Source: Octopus sinensis
Lineage: Eukaryota
Assembly (NCBI RefSeq): GCF_006345805.1
Contig: NC_043008.1
Location: forward strand, 49,538,001 to 49,602,000
DNA: 64,000 bases
Direction of reading: 5' to 3'
Below the pieces are notes generated by a model. It did not search any database, was not told the DNA's origin, and was given only the letters and a program-made list of their open reading frames with translations. A program made the position numbers and the translations under genes. This document shows positions 1 through 64,000 of the stretch, piece by piece; the stretch's first letter is position 1, and every line of letters starts with the position of its first letter.

Positions 1-269
1 TATGATGAGAGAGTCAGGTTGAAATAGGAGGTGAATATCAACCTCACAATGAAGACACAATCTCCAAACTGCAGTTTTCACCATGCTGGGTCTCTTGGTG
101 ATATTGTAGATTCATAAAGTGTGCTGCAAATACGTCCATTATGTTGTCAATAGCAAGACAATCCACGTGATAGATTCACATTAAATATCAGCTAGACTTG
201 CTGTCATGACAAGCCAATGTGGAAGAATGGCATCAAGAAGCTAGGAAACACTTTGGATAAATCCATAGA

Positions 270-305
<36 letters not shown>

Positions 306-3237
306 CTTTAACGTGCCAGTTACGTGGTACTGGCAACGACTTTGCTCAAATCTTTTACAGGTGCCAGTAAGGCAATGCTGGTAACGATCACGCTCGAATG
401 GTGTCTTTTACGTGCCACCGGCACGGAGGCCTGATAGCCACTCTGGCAACGATCACGCTCGGATGGTGCTCTTAATACCCTACTAAGAGCACCATTTTCA
501 AAATAAACTGCAACAAATGCAGTGCATTTCAAGAGAAATGTCATAATGAAAGAGTTAATGTGAAATGAGGGGCAGCAGGAGACGATATATCACAGGGGAG
601 ATAGGATTTTTAACAAGATTTTACCAAACAGTAAATCTATAACTTAGCTACAGTAAGAAGCTGGGGTTAGATTATAAAGTAAACAAATAGTGCTTTCCAG
701 CAAGCAACTTATAGGTCATTGGGAAGAACAATTCAATCAAGGGTGAGAATTTGTATAAATAATAATGTATTTTATCACAACAGTTGAACTTTTGGTTTAT
801 AGCCTACAGAATCTAGAATAATTTAAATGAGCCAAAAAGTAGAAACAGCAAAAGAAAAATGGACTTATTCCACATCATACATAGGCTAGACTTACTCTCA
901 CTAATCAGACCCCAGTAACTTATCGATATTAATGTTTTTATTAGTTTTCACACAACTGAGACTTCACACCTACTTTTCGGATTGTTATAGAATGTGAATG
1001 CCAAGCTCCTCCTTTACAAGTCTTCTACAATCCTAAATTTTGTTGCATTGTCTATTCCTCTACACCATTCCATCAACCTCACTCTATTGATATTCCCCTC
1101 AAATCAAACCTTCAAGATCCATCAACACAAACAGTCACTGCTTTATGACAAGACTGTACAGCCACTATGTAGACCAATGAATAAAGCTTGATGTATGGAC
1201 AAACAAAATCTTGATGGTTACCATGACAATGCACCTATTCACACATCATTCCTTTTAGCAACACTTAAGGTCGCTCTCATCCTTCAACCACCTGACTATC
1301 AAAATTTGATCCCTGCAAGGGGCTTTTTTTTTGTGCGTGTTTCCAAAGTTGAAGTCTACCCTGAAATGTCACTGATTTCAGACATTAGAAGACATTGAAG
1401 AAAACCCACCACATGAACTGTGCTCAACCCCTGAAAACAGGTTTCAAAACAGGAAAAAATACTGAGAATGGTCTATCAACAATAGAGGGAGCTGTTTCAG
1501 TTGAGGCAAGTCTAATTAAATTCTAAGGGAAGAAAGAAATTTTTGCTTGTGAAAAGCTTTGCTTAAAACACACCTTGTACATGAATTTTATCTTACTCCA
1601 TAAGTGTTTAAACCCAACAGTGCCAAGCCAAAATATAAACCAAAACATTCATTCTAAGGAATAACTTCCAATAAATAATAACTAAATAAATTTTAAGAGT
1701 TTTTACAATCAAGGAAAAAAGTTTCCATGTCATTATGAATGCACAAGCCAATATTTTGTCATCTTAAGCATTTAGCTATTAACACACAGACACAAAATAC
1801 AAGAGAAACCATTACAGTCTGGCAATGAACCAACTTTGTCAGAATGGAATAATTCTAAGAAAACAAAACGATGCCAAAAGTTGTATTTATACTACAAGTC
1901 ACAGTGTATGTTAACATGTAATGCCACCAACCCACATATCAAAATGTTCACATTTAAAGTAAAATCTGATATGAATATTTCAGAAGGGAAATTTCCATCA
2001 TAGCTCAAAAACCAATTAATAAGTACACAAATCTACAGCTATTTTTAATTAAACCTTTGTACATTTGAAACTATTTCTAAAATTTTCTGAAATTGTGAAT
2101 TCTTCTCAGAAAAGTGGTCACAAAAAGTTTAAATAAAAGTCATTCAGAAAATTTTACATGTAATAAATAATATTTTTAATTTCTTTTTCTGACTCTTGAA
2201 TCTAAAATAGCTTTTAATAATCAACGAAAATTAGAAATCTCACTAATTTTCAGAAAACCATTATCTTAAATACAAACGTTAATTTAATAATGAAAATGAC
2301 TGCACCTAGTTAAGGAAAGTGTTTTATCAGAGGAAAGCTTTAAGTTACACAGTCTAATGAATAGTCATATGAATAAATATAACTGAGAATAAGAGATAAA
2401 ATTTTTCAAGTTGTGTTGTAATAAGATACATATGTTTAAAGTAGCTTATCTAAAAATGTTCAGGTCTTTATGAAACAGAAAGGAAAATCTTACAATGGAA
2501 GTATGGAGGAAGACACATCGCCTGCAGTTTTTAGTCTAATTGATATATATATATATATAAAACAGCAGAAATATCATTTTTGTCTATAGCCAACTAGTGA
2601 AGTTTGCTTCCAACCACATGGATTCAGGATCAGTCTAACTAAGTGGCAGCTTGGGGAAATGTCATCCACTATAGCCCCAGGCCAAACAAAGCCTTGTAAG
2701 TGGATTTGGTAGAGAAAAACTACAAACCCACTCCAGTGTGTGTGTGAGATCCCATTTCCCTTGTCTTCACAGGTTCATTGGATGTAAACAATGGCCCCAC
2801 TGACAGCGTCATTTGTTTCCAGTTCTTGGTGAAAACATGTCCAGGCTGCTACTTGTTCAAGAGAGAGATTATTACCTCATTTAGAAACAGGTGTTGGTTG
2901 GCACCAGGAAAGGCATCCAGCTGTAAAAAAACTGCCCAATGCACTCATCTGATCCGTACAAGCATGGGAAAAAATAGACATTAAAACAATCTTTCCACAC
3001 TACATAAATACATTAAACAATAAAAACCAGTTTTGTTACTATTTGGAATTTAAGGCAGCAACCGTGTATATATATATATATAGGTGGGGGAATAGTTTGT
3101 CTAAACAAAGACGATATCAAACTAAGGAGTCACAGCCATAAACCAAAGGCAGATACTGAATTAGTGTCGGTTGGAATCGAAAAAGCACCCATTCCAGGTT
3201 TACTAGAATATGGCAACATTATACAGGTTTGCTTTAA

Positions 3238-3670
3238 CCCTTTAGCATTCAGATCACTCTGTCAAATGTGATGCTTATTTATTCACATACTTTGAATTTA
3301 TCATGCATTATCTCATAGCTTTGAGATTTTGATGTGATTATTTTTAGAACAACATTGTAGGGCAGGTATGGGAGGAGGGATCTGGCCACTTTGAATATAA
3401 AACAGGTAGAATATTTGGGCTGGATATGGATGATTTAAATGCTAAAGGGTTGACCCTTTTGTTACTGTTTATCTGCTGGAAGACATAACCTTCGTTTTAA
3501 TTCATTCTTTCAAAATAATGAATTCAGTAAAATAACTCATTATTAAGCAGATGTTTGGAACCTAAATCTACAAGAAATGTCGATAGGTTTTAAATTAGAT
3601 CACCTTAGGACAGGAAGCTTGTATCATAGAAAGCAGAGACAGTCTGAGGTGGGGGGTGATGTTGAAAGGC
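3238..3670. mobile_element. Two abutting TTAA-flanked (piggyBac-like) MITEs, 3238-3449 and 3454-3670; related copies 4113-4319 and ~28412-28767
   Basis: TTAA-CCCTTTAGCATT...AATGCTAAAGGG-TTGA-CCCTTTTG...AAAGGC-TTAA. Confidence 0.7.
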
Positions 3671-6600
3671 TTAAATCTAAACGCTCCTTCTTTAACAACT
3701 ATGAGAATTGAGTTTGACAGGAACATTAAAAATGGAGAAAACTAACAAACTGGTTTGATTTAGCTTAAAATTTTTACTGACTGAAAAAAATATTCCTAAC
3801 AATGATTGAGAGAATATAATAGAATATCTGACTCACTGTCTTGCTCACCAATTGGGTCAACTTGTATGTAATACTATCAGATTGTCATCAATAAGTACAG
3901 TAATATGTATTGATGTTAGGTTAATTTCCCATACCAAATTCAATTGGCCGTGTATCCCAGAGAGTAATCTTATTTTAACACAGGACAATCTTTGATACCG
4001 ATGGCAAGATGAAGCAATCCTAGTCAAGGCTTTAAAGTGATTGATGGTAGTAAAGCAATGCTACAATCATGAAAAACTACAATTCAAAAGTACTAATCAA
4101 TCTTTCAATTAACCCTTTAGTATTCACATTTAGTATTCAAATTTCATACTTATTAATTTGCATTGGTTTTGAATTAATCATGCATTATCTTGTAACTTTG
4201 AAATTTCAATGATATAATAGTATATTTTTAGAAATATACATTGAGGCCAGGATCTGACAGTTTGAACATTAAACATGTAGACTATTTTGGCCAGATATGG
4301 TCACTTTAAACACTGAGAGTTAAATACAAAATTCGTTTTAAAAAAGATATAAGTTAGATAAATGCACTAGGTTAATCATCATCATCTGTCTGCTCTCCAT
4401 GCAGTCATAGATGGAAAAGCTGCCGTGATTGGGAGTCAGTATACATTTGGAGGTTCTGCTAATGTTGATGACAAAAGGCTGTATCCTCATTTATAGGTAC
4501 CAAACACTTCACAGAATGTACTGGATGCATATTTTCATGGCACCAGAAATGTTATTTCTCAAAGAGACTACAGATGTCTGTCCTGATTGCTTTTGTGCAC
4601 CTAAAACAACCAGATGTGCAAGGAGGGGTAGAATGTGGTCTAAGAGCAAAATGAAAAATGATATCTGATGACTGGAAAAATGAATTTTCTATCTATGTCA
4701 AAGTAAAGACAGACAGCACATACACACAGCCAAACACAATGGACTACTTTGCAAGTGGAACTTATAAACAGACAAAGAAATGGAAACCATGATGTGTGTG
4801 TGTGTGTCCTCATGTGATGCAATTTAAGCAAAAACAGCTATAAAAAGGAGCCCCCTTGCTTCAGGGGACAGAAAGAGCCTAATCATCATCACTTAAACAT
4901 TTGCCTGCCATGCTGGCATGGGTTGACAGGAGCTGGCCTGGAAGGAGCCTGCACCAGTCTTTGCCGTCTGATTTGGCACGGGTTGTACAGCTGGATGCCC
5001 TTCCTAACACCAACCACCCAGCAAAGTGGACCGAGTGCTTTTTACATGGCACAAGCACAGGCGAGGTCAGTTTTGGCAAGAATGCCCTTCAAAAGTGTGG
5101 ACTGGATGCTTTTTACGTAGCATCAGCATAATCTTGTTGAAGAAGAACTGCCTCAGTCACTCTCCCCAACTCATACCATCATGGAAAAGAGTATGTAAAA
5201 ACGAAATGATGATGATACTACTGATTGACTTCAGGCAGGGATGACAACATTACCAAATTTATGGACCAGTTTATTAGGGTTTAGATATAATTTAAATAAA
5301 GGATTGTACCCTGCTATTGTGAGTTGGACTTCAAACAACATACAGTTCCCAATTCACTCCCATTTTGCTTCTGAACATCTATCTCCACAATTCCTGCAAA
5401 TATTTAAATTTGCAGAAACAGCAAACCCTTTTTAAGCGTAAACATACATATAAAAAGGGTTAAAGAAAAAAAAAGGAACTTAAAAAAATACTACAATTTT
5501 CAAATTTCCAGAGTTAAAGAGAGTGAATTGGCAGAGTTGTTAGAACATCAGACAGAAGGCTTCACAGTATTTGTCCAACTCTCTGCATTCTGAGTTCAAA
5601 TCCTGCCAAGGTCAACTTTACTTTTCATTCTTTTGGGGTTGATAAAGAATTAAGAGAAAGGCAAAGGATTGGTGAGACTGTAAGAATGTCAGGTTTGATG
5701 GATGCCTTGCAGTGTTTGTTCTGAGTTCAAGCCCAGGTATAACCTAGTTGGGTGGTAGACTCCCCACCACCTGGCACATTGGAGGCTTCTAACAGAGTCC
5801 ACTCTGTTAGAAGCATTCAAAGCCAGGTTTCCAGACCGAGGAAACCTTCCTCCACCCCTCCCACCAATCTCGGAGGCCCTGTAATGTATCAGGGTTACTA
5901 CATTCCTTCCAGACTGAAAAGATAGATAAAAAAATGTTCAGTACAGCAATTTTACAAGATCAAACCTCATTTATATAAGTGATCAATGAATATTTATTTG
6001 AACAAGGAGATCTAGCTGGAGAGAAACACGTGATCAAAGAAGGCAAGGTTCCAACAATAAAGGGACTCGTCTTAAACCAAATTTAATCCAGAATTGTCTC
6101 TTATGAAGATTGAAAACATGGCCTGAATTGAGCTGAGAAATAGGAATTTTAAAACAATTATTTGTTACAATCTCCTTAAAACTGATTTAAGGAAAAAAAT
6201 GTCAGTTCAACAACCGACCACTGGTTATAGTTCTTCAGCCCAAGGTCAGCTCTGATCGAAGATATACCAGCCGTGACCATCCCGCCATTTTAAGGTTATG
6301 TAGAACAACATTATCTATGTCTATTGTTTTCCAAAGGCGGCAGGGTGTGACTTGAGGTAAATTTGACTACCATTTCAAGCAAGCCAAGCATTAATGTTTT
6401 CAGCACGTGACTAACGTTTTCAACGACAGACATTAAGCGTTGATTTGGTATTTGTTCCGAGCCTCTGCGCTCCGATTTCAAATCCCGCCCAGACCATCTT
6501 TATCTTTCGATCCTCCGGGGTTGATAAAGTACCGGTCAAATACCGAGATCGGTTCCCGTCTTCGCTTTCTCTCACTGAATCGTCTTGTGTGAAGGGGCCA

Positions 6601-7481
6601 AAATGAAACGTTTCACATCGTAGCACTCGCCACCACACCAATCGATACTTTCACCACCACCATGGCCATAAGAAATAGCACAGCTATTTACTTATGCTAG
6701 CCTCAGATGTAGCTATCTTATCAAGAACAGAAATTTTGCTATCTTTTTTAGCGACAATTAGTTCTAATTTTATTACAGAAACAAGCCAAGAGCCGAAACA
6801 ATAAAACAATGTTTTTCATAACAAAAATATTTCATTGTGAGAAACACATTTCCTATGTCTCTCACAATGTTACGGTTGCATTTTTTTTCTTCTTTATTTT
6901 AAAATCGGGGATCGAAAGTTAATACGTCATTTATTTATATTTGTGGCTAGCGGAAATCCACTTAACATCATTACCACCACCGCCTTAATTCGACAAATGA
7001 TTGTCCATAATAATCGAGAAACATCACCAACATTCAATTTTCCCCAGACCCTAAAAATATGGGTTTCTTTATGTCCAGTCGAATGAAATAATAATTTAAA
7101 CCCACGAAACCCGTTCTTAGTACAGCAATATTTTAAAAACCGCATTCTATGTTCTATATTGATGATAATCTCTTACTATTAACAGCAATGCAATTTTTAA
7201 TTCATTCGTCCAGTTCGACTTCACCTTACTAATCATATATATATGTATATGTATGTATATATAAAATTTATAATTTGTCTGAATCTGAGATGAAAGTAAT
7301 AATTTAATTTTGAGGTTTTCAATTCTGGGATTAAATAAGTAATTTTTTAAAAAAATAAGTGTGAAATATTGTCTTTAAACTGCTTTCCTGTATTTTGCAC
7401 GAAATATTTAAACGCTGAGAGACAAAATATAAACAGAAAACTGAATAAACGGTTTAAGAAGGAAGAGACAACCAAAAGCAG

Positions 7482-7657
7482 TGTGTGTGAGTGTATATAT
7501 ACATATATGTGTGTGTGTGTGTATATATACATATATGTGTGTGTGTGTATATATATACATGTGTGTGTATATATACATATATATCTGTGTGTATATATAT
7601 ATATGTTAGTATTGGGGGTGATGTACATATATTTAATATATATATATATACATACAC

Positions 7658-7720
<63 letters not shown>

Positions 7721-7753
7721 CACACATACATACATACATATATATATATATAT
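7482..7753. repeat. Compound (TG)n/(TA)n microsatellite; similar tracts ~16847-16991, 54950-55040, 55410-55510, 62370-62498, 63255-63388
   Basis: Directly visible; source of the spurious HTHT/YIYI/CVCV ORFs. Confidence 0.95.
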
Positions 7754-7983
7754 GCATGCCTGGCCGCTTCGCCAGCGGGGTGGCTTCATTTCAAAGCCAC
7801 AATGCATGGAAGCACATTGTGATCAGGAATGTATAACATCCGATAGTCTGCTCAATAGTAATAGAAATATATTTTACACAATATATAAATATATTTTACA
7901 CATTATATATATATGTATGTATATACACAACATTGAAAGGAAATAGTTGAAATACCGGGGTTAAAAAAAAAACCACTGAGGTG

Positions 7984-8016
<33 letters not shown>

Positions 8017-8070
8017 GGAGCAAGGGTTGAATAATAAGGGTTGCAGGGTAAGAAGGGACGTTGCGCGTAC

Positions 8071-8223
8071 CTGAGGTTGTTTCTGAGTGTCGGCATGGGG
8101 TCCGGTGCTGTCGACTGAAGAAGTATTATTGGTGTTGTCTTCTCGGACGGTGGAAGAAGACTCCACCCGACTCATCCCGGCGGCGGCACTCGACACAGCC
8201 GTCCCTCCTGTTTCAGACGACAT
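8071..8223 (-). CDS. First coding exon (51 codons, phase 0) of an unidentified gene that continues leftwards
   Basis: aaagATG at 8223 opens MSSETGGTAVSSAAAG...DTQKQPQ and ends exactly at a CAG|GTACGC donor after 153 nt; GC/CpG-rich relative to flanks; no recognisable domain and no downstream exon identified in 1-8070. Confidence 0.7.
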
Positions 8224-8329
8224 CTTTGATGGGGCTGTGCGTGCCTTATGTACAAGGGGAGGGGAAATAAATTAAAGCAGTGCCCGTTCGTATGTTTTTT
8301 CTTCCAAAGCTTCGCCGTCCAATCGACCA

Positions 8330-8540
8330 CCATCAACTTTCCACAACAATCGAATATTTGACGCCTTTTTCACTCTTCCTTACCAATATGGCGCCTACTA
8401 ACGTGCACGGATGACATCGTCGTTTTCTCCACCAATCGCTGCGTCGCCTGGTATTCGGTGCCGAACTACTATGAATTTAAAGGCGCACTTCGTGTGTTGC
8501 TGAGTTTAGTTGTCGGTAGGGGGCGCAACTTAATGCGCTG
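8330..8540. promoter_or_regulatory. CpG-rich promoter region of the minus-strand gene at 8223
   Basis: CpG-dense; YY1-like AATATGGCGCC (~8385), CRE-like ATGACATC (~8411), CCAAT (~8432), CTCF-like TAGGGGGCGC (~8517). Confidence 0.5.
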
Positions 8541-10587
8541 AAAATTATGGGAAAAAAAAACAAAGGAAAAAGAAACCAACAAATAAAACAAACAAAGCAC
8601 TTTGTGAAAAAAAGACAAAGCTTTGGGGCCACTTGTTAATTTTTCTTTTTATTTAATTAGTTATCTGATCGTTAATTTTATTTTTAATTAAACAATTTAT
8701 AATTTTGCATTTTGTAACTGACAAAAATCAGGCTACGTTAATTTTACTTTAATTCAAAAAGCTTTCGTGAATTTCTAAAATCAAAAATTATTGTTCCAGT
8801 TTTTCTTCGCTTTTTATGCCGCGTATTTTAAAACTTGAGAGAAGTGCGTGTATTTTATTGAAGGGTTTGGGAATATACGAGCGAATGTAATTGATGAAGG
8901 GAAAAGGCCCTAAATTTAATTATAACTTTAATGGCTGGAAGAATAGTTCGAAATCTATATAAGTCCTAAAAAATTAAAAATAATAGCTTCTGGTTTACGT
9001 ACAAGGACAGCAAATGAAGGAAGTGGATCGACCCCGGAGGGATAAAAGTAGAAGTTAATCTAGGCGGGAATTGAACTGAAAAACGTTAAGAGCCGGAAGA
9101 AATGCCGCAAATCATTTCGTCCGACGCTCCTGGCAGTTCGCCGCTTAAGGAAAGGATTAATCAATTATATCGATTTCAGTATTTGACTTCATTTTATCGA
9201 CTCCGAAAAGTAAAGTCAATTTCAGTGGAATTTGAAACCAGAACGTAAAGCCTGAAGATCACTCAGCATTCTGTCCGGCGTGCTAACAATTCTGCCGGCG
9301 CGCATAATGATACACATAACTCCTTATAGCTGTTTTATTGTTTGGAATTTTCAGAAAAATTTTGCGAATCTATGTTCTTCACACGAGGATTCGTCAGATT
9401 ATGCAAAAATATTTTTAAAATTCACCTTCCCCATAAATCCTAAAGTTTCCACTCTTTCTCGAATTTAAAAAAAAAATCATAGTTCTGAAATACCGACAAT
9501 CCGAATCTGCTATTTGTTTCCGTTTATAATTTCAAAATAATTTTCAGACGAAAAGGCGTTTGATTTAAGGACAATTTAGCTGTTGTTTTTAGCACATCCC
9601 ACGACCACCTAGTACTTTCTTCGTTTCCTTGTCACTCTGTAATGTATTGATGCTTTTCAATATTTTCCTTCCCATTTAATGGAATGGTAATGCGTCCCAG
9701 GGTAGTCCATTGCTAGGATTTAAGTTTAAATTCTTACCCCCTATCCCCACCCCGCACCATGCAAGTGTGTGTGTATGTGTAAGGAACAAAAGACATTTAC
9801 TAACTGAAGAGTATGCTATTAAAATAAATTATCTTTTACATCTTGTAATCACATGACTGACCAGGCTATCAGATGTTACACATCGCTGGTCACAATGCGC
9901 TTTTGCATTGTTTTAGCCTTGGAATGGCACCACCCGCTGGCTAGGCGAGAGCAGGGCAACATTCACCCCTGACAGAAAGGGAGACAGAAGCAACGTGAAA
10001 TGAAGTGTTTTGCTCAAGAACACAACGCGTACCCAGACTGGAAATTGAACCTACAATCTAGCGATCGTGAGGGCAACAAACTCACCATTAATCATGGTCA
10101 CATGATATCTTTTACATACCTTTTAAGAATCATCATCATCACCCTTTAACATCCGTTTTCCATGCTGGGATTCATCCATTTAATGGAATGGTAAAGCGCC
10201 CCAGGGTAGTCCAATGCTAGGATTTAAGTAAAAAAAAAAAGCAATTTAAATTCCTTCCCCCACTCCCACCCGACACCATGCAAGTGTGTGTGTGTGTATG
10301 TGTAAAGATAAATTCCAGCACTGATCTCAGGCTTTCAAATGCCTGTCTGGTCAATACAAGTTGAATCTTAGCATCTCTAAAGATTTATGGGGGAGGTACA
10401 CACCAGGATCGGGTGTCAAGCGATGATGGGGGACAAATACAAACACACAAATATATACATATATATATGTGTGTGTGTGTGTATATATATACATAAAGTT
10501 AATCCAAACAAGAAAGCACAAAAAAACACAACAACGCGAGGATGTGGAACAAATATAGTATTATTGGACGCTCAGGAAAGAAGGAGG

Positions 10588-10622
10588 GTTTAACGTTTCG
10601 AGCGGAGCTCTTCATCGGAAAC
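10588..10622 (-). ncRNA. Minimal type-I hammerhead motif (U4C variant) in a repeat (~10495-10692) nested in a SINE microsatellite
   Basis: gttt-CCGATGA-a-gagc tcc gctc-GAAA-cg-TT-aaac; loopless palindromic stem III ACGT. Confidence 0.6.
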
Positions 10623-10945
10623 ATAGAAGGAAAGATCCAGAGAAGGGAAGACAGAGGAAAAAAAATCGCCAACGGTACACACGAGGTCACATTGTATATA
10701 TATACATACAAACATACATACATATACACACACACACATATATATATATATGTATATATATATGATGGGCTTCTTTTCAGTTTCCATCTACCAAATGCAA
10801 TCACAGAGCTTTGGTCAACTCAAGGCTATAGTAGAAAACACTTGCCCAATGTGCCATGTAGTGGGACTGAACCAGGAACTATGTGGTTGGGAAGCAAGCT
10901 TCTTACCACACAGCCATGCCTGCACCTATAAAACAACATCACTGC

Positions 10946-11017
10946 CTCCATAGCATGGAATCGAACCCCGGTCTCCCGCGTGACAGGTGGGGATACTTAC
11001 CACTATATTACTGAGGA
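10946..11017 (-). pseudogene. tRNA-Asp(GTC) pseudogene
   Basis: Minus strand TCCTCAGTAATATAGTGGTAAGTATCCCCACCTGTCACGCGGGAGACCGGGGTTCGATTCCATGCTATGGAG is 72 nt and colinear with metazoan tRNA-Asp, anticodon GTC; acceptor, anticodon and T stems all carry mismatches. Confidence 0.85.
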
Positions 11018-11639
11018 CCGGCTGGAAGGCGGACATTAAACGATGATGATGATGATGTAATATGAAATAAATGGTGTTTGTACACCAAAACATATATAGC
11101 TTTTATTTGACTTCTCTTTTCCTCAATTAAAATTCTTGTTCTTTACTCTGTGAGGATTATAACATACCGATTTGATATGCAAAATTGCTTGTTTGTTTGT
11201 TTGTTAAGCGAAGCAGGCTTCGTCCCATTAGTGGGAGAAGTCCAAAACGTGGTCCTTTGCTATTCATAAGACCTGCAGAAGAGAAAGTAGGTCAACCCCT
11301 GACACCGAGAGCATCGACGGATGGATGAATGCGCATCCAGGCTCAGTGGTTGCATAGGAAGTTGGGGACAAGAAACAGGAAGAAAGAGTGAGAGAAATTT
11401 GGAGTGAAAGAGTACAACAGGGGTCGCCACCATCACCCCCTGCCGGAGCCTCATGGAGCTTTAGGTGTTTACGTTCAATAAACACACACAACGCCCGGTC
11501 TGGGAATCGAAACCGCGATCCTCCAACTGCGAGTCCGCTGCCCTAACCATTGAGTCAGTGCGCCTCCACTTGAAAGTGCTGCTGAAATGAGCGCCTTAAT
11601 TTCATTAATCTCAATTATGTATGTATGTATGTATGTAGT

Positions 11640-11951
11640 CATAAGACGAGACAGATGAGTGACAACCTGGCCACTGGTGGTGGTGTAACACGCCATATTA
11701 ATCATATCTGTCGGGCATGTGGAAGAGAGTGTAATTCGGCAGGAGGACTTAAACGACATGCAAAGGTACATGAAGCCCAGTTACAACTACAGCCGGCTAT
11801 TACCAGTAAAGGTCTTAGTTGCCAATTCTGTACAAGACATTGTAGATCTTTAGCTGGGCTAAAAAGTCACATTCAATCACAGCACCAGTAACAGTTAAAC
11901 TTCGTGCAATGGCCATACTCGATAACGAGGGGGCAGCCATAAATGTATGTA
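11640..11951 (+). mobile_element. 3' end of a second LINE family encoding two C2H2 zinc fingers
   Basis: CRACGRECNSAGGLKRHAKVH and CQFCTRHCRSLAGLKSHIQSQH*, short UTR, ATGTATGTA tail, located in an (ATGT)n tract. Confidence 0.6.
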
Positions 11952-14099
11952 GCTACAGAAACAAACAAGTTGAGAAATGTCAGCGGTGAAAGGTAAAACA
12001 ACAGAAATGCAGAGCACCGAGCCATCCTCTTGGTATGCAAGTTCTGTGACAGAAGATGAGCTTCAATCATAGGAGGATTCAGCCGTGAAAGGAGCTGCAA
12101 GAAAAGGAGCCCCTGATATGTTTGATTAAGTGACCTCTAAGCTAAATTGATCGTCTGCATAGATGAAAAGGGCCAGTTATTATTAATTATTATGTATGTG
12201 TGTGTGTGTGTATGCATGTACATACGTACACACACATATACACATCTATATATATATGTATGTTGTGTGTGTATGTTAACTTTTAGCTAATCATTACATT
12301 AAGGCAAGCTTGTGATATACACACACACACACAAGTATATTGCACACACATGTATACCATGCACATGCACACACACAAACATACACAGCTGATATAGTTT
12401 TGTGATTCAGTAATAACTATTCTAAAATATCTTTTTAATGATGAAAAAGAGACAAGTTGAATTCTAAGACTTTGAGTTAAAGAGCTGTGATGCTTTCTTC
12501 AACTGTACCATATTTAGGAGACAGAAAAAACAAGCTATAAAATAAGAATAACTAAACGAATGAGTACAATGGAAATAACTGGTCATTGTGATGCAATTGA
12601 AGCTCTTTCTTTCTCTCTCTCCTTCTCTTTCTCTCATGCATACAGACAGTCCCATACACCGCCCCCACACACACACACATGTTCAGCCACTAATTGGTGA
12701 TTGATTTCCCATCACTAGTGCTACTCCTTCTTACTAACAAAGACCATTTTCAGTGACCTACTTTACTTAGCTGTAAAGAAGTCACACATACAGATACAAT
12801 TCACTGTAGAAGACAACAAATCCATTGAGTGCTTCATTCGCTACAAATTAGCTTAAAAAGCTGAACTCAAAGACTGTAACACGACATTGTTGATGCTATA
12901 TACAAACTTGTCTCATTTTTGAATTATAATAATAATAATAATAATGAAATTATTGTATCAGTGCTCAGGTGCACCACAACAGAATTAGATAAAACCTAAA
13001 ATGTAAAACTACTAGATGAATGACATAAGGGACTTCCAGATTGGAGTTGGTGAGTTCAGTTCCAGGTCAGGCATTTTGCATTGTCTCTGAGCAAGGCAAA
13101 AGTATTTATATACCCCGGTCCATTAAATAGATAACAGAGCTTCAGCAAAAGTTGGTAGCATGAAGGCACATGGCTTAGTGATTAGGACAGGTGGCTCATG
13201 GTCGTAAGGTTGTGAGTTCAATTGCCAATGGTGTGTTATGTTCTTGAGCAAGACACTTTACTTCACGTTGCTCTAATCCACTCAGCTGCCAAAAATCAGT
13301 AGTACCTGTATTTCAAAGGGCCAGCCTTGTCACATTCTGTGTCAGGCTGAATCTCCCTGAGAACTATGTTAAGGGTATGTTTGTGGAGTGTTCAACCAGA
13401 TGCCCATTAATTTCATGAGAAGGCTTGTTCCATTGATCGGATCAACTAGAACCCTTGTCGTTGTAACTGATGGCGTGCCAGGAAGAGTTAGTAGCAATAA
13501 CATGAGTGAGACTTCATTTTAATCCATATAATGCTGTATTTACGAACATGGTTATGAATCTCCTTGGTCTGAGGTTTATGAATGGATTAACTGTAACATA
13601 ACCAGTAAGTCTACTCCTTTCTGTATTGTTGATTGACCTGCTATAAATAGCAGCCAAATCTCCCACAGATCACACCCTACTGCCTTCAAGATGAAAGGCA
13701 CATCAGGTTAGAAATAAGACTGGATGGTATCTTTTAGAAGACTTTTATTTCTAGATCCTCTTGATTAATGACTAAGGAATTTATTTACAGATCTTCTTGA
13801 TTAATGACTAAAGAACCACAGTGATAATAACTGACTCTGCTTTCTTACAAGAGAAATTATTGAAAGTAAGAATTACAAAATTTAGAGGGGAATATTGGAT
13901 ATTTATTCTGGAGGAATGGAAGATAAAAACGATACTGGGAGTAGTCAAACATGGAATAAGGAAGGTTTGTATAGATAATAATTTTGTGATCTACAAACTA
14001 GGAATTCAAACTTTATCATATGTTGTGGTATTAACTAAAAGACATAAACAGTTTTAGTTTCTAGTTTGGACATAAAACTTTAATACAGAATGCTAGATG

Positions 14100-14541
14100 T
14101 GTAGCAAACAGTTACCAGCTTTCTAAGCTAGGATCCAAAACCAAATCCATATGAGCCATCGGCCTATTGTTTTAGCCTGTTTCCCTAAGAAATCTACGAG
14201 AATAAACTGATCTCTTCATCTTTTGCCTTCATTGATCAAAGCTGGTTTGAGAGAAATTCTTTTGCTTGATTTAAGTCAGTTATGAAGACTATAAATGCAT
14301 AAAGTCAAATAGTTTTCTTTCTTCTTGGTTCGACTGGTCTCCGCTTAAAGAGCAGCTCTCAGTTTGCTGATCAATGTGTGAAAGTAGATTTATTCCCTTT
14401 TCTATCTATCTACATTCCTTTTACCCTGTCTCTCTTTCGTAGTCACACAGAGACGAAGCTGACACCCACAATGGACTGGAGAGCTACGAATAACTTGTCT
14501 ACACACAAACAACAATAACAAGTTATTTCTATATTGCAACA
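14100..14541 (+). mobile_element. Possible solo LTR
   Basis: TGTAGCAA...TTGCAACA inverted ends and internal TATAAAT; no TSD seen. Confidence 0.3.
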
Positions 14542-14914
14542 ACTGACATTATAATCTATCTTATTAAGTGATTATCTTAACAAGCAATTAATATTTATTT
14601 TGTTCAATACGATGCATCGATACACATTGATTTTTATACTTGGTAAACAGCCGGCTCAAGAACTACACGCCTTCTACACAAAATGCTGCTAAAACTGGAT
14701 CTCATATATTGTCATTACAGGTGAGAGAGTGCACATTGCTGGGGAACAAAAAAAAAACTGCTGCTGTTTCTGTCTCTCATACAGAAGTCATTTCATTGAA
14801 TTAAAGTGAAACAAATGTGTAACGAATAAAATCTACAAGCTATAGGAAGATTGAAAATACATTCGTTTCTTTTCTTTTAAGACGTTTCTCAACAATATAT
14901 TTAAGTGATGTAAA

Positions 14915-15300
14915 GGCGGCGAGCTGGCAGAAACGTTAACACGCCGGGCGGAATGCGTAGCCGTATTTCGTCTGTCGTTACGTTCTGAGTTCAAATAACG
15001 CCGAGGTCGACTTTGCCTTTCGGGGTCGATAAATTAAGTACCAGTTACGCACTGGGGTCGATGTAATCGACTTAATCCCTTTGTCTGTCCCCTCTGTGTT
15101 TAGCCCCTTGTGGGTAGTAAAGAAATAGGCATTTAGTCTGACGTTACGTTCTGAGTTCAAATTCCGCCGAGGTCGACTTTGCCTTTCATCCTTTCGGGGT
15201 CGATAAATTAAGTACCAGTTACGGACTGGGGTCGATGTAATCGACTTAATCCGTTTGTCTGTCCCCTCTGTGTTCAGCCCTTGTGGGTTGTAAAGAAATA
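14915..15300 (+). mobile_element. SINE family A (head GGCGGCGAGCTGGCAGAA), tandem dimer; other copies ~9000-9300(-), 25547-25750, 26902-27315, 29168-29385, 43295-43425, 50270-50466(-), 54517-54905, 57640-57790(-), 60719-61175, 61575-61855(-)
   Basis: Recurrent sequence with B-box-like GAGTTCAAATTCC and shared GTCGACTTTGCCTTTCATCCTTTCGGGGTCGAT core. Confidence 0.85.
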
Positions 15301-15320
15301 TATGTTATGTACAATTCTGA

Positions 15321-15490
15321 GAGTTATTTCCCCTTAGAGCGAAGGGAAGTAACTCAAATGGTGTTGCAGTCCTCGCCACTTCCTCCCACGCCAGCGAAAC
15401 TTCCGGCATGTGCTGGACGTTTATTTGTTTTTTTGAAACCTTCTTAAATTGATTTCTGTAATTAACCACAAAATCAGCTGCAATGTACGT
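15321..15490 (+). promoter_or_regulatory. Probable PIGO promoter and non-coding first exon
   Basis: CpG-rich patch with two ETS-like ACTTCC motifs (one ACTTCCGG) and CCACGCC; candidate donor GTACGT ~15485; acceptor TTCTTATATTCAG ending 15944 ahead of the ATG exon. Confidence 0.45.
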
Positions 15491-15998
15491 CAGTGAGCAT
15501 CTCCCTACAATGAAGAACAGTTAACTAGTTTCCTCTACAAGAAACCAGTAATTCCTATGTTTCTCTTTCCATCCTTAATTAATGTCCATTCTATAATGTT
15601 TCCAAAGGCGACGACGTTCACCGACGAATTCCCCTGGAATTCCTCACATGTTTCTCGCTATTTTTTCATGCACAGGCTATGACATTTAGCTGTAATTACC
15701 CAGCAGATTATACACCAATTAGCTCTTTTATATTGTTGTGAATTTGGATCATTTTTCAAAATTATTCGTTAATTTAGAAATCATTAAACAATACATTCAT
15801 TTAACACACTTCGGATGTGTATTAGTTTGCCGGTCTTAACCAGATGGACACTTAAACCACTTCTAAGTTATTTCACACACCATATACTGATTATTTATTA
15901 AGTTTAGTTATATATTTATTGCCAGCCCACATTCTTATATTCAGGTTTTAGCTGTGACAGACATCAGACCGGTTGATTGGGTTTGCGTCTTCAACAAA

Positions 15999-16759
15999 AT
16001 GATTCTTGGCATGTGTCGTCTGTTTTTCCTTCTGTTGGTCTTAACATTTCTTTATGCGTTAGCCGTCTATATATTTGCTCAGGGTTTTCTCCTGAAACGT
16101 ACCGTATTACCAGAGAAAAGTCAATGCGATGTCAACTTTGCGACTGTTTTGGAAAGACACGGAGAGCAGGGATGCTGGATGCACGGACGTTTTCGACGAG
16201 CAATCATCATCATCATCGATGGCTTGCGGTATGATTTCCTCGTCCCCAATAATACAGCTAAAACAAATATGTTGCCTTATATTAACAAATTAACAGTTGT
16301 ACACGATAAATATAACCAAGAGAAAGATCGTGCCATGTTGTATAAATTTATAGCTGACCCTCCTACAACGACCATGCAACGACTGGCTGGACTTACGACC
16401 GGTAGCCTTCCTACATTCATCGAAGCTGGATCGAATTTCCGTTCTACTGAAATTACAGAAGATAACATCATCGATCAGTTAGTTGCTCAGAAGAAGAAGA
16501 TCAAATTCCTCGGAGATGATACATGGATGGGACTTTTTCCCGGGAGGTTTACTAAATCGTTTGCATTTCCTTCTTTCAATGTTAAAGATTTACACAGTGT
16601 AGATAATGGGATTATAAGTCATCTCTCATCAGAGCTTGTCAAGTCCGACTGGCATGTTTCGATTGCTCATTTCCTTGGTGTTGACCACTGCGGACATCGT
16701 TTTGGACCAAACCACACTACTATGGCCGAGAAACTATCACAAATGAACGAAATGCTTGA
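15999..16759 (+). CDS. PIGO: GPI ethanolamine phosphate transferase 3, coding exon 1
   Basis: N-terminal TM then GFLLKR, IIIIDGLRYDF, ADPPTTTMQRL.GLTTGSLPTFIEAGSNF, FLGDDTW..LFP, SFNVKDLHSVDN, HFLGVDHCGH; aaaATG 15999; GA|GTAAGA donor, phase 2. Confidence 0.95.
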
Positions 16760-17488
16760 GTAAGAAGCTCTTATTACTTCTTGGCATGGTCTCTTCTTTC
16801 TTATCTTCCCTTTTTTTTTTAAACAACTTAACTGCATGTGTCATCAGCACACACACATACACAAGCATGCATATACATACATTCATACATACATACATAC
16901 ACAAGCATGCATATACATACATACTCACACATACACACACACACAAGCATGCATATACATACATACTCACACATACACTCACACACACACAGCCCAATAA
17001 TAATAATGCTGTTATGTTGTTGAAACTGCCAGAAATAGCAGCTATATTTTCCTCATATCAAAACCCTAAAGTACAAAGGTAAATAGTGTAGTCCCGTACG
17101 CAGACTGTCTGACAAGAATGTGGAACAGTGTTCGTTTTTCTTGCTTTGTCAAAGAGAGTAGGGCAGTGCTTCCGATCCCACCTTTTATTTTGTGGGGCCT
17201 CAGAGATTTGTTGGCAGCAGGAAGGACGCATCTTCAGCCTAGAAATTTGGACTGAATGATTGCAACAGAGGACCAAATGGTGGTATTAAATTGCTGATGG
17301 TTTAAGTTGACTGGGTTCCATGACTTTAATCACAAGTCTTCTAAACCAGTTTTTGGTCTGAAGCTAAAAAATAACAGCAACAGACAGACATATATACACA
17401 TTGAAAAACAAAATCTATATTTCTCTCTCTCTGTCCTTCTCCATATATTTATATACACACACACAACAAATTATATATATATAAAACA

Positions 17489-17691
17489 GAAAAAAGAGAT
17501 GACAAAGGAATAAATGGTTATCCTATGAGCTTCATTAGCTTAAAGCTGTTTCCACTATAAGATGCTGTTGACTCACAGTTGGGTGCCTGAGTAACACTTT
17601 GTAGCTTCATCAGAGCCTCAACCATGAAGTGCTCTGATGAAGCTAATGAGGTTCATAAGATAATCACTTATTCCTTTGTCATCTCTTTTTC
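17489..17691. repeat. Nested inverted repeat with decayed hammerhead (17538-17616, minus)
   Basis: Outer arms 17489-17541 / 17640-17691; inner AGCTTCATCAGAGC / GCTCTGATGAAGCT; gct-CTGATGA...GAAAcagcttta-agc. Confidence 0.6.
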
Positions 17692-17782
17692 TTATTACCA
17701 TTGTACTCTAATAACACTTTGTTTTGAAACATATTTAGATTGAGTTCGATGCCAGGTTATTAGTACTACAATGACTAGGCAA

Positions 17783-18160
17783 TCATCATCATCATCATCA
17801 TTTAGCGTCCGCTTTCCATGCTAGCATGGGTTGGACGGTTCAACTGGGGTCTGTGAAGCCAGAAGGCTGCATCAGGCCCAGTCTGATCTGGCAGTGTTTC
17901 TACGGCTGGATGCCCTTCCTAACGCCAACCACTCCGTGAGTGTAGTGGGTGCTTTTTACATGCCACCCGCACAGGTGCCAGACGGAGCTTGCAAATGGCC
18001 ACAGACGGATGGTGCTTTTTATGTGCCAGGCAAAGCTGGCAACGGCCACGAATGGATGGTGCTTTTTATGTACCACCGGCACGGAGGCCAGTCAGGGCAG
18101 CGCTGGCAATGGCCACGATCGGATGGTTCGCTTACTTGTCACCAGCACTGGTATTACAGT
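17783..18160 (-). mobile_element. RTE-family 3'-end copy in PIGO intron 1; other copies ~25830-26058, 26200-26418, 28565-28715, 34880-35146, 35925-36100, 4883-5060
   Basis: Near-identical to the 3' UTR/tail of the 47385 element. Confidence 0.8.
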
Positions 18161-18202
18161 TGCATATATATATATAAAATAATAATAATAGTATATATAT
18201 AT

Positions 18203-18390
18203 ATATAGTATTTTATAAGCGGTCACCGTGCAATGACTAAAGAAAATAGTGTGATGATGGGGCATATAAGCCCTTGATGGAAAACCTACTTTTTGTCTGA
18301 TGAGGGCCTACATGCCCCAATATTAGACTATTTTCTTTAGTCATTGCATGGCCAGCACTTAGAAGCTTTAAGCTTATAAAATACTATTAT
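18203..18390. repeat. Inverted repeat, probably a Penelope-like palindromic remnant
   Basis: TGCAATGACTAAAGAAAATAGT / ACTATTTTCTTTAGTCATTGCA plus outer arms; CTGATGAG at ~18297 without the GAAA half. Confidence 0.55.
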
Positions 18391-18673
18391 TATTATTTAC
18401 AGAATTGTAAAAATCAACACTGCTTGCCAAAAACCATCGTGTATACATACATACACACACATACTCAATATAAAATAGTGCACATTTAAACACAACAGAA
18501 ACTACCTATAACAGGTAATTTTACATGCTAGAAGTAGCCAAAATGACCAAAACCACCATTGGTTTTGGTCATTACACTATTTTATATTGAGAATATGTTG
18601 TCTATTGAGTTTTTATACATGCTAGGCCACTGGTAGTGAAATTTCTAAAAATATTTGCTCCCCTATATATATT

Positions 18674-18709
<36 letters not shown>

Positions 18710-18711
18710 TG

Positions 18712-19269
18712 GCGTTGGCACGTAAAAGCACCATCCGCTCGTGTCCGTTGCCAGCCTCGCCTGGCCCCCATGCCGGTAGCACGTAAAAGCACCATCCGTT
18801 CGTGTCCGTTGCCAGCCTCGCCTGGCCCCCATGCCGGTAGCACGTAAAAGCACCATCCGCTCGTGTCCGTTGCCAGCCTCGCCTGGCCCCCATGCCGGTA
18901 GCACGTAAAAGCACCATCCGTTCGTGTCTGTTGCCAGCCTCGCCCGGCCCCCGTGCGGGTAGCACGTAAAAGCACCATCCGTTCATGTCTGCTGCCAGCC
19001 TTGCCTGGCCACCTTGCCTGGCCACCGTGCCGGTGGCACGTAAAAACACCATCCGTTCGTGGCCGTTTGCCAGCTCCGTCTGGCACCTGTGCCGGTGGCA
19101 CGTAAAAAGCACCCACTACACTCACGGAGTGGTTGGCGTTAGGAAGGGCATCCAGCTGTAGAAACACTGCCAAATCTGACTGGGCCTGATGAAGCCTTCC
19201 GGCTTCACAGACCCCAGTTAAACCGTCCAACCCATGCTAGCATGGAAAACGGACGCTAAATGATGATGA
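18712..19269 (+). mobile_element. RTE-family 3'-end copy with internal 61-bp tandem array
   Basis: Unit GCACGTAAAAGCACCATCCG...CATGCCGGTA starts at 18718, 18779, 18840, 18901, 18962; ends in AAATGATGATG. Confidence 0.85.
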
Positions 19270-20125
19270 ATACAAAAAATGGGACAAGAATGCAAACATC
19301 CAGACAGATGATACAAAAAAGGGACAGAAAAAAACAAAAATTGGTCATTTGGAGTTTTCTTTCCTCAGTGGAGTTCCAGATTATCTTTGCAATTTTGGCT
19401 GGTTATACTTGAGATTGCTCCAATCTGGCCAGCCCCAAGGAAATACACAGTTATACACACACTTATGGCAGTATTGTACAATGAGGATGAGTGCTCAACA
19501 GCACATTTAGTGGATAAATGTTCTTAATTTGTGGTTTAACAATGGTAAATTTGTAAGTGGATCATTTGAAAATTGTGGAAGTTCTTCCACATGAAACCAT
19601 TGGTAGCATTGTTAATGCATAAATAAAGAATATCTACATTTATTTTGTTTGAGTCAGTCTCTTGCTATTCTGGAGTTTTGCCAATATGTTGATAGGGTCA
19701 TCAGGCATGTCACAACTTGCCTGGAGACTCTGTGGGCCAAAATCCATAGTTGCAAAAGACTAATTCAACCAAACTCTGCTATGGGAATAAGTACTCTTTC
19801 TTCACTCAACTCTATATCATCATTGTCATTCAACATCTACCTTTTCCCACACTTGCATAGCTTAGAAAGAGTTTATTGAGGCAAATTTTACTATGGCTGG
19901 ATGCTCTTCCTGTTGCCAACCTCACCTATTTCCAGGCAAGGTAATATTTGCCATGGCAGAGTGGAGATGAACAACCTTAATTGCACGACAGTAACTCTCA
20001 TTTACAACCATCATATGATGGCAAGACCAGGGTACACATAAGCACACACGTACACACACACACACTTATACATAATATTTGTACACCAAGCATGATGTTA
20101 TTAACTCAAAATTGTTATGTTTCAG

Positions 20126-20282
20126 TTCTGTCATGAAACTGATGAAAGATGATACCATATTGTTTTTGTTTGGAGATCATGGTATGACTGACACAGGCGA
20201 CCATGGCGGTGACAGTAAAGATGAAATAGAGTCTGGTTTATTTATATACAGTCCATCACGTTTAAGATATCCACCATCAAAG
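20126..20282 (+). CDS. PIGO: PIGO coding exon 2
   Basis: TTTCAG acceptor, phase 2 matches exon 1; DDTILFLFGDHGMTDTGDHGGDS metal-binding motif; AAG|GTGAGC donor. Confidence 0.95.
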
Positions 20283-20372
20283 GTGAGCCACGATTTATAC
20301 ATTGGTTTTACTTTACATTAATTCTTTATAATTTTTTTGTGTTTGGCCAGGATGTAAATATTTGTAGACATA

Positions 20373-22105
20373 CACTTGCATCGGAAATTAATTAGCACTT
20401 CTCAAATTTCTACATTTTCTTACATTTTCTTAATTTAATTAACTTATTATCAGAAACAAACTCGTTTTTAATCAAAAATTTATTAAAACATATCCCAGCA
20501 TACCACATAATTGTTATTAATCGTGAAATTTAGTCAATATCTTGTTGCTCCTCCTTTGGCAGCAATGACAGCTGCTACGCGGGTCGGCATGCTGTCTATG
20601 AGTGCCTGCAGGTACTGTGCAGGGATGGCCCCTCATGCAGCAAGAAGTGCCCCAAACAGCTCGTGTCGGTTCCTGTATTGCTGCACATTCAAATCCCTAC
20701 CCAATCGACTCCAGAGGTTCTCAATAGGGTTCAGGTCAGGTGACTGGCCAGGCCAGTCCATGACTGTCACCCCATGGTACTTGAAGAAACCGGTTGTGAG
20801 CTTGGCTGTGTGGGGAGGCGCGTTGTCCTGCTGGAGCATGTACTCCTCGCCACCAAAGAGGTATCCCGCAGAGGGTAGGGCAGCATTCCGTACTATCACA
20901 ACGTACTTTGCTGCGTTGATGTTGCCTTCGACGGCATAGAGCCGCCCAACACCACTGTAGCTGAACGCCCCCCACACCATCAGACCACCCCCACCATGCT
21001 TCATGGTGGGAGCAATGCAGTCTTTGTTGAAGCGCTCACCCCTGCGGCGTCGCACATGGACAGGCTTGTCACTGACGAGACTGAATCGCGACTCGCCAGT
21101 GAACATCACTGTCCGCCACTGCTGCACGGTCCATGTCTTGTGGGCACGGGCCCAGAGCAGCCGCCTCTTCCGGTTTTGGGCTGTAAGGAGCGGCTTACGG
21201 GCGGTCCTACAGGATTTTAGACCAGCTTCCAGTAATCTGGTCTTGACGGTGGTTGTAGACAACTGCTTCCCTGTCACCTTTTGCATCTCCTCCGCCAGTT
21301 GCCGGATCGTTGTCCTTCGGTTGTTCAGTGACTTTCGGATCAGCATCCGGTCCTCCCGCTGGGTTGTCAGCCTCTTCCGTCCCCTACCCTTTTTGTCAGC
21401 TGCTGATCCGGTTTCCTTGTATTTCTTAAATAAGCACTGAATTGTGCGCCTGGCTACACCACGTTTTCTGGCTATTGCAGCCTCCGACAGCTTCCCACGC
21501 CACGAGAGAGCCTCGTACCATCTCTCCAAGGTCATGCGAGGTCTTGGGCCCATCTAGGAATGAACGATAAAAACCAGTTATTTTCATTAAAACTATTCAT
21601 TTGAATAATGTTATGCTATAACAAAACTGCTATGAGTTATTATTCATTAAACAAAAAAGAAAGGAAGCAGAATTTCTCACTTTATTTGATGTATAACAGA
21701 AAGTTTTGTGAACTGGAAGTGACGTCACCAAGCAGAGTGTAGGAGAATTTGTGAGGAAAAAAAATCTTGCAAATACACAAATCAATTAACCTACGAGCTG
21801 TTCAAAACGTCTTACGCGATGAGAAAACTTAGTACGGTGTGATTTCGGTCCTTGCGAGGCGCTACCTATATCTATTAAACAAAGGAAGATTTGTCTGCAT
21901 CCGCACTCCAAGTTGTTGTTGCACTGCTATGTCAACATCATTAGGCTGTAGACTCTCAAACCGCTCTGCAAACAAAGTTATGTCATCGTTCTGCGCAACA
22001 GTGAACTCGCAACAAAGCAATAGTTTGAGATATGGCCACTAGGTGACAGCACATACCTTGAGTGAAGAGCAAATCAAGGGTGCGTATTAATTTCCGACGG
22101 TAGTG
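20373..22105 (-). mobile_element. Full-length Tc1-family (DD34E) DNA transposon in PIGO intron 2
   Basis: 26-bp imperfect TIRs CACTTGCATCGGAAATTAATTAGCAC / CACTACCGTCGGAAATTAATACGCAC (21/26), TA on both sides (20371-72, 22106-07), internal transposase. Confidence 0.95.
20534..21553 (-). pseudogene. Inactivated Tc1 transposase
   Basis: HTH region, GRGRKR, RKPLLT, QQDNAPPH..WPGQSPDLNPIENLW (D34E); first catalytic Asp reads FTGESRF; TGA at 20633-35 replaces a conserved Trp and the frame continues GAIP..LIDSMPTRVAAVIAAKGGATRY* to 20534. Confidence 0.9.
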
Positions 22106-23598
22106 TAGCTAACACATACTTTGCTTCCTTTACTTCTAATTCTGCACAGGCACAGGAGTGGCTGTGTGGTAAGTGGCTTGCTTACTAACCACATGGTTCT
22201 GGGTTCAGTTTTACTGCATGGAACCTTGGGCAAGTGTCTTCTGCTATAGCCTCAGGCCGACGAAAGCCTTGTAAGTGGATTTGGTAGATGGAAACTGAAA
22301 GAAGCCCGTCGTATATATGTATAAATATGTGTTGGTGTGTCTGTGTTTGTCCCTGCACCATTGCTTGACAACTGATGTTGGTGTGTTTATGTCTCCGTAA
22401 CTTAGTGGCTCGACAGAAGAGACTGATGGAATAAGTCCTGGGGTCAATTTGTTTGATTAAAAGTGGTGCTCCAGCATGGCCGTAATCAAATGACTGAAAC
22501 AAATAAAAGAATACAAACTCATTAATTGTATTTGCCTTTTTGTAAGCTTCTTTGAGCCCAACAAAATAACCAATCTGGACTGTGTCCCTTCTGTCAACCT
22601 CAGACAATTAGATCCCAAGTTCTTGTATACATTAAACCTAATGGTTAGGACAGTCATCTCATGATTGGAAGGTGGTGAGTTCAATTCACAGCGATGCATT
22701 GTGTCCTTAAGCAAGACACTTTATTTCACATTGCTCCAGTCCACTCAGCTGGCAAAAATGAGTTGTACCTGTAATTAAATAAGGGCCAGCCTTATCATCT
22801 TCTGTGTTATGCTGAATCTCTCTGAGAATTATGTTAAGGATACACTTGTCTGTGGAGAGCTCAACCACTTGCACATTGATTTCACAAGCTGACTGTTCTG
22901 TTGATCGGATCAGCTGTAACCGTCAGCGTTGTAACTGATGGAATGCCACGTTAACCTCATCAACCTTTCCTCTTCACCTACATATTACTGGACCTTTTAC
23001 TCACCTCGTCCTTCACCGTTGACAGATTGTCTCCCTATTTGCAAACTACCTCTACTATTCCCACATAAAATGATTTTGATGGAAACAAAATTTTTGCCCA
23101 TGACATTGGCAAATCATTTGTATATCTCTTGATCTGCGGTTCTCAACTGCGGCTCACAGGGCTACATGCGGCCCACAAACATCCTTCTGGCATGGGTGGG
23201 ACTATATACACACACAATGGACTTCTTTCAGTTTCCATCTACCAAATCCATTGACAAGGTTTTGGCCCATCCTGGGATTATAGAAGACTTGTACAAGGTA
23301 CTACCCAGTGGGATTCAACCCCAAAACCATCTAGATGGGGGGGGGGGACTTCTTAAGCGCACAGTCATTCATGCATAAAACAAGAAGTTCCTGGAAATCT
23401 CTAATAAAGATGCAACAAACTTTTAATTATTTCATGGCAGGAGTATAGACATGATTGTGGTTTCCATAGAAACTGATGTAGAAAAAGAGATGATGATGAT
23501 ATCAATAATAGTAATAATACCGATAATAATTATGATGATGATGATGATATTTTAAAAGTATAAATACTAATTTTTATTTTTTACAATTCTATTTCCAG

Positions 23599-25354
23599 AC
23601 TTCACCTTCGGCAATTCCAAGCATCGCTCAAATTGACATTGTTCCAACTCTGTCTCTCCTGTTAGGTGTTCCGATTCCTTTCTCAAATGTTGGGATGATC
23701 ATTAATGAGCTCTTCTCTTTCTGCCCGTGGTGGGATACTTATAGTGATGCCAAACAGCTCTACCACAACATAAAAGCACTTCGACTGAATGCACACCAAC
23801 TCGACCAATATTCTCAGATTTATTCACAAACCTCTGGAGAACCGCTGCTAAAAAACAAGTTTCTACAGCTTCACCAAAAGTTTGAGAAAGCAGAAAAAGA
23901 ATTCAGCCAATTTGTAACAGAAATGGTGAAATCTCAAGACATGGCTTCTGACAGTAAATGGTTGGCACGTCTAAAAAATAATTATGTCACATTTATTTCT
24001 GAAACTAAAGAGATGTGCCAAGATTCTTGGGCAAAGTTTGACACCACACAGATTCTTCTTGGCTTATTTCTTATGTTTTTTGCCATTTTTGTAAATATCT
24101 ATTTCTTAAAACTATCTTTTGTCAGAGATACTTCTTACCCCAAATCTGTCATCTTTCTGCTGGTTGCCATATTTATAATTTCTATTTTATGCATTCTTCA
24201 ATCTCTATATTTCAAAGACAGTTCTGTGTTGAATATTCCTTCCATAATGATTATATTTGATGTTGCTATTCTTGCACCGGTCATTTACTTAGTTATCACT
24301 AAAAGCAAACTCCCTACTCTGTCTTCTCTCAAAAAAACATTCAGTCTGCGTAAATACGATCTCGTCACTAACTGTTCCTGTTTAACGACCATTATCTATA
24401 TTGCTGCCTTCTTTTCTAACAGTTACGTTGTTTATGAGGATTGTGTTGTTACATTTTTAATTCTTACTCACCTCTGTTGTTACTTTGTCCAACTCTTGAG
24501 AAAAATACTCCATGACAAGACGGCCCATCATCGAGATGGACCGAGTAAGCGCAGTAAATCTGTGAGCAAGTTTGACATTGGTTACATCTTCATCCATCCA
24601 GCATTCATTATCTTTCTTCTAGTTTTACTGTTCTGTCTTGTCTTGAGATTCTCCGTATCTTTCCGCACGTGTCGTGAAGAGCAATGGACTTGTATTCATT
24701 CAATATTTACTTTCCCCCTGTCGAACCTTTCAGACAGCGGAAGCAAAAATTTACGTTATTTTTTCAGTGTTGCTTGTATAATTACTGTCATTGTTGTATC
24801 TCATCAGTGGTTACGTTTCTATGGAAACCTAAACAGCAACATAACCACTGTCTTATTTTATAAATATGGATTCCCAGCTGCAACCTTTTGTATTGGATTA
24901 CATTGGGCTGTTCAAGGTCTCCCAGCCAAAGAACTGGACAGTCTACCCTACATACAACATGTCTTTCTGGCAAGATTGGCTTATGCACTCCTCATATTAT
25001 CTATGTTGTCTTTTATAATCAGCCCATTATGCGTTCATCTTGTACAAACCAACAGGAAGCGGTTGAGTATTCCTTCGTGGCGCTCTTCTGTTACTGAGAT
25101 AATTCCGGAAGTTTTCAAACAGTTACATAAAAACTGGGGGGAAGAAAAAGAAGAAAACTCTGAAAAGCCTGTAATTGCCTGTGGCCTGGGGACGGTCCAG
25201 ACTGCCTCCAGCGTTTACTGCGTGACCATGTGCTCTTTATTAGTGAGTTTGTTACTTGGTGATGGTATGACCCCGAGTATATTACTGGCTTTAATCCTCA
25301 TTTGCATTTTCCTAGAGCTACATTCCATGTTTTACCACACATCAGTAAAGTTAG
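23599..25354 (+). CDS. PIGO: PIGO coding exon 3 (large, multi-TM)
   Basis: TTTCCAG acceptor; QIDIVPTLSLLLGVPIPFSNVG, WAKFD, FSNSYVVYE, CREEQ motifs; G|GTAAGT donor, phase 1. Confidence 0.95.
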
Positions 25355-25425
25355 GTAAGTTCATTTTGAAAACATTTTCTTTTATATTATTTTGCAAAAA
25401 AAGAATATTAAAAAACATACAAGAA

Positions 25426-25507
25426 ATCATCCTCACCATTATCATTGTCATCATCATCATCATTGTCGTCGTCACCACCATCATCATCATTGTCACCACC
25501 ACCACCG

Positions 25508-25540
<33 letters not shown>
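25426..25540. repeat. (CAT/CAC/CGT)n trinucleotide tract at the start of PIGO intron 3
   Basis: Directly visible. Confidence 0.9.
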
Positions 25541-26480
25541 GCATTAAGGTAGTGAGATAGCAGAAACGTTAGCATGACTGGAAAAATGTTTAATGGCATT
25601 TTATTCATCTTCATGTTCTGAGTTCAAATTCCGCCGAGGTCAACTTTGCCTTTTGTCCTTTCGAGGTCAATGAAATAAAGTACCAGTTGATGTGATTGGC
25701 TTACCACCCCAACTACTCCAGAATTGCTGGCCTTGTGCTAAAATTTAAAACCTCTCTTCTTACTTTAAACTCTCTACACCTGGCGCCACAAAGCCACCTC
25801 CCTCGATTCCACACCCCCTACACAGTCGAAGGATCTTGTCTTGCAAGTTACTTGGTGACCTCCCTAGTGCAGGTGCCATGAAAAAAGCACCCCGTATGCA
25901 CAGTAAAGTGGTTGGCATAAGGAAGGGCCTCCAGCAATGGAAATCTTACCAAAGCAGACAGAGCTTGGTGTAGCCTCCTCCCCAGTTCTTTGAATCTTGT
26001 TGAACTGTCCAACCCATGCCAGCATGGAATACAGATGTTAAATGATGACGATGACGATTGGTTAATTTTTCTTCAACAATAATGTTCCTTTTGAGTATTT
26101 AGCCTCACGGAGGCAATGACCAACATGTTTGGCATTATGTGGTGCTTGAGAAGAAGATCCATCAAGCCGAACAAAATCGCATTTGTGGTAGATACTGGTG
26201 TCACGCAAATGGCACCTGTACTGGTGGCACATAAAAAGCTCCCCATTACACTCTTGGAGTGGTTGGCATAAGGAAGAGCATCCAACTGTAGAAAAATATG
26301 TCAAATCAGATTGGAGCCTGGTGCAGCTGTCCAGCCTTACCAGCCTTGGTCAAACTGTCCAACCCATGCCAGCATGGACCACGAACGTTAAGTTATGATG
26401 GTGATGATGATGATGATGAATAATGTCTGCCAAGTTTGTCAGCCTTATGTAAAAATTCTTTTGTTTTGTTGTTTTGCCAG

Positions 26481-26860
26481 AGAATGCTGAAGTCTCCTGG
26501 ACATCAATAACCATGTGGAGTCTGCTGTCAATGTATTTCTTCTATGCCACTGGACATCAAGCTACAATCCAAACAATTCGATGGGAATCAGCATTTGTTG
26601 GTTTCCATGGAGATTTTACAACTCATATTATTCCATCAGTTTTGATCACACTCAACACATTTGCTGGACCAATTCTGTTTACTGTAGCGGCACCATTATT
26701 GCTATTTTGGCCACACATTAACAAACCAGCCGCAGAATATTTCAGCCAAAAGAAGAAAACTGAAGAGTGGAGAGGAGACGTGGTATTGTTTGAGAAGAAT
26801 GTTGTGCCTCAGTTGTTGTTCATGCTGTACACCCGTTTGTTTCTCTTCTCTTCGTTAGCA
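26481..26860 (+). CDS. PIGO: PIGO coding exon 4
   Basis: TTTTGCCAG acceptor, phase 1; FFYATGHQATIQTIRWESAFVGF, LNTF; GCA|GTAAGT donor. Confidence 0.95.
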
Positions 26861-27443
26861 GTAAGTATTTCATTAACCTTTCTATTATTTACCAGTTTTA
26901 AGACAGCGAGCTGGCAGAATTGTTAGCAGTATTTCATCTGTTGCTATGTTCTGTGTTCAGATTCCTCCGAGGTTGACTTTGCTTTTCATCCTTTCGGGGT
27001 CGATAAATTAAATACCAGTTACACACTGGGGTTGATGTAACCAACCAGTCCCCTCCTACAAAATTCCAGGCCTTGTGCCTATAGTAGAAAAGATCATTTA
27101 CAGTGAGCTGGCAGAATCGTTAGCAGGCTGGGCAAAATGCTGAGTGGCATTTCATCTGTCGCTACGTTTTGTGTTCAAATTCTGCTGAGGTTGACTTTGC
27201 CTTTCATCCTTTCGGGGTCGATAAATTAAGTACCAGTTGCATACTGAGGTTGATGTAATCAATTACCCCTGTCCCCCACAATTTCAGGCCTTGTGCCTAT
27301 AATAGAAAGGATTATTTACCAGTTTTAGCCATTGGACTGTGACTATACTAGGATACCATCCATCATCACGAGCTTCTATAGCATTCTAGTCACTGGGATG
27401 TGACCATACTGCAGCACCACTTCCATGAATCTTAATATCTTAA

Positions 27444-27952
27444 CCCTTTTGTTATCAACCCGGCTGAAACTGGCTCTGGTTCTGTCGTACTAATGTCTTG
27501 TTTTCAAAAGTTCTGAATTAAAATCTCCCACCAAACCTTAATCACAATTTATGTTCCTAACATTTGCTAAATGATAACTAAATTATTTTACTAAATTCTT
27601 TAAGATTAAATGAAAGAAACGCAGAGCAACTCAACAGAAAGATGGCAACAAAAAGGTTAAAGATAATCAAATGTGTCTCCAATTTGCACAAGATTTGGCT
27701 GCTATTTCTAACAAGCCAATCTGCAAATTAACCTTTTTGATACCAACCCAGCTGAAACTGGCTCTGGCTCTGTAGTACAAATATCTTGTTTTCAAAAGTT
27801 TTGAATTAAAATCTTCCACTAAACCTTAGTCACAATTTATGTTCCTAACACCAGCTTAATGATAACTAAGTTATTTTACTAAATTCTCTGTTATATTTAA
27901 AGTAATTGAAGGAAACACAGAGCATCTCAACAAAAATATGGTAACAAAATGG
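27444..27952. mobile_element. Two direct copies of a TTAA-flanked MITE (27444-27656, 27732-27952) in PIGO intron 4
   Basis: TTAA-CC(C/T)TTTTG...CAAAA(A/T)GG-TTAA ends; bodies highly similar to each other. Confidence 0.75.
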
Positions 27953-28040
27953 TTAAATTGTTTCAGGAATGGGACCATGCTTGTGTGTATACAAATGAAT
28001 AAACCCACGTGTAATTTTGTTTGTTTGTTTTATTTTTCAG

Positions 28041-28250
28041 TTACTCAGCAGCATGACGGCAGCGGCGCTTCATAGAAGACATTTGATGGTTTGGAAGATA
28101 TTTGCTCCTCGGTTTATATTCGCTGCTGCAATGTCTGGAGTGACCTTTTTAACTGGTTTAATTACCTTCCTGTTGATGATTCGTGTCCAAGCTGCTCTGT
28201 CGCGTTGGTTTTATAAACTAGCCGAATCTTACGGCCAGTCTCAGTCTTGA
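28041..28250 (+). CDS. PIGO: PIGO last coding exon
   Basis: TTTTTCAG acceptor; HRRHLMVWKIFAPRFIF C-terminal signature; TGA at 28248-28250. Exons total 3264 nt = 1087 aa. Confidence 0.95.
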   Translation, partial: LLSSMTAAALHRRHLMVWKIFAPRFIFAAAMSGVTFLTGLITFLLMIRVQAALSRWFYKLAESYGQSQS

Positions 28251-30074
28251 CGATGATGGTGCTGTTTAAGGAAAAACCACTTTGTAGACTTTTAGAGTTG
28301 TATTTGTTTAGCAGGTGGCTTCATCTGGAATGGTGTGATGAAATTGAACTAACTATATTGTAGCAGAACCATTTACTAACACACAAAGCTGTTAAATGAA
28401 TTTTAAATTTAACCCATCAGTATTTAGGCTAGCCGTATCTGGCTCAGATATTCCACCTGTTTATGTTCAAACTGGCCAGATCCAACTTCTCACACGAACC
28501 CTACAATGTCATTCTAAAAATATAGAATCATATCATTGAAATCTCAAAGCTGTGACTTGTTGCATGGAGTGGTTGGCATTAGGAAGGGCATCCAGCTGTA
28601 GAAACTCTGCCAGATCAGATTGGAGTCTGGTGCAGCCATCTGGTTCGCCAGGCCTCAGTCAAATCATCCAACCCATGCTAGCATGGAAAGCAGACGTTAA
28701 ACGATGATGATGATGAATGTGAATAAGGAAGTATTATGCTTGACAGAGTAATCCGAATGCTAAAGGCTTAAATTTATTTCATCACACAAATACAACCTTG
28801 GCATTGATACAGTTCTATGAAGATGCAATAGAACAGGGACAAGGAGCAAGTTACGACTTGCTCGTTTGATACTGCATTAAGTAAATTTAAAACGAATTTA
28901 ACAGCTTTGCATGTTATTAATTAGTTCTGCCACGGTGTGGTTGCTTCATAGAGAATTTATTTTAAAGCTTCCATATTTGAAATGTTCCGTTTATTTTCAC
29001 CTTTGGATTGTTTATATTTTAAGAGGTATTATTGCCATCAACAATAAGATTTTTAAGAAATTAACAAAAAAGAAGCAAAAAAAAAAGATAACGGAACTCA
29101 GTTTTTAAATGAGTACATTACAGTCAACAAAAATATTGAAAAAAAACCACTTATTACATCAAATAAAGGCTGCGAGCTGGCAGAAATGTTAGCATGCCGG
29201 GCGAAAAACTTAGCAGTATTTCGTCTGCTGCTATGTTCTGAGTTTAAATTCCACCAAGGTCGACTTTGCCTTTCATCCTTTCGGGGGTCGATAAATTAAA
29301 TACCAGTTGTGTACTGGGGTCAGTGTAATCGATTTATCCCTCCCCTCAAAATTTCAGGCCTTGTACCTATAGCAGAAAGGATTATTACATCAAATATATT
29401 TTTAAAACGCAGTTTCTGAGTGCTATTAGAATCCATGTGATTCGCTCTTCATGTGGTTTTAATCAGCTGTTATTTTGTAATGACAATAATAGTAATAATA
29501 ACCAGATATTGAATTCATATATAAAATGTATATAGAGTGTTAGTTCACCAGTAACGTTTAATTGTACTCGTTACATCTTCAAAATGCATTTCGATGCATA
29601 AACATTTGTGTTTCAATTAAAATTATTATTTTTATCCATTTCTGTTTCATGTACGTTTGTTTGATGAAGGAATTTTTGATGATCATTAATAAAATATTTG
29701 TTATGTTTTCAAAGTATCTTTTACATTTCAACTTGTGTTTTTAATTTCTGTTTTAAGTTCATTTAACTGAAATATTATGATGAACTGCAGATAAGATAAT
29801 TAAAATTAATTGTATTGAACAGTTGTGAAGTCTTTCATCACCCTCATCGTTTTAATTGTTTCCATGTGTTCTTTTCTATGCTTGCACAGGTCAGATGAAA
29901 TTTAACTGGATGCTCTTCCTGTTACCTATCTTCACCTGCTCCCAAAAAAGATAATATTTTCCTTAGTCTTTGTGAAGACCTGTCGAACCGAATGAAATTG
30001 CAGTCGTGGCTGATGCCAGTGCTGTCCGACTGGCACCTATGCCATTGGTATGCAAAAAAGCACCATATTCACTA

Positions 30075-30480
30075 CATAGTGATGGATGGCAGGCGATTGA
30101 CTTTAAACCAAATAGTCAATGCTTATGAGCCTATCTTATGAGAGAGTTGAGAATATTCTTATTCTGCACAATGAACTTGGCATGACGAAGGTCTCTGCTC
30201 GGTGGATGCTATGTCTTCTGGCATCTGACCAAAAGTGCATCAGGTTCATCACATTAGAGAAAATCTGACACTGGTCAAGGCAGATCCAGATGGTTTCCGT
30301 GAATGTTTCCAAGCCAGGATGAGTGTTGGATTCATCACTTTGAGCCACAGGCAAAGAGACAATCCATACAGTGGCACCATCCCTCCTCACCTGCTCCAAA
30401 GAAGGCAAAGCTAATTTTTATCTGCAGGGAAAGTAATGGCCTCAGTTTTCGGGATACAAAAAGCATTATGTTTATAGACA
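30075..30480 (+). mobile_element. Degenerate mariner transposase fragment
   Basis: Frameshifted LGMTKVSARW, QDECWIHHFEP.KRQS.QW.HPSSP.PKKAK, SAGKVMASVF.D. Confidence 0.85.
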
Positions 30481-32573
30481 AGAGCAACAAGCTGGCCACT
30501 GTGCCGGTGACATGTAAAACACACCATCCGAGTGTGATCGTTATCCGTGTCGCCTTACTGGCATTTGTGCTGGTGGCATGTAAAAAAAACATTCGAGCAA
30601 GGTCGTTGCCAGTGCCGCTGGAGTGGCTCCTGTGCAGGTGGCACATAAAAAGCACTATTTCAACGTGGACGTTGCCAGTACCGCCTGACTGGCCCTCGTA
30701 CTGGTGGCCTGTAAAAGCACCCACTACACTCTTGGAGTGGTTGGCACCAGCTGTAGAAACTCTGTTTATGTCCCTGTAATTTTGTGGTTTGTTAAAACAG
30801 ATCAATTGAATAAGAATCAAGCTTAAAAAACAAAAAAATAAATACTGGAGTTAATCCATTCTTCAAGGCATTGCTGCCCCAGCATGGCCGCAGTCTAATG
30901 ACTGAAACAAGTAAAAGATAAAAGATTTCTAGGGAGTTTGTTTTGAATGTAGTGAAAATGTTTTCATACATACTCTTTTACTTGTTTCAGTCATTTGACT
31001 GTGGCCATGCTGGAGCACTGCCTTTAGTCAAGCAAATCGACCTCAGGGCTTATTCTTTGTAAGCCTAGTACTTATTCTATCGGTCTCTTTTGCTGAACTG
31101 CTAAGTTACAGGGATATAAACACACCAGCATCAGTTGTCAAGCGATGATGGGGGGACAAATACAGGCACACATATATACAACAGGCTTCTTTCAGTTTCC
31201 ATCAACCAAATCCACTCACAAGGCTTTGGTCGGCCCGAGGCTATAGTAGAAGACACTTGCCCAAGGTGCCATGTAACTGAACCTGGAACCATGTGGTTGG
31301 TAAGCAAGCTACTTATCACACAGCCACTCCTGCACCTATGCATATGAGATCCATGGAAACACCACGTTTCATAAATGTTGAGGTTTCTATTTTTGATGCA
31401 TAAATTCATAGAACTTTCTAAAACCTTTTCATTATGTTAAATACATTGTGTCTTCTTCGTTATTGTTCCATAATTAAGACTGTTTAAAAGTGTCAGTTGC
31501 GTGGTGGTGGAGGTGTACTGTTTTAAAATTAAAAACAAACAACATCCGTAGCTACTTCGCTAACATATTACACTTTCATTGGAAAATCTGTTTTCTTATC
31601 TATAAGTTTATCATTATACCTCCTAATATAAGCTTTCTTTCCACTGTCCACCCATCGATGTAATTGTCAATGTGGATAGATAAATAGATTGACAGATAGA
31701 TGTAAAAAACTGAGTATTAAAATGTTATTTTGTTAGTCACAATAATATATGTTTAAAATTTCCCTCTGCTAAGCACTTTACACTTCTCTCTCTCTGCCAC
31801 ATACTTCAACAAACTTTTTAACCATGTGACAGCATAATGCATCAGCTGACATGGCATCTCTCACATTATTTGCTTCTCCCTCTTAATATAACTGCCCTGC
31901 TCTCTCCATCTGCGTTTTTTTAACCTCACTACCAGAACATCACTCCTCTGTTAAACATTGTATTTGTAGCTCTCTTTCTCTATGTCTCACCTTTTAACTA
32001 ACTTTTTAATCATGTAATAACTATTACTTTCCCCTACCTCACATCATTAACACTTCTCTCTCCCTTCAACTAATCCTTTGACAGTGTAACACATTTGGCC
32101 TTAGCACATTAACAGTAGATGATGATGATGATGCAGATGTTAGATATTAAAATGGAGGGAAGGCCAATAGCAGTGTCCGTTTTACTGGAACTAACTGACC
32201 ACTAAATATACTGACTTTAGTCACTATTTATGCCACTGATATCATTGGTAAGTGGATTAATACCTTTCAGTCACTTTTCCTGAGATTCTGCTTCTAGTTT
32301 AAAAAACAGACAAGCAAAAAACAACACCAAACATATAACATTGTGTTTCGAGTCTTATTTTTAATGATATGTGGCAGGGTTTTATCTCATTCCAAGGGTT
32401 CCTGGTGAGAATAGATTCTTTCTTGTTGGACTTTGTTAAAAAAGCTCTCAGATAGTCTCATGTAGATATGTAGTTAGGGTTTGAAACCACCATCTGTAGA
32501 CTACAGAGGATTTACAATCTTGTTATTAAGCCATAGGCCGGCACTTCAATATTTCAGTCAATTGCAGATTCTT

Positions 32574-32702
32574 TTACACCTCCATATTATTGGAACCATT
32601 TTTAAATACATTAGTTAATTCTGCAAAAGACATCACAAACCATTTTGCTTCTTCCTTCACTTTCTTCCTCACAACATTACCTCCAAAACCAATAAAAGCA
32701 TC
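32574..32702 (-). CDS. PSPH: PSPH last coding exon
   Basis: DAFIGFGGNVVRKKVKEEAKWFVMSFAELTNVFKNGSNNMEV*; CCTAG acceptor; total CDS 699 nt = 232 aa. Confidence 0.95.
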   Translation of the reverse strand, partial: DAFIGFGGNVVRKKVKEEAKWFVMSFAELTNVFKNGSNNMEV

Positions 32703-32814
32703 CTAGGAGAGAAAAAAGAAAAGAAAACAAAAAAAAATTAACCGATATTTGACTTTATGAATAATGGTTGGTTGTAGGAAGGGCATTCAGCCACAACACT
32801 ACTTCTTTGATTTA

Positions 32815-33035
32815 AATGGTTAAAATACCTCTCAGTCACTTTGTAGTGCAGTGCCATCACAGTTATTACTGTACTGTGTTAATAACAATCCTTCCCCAGA
32901 ATATTCAGGTGTTTACTTGTGGATAAACCACCCATAAAAGTAAATTGGGTACTTGATATCATAAGTTGAAAAATTTTAATTAGATTAATTACTTTAGTAA
33001 TGTAAACAAATCATGGAATGAATAATTCTGATCAA
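32815..33035. repeat. About 220-bp sequence duplicated in direct orientation at ~36736-36953 (PSPH introns 4 and 1)
   Basis: Shared GTCACTTTGTAGTGC..CCATCACAGTTATTACT..AATTAGATTAATTACTTTAGTAATG..TGAATAATTCTGATCAA. Confidence 0.85.
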
Positions 33036-33944
33036 AACTCAAACTATGTATATTACTTAAGTCTTTTGCTCTCTATGGATCATGGACCATTAATGATTTG
33101 TCTCCACTCTTTTCAATTACAGACTGCCTTTTCTTCTTCTCCCCAGTTGACTTATTGCTTTTTTGTTTCCTGCAGTTTCCTTTCAGATTTTGCTGCACCA
33201 CCTCATATTTATCCCTGAGGAAAGGCCTTCCTCTCCCAGGTTTTGTTGGTTTTCAATTATCATCAATGCCTCTATAACTTTGCTTTTTTTTCTAGGTAGA
33301 AGTGTTGACCCTACGGGAACCTCTTTTTTACTCCTGGGAAGAGATGATCTACATCATTCTGGCAATAATTAAGACTTTGACCTGTTCAACACGACAGGCT
33401 CCAGCAGGAGCCTGTCTTTTGCTAGCATAGCTGTCAGAGCCACTGGGACATACAAGCCACCACATCACAATGAGGACTGGACCCAGTTGTAGCATCAGTG
33501 TTTTTGTACAGTGATCATAGCAGCCAGTTCAACTCAGCTAACACAAAAATACATGTGAAAATGTGTGATAAACCTCGAATACAATCAATCATAAATAGCT
33601 TTTAGAAAATTACTATTTTCAAATCTCACAACATGAAATATTCAACAACAGTACTTTGTAATAAAGATTGTTTGCTAACATAACATGGCAGTCCTGGTTT
33701 AGGACGAATGTTGCTGTAATTTAGCCCCAGGAGACATCGTCTCCAGCTGGCTATACGACACAATCTGTGTCCTTATATTTTCAAACAAGAGAATCTAGTA
33801 TCCCCACTCAGCTCAAAACAATATCTGTGTATCACGATTTCCAGGTTATTTCCCTTTTAATAGCACAGAAAATAGTTACGTTGCACATTTGACTGCAATC
33901 CAAGCTGTTATTTCAACGTGCATAGAAATATTAAGATTACTTAC

Positions 33945-34093
33945 AGCAGGAGGAGAAGCTTCCATGTCAGTTGCACCATCACCGATCATAATTAAATTGC
34001 TATAATTATGTTTATCTTTCAAAAGTTGAATCACTTGTCCTTTACCACCACTCTTGGCTGTGAGCTCTGCTTTATCAAAACTAACATAATTAC
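33945..34093 (-). CDS. PSPH: PSPH coding exon 4
   Basis: SGGKG (motif III Lys), MIGDGATDMEASPPA (motif IV); TTTTCAG and GTAAGT boundaries. Confidence 0.95.
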
Positions 34094-34287
34094 CTGAAAA
34101 CATAAAAATGGTCAATTAAAACTGCTGTTAAATGATGACGATGTGATGAATAATATTATGTCAAGCAGTTTAAAGAAACTTTAGTAGTTATCATAATAAA
34201 AGTGGTTCAGATGTAGGTGTGGTCAAAAATGGCTTGAGTTCAGTCCTATTGTGTGGCACCTTCGGCAAGTGTTTTCTATGATCGTCC

Positions 34288-34525
34288 TTTTTTTTACACC
34301 TCCATATTATTGGAACCATTTTTAAATAGATTAATTAATTCAGCAAAAGACATCACAAACCATTTTGCTTCTTCCTTCACTTTCTTCCTCAAGACATTTT
34401 TCAGCAGTGTAGAGTTACAGGTCATAACATCCACAAGGAATGCAAACATCATAATACTGTTTTGCTCAGCTAATAACAAGTGAAGCAATGAAATGTCACA
34501 TTCACAAACACACACTCATGTATAC
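34288..34525 (-). repeat. Sense-orientation partial copy of PSPH last exon with unrelated 5' flank, in intron 3 (copy A)
   Basis: 34294-34398 near-identical to 32574-32678; flanked on both sides by halves of one SINE. Confidence 0.9.
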
Positions 34526-35146
34526 AACCAAAGCCTTGTGAGTAGATTTGGTAGATGGAAAGCCTGACATCATCATCGCCATCATTTATCATCGATTTTC
34601 CATGCTGGAATCGGTTGGACAGTTTGGCGGGATCCAACAGGAGACTGTGTTATGTTCTGCTCTCTGCTTTGGCATAGTTTCTATGGCTGGATGGTTATAA
34701 GTTTGAATATGAAACAGCCTATTGCCTTGAGTGTCTGGATGTACAGTGTGTAGAGATGCCACTCACAGATGCACTGCGAAGTGCTTAATGGAATGCCATT
34801 GTGCTGAAGTTGGTGTTGCTTAGCTGACCTGGCATACACAGATGTGTGCTTCAAAATATGTATACATGAGTGTGTGTGTCATCATCATCGTTTAATGTCC
34901 GCTTTCCATGCTAGCATGGGTTGGACGATTTGACTGAGGGCTGGTGAACTAGATGGCTGCACCAGGCTCCAATCTTGATCTGGCAGAGTTTCTACAGCTG
35001 GATGCCCCTCCTAACGCCTACCACTCTGAGAGTGTAGTGGGTGCTTTTACGTGCCACCGGCATGGGGGCCAGTCAGGCGGTACTGGCAACGACCTTGCTC
35101 GAATGTTTTTTCACGTGCCACCAGCACAAGTGCCAGTAAGGCGATT

Positions 35147-35460
35147 GTAACATTTCATTGCTTCACTTGTTATCAGCTGAGCAAAACAGTATTATGATGT
35201 TTGCATTCCTTGTGGATGTTATGACCTGTAACTCTACACTGCTGAAAAATGTCTTGAGGAAGAAAGTGAAGGAAGAAGCAAAATGGTTTGTGATGTCTTT
35301 TGCAGAATTAATTAATCTATTTAAAAATGGTTCCAATAATATGGAGCTGTAAAATAAATTCTGCAAGTGACTGAAATATTGAAGCGCCAGCCTATGATTT
35401 GATAACAAGCTTGTAAATCCTCAGTAGCCTACAGATGGTGGTTTCAAACCCTAACTACAT
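35147..35460 (+). repeat. Inverted copy of PSPH last exon plus proximal 3' UTR, in intron 3 (copy B)
   Basis: 35248-35460 is the reverse complement of 32468-32678 (about 90% identity by eye); 35147-35352 is the reverse complement of copy A. Confidence 0.9.
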
Positions 35461-35597
35461 GTAGAATAAAAAAAAAATCCCTTACATGAAAAACAGATAA
35501 GAGTTGGTGACAAGAGCCTCCTACCACAGATATAGTTCCCATTCAACCCATACTAGCATGAAAAAAAAAACCTATGTTGAATGGATAATGTACTTAC

Positions 35598-35743
35598 CAT
35601 CTTGATCAAACTGCAACCTGTTTGCAAATATATGATCTTTTGGAATGTTCACTTCTTTGGCGACAGTCTCAATGATGGTACGGAATCCTCCCGAAATAAG
35701 ATAGATATCAATGTTTTTTTTCTGTAGTATAAGTATCAGGTCT
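35598..35743 (-). CDS. PSPH: PSPH coding exon 3
   Basis: IYLISGGF (HAD motif II), IFANRL; G|GTAAGT donor, phase 1. Confidence 0.95.
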
Positions 35744-36183
35744 CTGCGAATCCAAAAGGGGTCAAACATGCAGTGAAATGCTATATTATGTTATTTCTTT
35801 ACTAAAAAAAATTGTAATGGCTTGGAAGAAAATCATTTTATGTCTAATGGCAAACTGGTTGAAAAAAATGTTTTCATTTTTTAATTACCAAATTTGTTTA
35901 ATTTACTAGAATTAGAAATGTAAAGCACCATCCGAACGTGGCCGATGCCAGCGCCGCCTTGACTGGCTTCTGTGCCGGTGGCATGTAAATAGCACCCACT
36001 ACACTCACGGAGTGGTTGGCGTTAGGAAGGGCACCCAGCTGTAGAAACACTGCCAGATCAGATTGGAACCTGGTGCAGCCTTCTGGCTTACCGGGGTCTG
36101 ATAATTAATTAAAGACAAATAAATGTAAAAAAAAAAATGGAAAAGAAGAAAAGCAAATGAAACAAACAAACAAAATAACTTAC

Positions 36184-36318
36184 TTGACTCCATCGGTTAA
36201 TTTTGGTGGATGAGTTTCTATAAACTGTTTAAGAATACTTTTACTTGGTTTAATAATATTTAACCTAGTTCTTAATGCATCTTGGAAGCTGATGTTACCA
36301 TTCATTGCTTCAATGGTA
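36184..36318 (-). CDS. PSPH: PSPH coding exon 2
   Basis: TIEAMNGNISFQDALRTRLNIIKPS...HPPKLTDGVK; AG and GTAAGT boundaries, phases consistent; missing from the ORF track. Confidence 0.95.
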
Positions 36319-37677
36319 CTAAAAAGAAAAGGGGAAAAATACAATGAAAAAAAATACAAAATACCAATAGATCAATATCTATTGATTAGTATCAGGCCTT
36401 TTTATTTCATCACTATCATCACCATTATCATCATATTGACAAAAGAACTGCAGATGGAGATGACCTGTCTAACTTATTGCAATCATGGAAAAACATATGT
36501 AAAAATGATGATGGTAGTGGTGGAGGGGTTGGAGATGCCTGGCAGCAACGATGGTGGTGGTGGAGGGGATGATGGTTGTGACGAAGAAGACAATGATGAA
36601 AGTGCATATCAAGCTTAATTAATTAACCAGAGAGGAGGAAATGGTGACCGTAACCATTGTAGATCTTACTGAACTGGAGAGGTTGACGCAATTTGTGCTG
36701 AGTCCAAGGGCCATTTCTGATGAAAGTGAAGTGGAATGGTTAAAACAACCCTCGGTCACTTTGTAGTGCTGTACCATCACAGTTATTACTTTACTGTGTT
36801 AATAATAATATTTCCCCAGAGTATTTACTTGTTTGTTTGTGGAAATCCCACCCATAAAGTAAAGTAAAGTGGGTACATCGTACTAGATTTAATTTTAATT
36901 AGATTAATTACTTTAGTAATGAAAACAAATCATGGTATGAATAATTCTGATCAAGGAACATAGGGGAGGTAACCCTGGAATCTTAACAATTGACTATGAA
37001 CTGCATAGTGAGTCTGAATGTTTAGCAGCAGAGGGATAACTTTAGCCATGTTTCAGTCTTATTTGTCTTCCTTTGCAAAATCTGATAACAATCAAAGGAC
37101 CGAAGGTTTATTTATTTCTTTTTGTAAGGGGTCTTAAAAACTTGAAAGAATGATCAAGTGCAAGTAGCATCCAGGGATGCCTGCTGCATAAAAAACTTAG
37201 TAGAATGGGTACTAGCGTATTTGATGTAGTAAGAACAGATTGACTAAAAATATGAGCTGTATGCATGTGTAAAGAAATTTCAGTACAGCTACAGATTTTC
37301 ATCTCTGACCACCCAACCCCTTAAACCCTAACACCAACGTCAATCCTAAACTCGAAACGCTATTGTAATTCTAAGCAAACCCTGAGCCTCATTTAAAGGG
37401 AGCCACTGTTTACAGACCAGCAAACACTTGGGAAATAAGAATCTCACTCACACAAACATACATGCACATACACATATACACAAACATACATCAGTGTTTT
37501 AACGTCCACTTTTCCATGCTTGCATGGGTCGGACGGAATTTATTGAGGCAGATCTTCTGTGGCCAGATGCCATTCCTCTTATATGCACACAGCTCATATT
37601 TTTAGTGTATGTACAAAAACCAAAACTAAATTGCTGTCAGTTCTGGGATATCTCTTTTACAATAGAATGGAATTATA

Positions 37678-37982
37678 GTTCTATTTAAGAGATGAGGAAT
37701 TATGTACATTATTTACATGTTACAGATATTTGTCCTCATCTTGTTTGTTGTTAACACAACATTTTGGCTGCTATACCCTCCAGCCTTCATCAGGTGTCTT
37801 GGGGAAATTTCGAACCTGGGTTCTCATTCCTAAGGCATTTTTTGATGTTGTTATTATTATTATTATTCAGGTCACTGCCTGGAATTGAACTCAGAATCTT
37901 GGGATTAGTAGCCAAAACGTTGTATTAACAACAAACAAGATAAGGACAAATATCCGTCAAATGTAAATAATATAAATAATGT
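37678..37982. mobile_element. Palindromic Penelope-like insertion with 12-bp TSD in PSPH intron 1
   Basis: Arms 37699-37769 / 37910-37980; AATGGAATTATA at 37666-77 and 37983-94; decayed hammerhead 37753-37798(-). Confidence 0.7.
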
Positions 37983-38115
37983 AATGGAATTATAATCTAA
38001 AGACTGGAAAAAAAATTTTTTTTTAAGTGATGAGATTGAGAATGGTGTGTGAGAGAGGGGTGATGGTGATGTTCATAATGATGATGATGATGATGAATAA
38101 AAGTTGTTGGGTTAC

Positions 38116-38255
38116 CATTTTCTAATTTCTTCACCAACTCCACAGAACTTTGCAAGTTCATCAATTGCTTCTTCTTTGCAAAGAGTGGAGTCAACATCGA
38201 AACAAACAGCATCAGCAGAAAGCCACAATTTCACTAATTCATCATTGGAACCCAT
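38116..38255 (-). CDS. PSPH: Phosphoserine phosphatase, coding exon 1
   Basis: MGSNDELVKLWLSADAVCFDVDSTLCKEEAIDELAKFCGVG with HAD motif I DVDST; acceptor TTTTTAG at 38262 implies an upstream UTR exon; TG|GTAACC donor. Confidence 0.95.
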
Positions 38256-39504
38256 CGTGACCTAAAAACATAATTATCACCAGAAGATTACATTTCAAAA
38301 TTACATTAATATCCAACTAACACACACACACAGACATTTCACTGGTTTATTACAATGCTGACTTAACAGTAATGTCTGAAAGAGATGCTAATAATAGGTA
38401 CAACTTCAGTAAAATGCAAGCTAGACACTACACTGCTGTTTCTCAAAAATTTGAACATCGTAACAAAAATACAGCCGTTGACACTATAAAAACAAACTGC
38501 TTAAAAGACAGACTAAAAAATAAATAAATGAATGAATGAATGGAAACTTTACCGGTGAGTGTGTTAAATAATAAGACACCAAAAGAGAATGACTCTCCCC
38601 AGACATAATAAAATATGCTTCAACATACAAATTCACATAAAGAATCTTGCAAATCAAACACAGAAACGAAATATTGTTACCTTGTTTTATTAATTTTAAT
38701 TTTTTTATAACATGTTTTTCAAGACGTCCAACCATTAGAATGGGTTTTTTTTGAAAATTTAATTAATATTTTTTTTTTTAAATCACAAGTGCAGGAGTGG
38801 CTGTGTGGTAAGTAGCTTGCTTACCAACCACATGGTTCTGGCTTCAGTCCCACTGTGTGGCACCTTGGGCAAGTGTCTTCTACTATAGCCTCGAGCCGAC
38901 CAAATCCTTGTGAGTGGATTTGGTAGACGGAAACTGAAAGAAGCCCATCGTATATATATGTATATGTGTGTGTGTGTGTGTTTGTGTCTCCGTAACTTAG
39001 CGGAGATAGAATAATTACTAGGCTTACAAAGAATAAGTACTGGGGTCGATTTGCTCGACTAAAGGCGGTGCTGCAGCATGGCCGCAATCAAATCACTGAT
39101 ACAAGTAAAAGAGAGTAAAGAGTACACCTAAGTATCCTTTGCATACACTTTCATTGTTGCTAAAGCATCATTACCAGTTTGCTTTTATGTTTCACAGCAC
39201 AGCTGAAAGGGAACCTCCAGTTTGCAAAGTGAAAATGGTACGCTATAGTCTAGGATCACTAAACAAATAGACATAAAAAATGTGTGATTGCCTCATAATA
39301 CGAGGCTTTCCCCCCACCTCCATATTTTAAAGGTCTCAGGCCAGCAGTGTTTGGGGTCTGAAAATATGTCATAAGGCTAGACCCTTTATGAGTGAGAAAC
39401 CCAGGATAACCCTATAAACTAGCCTACCCCACTATGAGTTTTAACTGCTCTACATCTTTGGGTGTGCTTCTTCTCTGGATTTATGTATATCTACAAACGA
39501 TCCT

Positions 39505-40312
39505 ATCATTATCATCATTGTCGTTTAACGTCCGCTTTTCATGCTGGCATGGGTTGGACGGTTTGAGTGAGGACTGGCAAGCCAGAAGGCTGTACCAGGC
39601 TCCAATCTCATCTGGCAAGGTTTCTACAGCTGGATGCCCTTCCTAATGCCAGCCACTCTGAGAGCGTAGTGGGTGCGTTTTACGCACAACAAGCAAGAGG
39701 GCCAGTCAGGTGGTACTGGCATCAGCCACGACTTCACTTGCCTCAACAAGCCTTCGCAAGCGCAGTTTATTGCCCAGTGATTGAAGGGTGCTCTTAAATG
39801 AGCTGGTTATGCTGCACTGGCATAGGACACAGTTATGGTCTCACTTGGCTTGCTGGGTCTTCTCAAGCATATCTCCAAAGGTCTCGGTCACTAGTCATTG
39901 CCTCAGTGAGGCCCAATGTTCGAAGGTCGTGCTTCACCACCTCATCCCATATCTTTCTGGGTCTACCTCTTCCACAGGTTCCCTCAACTGCAAAGGTGTG
40001 ACACTGCTTCACACAGCAGTCCTCATCCATATGCAACACCTGACCATACCAGCACATTCGTCTCTCTTGCACACCACATCTGATGCTTCTTAAATCCAAC
40101 TTTTTTTCTCAGGGCACTTACACTCTGTCGTGTAAGCACACTGACATTACATATCCAGCAGAGCATACTGGCTTCATTTCTTGCAAGCTTACGCATTTCC
40201 TCAGCAGTCACGGTCCATGTTTCATTGCCATGTAGTATGATCGTTCGCACACATTCGTTATACAGTCTACCTTTTACTCTGAGCAAGAGGCCCTTTGTCA
40301 CCAGCAGAGGTA
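39505..40312 (-). mobile_element. 5'-truncated RTE-clade LINE (ORF C-terminus, 3' UTR, GAT-repeat tail)
   Basis: KGRLY..CVR...LHG.ETW, RR..WYG.V, GRGRPRK.W..VV..DL, contiguous with the abundant GGAAGGGCATCCAGC...AAACGATGAT tail. Confidence 0.85.
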
Positions 40313-40392
40313 TAGGTGTGTGTATATGTGCATATATAGGGGATTGTGGTGAAGGTAAAGAATACGCATACCCGGTGGTTAGGGTTTTTGTT

Positions 40393-40695
40393 TAAAAGCC
40401 ATTTAAAAACACACAAAAACCGTTGATTCACTTCAATATTTAAATTTAATTTGTCAAAATATTTTCGTCGCTTTGAGATCGCGACCTGTTCACTGACAAA
40501 ATTCGGAATTTTGTCAGTGAACAGGTTTCATAGCGATGAAAATATTTTGACAAATTAAATTTAAATGTTGAAGTGAATCAACGGTTTTTGTGTGTTTTTA
40601 AATGGCTTATAAACACTTTCCACGCTGCAATTGTTTTCGTTCCAGCACACGATCTCAGATCAGGTCACTTGCTATGCAAGTACATCTCCGTAATC
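40393..40695. mobile_element. Palindromic Penelope-like insertion with 13-bp TSD
   Basis: About 110-bp arms centred on AAAATTC-G-GAATTTT (~40505); direct repeat TAGGGTTTTTGTT at 40380-92 and 40696-708; hammerhead fold in the arm. Confidence 0.7.
40450..40500 (-). ncRNA. Hammerhead fold with G3-C8 covariant core
   Basis: tttgtca-GTGAACA-g-gtcgc gatctcaaa gcgac-GAAA-atat-TT-tgacaaa. Confidence 0.55.
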
Positions 40696-43600
40696 TAGGG
40701 TTTTTGTTACGCCGAAAACAGGTGGTGTGCATATTCTTAATCTCCGCCGTTGATTGTATATGAGGTGGTTGTTTCCTTTTGCGAAAGAGTTTTCTGTTCC
40801 CAAAATTTCATTTTTAAAAAATAATTTGTCCCCTAATTCCAAGTCCTTTCTGTTGTAAATTTATATTTCTTGTCTCACGAGACAGGTGAAACAATAAAAA
40901 TCACCAAAACTGAAAATGAATTATTTGAATGATTATCCAGATCCCTAAATATGGTTAGGTGAGGGATCCAAGTTTTACCAACAACAATATGACGATATGA
41001 AAACAATAATGAGAAAGGAAATAGTGTTGTTTCAAATTACTGATGTTCCTCGATACAATAAAGGAGAAAAGAGTAATTTAAAAGTAAAATTGAATCAAAA
41101 TTAGACGTTCAATAAATACAAGACGGTATTGGCCTATAACGTACTCTTTTCTCTTTCTACGAGGATTTTCCATTGGTAATATATTAATTTCATGTTCTCT
41201 AATTGTTTATTTATTTCATTGATTCCTGGTATAAAAAAACTATTTAAAGTCTCTGCAATTTACATATGAGCATGGCGAGGGCTGAGCATTGACTAAAAGT
41301 TAGCATTGATCTACGTAAAGAAGATTTCCTTTCGAACCTCTATAATTGCTGCAATACAAAGGTCTTCATTTATCTAAAATTAGTATTACTTATTATTATT
41401 ATCAGTATTGCTCACATGTTATTTCCCCACAAAACTGAAAGTAAACCTCAAATTTGCAAAAGCGAAAACGATACGCTATACTCCAAGATCACCATTCATT
41501 GCTCATACACGTGTGTGAATATTTTTTTTTTTCTGCTGTGAATGCAGGCAAGTTCAATCTCACTGCTCGACCCCTCAGGCAACTGTCTTCTATTACAGAT
41601 ACGGGTCGATCAGAATGGGATCTGGGAGACAAAAAATCATGTAGAACCCGTGTGTGTGTGTATCCTTCGTTGATGTAAATCGATGATAAAAGCTAAAATA
41701 ATAAAAAAATAAAAATAACGGTGCTCTTGTAGCTAAGTCCTTTAGCGATGGTTGTACATCGAGTTGCATATTCTCCTTATCACTTTTTACCGTCAAAACC
41801 ACGAATGAATCAATGATCGATCCAATTAAAATGTACAACGATTAAATGTTTACTAACAGCACTATAGAAAATAAATTCTATTCGGTTTAACCATGGTTAA
41901 TAATCTGGAAAAAAGACGAACTCGACAGAATCGTAAGATGCCGGTCCAGGGACCTCGTACGCTGTCCACGGTAGGCAGCTACTTCTTTAGACATTTCAGG
42001 CTAAATGTACTATTACATTAATATTTTTTGATGCACCAGTATGCATCCAAATGGAAAAACCTGGCACTGTTTTCGTTTCCAAGGCCACTTGAAAATGAAA
42101 AAAAATAATTCACATCTAACTTTATTTGCAGGTATTCCTTCTACCTTTCTAAGAAACATTCCGGGCACAGCCAAGTGCGATTCGGGCCGGTTAGATATAA
42201 AGTTTCCATGTGAACTGTGCCCTCGGATCTCTTTAAGGTGATGCAACAAAACGAAATGCATTTTCACCTTAAGGGTCGCTAAAAACAAAAAAAAACTGTT
42301 GTACTTAATAAATATTAATTTATCCAAAAAGTTGTCGAATAAACTGTTAAGTCGCAACTAAAATTCATTTTACAAAAAAATTAAATAAAATTATTTATTT
42401 TTCAGTATTTAGTCCCTCTCGCAAAATTAACATTTACATAATTAAATAAAATTTTCAAGAAATATTTCTCTAAAAATCGTGATATATACTATTCGAAAAT
42501 TATATAATACTTAAAGAAAAAGTAAAGCAAAGCAAAATTGAAATATATTCACCAAAAGAAAGAAGTTTAAGAAAACTAGTCCACTTGTTCGGTAGTTCGT
42601 GTCAGACTGAATCATCAGCAGCTCAGTGGTGGTTTGTGAACATCTGAGGCCGGCTGTATGTAAATATATATTTTTAAAAAAATCATTATGTGACATATGA
42701 GCTTTTTCTTTATTGTTTCTTTATCTTATAATGTTATTTATTTAATTTTTATACAAGAATATTTTCGGCAATAGATAATGCAAATATTCTTTTTTTAATT
42801 ACCTAATTAATGTGTGTGTGGCGGGGTATCAATGACCCAATACTCGTTAATTTAGACTCTTTTCAATTTTACCGTGGGAAAGAAATATATACTTTTAAGA
42901 GTATTTTTTCCGTCAGTTACATTGTCATTCATTGAAATCCTGTCATCTTAGCTCAGAGGATTCGTAAGACTCAGAAGTATGTCACAAAATATTTTTAGTG
43001 GGTCAGGGACACTATAAAAAATTCAAGTTGGATAAATTGTATTTTGTATTGATCCTAAAGGTTTCACAAGTACACTAATTTTTTCTTTCTTTTTGAATTA
43101 ATTTGATATTCCTACTTTTCACATCTACCAAAGTTTTTTTGTTCGTTTGTTTATTAAATAAATTACAGTTTGATTTAAATTTGAATATTTCATTTAATCG
43201 ATAAAAGATGGATTACTGGTTTAGAAGTTCACTTGGCAAGCACAGAATCCCAAGTTCGATCTCGCTACGTGGCACATTGAACAAATGCCTCGGAGGGTGG
43301 CGAGCTGGTAGAATCAATAGCGTGTCGGACTAAATGCTTAGCAGCATTTCTTCCGGCTCTTTACGCTCTGAGTTCAAATATCGCCGAGGTCAGCTTTGAC
43401 TTTCATATTTTCGGGGTTGATAAACTATCTACCTATAACGTCGCATCACCCCATAGTTTGCAAGTGAAATCGGGTAGACGATACCCGAAAAGAAGCCCGT
43501 CGGGTGGATTGTGTCTGTAATTCAAAAGATGTCTTTAGGATATTTTAAAACATTTTAAGTCATGGCAGGCGAAAAAGATTCCGCGCCAGTGGCCTAGCGA

Positions 43601-44503
43601 AGCCGTAGATACACAGCAAGAGATGTAACCCTTCTCCCATTTTGCCTAATTATCAAACAAACCATGTTTTCCACCGGCCACCTGTCCATTATTCGTCAAT
43701 GCTTACGCATCAATCTCTCTCACAATTTTTCATTCATCAGAACCACGTCTGACTGAATTATCTCCCTTTAAATGTTGACTTGTCAATTATCTTCAGAAAA
43801 TGAAACTAAACAAAAATCTCAGTCGATTATACTGACCGAAATTGCTTGGAAATGGCACCTTAGTATGGAGGCACTTCAACAACTGGAATCAGTAAAAGCA
43901 GGATTTATTTAGTGATCCTAAATGCTTACGAGGTGTTTGTAAAAGCATACAGCCACTACTTCCACAAGCACCATCACAATTATTAAATATATATTACTAT
44001 TATGCTCTATTGGCTTTTAGATTCCACTCTATAGCCAGTGACACGTATGGGCTGCACTCTACAATGATAACAAGTATACAGCGATGATACACGTGTTTTC
44101 GGTGAGTGTAGAGAACTATAGCGCGATTTGGAAGAAAACGGGAATATATCAAAATGGTATAGTTTTCTTGAAATACCGAAACGAAAACGAAATATAGTCT
44201 AGCTTTGGAGGAAAATACTTTCAATTCAAAAGCACGTGTATTATGAGGAGGAAAAATTGGGAACATAAAATTTGAAATATTACCTGAAAAATAATGTTTT
44301 TTTTATTAAAAAAATAGTAAAAAAACTGACAACTTTATTTTAAAGATGTAATGACGTAAAAAAATTGTTTCATTTAAAAATATTACGTGAAAAATAAATT
44401 TAGGTGACACAGATTTACTAAGTCTCTAATTTCAGCTAACTCATTGTTATATTACTGTGTAATGAATATTTATATTATCTTTCAATGTTTTTTTCTAACC
44501 CAA

Positions 44504-44761
44504 TGCAGGGTACGGCAGAAAGGTTGCCCTGATTTCAAAGATTAATAAAAAGAAAACACATGAAGATACAATAAAAATCATTGTAATTCCACGAAGTACA
44601 TTAAATGCTGTCCTCTCCAAGCCATGGTGGGTACTACCTGATACAGAAGAAAAATGGCATTTAATGAACTTCATAGAAATAGAAAGCTTTTTCATGCATC
44701 TTCGTGTGTTCGTTTTTTATTAACCTTTGAAATCAGGGCAACCTTTCTGCCGCACCCTGTA
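44504..44761. repeat. Inverted repeat with ~73-bp arms
   Basis: GGCAGAAAGGTTGCCCTGATTTCAAAG in 44504-44576 mirrored in 44688-44761. Confidence 0.8.
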
Positions 44762-46545
44762 CTTCAACCTTACCGAGGTTTCTACTTTTCAATAAGGAAA
44801 GCTTTATGTTCGTTTGAAAGAATTATACTGAACTGAACAAAATCCTGAAATACAATAATTTGTTGGTGATTTATATTTTCAGCATATGACATCTAACTTC
44901 TTCCGTGGGTAGAAGGGACTCTGTAACTAATTTTTTGTCTTCGTCAGCATCTCTTCTTACCGAAAAGAAAGACCAATTGACTCTCATTTGGCTATAGCAA
45001 TACCTCAGCCTGGAAAGACACACGTTTCCTAATGTAGTTCTAAATAACGCACTCGTTCATAAACCTGAATGGTCATGGCTGTAACACCATTCACCATTCG
45101 TCTGGTAGTTTAGTGTTGTCATAGAAATAACATGAACAACATATTTCTTTTCCTCTCTCCCTACGTATTTTTCTTTTTGATGAAGAGCTAATGTTCGAAA
45201 CATTATGATACTTATATTAACTTCTCAACCAGTAAACTAGTACCGTTTTTATCATACTTTGTTTCTCGTATTGCAGCTTTGTAATGATGTCACCTTGCTG
45301 GCCAGACAGTCGATCAGTCGGGCTAATATTCCCACTGAGCAGAACGACAATGTCACAGCGGAGGGTGACACATTTACAGCTGAGTGAACTGGAGCAATGT
45401 GAAGTGAAGTGTTTTGCTCAAGAGCACAACATAAAGCCAGGTCTGAAAATTGAAACTACGATCACAAGATCGTTAATGCTATCCTAACCACTAGGCTACA
45501 CGTATGCGCATGCACACACACACAGGTCAATAAAGTGCCCGTTACACAGTCACTTGATCTGTTAGCAACTAAATCTCCCTCAAATCATAGCCTACACTTA
45601 AGAAAAAGGAAAAAAAAAAAAAATTGTGCTAAGAAGATAATATCATGAAGACACCCTGTACCCTTGTAAAAGACAGAATAAGAAAAAGTAGTCCTTGTTA
45701 TATATAAAAAAACGCACGATTATTATGTGGCTTTTGTTGTAGGTCTGTTCAATCAGAACCACTTTTGGGTAATCTGTTGCTAAAAATATTTCCATCAAAC
45801 GTGGAACCCTTTTCATCATGGATTCTGAAACTTTCTTCGCGTTTGATGTATTCTAACTTTTACATTCCAATGTGAAAATATGGATTAAATAATCGCTAAA
45901 TATGGAAGCTCAAGGCACTGCCAGAACTATCTTTAAGATAGCGTGTTAGTTCTCGTATGTAAATATGATAATTTTCAACAAGGGTGCAGACCATATGTAT
46001 TGTGGGAGAGTACAGTTGATTTTATATAAAAGTGCTCTGTGTGTGTGTGTAACTATTACACATTCTTTTATTTACTATATACTTACCTTATTAATATTTA
46101 AATTTCCTCTATCATCTCTAGTTAATTTATTCATTTATTGTTCTAATTCTATTTACCTACCCTATCTTATCTTCAATCAACTTGTAAACCTCTCGCCTGA
46201 ACATATTACAATACAACTCATAAATAATATCATTCAGTCTGCTATAATGAATTCATAAACACATAAAATAGCCAAGGGTGTATTTTTTCCCCCTCTGAAG
46301 AATTCATGCTCAGGTCTTGCAAATATGAATTTATTTATTTAATATTTACTGAGTATTAATTGGAACAGCTGTAAGTGAAGATGATTAATTTGCTGTTAAT
46401 AATAAACAATTAACTTCCCAATCTCCATTTTCTTTTTCTTCTTTTATATGAATATAAACCTATATGTTTTTATATATATATACCTATTATTTTAAGGAAA
46501 TTAATTCCCCCAAAATACTAGGTTTGTATATATATATATATATAG

Positions 46546-46945
46546 CGTAGGAGTGGCTGTGTGGTAAGTAGCTTGCTAACCAACCACATGGTTCCGGGTT
46601 CAGTCCCACTGCGTGGCATCTTGGCCAAGTGTCTTCTGCTATAGCCCCAGGCCGACCAATGCCTTGTGAGTGGATTTGGTAGTCGGAAACTGAAAGAAGC
46701 CCGTCGTATATATGTATATATATGTATGTGTGTATGTTTGTTTGTCTGTGTTTGTCCCCCTAGCATTGCTTGACAACCGATGCTGGTGTGTTTATGTCCC
46801 CGTCACTTAGCGGTTTGGCAAAAAGAGACCGATAGAATAAGTACTGGGCTTACAAAGAATAAGTCCGGGGTCGATTTGCTCGACTAAAGGCGGTGCTCCA
46901 GCATGACCGCAGTCAAATGACTGAAACAAGTAAAAGAGTAAAGAG
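46546..46945 (+). mobile_element. SINE family B (tRNA-like head, internal microsatellite); other copies ~2600-2985, 10400-10925(-), 22149-22512, 30975-31335(-), 38790-39122, 53685-54130(-), 55225-55858(-)
   Basis: A-box TGGCTGTGTGG, B-box GGTTCAGTCCC, CORE-like (A)CCTTGGGCAAGT, variable TA/TG middle, GTAAAAGA tail. Confidence 0.85.
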
Positions 46946-47384
46946 TATATATATATACACACACATATACATAAATATGTGGACGCACATGGCTTTGTGG
47001 CTAGAGCAGCGGACTCGCAGTCAAGGGATTGTGAGTTCGAATCTCAGACCAGGCAATGTGTATAGTTATGAGCGAAAAACCTAAGCTCCACGTGGCAGAA
47101 GGTAATAGCGAACTTCTGCTGACTCTTTTGCCACAACTTACTCTCACTCTTTTCTCTTGCATCTTGCATCTCACCTGCGACGGACTGGCATCCCGTCCAG
47201 GTGGGGAACCTATACACTAAGTAAACAGGGAAACTGGCCCTAATGAGCCAGGCGTAGCTCGAGAAGGAACAAACAAAAACATACATAAATATACATACAT
47301 ATATATATATGCATATACATATATATATATACATCTACATATACATTATATATATATGTGTGTGTATATATATATATATATATA

Positions 47385-48212
47385 TCATCATCATCATCAT
47401 CATCATCATTTAGCGTCCGTTTTCCATGCTAGCATGGGTTGGACGGTTCTACTGGGGTCTGTGAAGCCAGAAGGCTTCATCAGGCCCAGTCAAATCTGGC
47501 AGTGTTTCTACGGCTGGATGCCCTTCCTAACGCCAACCACTCCGTGAGTGTAGTGGGTGCTTTTTACGTGCCACCCGCACTGGTGCCAGACAGAGCTGGC
47601 AAACGGCCACGAACGGATGGTGCTTTTTATGTGCCACCGGCACGAGGGCCAGGCGAGGCTGGCAACGGACACGAAACGGGGCGGTGCTGGCAACGGTCGC
47701 GAAACGGAAAGTTCTCTTACATGCCACCGGCACTGGTAACACATCTGCAATTCCATTGATCGATTTCCATTGATCGATTTCGATTCTGATCCTCACTTGC
47801 CTCAATGGGTCTTCACAAGCAGAGTTTCGACATGCCACCGGCACTGGTAGCACATCCGCAATTTCCATTGATCGATTTCGATTCTGATCCTCACTTGCCT
47901 CAACACGTCTTCACAAGTAGAGTTTTGTGTCCCAAGAAGGGAAGGTATGCATACGTAGGCTGGCTCCATCCCATGTAGAAGGCCACGGGTTGTGGACTCA
48001 CTTGTCCTGCCGGGTCTTCTCGCGCACAGCACACTTCCAGAGGTCTCGGTCTCTAGTCATTTCCTCAGTGAGACCTAAAGTTCGAAGGTCGTGCTTCACC
48101 ACCTCGTCCCAGGTTTTCCTGGGTCTGCCTCTTCCACAGGTTCCCTCAACCACTAGGGTGTGGCACTTTTTCACACAACTATCTTCATCCATTCTCGCCA
48201 CATGACCATACC
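47385..48212 (-). mobile_element. 5'-truncated RTE-clade LINE, same family
   Basis: WYGHVARMDEDSCVKKC..VEGTCGRGRPRKTW then internally repetitive 3' UTR and (GAT)n tail. Confidence 0.85.
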
Positions 48213-48610
48213 AAATCAAAATAAGCAACAGGGATATGCAGAGGTAATGCAGTATGATCGTTTCATGCAACTCCATTTAATTGAGCAATGCAACCATTAC
48301 ATCAATTTAGATGCAGAGCAATCCTCAGCTGCACAAAGACATAGAATTTAATTAAATTAAAACAGATGGACACATTAGTATAATTTTACTTAAAATCTCC
48401 AAGAAGTTAAGGAGATAGACAAAGAACATGCTGTCTTCACTTCAGCTTAGAAGCTACTAAGGTATCAGGAAGAAAGACTTGTTACAGATTTTGCTTGTCA
48501 CTGTTTTATGGGGTTAGTTTTAATTTATAGACTAATTTTATCAAATCCTTGTATATCTAAGGCTGAGAGAATAGGGACAGTATCTGTTAGGGGTAGGGCC
48601 AAGAGAGTCT

Positions 48611-49269
48611 ACAGAAATCCTAGTGGGGTAAAGTCATAAAAATCAAGTTTTATTTGAAGCAATATCATGAGATTTGGTAAAGGAAAACTTAAATCAAGAT
48701 ATTAGCTGACAATTAAGGGAGCTGGATTATAATTAAATTAATATATAGTTAGCATGTTCTTTTACCTCAGTACTTCTTTATTAAATACCAGTATATAGCA
48801 ATTGATCAATATTCACTGATACCATCTGATAAGTTAGTATTTAAGTTTATAATATGTATGAATATTAATTTATTTCTGGAGAATTTCTTTTTCCTCCCTC
48901 TATTGTGGTAAAAGTTTGATATATGCTCAAAAGTATTCATAAAACATTTTATCCTTTTGTTATAATTCTTCTTCTTAATAATCCTCTGAGTAACTCTAAA
49001 CTTTAACTTTATACAATAAAGCAGTATTGCTTAAAATATTAACTACATGATAAGATTTCCCCTGTTTCATTATCAATGGTCTGCCGCTGGCAAGCCCCTT
49101 TAATTGTCAGCTAACATCTTGATTTAAGTTTTCCTTTACCAAATCCCATGATAATGCTTCAAATAAGTCTTGATTATTATGACTATACCCATTAGGATTT
49201 CTGTTTCTCGCCATAAAGGTACCCTTTATGATGCGAAACCCAGGGTCACCCTATAAGCTGGCCTTCATC

Positions 49270-49275
<6 letters not shown>
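48611..49275. repeat. Inverted repeat 48611-48725 / ~49090-49205 next to a partial hammerhead core (49200-49275, minus)
   Basis: GATTTGGTAAAGGAAAACTTAAATCAAGAT arm in both orientations; CTGATGA-a-ggcca...tggc-ga-GAAAC. Confidence 0.55.
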
Positions 49276-49306
<31 letters not shown>

Positions 49307-49540
49307 AGCCAAAGATCAAGGTGTAGGAAGAAAGTTATACTTCGAGCAATCCATGGTAAATATAAAAAATAACTCTGAGGGACAATTGTGGCTTATTGAG
49401 ACCGAAAGTTGAAGATTCTGTTTTTGTATCGAAGTACGATAAAATGCAAGAATTTCTTTTTTAGATTTCACAGTAGGCAACCAGGGTTGCTAGGCATGTG
49501 GAAAAAAATACAGGAGTTAACGAATGGAATAGATTAGTTC

Positions 49541-49830
49541 TGGACTACAAATGTTTCATAGCGAGCGGAACCTTGGAAGTGGTAAATATCCAAGTGAGGT
49601 GTTTACTGCAGACTATTCTTCAGGCCAAGCATATCTTGAGTAGATGAAAGATTACATTGTGGCAAGGAGGTAGATGTTGAGGCATGGAAGATGCCATCAG
49701 AATGTGTGACAATGTAAACTTTTATTTTATCAAGATATCCTTAGCCTTGGCCTGAAGAGTAGCCTGCGGTATACACCTCGCTTGGATATTTATCACCTCC
49801 AATGTTCTGCTCACTATGAAATATATGTAC
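49541..49830. repeat. Inverted repeat (arms ~49554-49629 / 49746-49821), each arm with a hammerhead core and long stem II
   Basis: Minus strand tggc-CTGAAGA-atag...ctat-GAAA-catttg-TA-gtcca; plus-strand arm CTGAAGA-gtag...ctat-GAAA. Confidence 0.6.
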
Positions 49831-49897
49831 CCTGAATCTTATCTACTCCATTTCTCTCTCTATATCTATACACACACACACACACACACACATATAT

Positions 49898-49928
<31 letters not shown>

Positions 49929-50033
49929 CCGGAGTAAACACATAAATGTGAAACAAGGTGGAAAAAAAGAGTACTCAAATACCAGTGGTAGAGTAATATG
50001 CTTTATTTAAAGCAGCAGAAAATTCAACAAAAC

Positions 50034-50071
50034 CTGTTACTCTGAGTTTCTCGTTGCCGTTCATCAGACAG
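50034..50071 (-). ncRNA. Minimal type-I hammerhead ribozyme motif
   Basis: ctgt-CTGATGA-acg gcaa cga-GAAA-ctc a gag-TA-acag: stem I ctgt/acag, canonical core, GNRA-capped short stem II, stem III, GUA site. Confidence 0.7.
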
Positions 50072-50120
50072 TTTTTGTTAGAATGGACCATTCTATATAT
50101 ATATATATATATATACATAC

Positions 50121-50163
<43 letters not shown>

Positions 50164-52561
50164 TTGAAACCTTAATTTGGGTACAGTGATAGTGTTTGTC
50201 TTTATAGTCTATAATTTTCCCCAATAACTATTCGAACATTTGCTTCGTTTATATTGGTTTTAAATTTTGGTCCAAGGCCAGCAATTTCGAGGGAAGGGCA
50301 AGTCGATTACATCGACCCTAGTTTTCAACTGGTACTTATTTTATCGACCTCGACATGACGAATTGTAAAATCGACCTCGACCAGATTTGAACCCAGAACG
50401 TCAAAACGGAGGAAATGCCGCGAAGCATTTTGCCCGGCGTGCTAACGATAATACTAGCTCGCCGCCTTTTTTTCGTTTATATTAAAATGTTCCGTAGTTT
50501 CTGATCATTTTTTTTTCTATTTCGAAGTTGTTTTGATTTATAAATTTTCATTTCCAGCGAATTCTCCTTTTTTTATTTTTAACAATTCATGCAACAGCCC
50601 AGTAAGCTACAGGCCACCATCAGATTGGCCCTCGTTTGCAGCAGGGAAAAGCAACCGAATTTGAGAACCTTGCTCTATAGAGTTCTTTGTACATCGACAG
50701 ATTAAATTGAACATAAACTGCAGATATTTCATCTGTAAGACCAGGGAAAACTATGAGTTATCTCCCCCTCCACTGATTCTCTATCAAGAGTAAAAATTTA
50801 TCTGAACATCAGCTGTTCCACTTCGAATTTGCCGCTTATTACCACCAAAAATGGTTGGCATTTGTGCCTTGTATCTTCCCATGAAAATAAGCGAATTAGA
50901 TTACAAATTTAGTAGAAAGGAATTAACCATTTCAGTATCTATTAGCATTCAGGCTTATTCGCAATCCCTTTCTTTTTGTGCTTGACTGTTTTTTTGTCAA
51001 TTGAACCGAATTGGAGAAATTCGTATATCAGCATTTCTAATTCCTTACAGATGCCTTCTATTCTTTTCTCTACCTTTCTTTTTCATCGTCTACCATTTGA
51101 GTTACTTAATCTTCAGTTCTTTCGTTAGAAAAACTAGTTTGGGTTACCAATAAAACTAATTAAAATATCATTTTTCCCTCATGATCAAAATATATTTTGC
51201 AAATGTAGAACATCTTACACGAATATTTTATAAATTCTGTTTCTGCAAATGATTTTCTCAAGAATTATTATCACCTGCTCCAGGTTCTTTTGAAAATATG
51301 GAAGTCTGCCCAGTTTCAACTGCAAAATTATGTTGCCATGATCATGCACGCTACAGATGCAATACTAGAACACACTGCCAATATTGTTTGTATCTTAAGG
51401 TCATTAGATGTTTCAGACTTTACAACATTGCACTCTCATCCAGGTGACCTGATTAAAGTTTATCAACCTTCAACAACAGTCTACTGACCCCTACTGCTGT
51501 CTCTTTTTACAACAAGTGCCATTTAATATGCTTTCTCAGCAGCCTCTACGTTGTCCTTGAGGGCTCATTCCTGTAATGCCCAGAGTAGGCCTGACTCAGT
51601 GCACCACCTACAAACCCTCGGCTGCCAACTTCCGATCGTAAACAACTCATTCTTCACTCATCCCTGCATCAGTCCAATCTATCTGCGACCATCTTGCCTT
51701 TTTATTTTCTCTTTATTTCAGGCATTATGTATAAAGACAACGTTATCCAGTGTGCCACTTCGAGACTTTTCCCAAGAAAGTAGTGTCTGTGAAGTGAAAG
51801 AGGTTTGACTGCTATTTCTAGCAGGTCATACAAATGCTGACACATCTCCTTTCCACTGGTTCATTATAAGAAAAGATGACGGAGATGAAACTGGAGTTCG
51901 GTTTTTTTAATGCGAATGTGGCCACGAAGCTTCATATTCACTGCTGAATAATGGCTAAAGTCTGCTTTAGAAAACAAATCGAATTATTGCCTTCATTGTG
52001 TTGTCCTTCGAATTCATTTATTCACAGTTGGAGACATGGACAGCAATAGCTATTTGCAAAATCTTTAGCCTAAGCAGACAGCTGCAGTTTCATTTTGTTT
52101 AGCAAAAAAAAATTTTTTTTTTCGTCTCGGTTTCCTACAATTCTTCTTTCTTATTCAAAAGTATCTTCCGTAACAAACAATTTAGAAATATATCTACAAC
52201 CTTCACTAAAACTCCACTCCACACAGTGTTCTCATTCCTGTAGAAAATATTAGTAAAGATAATAGATAACAGTGTGTTGTAGGAAGTTGGTGCAGTTAAA
52301 CAGTCTTTAACATTTATAATTCCGTAAACCTTGGAATCAAAGACATTGCCAAGAGCCTCAATATAGACGTCTCTGACGTCTACAGCGAGGTTCTTGGCTG
52401 TGTTACAGATTTTTGGTATGATAGACAGTTATCCTTCCTTCTCAGGGTCCTTTACCTTTGATGGAGTCGTAGGAACTCCGTGGTGATAGGTGGTGTGTCT
52501 TGGACATGTTTAGATATAGCAGAGCTCATCCCACGTCACATCTAATCGGAGACAATTTATT

Positions 52562-52669
<108 letters not shown>

Positions 52670-53129
52670 AGGGAATAGGAAGACTCGATACTTTATTTAT
52701 AGACCTCGAAAGAAATAAAGACCGAGTAAACCTTGACGGATCTGAACTTGGAGCAAAGAGATTCGGAACAAATACCCCAAAGCAATCTATCCGACGCTCT
52801 AACGGTTCGGCCACTTCTCTGTCTAAATAAAATACAATATATGTCTGTTGGTGCTATGAAGATATTTTGCCTTGCTTGACGATACCCGGTGACATCTGGT
52901 GACATTTTTCTGTAATTTCCTAATTATCTCAAGTTGTTGCTGAAAGATATTCTAAAATGGTTTGGGGTTTTCTTGAAACTTAAAGATTTTGCCGAATTTA
53001 GAAGGTCATGGGTTGAAGTTTACCCTCCTCGTCTTCAGACGAAGCGGCATTCAGCATTTCTTCGCATTATCATAACGGAGTACTGCATAATAGTGTATTA
53101 ATAAACAAAGTAAGTATACGAACTACACC

Positions 53130-53277
53130 AGTTATAGGGCAACCTGCGGCCCGAGGGACTTTCTGAATAACATGCCTAACGAAAAAAATTACCTTGAACT
53201 GTTTTAGTAATGCGGCTCGCTATATGCTGAGCTATGTCTCATGCGGCTCGCTACTCGAAAAAGGCTGCTCATGCCTA
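53130..53277. mobile_element. Degenerate hAT-type MITE
   Basis: GGGCAACCTGCGGCCC start, repeated ATGCGGCTC, GCTGCTCATGCCT end. Confidence 0.5.
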
Positions 53278-54960
53278 ATGTTTCCACGCATAAAAAACAG
53301 ACCCCGAAATATTCTATGGTGAAACCTGTATATAGTCTAAATGTTCGTGCTCGCATTACCAGAGACTTCTTATACTTAATTTCTCCTCATTTCCTTATAA
53401 CTCATAGATATAGATATACCTTTGAAGCAATCTATGCTGTAAAATTTGGGAATTTCCATCAACAATTATCAGATTCAGAAACATGTACAACAACAAAAAA
53501 TATAACCTCTTCTTCATGTAACTACATTACTCCAAACAATTTTCAATTTTATGATAACTGTATGACGAAATTTTAAATTTATTGTGCTAAGCTTGGCAAT
53601 AATATTGCATCTCCCCTCTCCTCAGGACTCAGAGCAGTCTGATCGAAAATTGTTTTAAGATTCGCGTTTATTAAGATCTTTTATAGTTTACTTGTTCCAG
53701 TCATTAGACTGCGACCATGCTGGGTCACCGCTCTGAGGTTTTAGTCGAATGAATCGACTCCATTTTTAAAACCTGATACTTATTCTATCGGTCTCTTTTG
53801 CCGAAACGCATGACCAAAATATATTTTGCAAATGTAGAATATCTTCCACGAATATTTAATAAACTTCTGTTTCTGCAAATAATTTTCTCAAGAAACTCTC
53901 TTTTGCCGAAAAGCTAAGTAACACACCAACACCGGTTGCCAAGCGGTGAGGGTGGGGACAAACACATACAGAAAGACACACACATAGATATACATACATA
54001 TATACGATGGGCTTCTTTCATTTTCCGTCTACAAAATCCTGAGGCTCTAGTAGAAAACCAAGGTGCCACGAAGTGGGACTGAACCCAGAACTATGTGGTT
54101 AGGAAGCAAGCTTCTTACCACACCGCCACGCATATATTTAAGTAACAAGAAATGAAATTTGGTACACGTCTTTCCAAATACATTTGGCACTTGAAAGAAA
54201 CGTGTCTGTGGTGTTTAAAACGGTCGATCATTAGTCGTACCAACACCTTGCACATCGCAGTGTTTGCTCCAGCTTTCACGACAAGCTTTGTTTAAATGAA
54301 AAACTATTGATGTCATTTCAAAATGAAAACAGATTGAATGAACATTCAGAATTGTTATGTAACTTCAGACATTCTTCTAAATTTTTGCTTCAGATTACGT
54401 ATTCCCAAATGGTTGACTAAGGCAGCTAAAACCTCAAAAGCTGACATAATTATAATTGTTTTATTTCTGCTTTTAAAGACACTTAACCACTACAAATTAT
54501 TTCCTTTACATTTCCAGGCGAGCTGGCAGTAACGTTAGCACGCCGGGCCAAATGCTTAGCAGTATTTCGTTTGCCGTTACGTTCTGAGTCCAAATTCCGC
54601 CGAGGTCGACTTTGCCTTCCATCCTTTCGGGATCGATTAAATAGTTACGCACTGGGGTCTATATAATCGACTTAATCCGTTTGTCTGTCCTTGTTTGTCC
54701 TCTCTGCGTTTAGCCCCTTGTGGGTAGTAAAGAAATAGGTATTTCGTCTGCCGCTAAGTTCTCAGTTCAAATTCCTCTGAGGTCGATATTGTCCTTCATC
54801 CTTTCGGGGTCGAAAAATTAAGTACCAGTTACACACTGGAGTCGATGTAATCGACTAGTGTCCTCCCCACAAATTGCAGGCTCTGTGCTTATAGTAGAAA
54901 AGATTATTTTTTATGCACACTATTGTCAACATACATATTTTTTCATATGCACACACACAC

Positions 54961-54997
<37 letters not shown>

Positions 54998-55001
54998 CAT
55001 G

Positions 55002-55039
<38 letters not shown>

Positions 55040-55410
55040 ATGCATACACATACGATGTTTTCATGCCTCCTCCATCCCTGTTTCCATTTCGTTAAGTGTG
55101 AAATGCTCTCCCGTCATTCAAACAAGAATTACATCATTAGTCAACAATATCACTCATGTCAATCAACCAGCCTTCCGTGCAATATTAAAAAAATATTTGT
55201 TTTTGCTCTGTGATCATTATATTCTTTTATTCTTTTATTTGTTTCAGTCATTTGACTGCGGCCATGCTGGAGCACCGCCTTTAGTCGTGCAAATCGACCG
55301 CAGGACTTATTATTTTATCGGTGTATTTTACCGAACCGCTAGGTACGGGCACGTAAGCACACAAACATCGGTTGTCAAGTGATGGTGGGAGGACAAACAC
55401 AAATACACAA

Positions 55411-55497
<87 letters not shown>

Positions 55498-55996
55498 GCA
55501 TATATACATACATCTATACGTATATGCATATGTGGGCACAGGACGTCACGGAACGTAAACAACATGAAATACGAAATACGAATACACGGAATATGAACTT
55601 TTTTTTTGCAACAACGAAAGAAACAAATGGAAAACAAAACAAGTAACACAACGAACGACTCTTCATCAGTTGTCGGCTGTTTTTCTAATCCGTATATATA
55701 CGATGGGATTCTTTCAGTTTCCGCCAACCAAAATCCACTCACAACGCTTTGGTTGGCTCGAGGCAATAGTAGAAGACACTTGCCAAAGGTGTCACGTAGT
55801 GGGACTGAACCCGGAACCATGTGGTTAGTCAGCAATCTACTTACTACACAGCCACTCCGGCGCTTTTGCCAAATTTCGTTTCCTATTTCTCGTAATCATC
55901 CCAAGATCGGCAAAACAAGAAATGCTCGGCAATATGTTATATCATTCTCCTTTCACTCTCTTTCTCTTTCTCGTTTACATTTCCGTCTCTACATAC

Positions 55997-56055
<59 letters not shown>

Positions 56056-56538
56056 TCCCCCTTTTCCTCTTTCCCCGTCTTTCTCCCTCCCGCTCTCTCT
56101 TTCTATCTGAAGGAGCACTCCTTCGGTTACGACGACGACGACGACGGTCCCAGCTGATACGATCAACGGAACAGCCAGCTCGTGAAAATAACGTACTCCA
56201 CAGACACGTATACTCTTAACGTAGGTCTCAGGGAGGTTCAGCGTGAGACAGAATGTGACAAGGCCGGACCTTTGAAATGCAGGTACTACTCATTTTTTGC
56301 CAGCTGAGTAAACTGAAACAACATGAAATAAAATGTCTTGCTCAAGGACACAACGCGTCGCCAGGAATTGAACTCACGACCTTACGCTCCTGAGCCGAAT
56401 GCCCTAACCACTAATCCACGCGCCTTCTCTCTTTCTATACATATAACATGTATATAAAAATGTACACACATACACACATATATGCATACACACGCGCGCA
56501 CAAACGTGTCTATGTATGTGCATGTATGTATGTACGTG

Positions 56539-56569
<31 letters not shown>

Positions 56570-58076
56570 GCATGCGCACACACACAGGCAACCCTCCACC
56601 CCACACGTAACGAAACCTTTCAGGAAAATTCATTTATCTCTCGTTGAAACCAAAATAAATACGTAACGGAATGTACAAATAAGTCAAACAATGTATTGTG
56701 TCATTTCGAATTCTTTGTTCTTCGAGTTCTACAAAATCACTTGGAAATAAATAATAGAAAGAAAATGCAAGCGATAATAAAACAGAGAAATAATGCATGA
56801 GATCTTGGCAGCAGTGTGTAAGAATTAATCTGAAGAATTGTTGCGACAGATTGGTACGGGTGTGCTGGGGTATATGTAGGGGTATGTATGACGTTTCCAG
56901 AAAAGCTAATGGCAGTGCTGTTCTTAGAGTGGGAAGAAACCGTTGACAAAGGAACCGTCGACAGTGGACTTTATGGCCCAACTTGACGATCTGTTCCAGT
57001 TCTTTCCTTTTTTTTTTCTCTTTTTTTGCTAGAAATAAAGAACTGTTGGATATATTATCTACAGTGTTTGAGGTACCAGCGGTTCTGATATAATTTCCTG
57101 CTCTCTTAGTTTTCCGGAGTTTTTGCTAGCCTTCGACTTTTGCTACCGAAAAGGGTTTTTCAACGCAATATTTACATGCTACAAAGAAAATGTTGATAGT
57201 GACTTCGAAGCGCGCGTGTGTGTGTGTGCATGCGCGCTCGTGTGAGTGAATTGTTTGTTTTTACATTTAGGAAGATAAAAAATACAATAAAAAACCCCAA
57301 ACCGTTTTTGTCTTTCTATGTAATTACTTTGTTTAAGAAAGTGGACAAAGACTTTGTTTAATACAATGTAACATTGCTTTCATGGTCTTTGTTTAGTTTT
57401 ACCTGAAACAGCAATCGACTGCTTTGACAACAGTACAGAGGTAGCACTTCGCTGGCAATAGTCCAAACAATTATGTTAGCCATTCGTAATAATTAGCGGT
57501 TACACTGAGCTACAACATCATTTCTAGGTAGAGAAATTAAACTGCGTTAAAGAGCTTCTGAAAGTCGATAAAATAAGCTTAAGGAAAAAAAGGGCTGAAG
57601 TGGTATTTAAATAATCCTTTCTCCTGTAGAATCAAGACCTGAAAAGGGCTCAATTGGTATTCATTTCATCGACTTCGAAAGAATGAAGGGTAAAGTCGAT
57701 TTCGGGGTAATTTGAACTCAAAACACAAAGACGGATGATAGCGCTAAGCATTTTGTACCGTGTGTTAACGGTCCTGCCAGCCTGCCGCCTTGGAAACCCA
57801 CCCGATATCAGAGTTAAACAATAAAGTAGGATAAAAACAATGAAAACATAGGAAGAAAAACACCAAGTCGCAATGTTACGTACAAGAAACGACGGAGTTA
57901 ACGAAGCAGTGTGCCACATTGGAGATAGGATTGATGTTGTGTAATGTTCATACCGTTGCCATTGTATCTGCTTTAGAGGATGTGTCCTGGTTACTGATCA
58001 ATGGGCACGTTCAGCTCAGTGTGGAAAATGTGAATGTGAAACATCACTGTAATGCTACTATTGTTTAACGGGCGTG

Positions 58077-58445
58077 GAGGCGCAATGGCCCTGTGGTTAG
58101 GGCAGAGGACTCGCGGTCGAAGGATAGCGGTTTCGATTCCCAGACCGGGCGTTGTGAGTGTTTATTGAGCGAAAACATCTAAAGCTCCACGATGCTCCGA
58201 CAGGGGGTGGTGGCGAACCTTGCTGTACTTTTTCACCACAACTTTCTCTCACCTGTTTCTGTTGTACCTGTATTTCAAAGAGACAGCCTTGTCACACTCT
58301 GTTTCACACTGAATCACCGTGAGAATTACATTAAGGGTACACGTGTCTGTGGAGTGCTCAGCCACTTGCACATTAATTTCACGAGTAAGCCGTTCCGTTG
58401 ATTGGATCAACTGGAACCCACGTCGTCGCAACCGATGGGGTGCCA
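58077..58445 (+). mobile_element. SINE family C (tRNA-derived head GGAGGCGCAATGGCC); related copies ~11280-11568(-), 13160-13480, 22640-22950, 46980-47275, 56150-56425(-)
   Basis: A-box TGGCCCTGTGG, B-box GTTTCGATTCCC; body repeated several times in the window. Confidence 0.8.
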
Positions 58446-58714
58446 CATATATTTAACGTGCTTTACGTGTGGGTTTCCATATCAAACAGTACAGTCGGAA
58501 GTAGTCGAGGCGACCATATAAATATCTGTGATTACCCAACGGAGTTGAATGAAGCTGGGAAAAACAACCAGGAAGATATCATTATCATTAGAATTAACCC
58601 ACTTCGGAAAGCTTTTATGTTTCTACATTTTAGAAGCTAGGATTTCTTGTTCTATGAAACCCTCATTAAGATCTAAATTTTGCTTTGGTTTCGACTAGGG
58701 ACCTTATATCTCAG

Positions 58715-58799
<85 letters not shown>

Positions 58800-59226
58800 C
58801 TGATTGGATGCTGTAATGCTCATACTAATGACAAAGGTATCGACTGAAATGACATTCAAATTGTGACGGAGTGAAGTCCTAAATTAATGTTTGAGAAACC
58901 CATTGTTAAAAAGTTACACCAGAATGTCTCTTAAAAAACTGATAACATATGTCTATTCAATATTTCGCGGTCCCTGTGACTTGTGTGAGACTAAGGCTGT
59001 AGATTGTTTAACTTATATGCCTCCAATCTGGCATTGCTTTCAAATGAATTTGGACACGTGTTGAAAATTCCATCGACCAGTAACACATCTCTTTCTTTAT
59101 TGCGTTTGTTTCCTGGAACAAATATTTAGCTACGTATCAAAATGACTTCTTTTGTCAAAAACCCCGCTTTTACAAAGGAGCGTATAGAGCCCGCCGCACC
59201 AACTCCTTTATAAAGTACATATTCAA

Positions 59227-60040
59227 CACGAGAGTTGGCTGAAAAGTTCATAAGATGACCAATATACTCTCATGGAAGGTGACCAAATGGGGTTAATTTT
59301 TCAACATAGACCCCCTTCCGGTCATCGCACTTCTTCCATCGGTATTCCATTGCTTGGATCCCAATGGTGAAGAAGCTTTCATCCTGTTGGTAAAAAAAAA
59401 AGTCATCAACGGGAGATATGACGTCATCATCACTCATCACTGCAATACTGGTTCGCAACTTAGTGTTTTTTCATGTTGGGTGAACGGAAAATAGTCATAT
59501 GGGGCGAAATTAGGTGAATATGGAGGGCGGTCAAGCAGTTCAAAGCCACAGTCACGCACAGCAGCCATTGAAATCAAGGACTTGTGTGCTGGAGCATGTC
59601 CTGATGTGACAAGACATCTTTCATCAGTTTTCCTGGCTGTTTGGTCTTGATAGACTTTCGTAACTGCCTCAGCAAGTTGGCGTAGTATTCTTCCTTGATG
59701 GAAAAAGGGCTGCCGCGGAAGGGCTGCCCCGGGCAGCTCACTCTAGCTACGCTGGTGCCATCACCTTCCCTGCAGATAAAACAACCTTGGCTTTCTTTGA
59801 AGCAGGCGAGGAGGAGTGTTTTCACTCCGTAGATTGTCTCTTTGTCTCTGGCTAGAAGTGATGAACTCAACACTCATTCTGAGTTTGGAAACATTGAAAG
59901 AAACCAGCTGGATCTGCCTCAAATAATGTCAGATTTTCCCATTGTGTGATCAGCTGGAGCACTTTTGGATCACGTGTCAGAAACATGACCAAGCAGAAAC
60001 CTTTGTCATGCCAACTTCACAGTGCAGAATATTCCTAACT
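59227..60040 (-). mobile_element. Degenerate, internally deleted mariner element with one terminus
   Basis: ILHCEVGMTKVSAW, YYANLLRQLR..IK.K, IQAMEYRWKKC.DRKG.YVEK C-terminus; TIR-like ACGAGAGTTGGCTGAAAAGTTC at the left end; related to the 30075 fragment. Confidence 0.8.
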
Positions 60041-62407
60041 TGGTCTTCACTCAAGTTTCCACGTCTAGGTATATTGGAAAGCACAACTGAACTACATGAA
60101 GCTTGACAGCAGACTAAAGGCAGATATTGCTCTCTCACATATTTATACTCTCCTGAAAGATGATGCAATGTATTGTAAGAATTGCATCACCCTATAACCT
60201 AGCAGATTGAAGATGATGCAATACCACACACATTTACAGGAATAGTTTCATAATTTTTCCTATTTTATCTAAAATTCAGCAAATAAATCGAATACAATTT
60301 TATCTGTTTTATATCTGATAAATATCTAGGAAAATAATATTTGATACTGCTTTTATTCTGTTTAAAATGACAAAAGTATTTTCTGAATTTAATTTGAGAG
60401 TCCAATGGACCCATACGGTGATTAATGAATAAAGTGAAATTTTCTAACTTTTATAAACGTACGGAAAATTTCCCATTTGACAAATAAAAGAGAGTCAAGA
60501 AAAAATTAGAGTCACCAGAAATCAGCAGAATCAAATATCATAAACAGTAGGAAAAAGCAACTTTAAAAAAAAAACGAAATGGGTGCTTCGGACCCATTGG
60601 TTAATGATATAAGTTTTCTGAAACTTTTACAAACCACAATTTTCGTTTTAAAAAATCTCCACTAAATAAAAGTATTACTCATGTAGTAAAATATTTATTG
60701 CAACATTTATCAGGAATAGGCGGCGAGCTGGTAGAAACGTTAGCCCGCTGGGCGAAATGCATAGCGGTATTTCGTCTCTCGCTATGTTCTGAATTCAAAT
60801 TTTGCCGAGGCCGACTTTGCCTTTCATCCTTTCAGGGTTAATAAACTAAGTACCAGTTGCGTACTGGGGTCGATCTAATCAACTGACTCCCTCCCCATAA
60901 AATTTCGGGCTTTGAGCCGAGAGTAGAAAAGAATATTTATCAGGAACAGGCGGCGAGCTGGCAGAATCGTTAGCACTCTGGACGAAATGCTTAGCGGTAT
61001 TTCGTCTGTCGCTACGTTCTGAGTTCAAATTTCGACGAGGTCGACTTTGCCTTTCACCCTTTCGGGGTCGATTAAATAAGTACCAGTTACTCACTGGAGT
61101 CAATGTAATCAACTTAATCCCTTTGCCTGTCTTTATTTGTCCCTTCTATGTTTAGCCCCTTGTGGGCAATAAAAAAAGCTACCATATTTCTATTGTCAAG
61201 CGACCGTTAAGTTAAGGAAGTAACTCCCGCCAAACATGGAAACAATGCTGCTGTTGAATATTTTCGTTGATTACTTCAGCCTTGATTGCCCATCCTTGTT
61301 AACGGAAATTATGTTATTTTAATTTGACGATAAACTTAGATAAGAAAGACAGTGAAACAACTTCAGTTACATATATTGTGTTGATATGAGATATTTGAAC
61401 ATATTACAAATTCCTTTTTGATGATGTCTGCCAAACAATGTAATTCAAATATATTTTGAAAGTCTTTTGAAATAATTAAATATGATTTGAAATAAATGAA
61501 AATTATCGGACACAGGTTCGTGCATCATATAGCTAGCTAGAGGCGATCGCCTCTTGGAGCTAATCAACAGCAGTGAGTAACTGGTACTTATTTAATCGAA
61601 AGGATGAAAGGCAAAGTCGACCTCGTCGAAATTTGAACTCAGAACGTAGCGACAGACGAAATACAGCTAGGCATTTAGACCGGCGTGCTAACGATTCTGC
61701 CAGCTCGCCGCCTGTTCCTGATAAATATTCTTTTCTACTCTCGGCTCAAAGCCCGAAATTTTGTGGGGAGGGGGCCAGACTATTAGATCGACCCAGTACG
61801 CAACTGGTACTTAATTTATTGACCCCAAAAGGATGAAAGGCAACGTCGACCTCGAATAGTTTGGTAATAGATATTAATACACAGTACTGCTGTTGTATCT
61901 ATCCTTTAGAGAGATTTAGTAATTATAACATTTCTATTTTTGAAAATTATATCATTCTAACTTAAAGTTACATCAGCACCAAATCCTTTCTGTTATACTA
62001 TTTTGCATCAGTTACATTAATTATAGTTTCTACAGCCAAAGAGGACGAAGATCTTGGTTTTCTTACTTTACTTTTCTTTCTTCTCTTTCCATTTCTTGCA
62101 TCAACCTTCTTCGCGATTTTTTCTTCTCGTTCCTTTTTTTACTTCTCATTTTATCACAGTCCAGTTTTTAAATGCATCCAACGTATGAACAAAGCCTGAA
62201 AGATTGCTTGGAGATGCATGACGTGTTTTATGAATTTACCAATTTAAAGTATCGTTAAGCATGAAACTATTCGTAACTTTTCCGTAACTTTGTATTAAAT
62301 TGATATTTATCTCTCACTGAATGGAGTACATATTTTTGTTGATTCTTCCTATATTAAATCTACAAACAATATATGTATGTGTATATGTGTGTGTGTGTGC
62401 GTGCGTG

Positions 62408-62444
<37 letters not shown>

Positions 62445-62465
62445 ATGTGTATATATATATGTATG

Positions 62466-62500
<35 letters not shown>

Positions 62501-62597
62501 CGGGAAGGTTTACGAAAATAAACAAAAGACGAAGGCAGGTGGAGTACAAACAAACAAATGTATTAGTATGGCGCTCAGGAATAGAAATAGAACAAGT

Positions 62598-62633
62598 CTT
62601 TTACGTTTCGAGCCTATGCTCTTCGACAGAAAG
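62598..62633 (-). ncRNA. Minimal hammerhead motif related to 10588 (core reads CTGTCGA)
   Basis: cttt-CTGTCGA-a-gagc atag gctc-GAAA-cg-TA-aaag; stem I covaries with the 10588 copy; A6U change probably inactivating. Confidence 0.5.
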
Positions 62634-63299
62634 ATACACAGAAAAAAAAACAAGGAGACAAACAAGGAGAGAAAAAAATGCGTGTAGGAGCTAACGATCT
62701 AACAATGCGTTCTGACTTCGGGCTTATATATATGTATGTATGTATGTATGTAGCAGTAGCTAGATAGTTGAAAGATCTCCCTTGCGAGAAAGATTATAGA
62801 GTAACCGCCCTTTCTAAGTTTCTCGAAGCATCTGTGTCATGTGACGTGATTCTGAATTATGCAAGAAGCTTAGCGTTTCTCTTGGAAGTTTCTAGAATGT
62901 CTAGCGTTCCATGAATAAAGACAGCTTGCTAACCCAGCTCTTTGCTTCTTAGTCGATTAGACTTAGAGCCATTCACGTCGTTGCTATGTCCGTCTATTTC
63001 TCGACGCCAAATGACTGAAAACCACCACTTAGCTGTTATTTCTAGATTTTCTGTCTTTGAACTTTCTTGCATAGATTACTTCATTCAAATAGATTCTATA
63101 TTTTGATCATGTTTCATCGTCGACAAATAAATTAAATATATTTTAATGCAGTAAATGTATAGTTCTTACATTTCTTCTTCTTCTCTGTAAGAATTCTTGT
63201 AATAATATACACGCAGCCATATCAATACTTGATACTGAACATATATGCCCACTACACACACACACACGCGCGCACGCACACACACACACATATATGTAT

Positions 63300-63392
<93 letters not shown>

Positions 63393-63701
63393 ACACCAGT
63401 GTGCTTTGCACTCAGAATATACGTTACCTGATCAAACACCACCCGGTATGTTTTCCGGTGCTCTAACCATTCTACATTTCGATGCACCTTTACGTTATCA
63501 AATTTGGCACACGACCAGCAGGCTTGAGGGGAGATTTTGGTGAATAACATTGACCTCCAAGACTTAACCAGTTCTTTATTCTATTGATTCCGAAAAGATG
63601 AAAGGCAAAATTGTTATGGAAAGGGACTTGAACACTTGTCATGGGCTTAAATATTTTTGTGAAGACCATCATAAAGTGGTTGGTCGTTAGAAAGAATGAC
63701 T

Positions 63702-63884
63702 CAGTGGTTCCCAAACATTTTCGGGCAACTGTATTTCACAAATAAAACTTAACTTAATGAAGCCATGATTTTGTTGCTTTTTACACGGATCACCACCCCA
63801 TTACCGCTTCACTTTTTTTCAACGCCCCCTAGGGACTTTCCATCGCCCCCAGGGGTGCAATACCACCCACTTTGGGAACCACTG
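63702..63884. mobile_element. hAT-type MITE
   Basis: Perfect 14-bp TIR CAGTGGTTCCCAAA / TTTGGGAACCACTG; no intact 8-bp TSD seen. Confidence 0.7.
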
Positions 63885-64000
63885 CTTTAACCGAACGAAA
63901 GACTGGGTGGCTGCATGTATTTAGAAATAAAGCAAACTCACGCATATAAATACAGAAATTATCACAGATTCACTGGTTATCAGAATAATAAGCAAGAATA

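What the first reader, a model, noticed from the sequence alone, without database searches (positions are those of the whole stretch)
32468..35460. PSPH intron 3 carries an antisense copy of its own last exon and 3' UTR, plus a sense decoy copy
Seen: 35248-35460 is the reverse complement (about 90%, ~213 nt) of the last exon and proximal 3' UTR (32468-32678), and 34294-34500 is a second, sense copy that is the reverse complement of 35147-35352. The pre-mRNA order is exon3 - antisense B - sense A - exon4 - exon5, so B can pair either locally with A or long-range with the true exon 5/UTR, looping out exon 4, which holds HAD motifs III and IV. Established: ADARs edit exons paired to intronic complementary sequences, and coleoid cephalopods recode extensively by A-to-I editing. 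Inference: a self-made editing-complementary sequence with a competing decoy could control recoding of the A-rich RKKVKEEAK segment, stop/UTR editing, or exon 4 splicing.
Basis: partly seen in the sequence, partly recalled or inferred. Interest (0 to 1): 0.72.

Follow-up and report, generated by a model that had tools for sequence, protein, structure and literature searches.

The report
Self-cancelling exon copies in octopus intron
An octopus serine-making enzyme gene carries a backwards copy of part of its last exon in an intron, plus a later partial copy of that copy, likely left by DNA-copying slips; the two copies are predicted to pair with each other, one RNA fragment shows four likely edits there, and the real exon is spliced normally with no majority editing in four RNA assemblies, so this is likely an ordinary by-product rather than an evolved editing switch.

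Summary
B (35248-35460) is a 92% inverted copy of PSPH exon 5 plus UTR. A is a 97% inverted copy of part of B, but only 111 of its ~240 nt come from the exon. The parts are nested insertions: B sits inside an old repeat, A was copied from B into a SINE-like element, and another SINE then split one arm.

Folding gives B's coding half to A and leaves only about 100 nt free to pair with the UTR. One intronic RNA contig (depth 4.2) has four A>G changes inside arm A. The spliced mRNA contigs of 4 of 4 RNA runs include exon 4 and list no A>G in the copied stretch of exon 5 and UTR (one difference is unlisted). Contigs cannot show minor editing. Exon 5 has drifted away from B. Comparable inverted pairs occur in 12 of 100 sampled 10-kb stretches.

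Verdict: likely a neutral templated duplication with repeat-type intronic editing; a selected editing or decoy switch is not supported. The scan noted this kind of copy before, at two other loci of this genome and in other genomes.

The parts
38116..38255 (-). PSPH coding exon with HAD motif I (DVDST); annotated isoforms add N-terminal sequence upstream
36184..36318 (-).
35598..35743 (-). PSPH exon 3; its donor lies 137 nt from B
35457..35513 (.). Far part of the old dispersed repeat that hosts B; the A-run after B belongs to this repeat and is not a retrocopy tail
   Evidence: with B removed, alignments to L006, L007, L008 and L009 run through the join
35248..35460 (+). Copy B: inverted copy of exon 5 (from nt 25) and 106 nt of UTR, antisense in the pre-mRNA; 35359-35460 has no partner in A; ATGT/ACAT microhomology at the ends
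35143..35247 (+). X': near part of the old repeat, now part of the hairpin arm
34879..35142 (.). Young high-copy SINE-like element that splits X' (the rest of X' is at about 34858-34878)
   Evidence: class named from own knowledge
34399..34527 (-). X: copy of X', carried along with A
34288..34398 (-). Copy A: sense copy of B's coding half, ending in the A-run at the copied stop codon
34321..34332 (-). Four likely A-to-I sites (34321, 34322, 34323, 34332) in arm A, seen in one intronic contig of run X10
34200..34280 (.). Left half of the SINE-like element split by A+X; the right half is 34527-34561
33945..34093 (-). PSPH exon 4, 149 nt, holding the GGKG lysine and GDGATD; skipping it would shift the frame
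32468..32702 (-). True exon 5 (stop at 32576-32574) and proximal 3' UTR; the source of B
32815..33035 (.). Intron 4 segment with an 83% direct copy at 36735-36954; a third local duplication in the same gene
   Evidence: 2 matches of 2 candidates in the genome

Best explanation
B and A are likely neutral scars of two successive local template-switch copying events, and they are predicted to fold on each other into a ~216-bp intronic hairpin that ADAR likely edits as it edits any inverted repeat, while the mature mRNA assembles as normally spliced with no majority editing. Step 1 (anatomy shown, mechanism inferred): 213 nt of exon 5 and UTR were copied, inverted, 2.6 kb away into an old repeat, with short microhomology. 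Step 2 (anatomy shown): that junction region was recopied, inverted, into a SINE-like element, giving A+X. Step 3 (shown): a young SINE split one arm. Step 4 (predicted): B meets A first, 0.6-0.9 kb later in transcription, and binds it about 9 kcal/mol better than it binds the exon, so the coding exon stays free. Only B's 102-nt tail could pair with the UTR, and only if intron 3 is still unspliced 1.5 kb later. Step 5 (one contig): the hairpin is edited and leaves with the intron.
For: Host repeat runs through the empty B site in 4 of 8 genome copies. The host SINE is split around A+X. A shares B's chimeric repeat|exon junction. A third local duplication lies in the same gene. Background in 100 sampled 10-kb stretches: 32 hold an inverted pair of at least 100 nt and 85% within 3.5 kb, 12 hold an arm of at least 200 nt and 90%, and 4 hold separate arms of sequence not seen elsewhere in the sample. 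Fold: A pairs with B at about 1.0 and coding exon 5 at about 0. Four A>G fall among 28 As inside the arm against 0 among 63 As outside it, Fisher p 0.008. Spliced exon 2-3-4-5 contig in 4 of 4 RNA runs; differences over exon 5 and UTR number 0, 0, 1 and 5, and the only listed A>G (32406, outside the copied stretch) is also a DNA allele in X5. Exon 5 changed I to T and L to V away from B. The part of B left free is the more diverged part: 10 of 106 in the UTR vs 5 of 105 coding, not significant.
Against: All RNA data are assembled contigs of unknown tissue, so editing or skipping in a minority of molecules, or only in neurons, would be missed. The exon 4-exon 5 joint row is not listed (the tool skips a repeat at 32703-32743), so an exon 3-exon 5 joint could be hidden too; 37 joint rows and 17 difference rows were not shown, and 1 of X16's 5 differences is unlisted. 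A ends exactly at the copied stop codon, so it shields just the coding part, which looks purposeful (the breakpoint is an A-run). The B tail:UTR helix of about 100 bp is predicted at 0.8-1.0. B and A persist in runs up to about 4% divergent in the introns. No distant relative's intron could be read.
Confidence: 0.8

Rival explanations
1. Compensatory shield: B was mildly harmful because it paired with the coding end of exon 5 and drew editing, and A was favoured because it sequesters exactly that half of B.
For: Without A, 101 of 105 coding nt pair with B; with A, 0. A ends at the stop codon. The four sites edited in A correspond to a Lys codon and an Asn codon of exon 5.
Against: The breakpoint is a homopolymer where slips are expected. 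The nearest template is also the likeliest to be recopied. B persisted long enough to be recopied. Such pairs are common. No population data.
Confidence: 0.06
2. One reading: B is a selected editing-complementary sequence for exon 5 and UTR, and A is a regulated competitor that sets recoding or exon 4 skipping.
For: The geometry allows it; B:exon 5 duplex energy is -318 kcal/mol at 37 C; coleoids recode heavily in neurons (PMC9068888, passages).
Against: Coding exon 5 is predicted unpaired with B. No majority editing and exon 4 included in 4 of 4 runs. The 3 annotated O. sinensis isoforms in the cluster all keep exon 4. The exon drifted away from B. B covers no splice site. Skipping would delete catalytic motifs and shift the frame.
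Confidence: 0.05
3. Incidental but real effect on the mRNA: B's free tail causes low-level UTR editing, or the hairpin acts as an editing inducer element for sites in exons 3 and 4.
For: The tail:UTR helix is predicted. The hairpin lies 137 nt and 194 nt from the flanking exons. Inverted Alus about 200 nt away raise NEIL1 editing (PMC4053975, passages).
Against: No majority A>G in exons 3 or 4 or in the copied UTR stretch; the one in exon 4 (34059, X16) is a DNA allele in X5. UTR pairing needs delayed splicing of intron 3.
Confidence: 0.06
4. Hairpin RNA: the A:B stem is diced into small RNAs antisense to exon 5 that damp PSPH mRNA.
For: A 216-bp, 97% stem whose B strand is about 95% complementary to coding exon 5. 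Small-RNA genes can arise by inverted duplication of their target (10.1101/682591, search listing only).
Against: The stem is intronic and appears edited, which works against dicing (own knowledge). No small-RNA data were seen.
Confidence: 0.02
5. Assembly artefact.
For: No single contig spans the whole stretch.
Against: Junction-crossing DNA contigs: 35122-35284 in X1, 33827-34321 in X4, 34362-34551 in X5, 35255-35800 in X8. The copies differ from each other by 3-8%.
Confidence: 0.01

Closest known systems
Hyper-edited intronic inverted repeats (Alu-type dsRNA; Porath et al. 2017, PMC5625713, passages; the ubiquitous repeat-directed editing class in coleoids, PMC9068888, passages)
   Same: A long, near-perfect, short-loop intronic duplex with clustered A>G inside an arm; octopus is reported there as unusually rich in such duplexes.
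   Different: The arms are local copies of the gene's own exon plus a repeat fragment, not two independent SINE insertions.
Local templated inverted insertions (FoSTeS/MMBIR-type; PMC7025897 passages, PMC5453318 abstract, PMC2621351 listing only)
   Same: Nearby template, inverted orientation, 1-5 nt microhomology, no poly(A) tail and no clean target-site duplication.
   Different: A fixed germline event, seen twice in series and nested with SINEs; the polymerase involved cannot be told.
Intragenic inverted exon duplications causing skipping: CHM exon 12 (PMC8756506) and MANBA exons 8-11 (PMC6549551), passages
   Same: Inverted exon copy inside the same gene, microhomology, predicted pre-mRNA hairpin.
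   Different: Those copies span whole exons with their splice sites and exon skipping is seen; B covers no splice site, is sequestered by A, and exon 4 is included here.
Editing-complementary sequences and editing inducer elements (GRIA2, recalled; NEIL1 and Gabra-3, PMC4053975 passages)
   Same: Intronic sequence complementary to an exon; a long stem close to exons.
   Different: No edited exonic site and no conservation are shown, and the exon drifts away from its complement.

Membership tests
Editing-complementary sequence (ECS) | Intronic sequence complementary to an exon of the same pre-mRNA | tested here: met
Editing-complementary sequence (ECS) | The exon-intron duplex is the favoured fold | tested here: not met
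   Coding part about 0 paired to B; only the UTR part pairs. Model prediction.
Editing-complementary sequence (ECS) | Reproducible A-to-I editing of the paired exon in mRNA | tested here: inconclusive
   None listed at majority level in 4 of 4 RNA contigs; minor editing is invisible in contigs
Editing-complementary sequence (ECS) | Conserved pairing or compensatory changes | tested here: not met
   Exon changed away from B at 2 codons; 5 vs 3 wobble test p 0.73. Small numbers; no distant intron available.
Editing-complementary sequence (ECS) | Editing is lost when the element is deleted | not testable with these tools
   needs a minigene
Edited intronic inverted repeat | Long near-perfect inverted arms within about 2 kb in one transcript | tested here: met
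   216 nt, 97%, 639-nt loop
Edited intronic inverted repeat | Clustered A>G confined to the arms | tested here: met
   4 of 28 As in the arm, 0 of 63 outside; one contig of depth 4.2, so provisional
Local templated insertion | Nearby template, interrupted host sequence, junction microhomology | tested here: met
Processed retrocopy | Poly(A) tail and target-site duplication | tested here: not met
   The A-run after B belongs to the host repeat, and A's A-run is templated by B
Processed retrocopy | Exon-exon junction | tested here: inconclusive
   B lies wholly within one exon, so an RNA template is not excluded
Exon-skipping inverted duplication (CHM/MANBA type) | Copy covers splice sites and the exon is skipped | tested here: not met
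   No splice site in B; exon 4 is in all 4 mRNA contigs
Hairpin RNA / endo-siRNA locus | 21-23 nt RNAs from both arms | not tested
   no small-RNA run was listed or laid

The most novel reading that the evidence does not exclude
A suppressor caught in the act: an accidental antisense exon copy exposed a housekeeping enzyme's last exon to the very active octopus ADAR, and a second copy ending exactly at the stop codon was selected because it absorbs that editing in a sacrificial intronic hairpin, while the free tail still allows tunable UTR editing.
Probability: 0.06. Interest if true: 0.65.

Novelty: new member of a known kind. Interest (0 to 1): 0.22.

Why it matters
As most likely read, it matters little. 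It is a clean example of how local copying slips create ADAR substrates in octopus introns, and a mapping trap, because reads from A and B can fake edits or variants in PSPH exon 5. If the shield or switch reading held, it would show how a new editing-complementary element is born or neutralised in the animal group with the most recoding. A three-construct minigene could test that.

Tried and rejected
Retrocopy of the mRNA end: rejected, because the apparent poly(A) belongs to the host repeat.

A as an alternative last exon: a cryptic AG at 34470 would join exon 3 in frame. No such joint was among the 15 of 52 joint rows shown, and the protein search with exon 5 returned 1 hit among 4 candidates, the normal protein. 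That is weak evidence.

Coverage gaps: arms B and X had no RNA contig cover at 91% likeness while the loop had some in X12. This fits heavy editing but is not counted as evidence. No RNA holder was listed on record; RNA status rests on the spliced contigs.

Conservation rate of arms versus flanks: not computable. Only 40 of 152 difference rows were shown, and arm contigs may be collapsed.

Literature: no paper holds both 'octopus' and 'phosphoserine phosphatase'. No PSPH or SERB hit in the 1 supplement held for PMC8382921; editing-site tables I could not see may list PSPH sites. One cephalopod editing paper recalled by id was not held. No look-alike window in other genomes.

Pfam gave only sub-threshold HAD hits for single exons.
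Full report
Observation. Self-alignment confirms all three segments: B (35248-35460) against 32468-32678 at 92.0%, A (34289-34398) against 32569-32678 at 94.5%, and the arms 34288-34503 and 35143-35358 at 97.2%. The genome search returned only these three places. The gene is PSPH on the minus strand. The database names the protein as from Octopus sinensis. Intron 3 is 1504 nt. Exon 4 is 149 nt and holds the GGKG and GDGATD motifs; skipping it shifts the frame to a stop after 8 codons.

Anatomy and order of events. The 105 nt that A and B share beyond the exon (X) are an old dispersed repeat, with 8 further genome matches at 74-85%. With B cut out in silico, 4 of those 8 copies align straight across the join. 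So B was inserted into X, and the A-run after B is part of X. B begins 24 nt into the exon and ends in mid-UTR, with ATGT- and ACAT-type microhomology. A carries the same X|exon junction and sits between the two halves of a SINE-like element, so A was copied from B. X continues at about 34858-34878 beyond a young SINE, which therefore came last. An intron 4 segment is also duplicated upstream of exon 2 at 83%. Template switching is the inferred cause. An RNA template for B is not excluded, because B contains no intron or junction.

Presence in other runs. Four DNA runs were laid as contigs. Contigs cross the SINE|X'|B region in X1, the start of A in X4, the A|X junction in X5, and B through exon 3 in X8 (14 differences in 550 nt). 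X5 and X8 differ from the window by up to about 4-5% in some intronic contigs, so the arrangement predates these close lineages. No contig spans everything, high-copy SINEs crowded the tables (40 of 152 difference rows shown), and no distant relative could be read.

Selection. B and exon 5 differ by 15 substitutions and a 2-nt indel: 5 of 105 coding nt and 10 of 106 UTR nt (Fisher p 0.28). Of these, 5 transitions keep a G:U pair, 3 break the pair (p 0.73), and 7 are transversions. O. bimaculoides PSPH has I and L where A and B do, while O. sinensis and O. vulgaris have T and V, so the true exon moved away from B at two codons. Run X16 matches B at UTR positions 32539 and 32543. This is what drift predicts, but the numbers are small.

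Folding. Duplex energies at 37 C are B:A -358, B:exon 5 -318, B coding half with A -169 against -160 with the exon, and B tail:UTR -159 kcal/mol. The 3.4-kb minimum-energy fold at 20 C and 37 C has both helices at once. The partition function gives about 0 for coding exon 5 paired to B, 0.8-1.0 for UTR 32572-32473, and about 1.0 for A+X. Forbidding A to pair lets 101 of 105 coding nt pair with B. These are model results that ignore co-transcriptional splicing, which would further disfavour the long-range helix.

RNA. No run was on record as RNA. Four small runs from four studies each gave one spliced contig joining exons 2-3-4-5. Differences over exon 5 and UTR were 0 (X9), 0 (X10), 1 (X12, G>A in the mRNA) and 5 (X16). 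Of X16's five, four are listed: one is A>G at 32406, outside the copied stretch and also a DNA allele in X5; three are not A>G; one is unlisted. X10 also has an intronic contig, 34095-34363, depth 4.2, with 5 differences. Four are listed, all A>G on the transcript strand, at 34321, 34322, 34323 and 34332. All four lie inside arm A (4 of 28 As against 0 of 63 outside, p 0.008), and two have a 5' U. A, B and the exon all have A at these sites, so a paralogous variant does not explain them, and B is the only complement found. This is provisional evidence that the local hairpin forms and is edited.

Background. In 100 stretches of 10 kb (80 spread over 24 contigs, 20 flanking the window), 32 hold an inverted pair of at least 100 nt and 85% within 3.5 kb, and 12 hold an arm of at least 200 nt and 90%. 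Four hold separate arms of sequence not seen elsewhere in the sample, which scales to roughly 3,000-28,000 genome-wide ('unique' only relative to 1 Mb). Some such copies must come from exons. The scan's unchecked notes list two other loci in this genome and several in other genomes with the same pattern; these are leads, not support.

Comparison. It works like an Alu-type edited intronic inverted repeat (PMC5625713 and PMC9068888, passages) made by local templated insertion (PMC7025897 passages; PMC5453318 abstract). It is not filed as an editing-complementary sequence: the favoured fold and conservation tests were not met, and exon editing is inconclusive. It differs from the CHM and MANBA skipping duplications (passages) because no splice site is covered. 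An inducer role as at NEIL1 (PMC4053975, passages) remains possible at low level. Searches listed no paper on this locus; subscription papers and editing-site tables were not visible.

Verdict. A real feature, likely neutral (0.8), and a new member of a known kind; interest 0.22. The boldest reading left open is A as a selected shield for the coding exon (0.06).

Noticed in passing
window 32580-33001, run X4: One DNA contig carries copy A's bases at 32614 and 32622 inside the true exon 5. Probably a low-depth chimera; gene conversion from A is the alternative.
   Followed up: partly
window 32601-32603: O. bimaculoides PSPH ends just before this Lys codon, 9 residues shorter than O. sinensis and O. 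vulgaris; the same codon's copy is the edited triplet in arm A.
   Followed up: partly
window 34297-34470: The old repeat X is open and in frame with copy A; a cryptic acceptor at 34470 would give an alternative last exon lacking the exon 4 motifs. No RNA support was seen.
   Followed up: partly
window 32815-33035 and 36735-36954: Older direct local duplication (83%) between PSPH introns, with no other genome match.
   Followed up: partly
window 48611-48723 and 49093-49204: Another local inverted duplication of non-dispersed sequence, 90%.
   Followed up: no
window 15891-28247 (+) and 20636-21553 (-): Exons that look like a GPI ethanolamine phosphate transferase (PIGO-like) gene, with a Tc1/mariner-like transposase ORF in an intron; names from recall, ORFs.
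   Followed up: no
window 32579, run X12: G>A in the mRNA changes the last codon from Val to Met; likely a polymorphism.
   Followed up: no
window 34095, run X10: The edited intronic contig stops one base short of the intron's 3' end, as an excised intron might; could be chance.
   Followed up: no
L108:1-1084 and L083:1-402: Long near-perfect palindromes (100% and 97.5%) in sampled stretches; real fold-backs or assembly artefacts.
   Followed up: no
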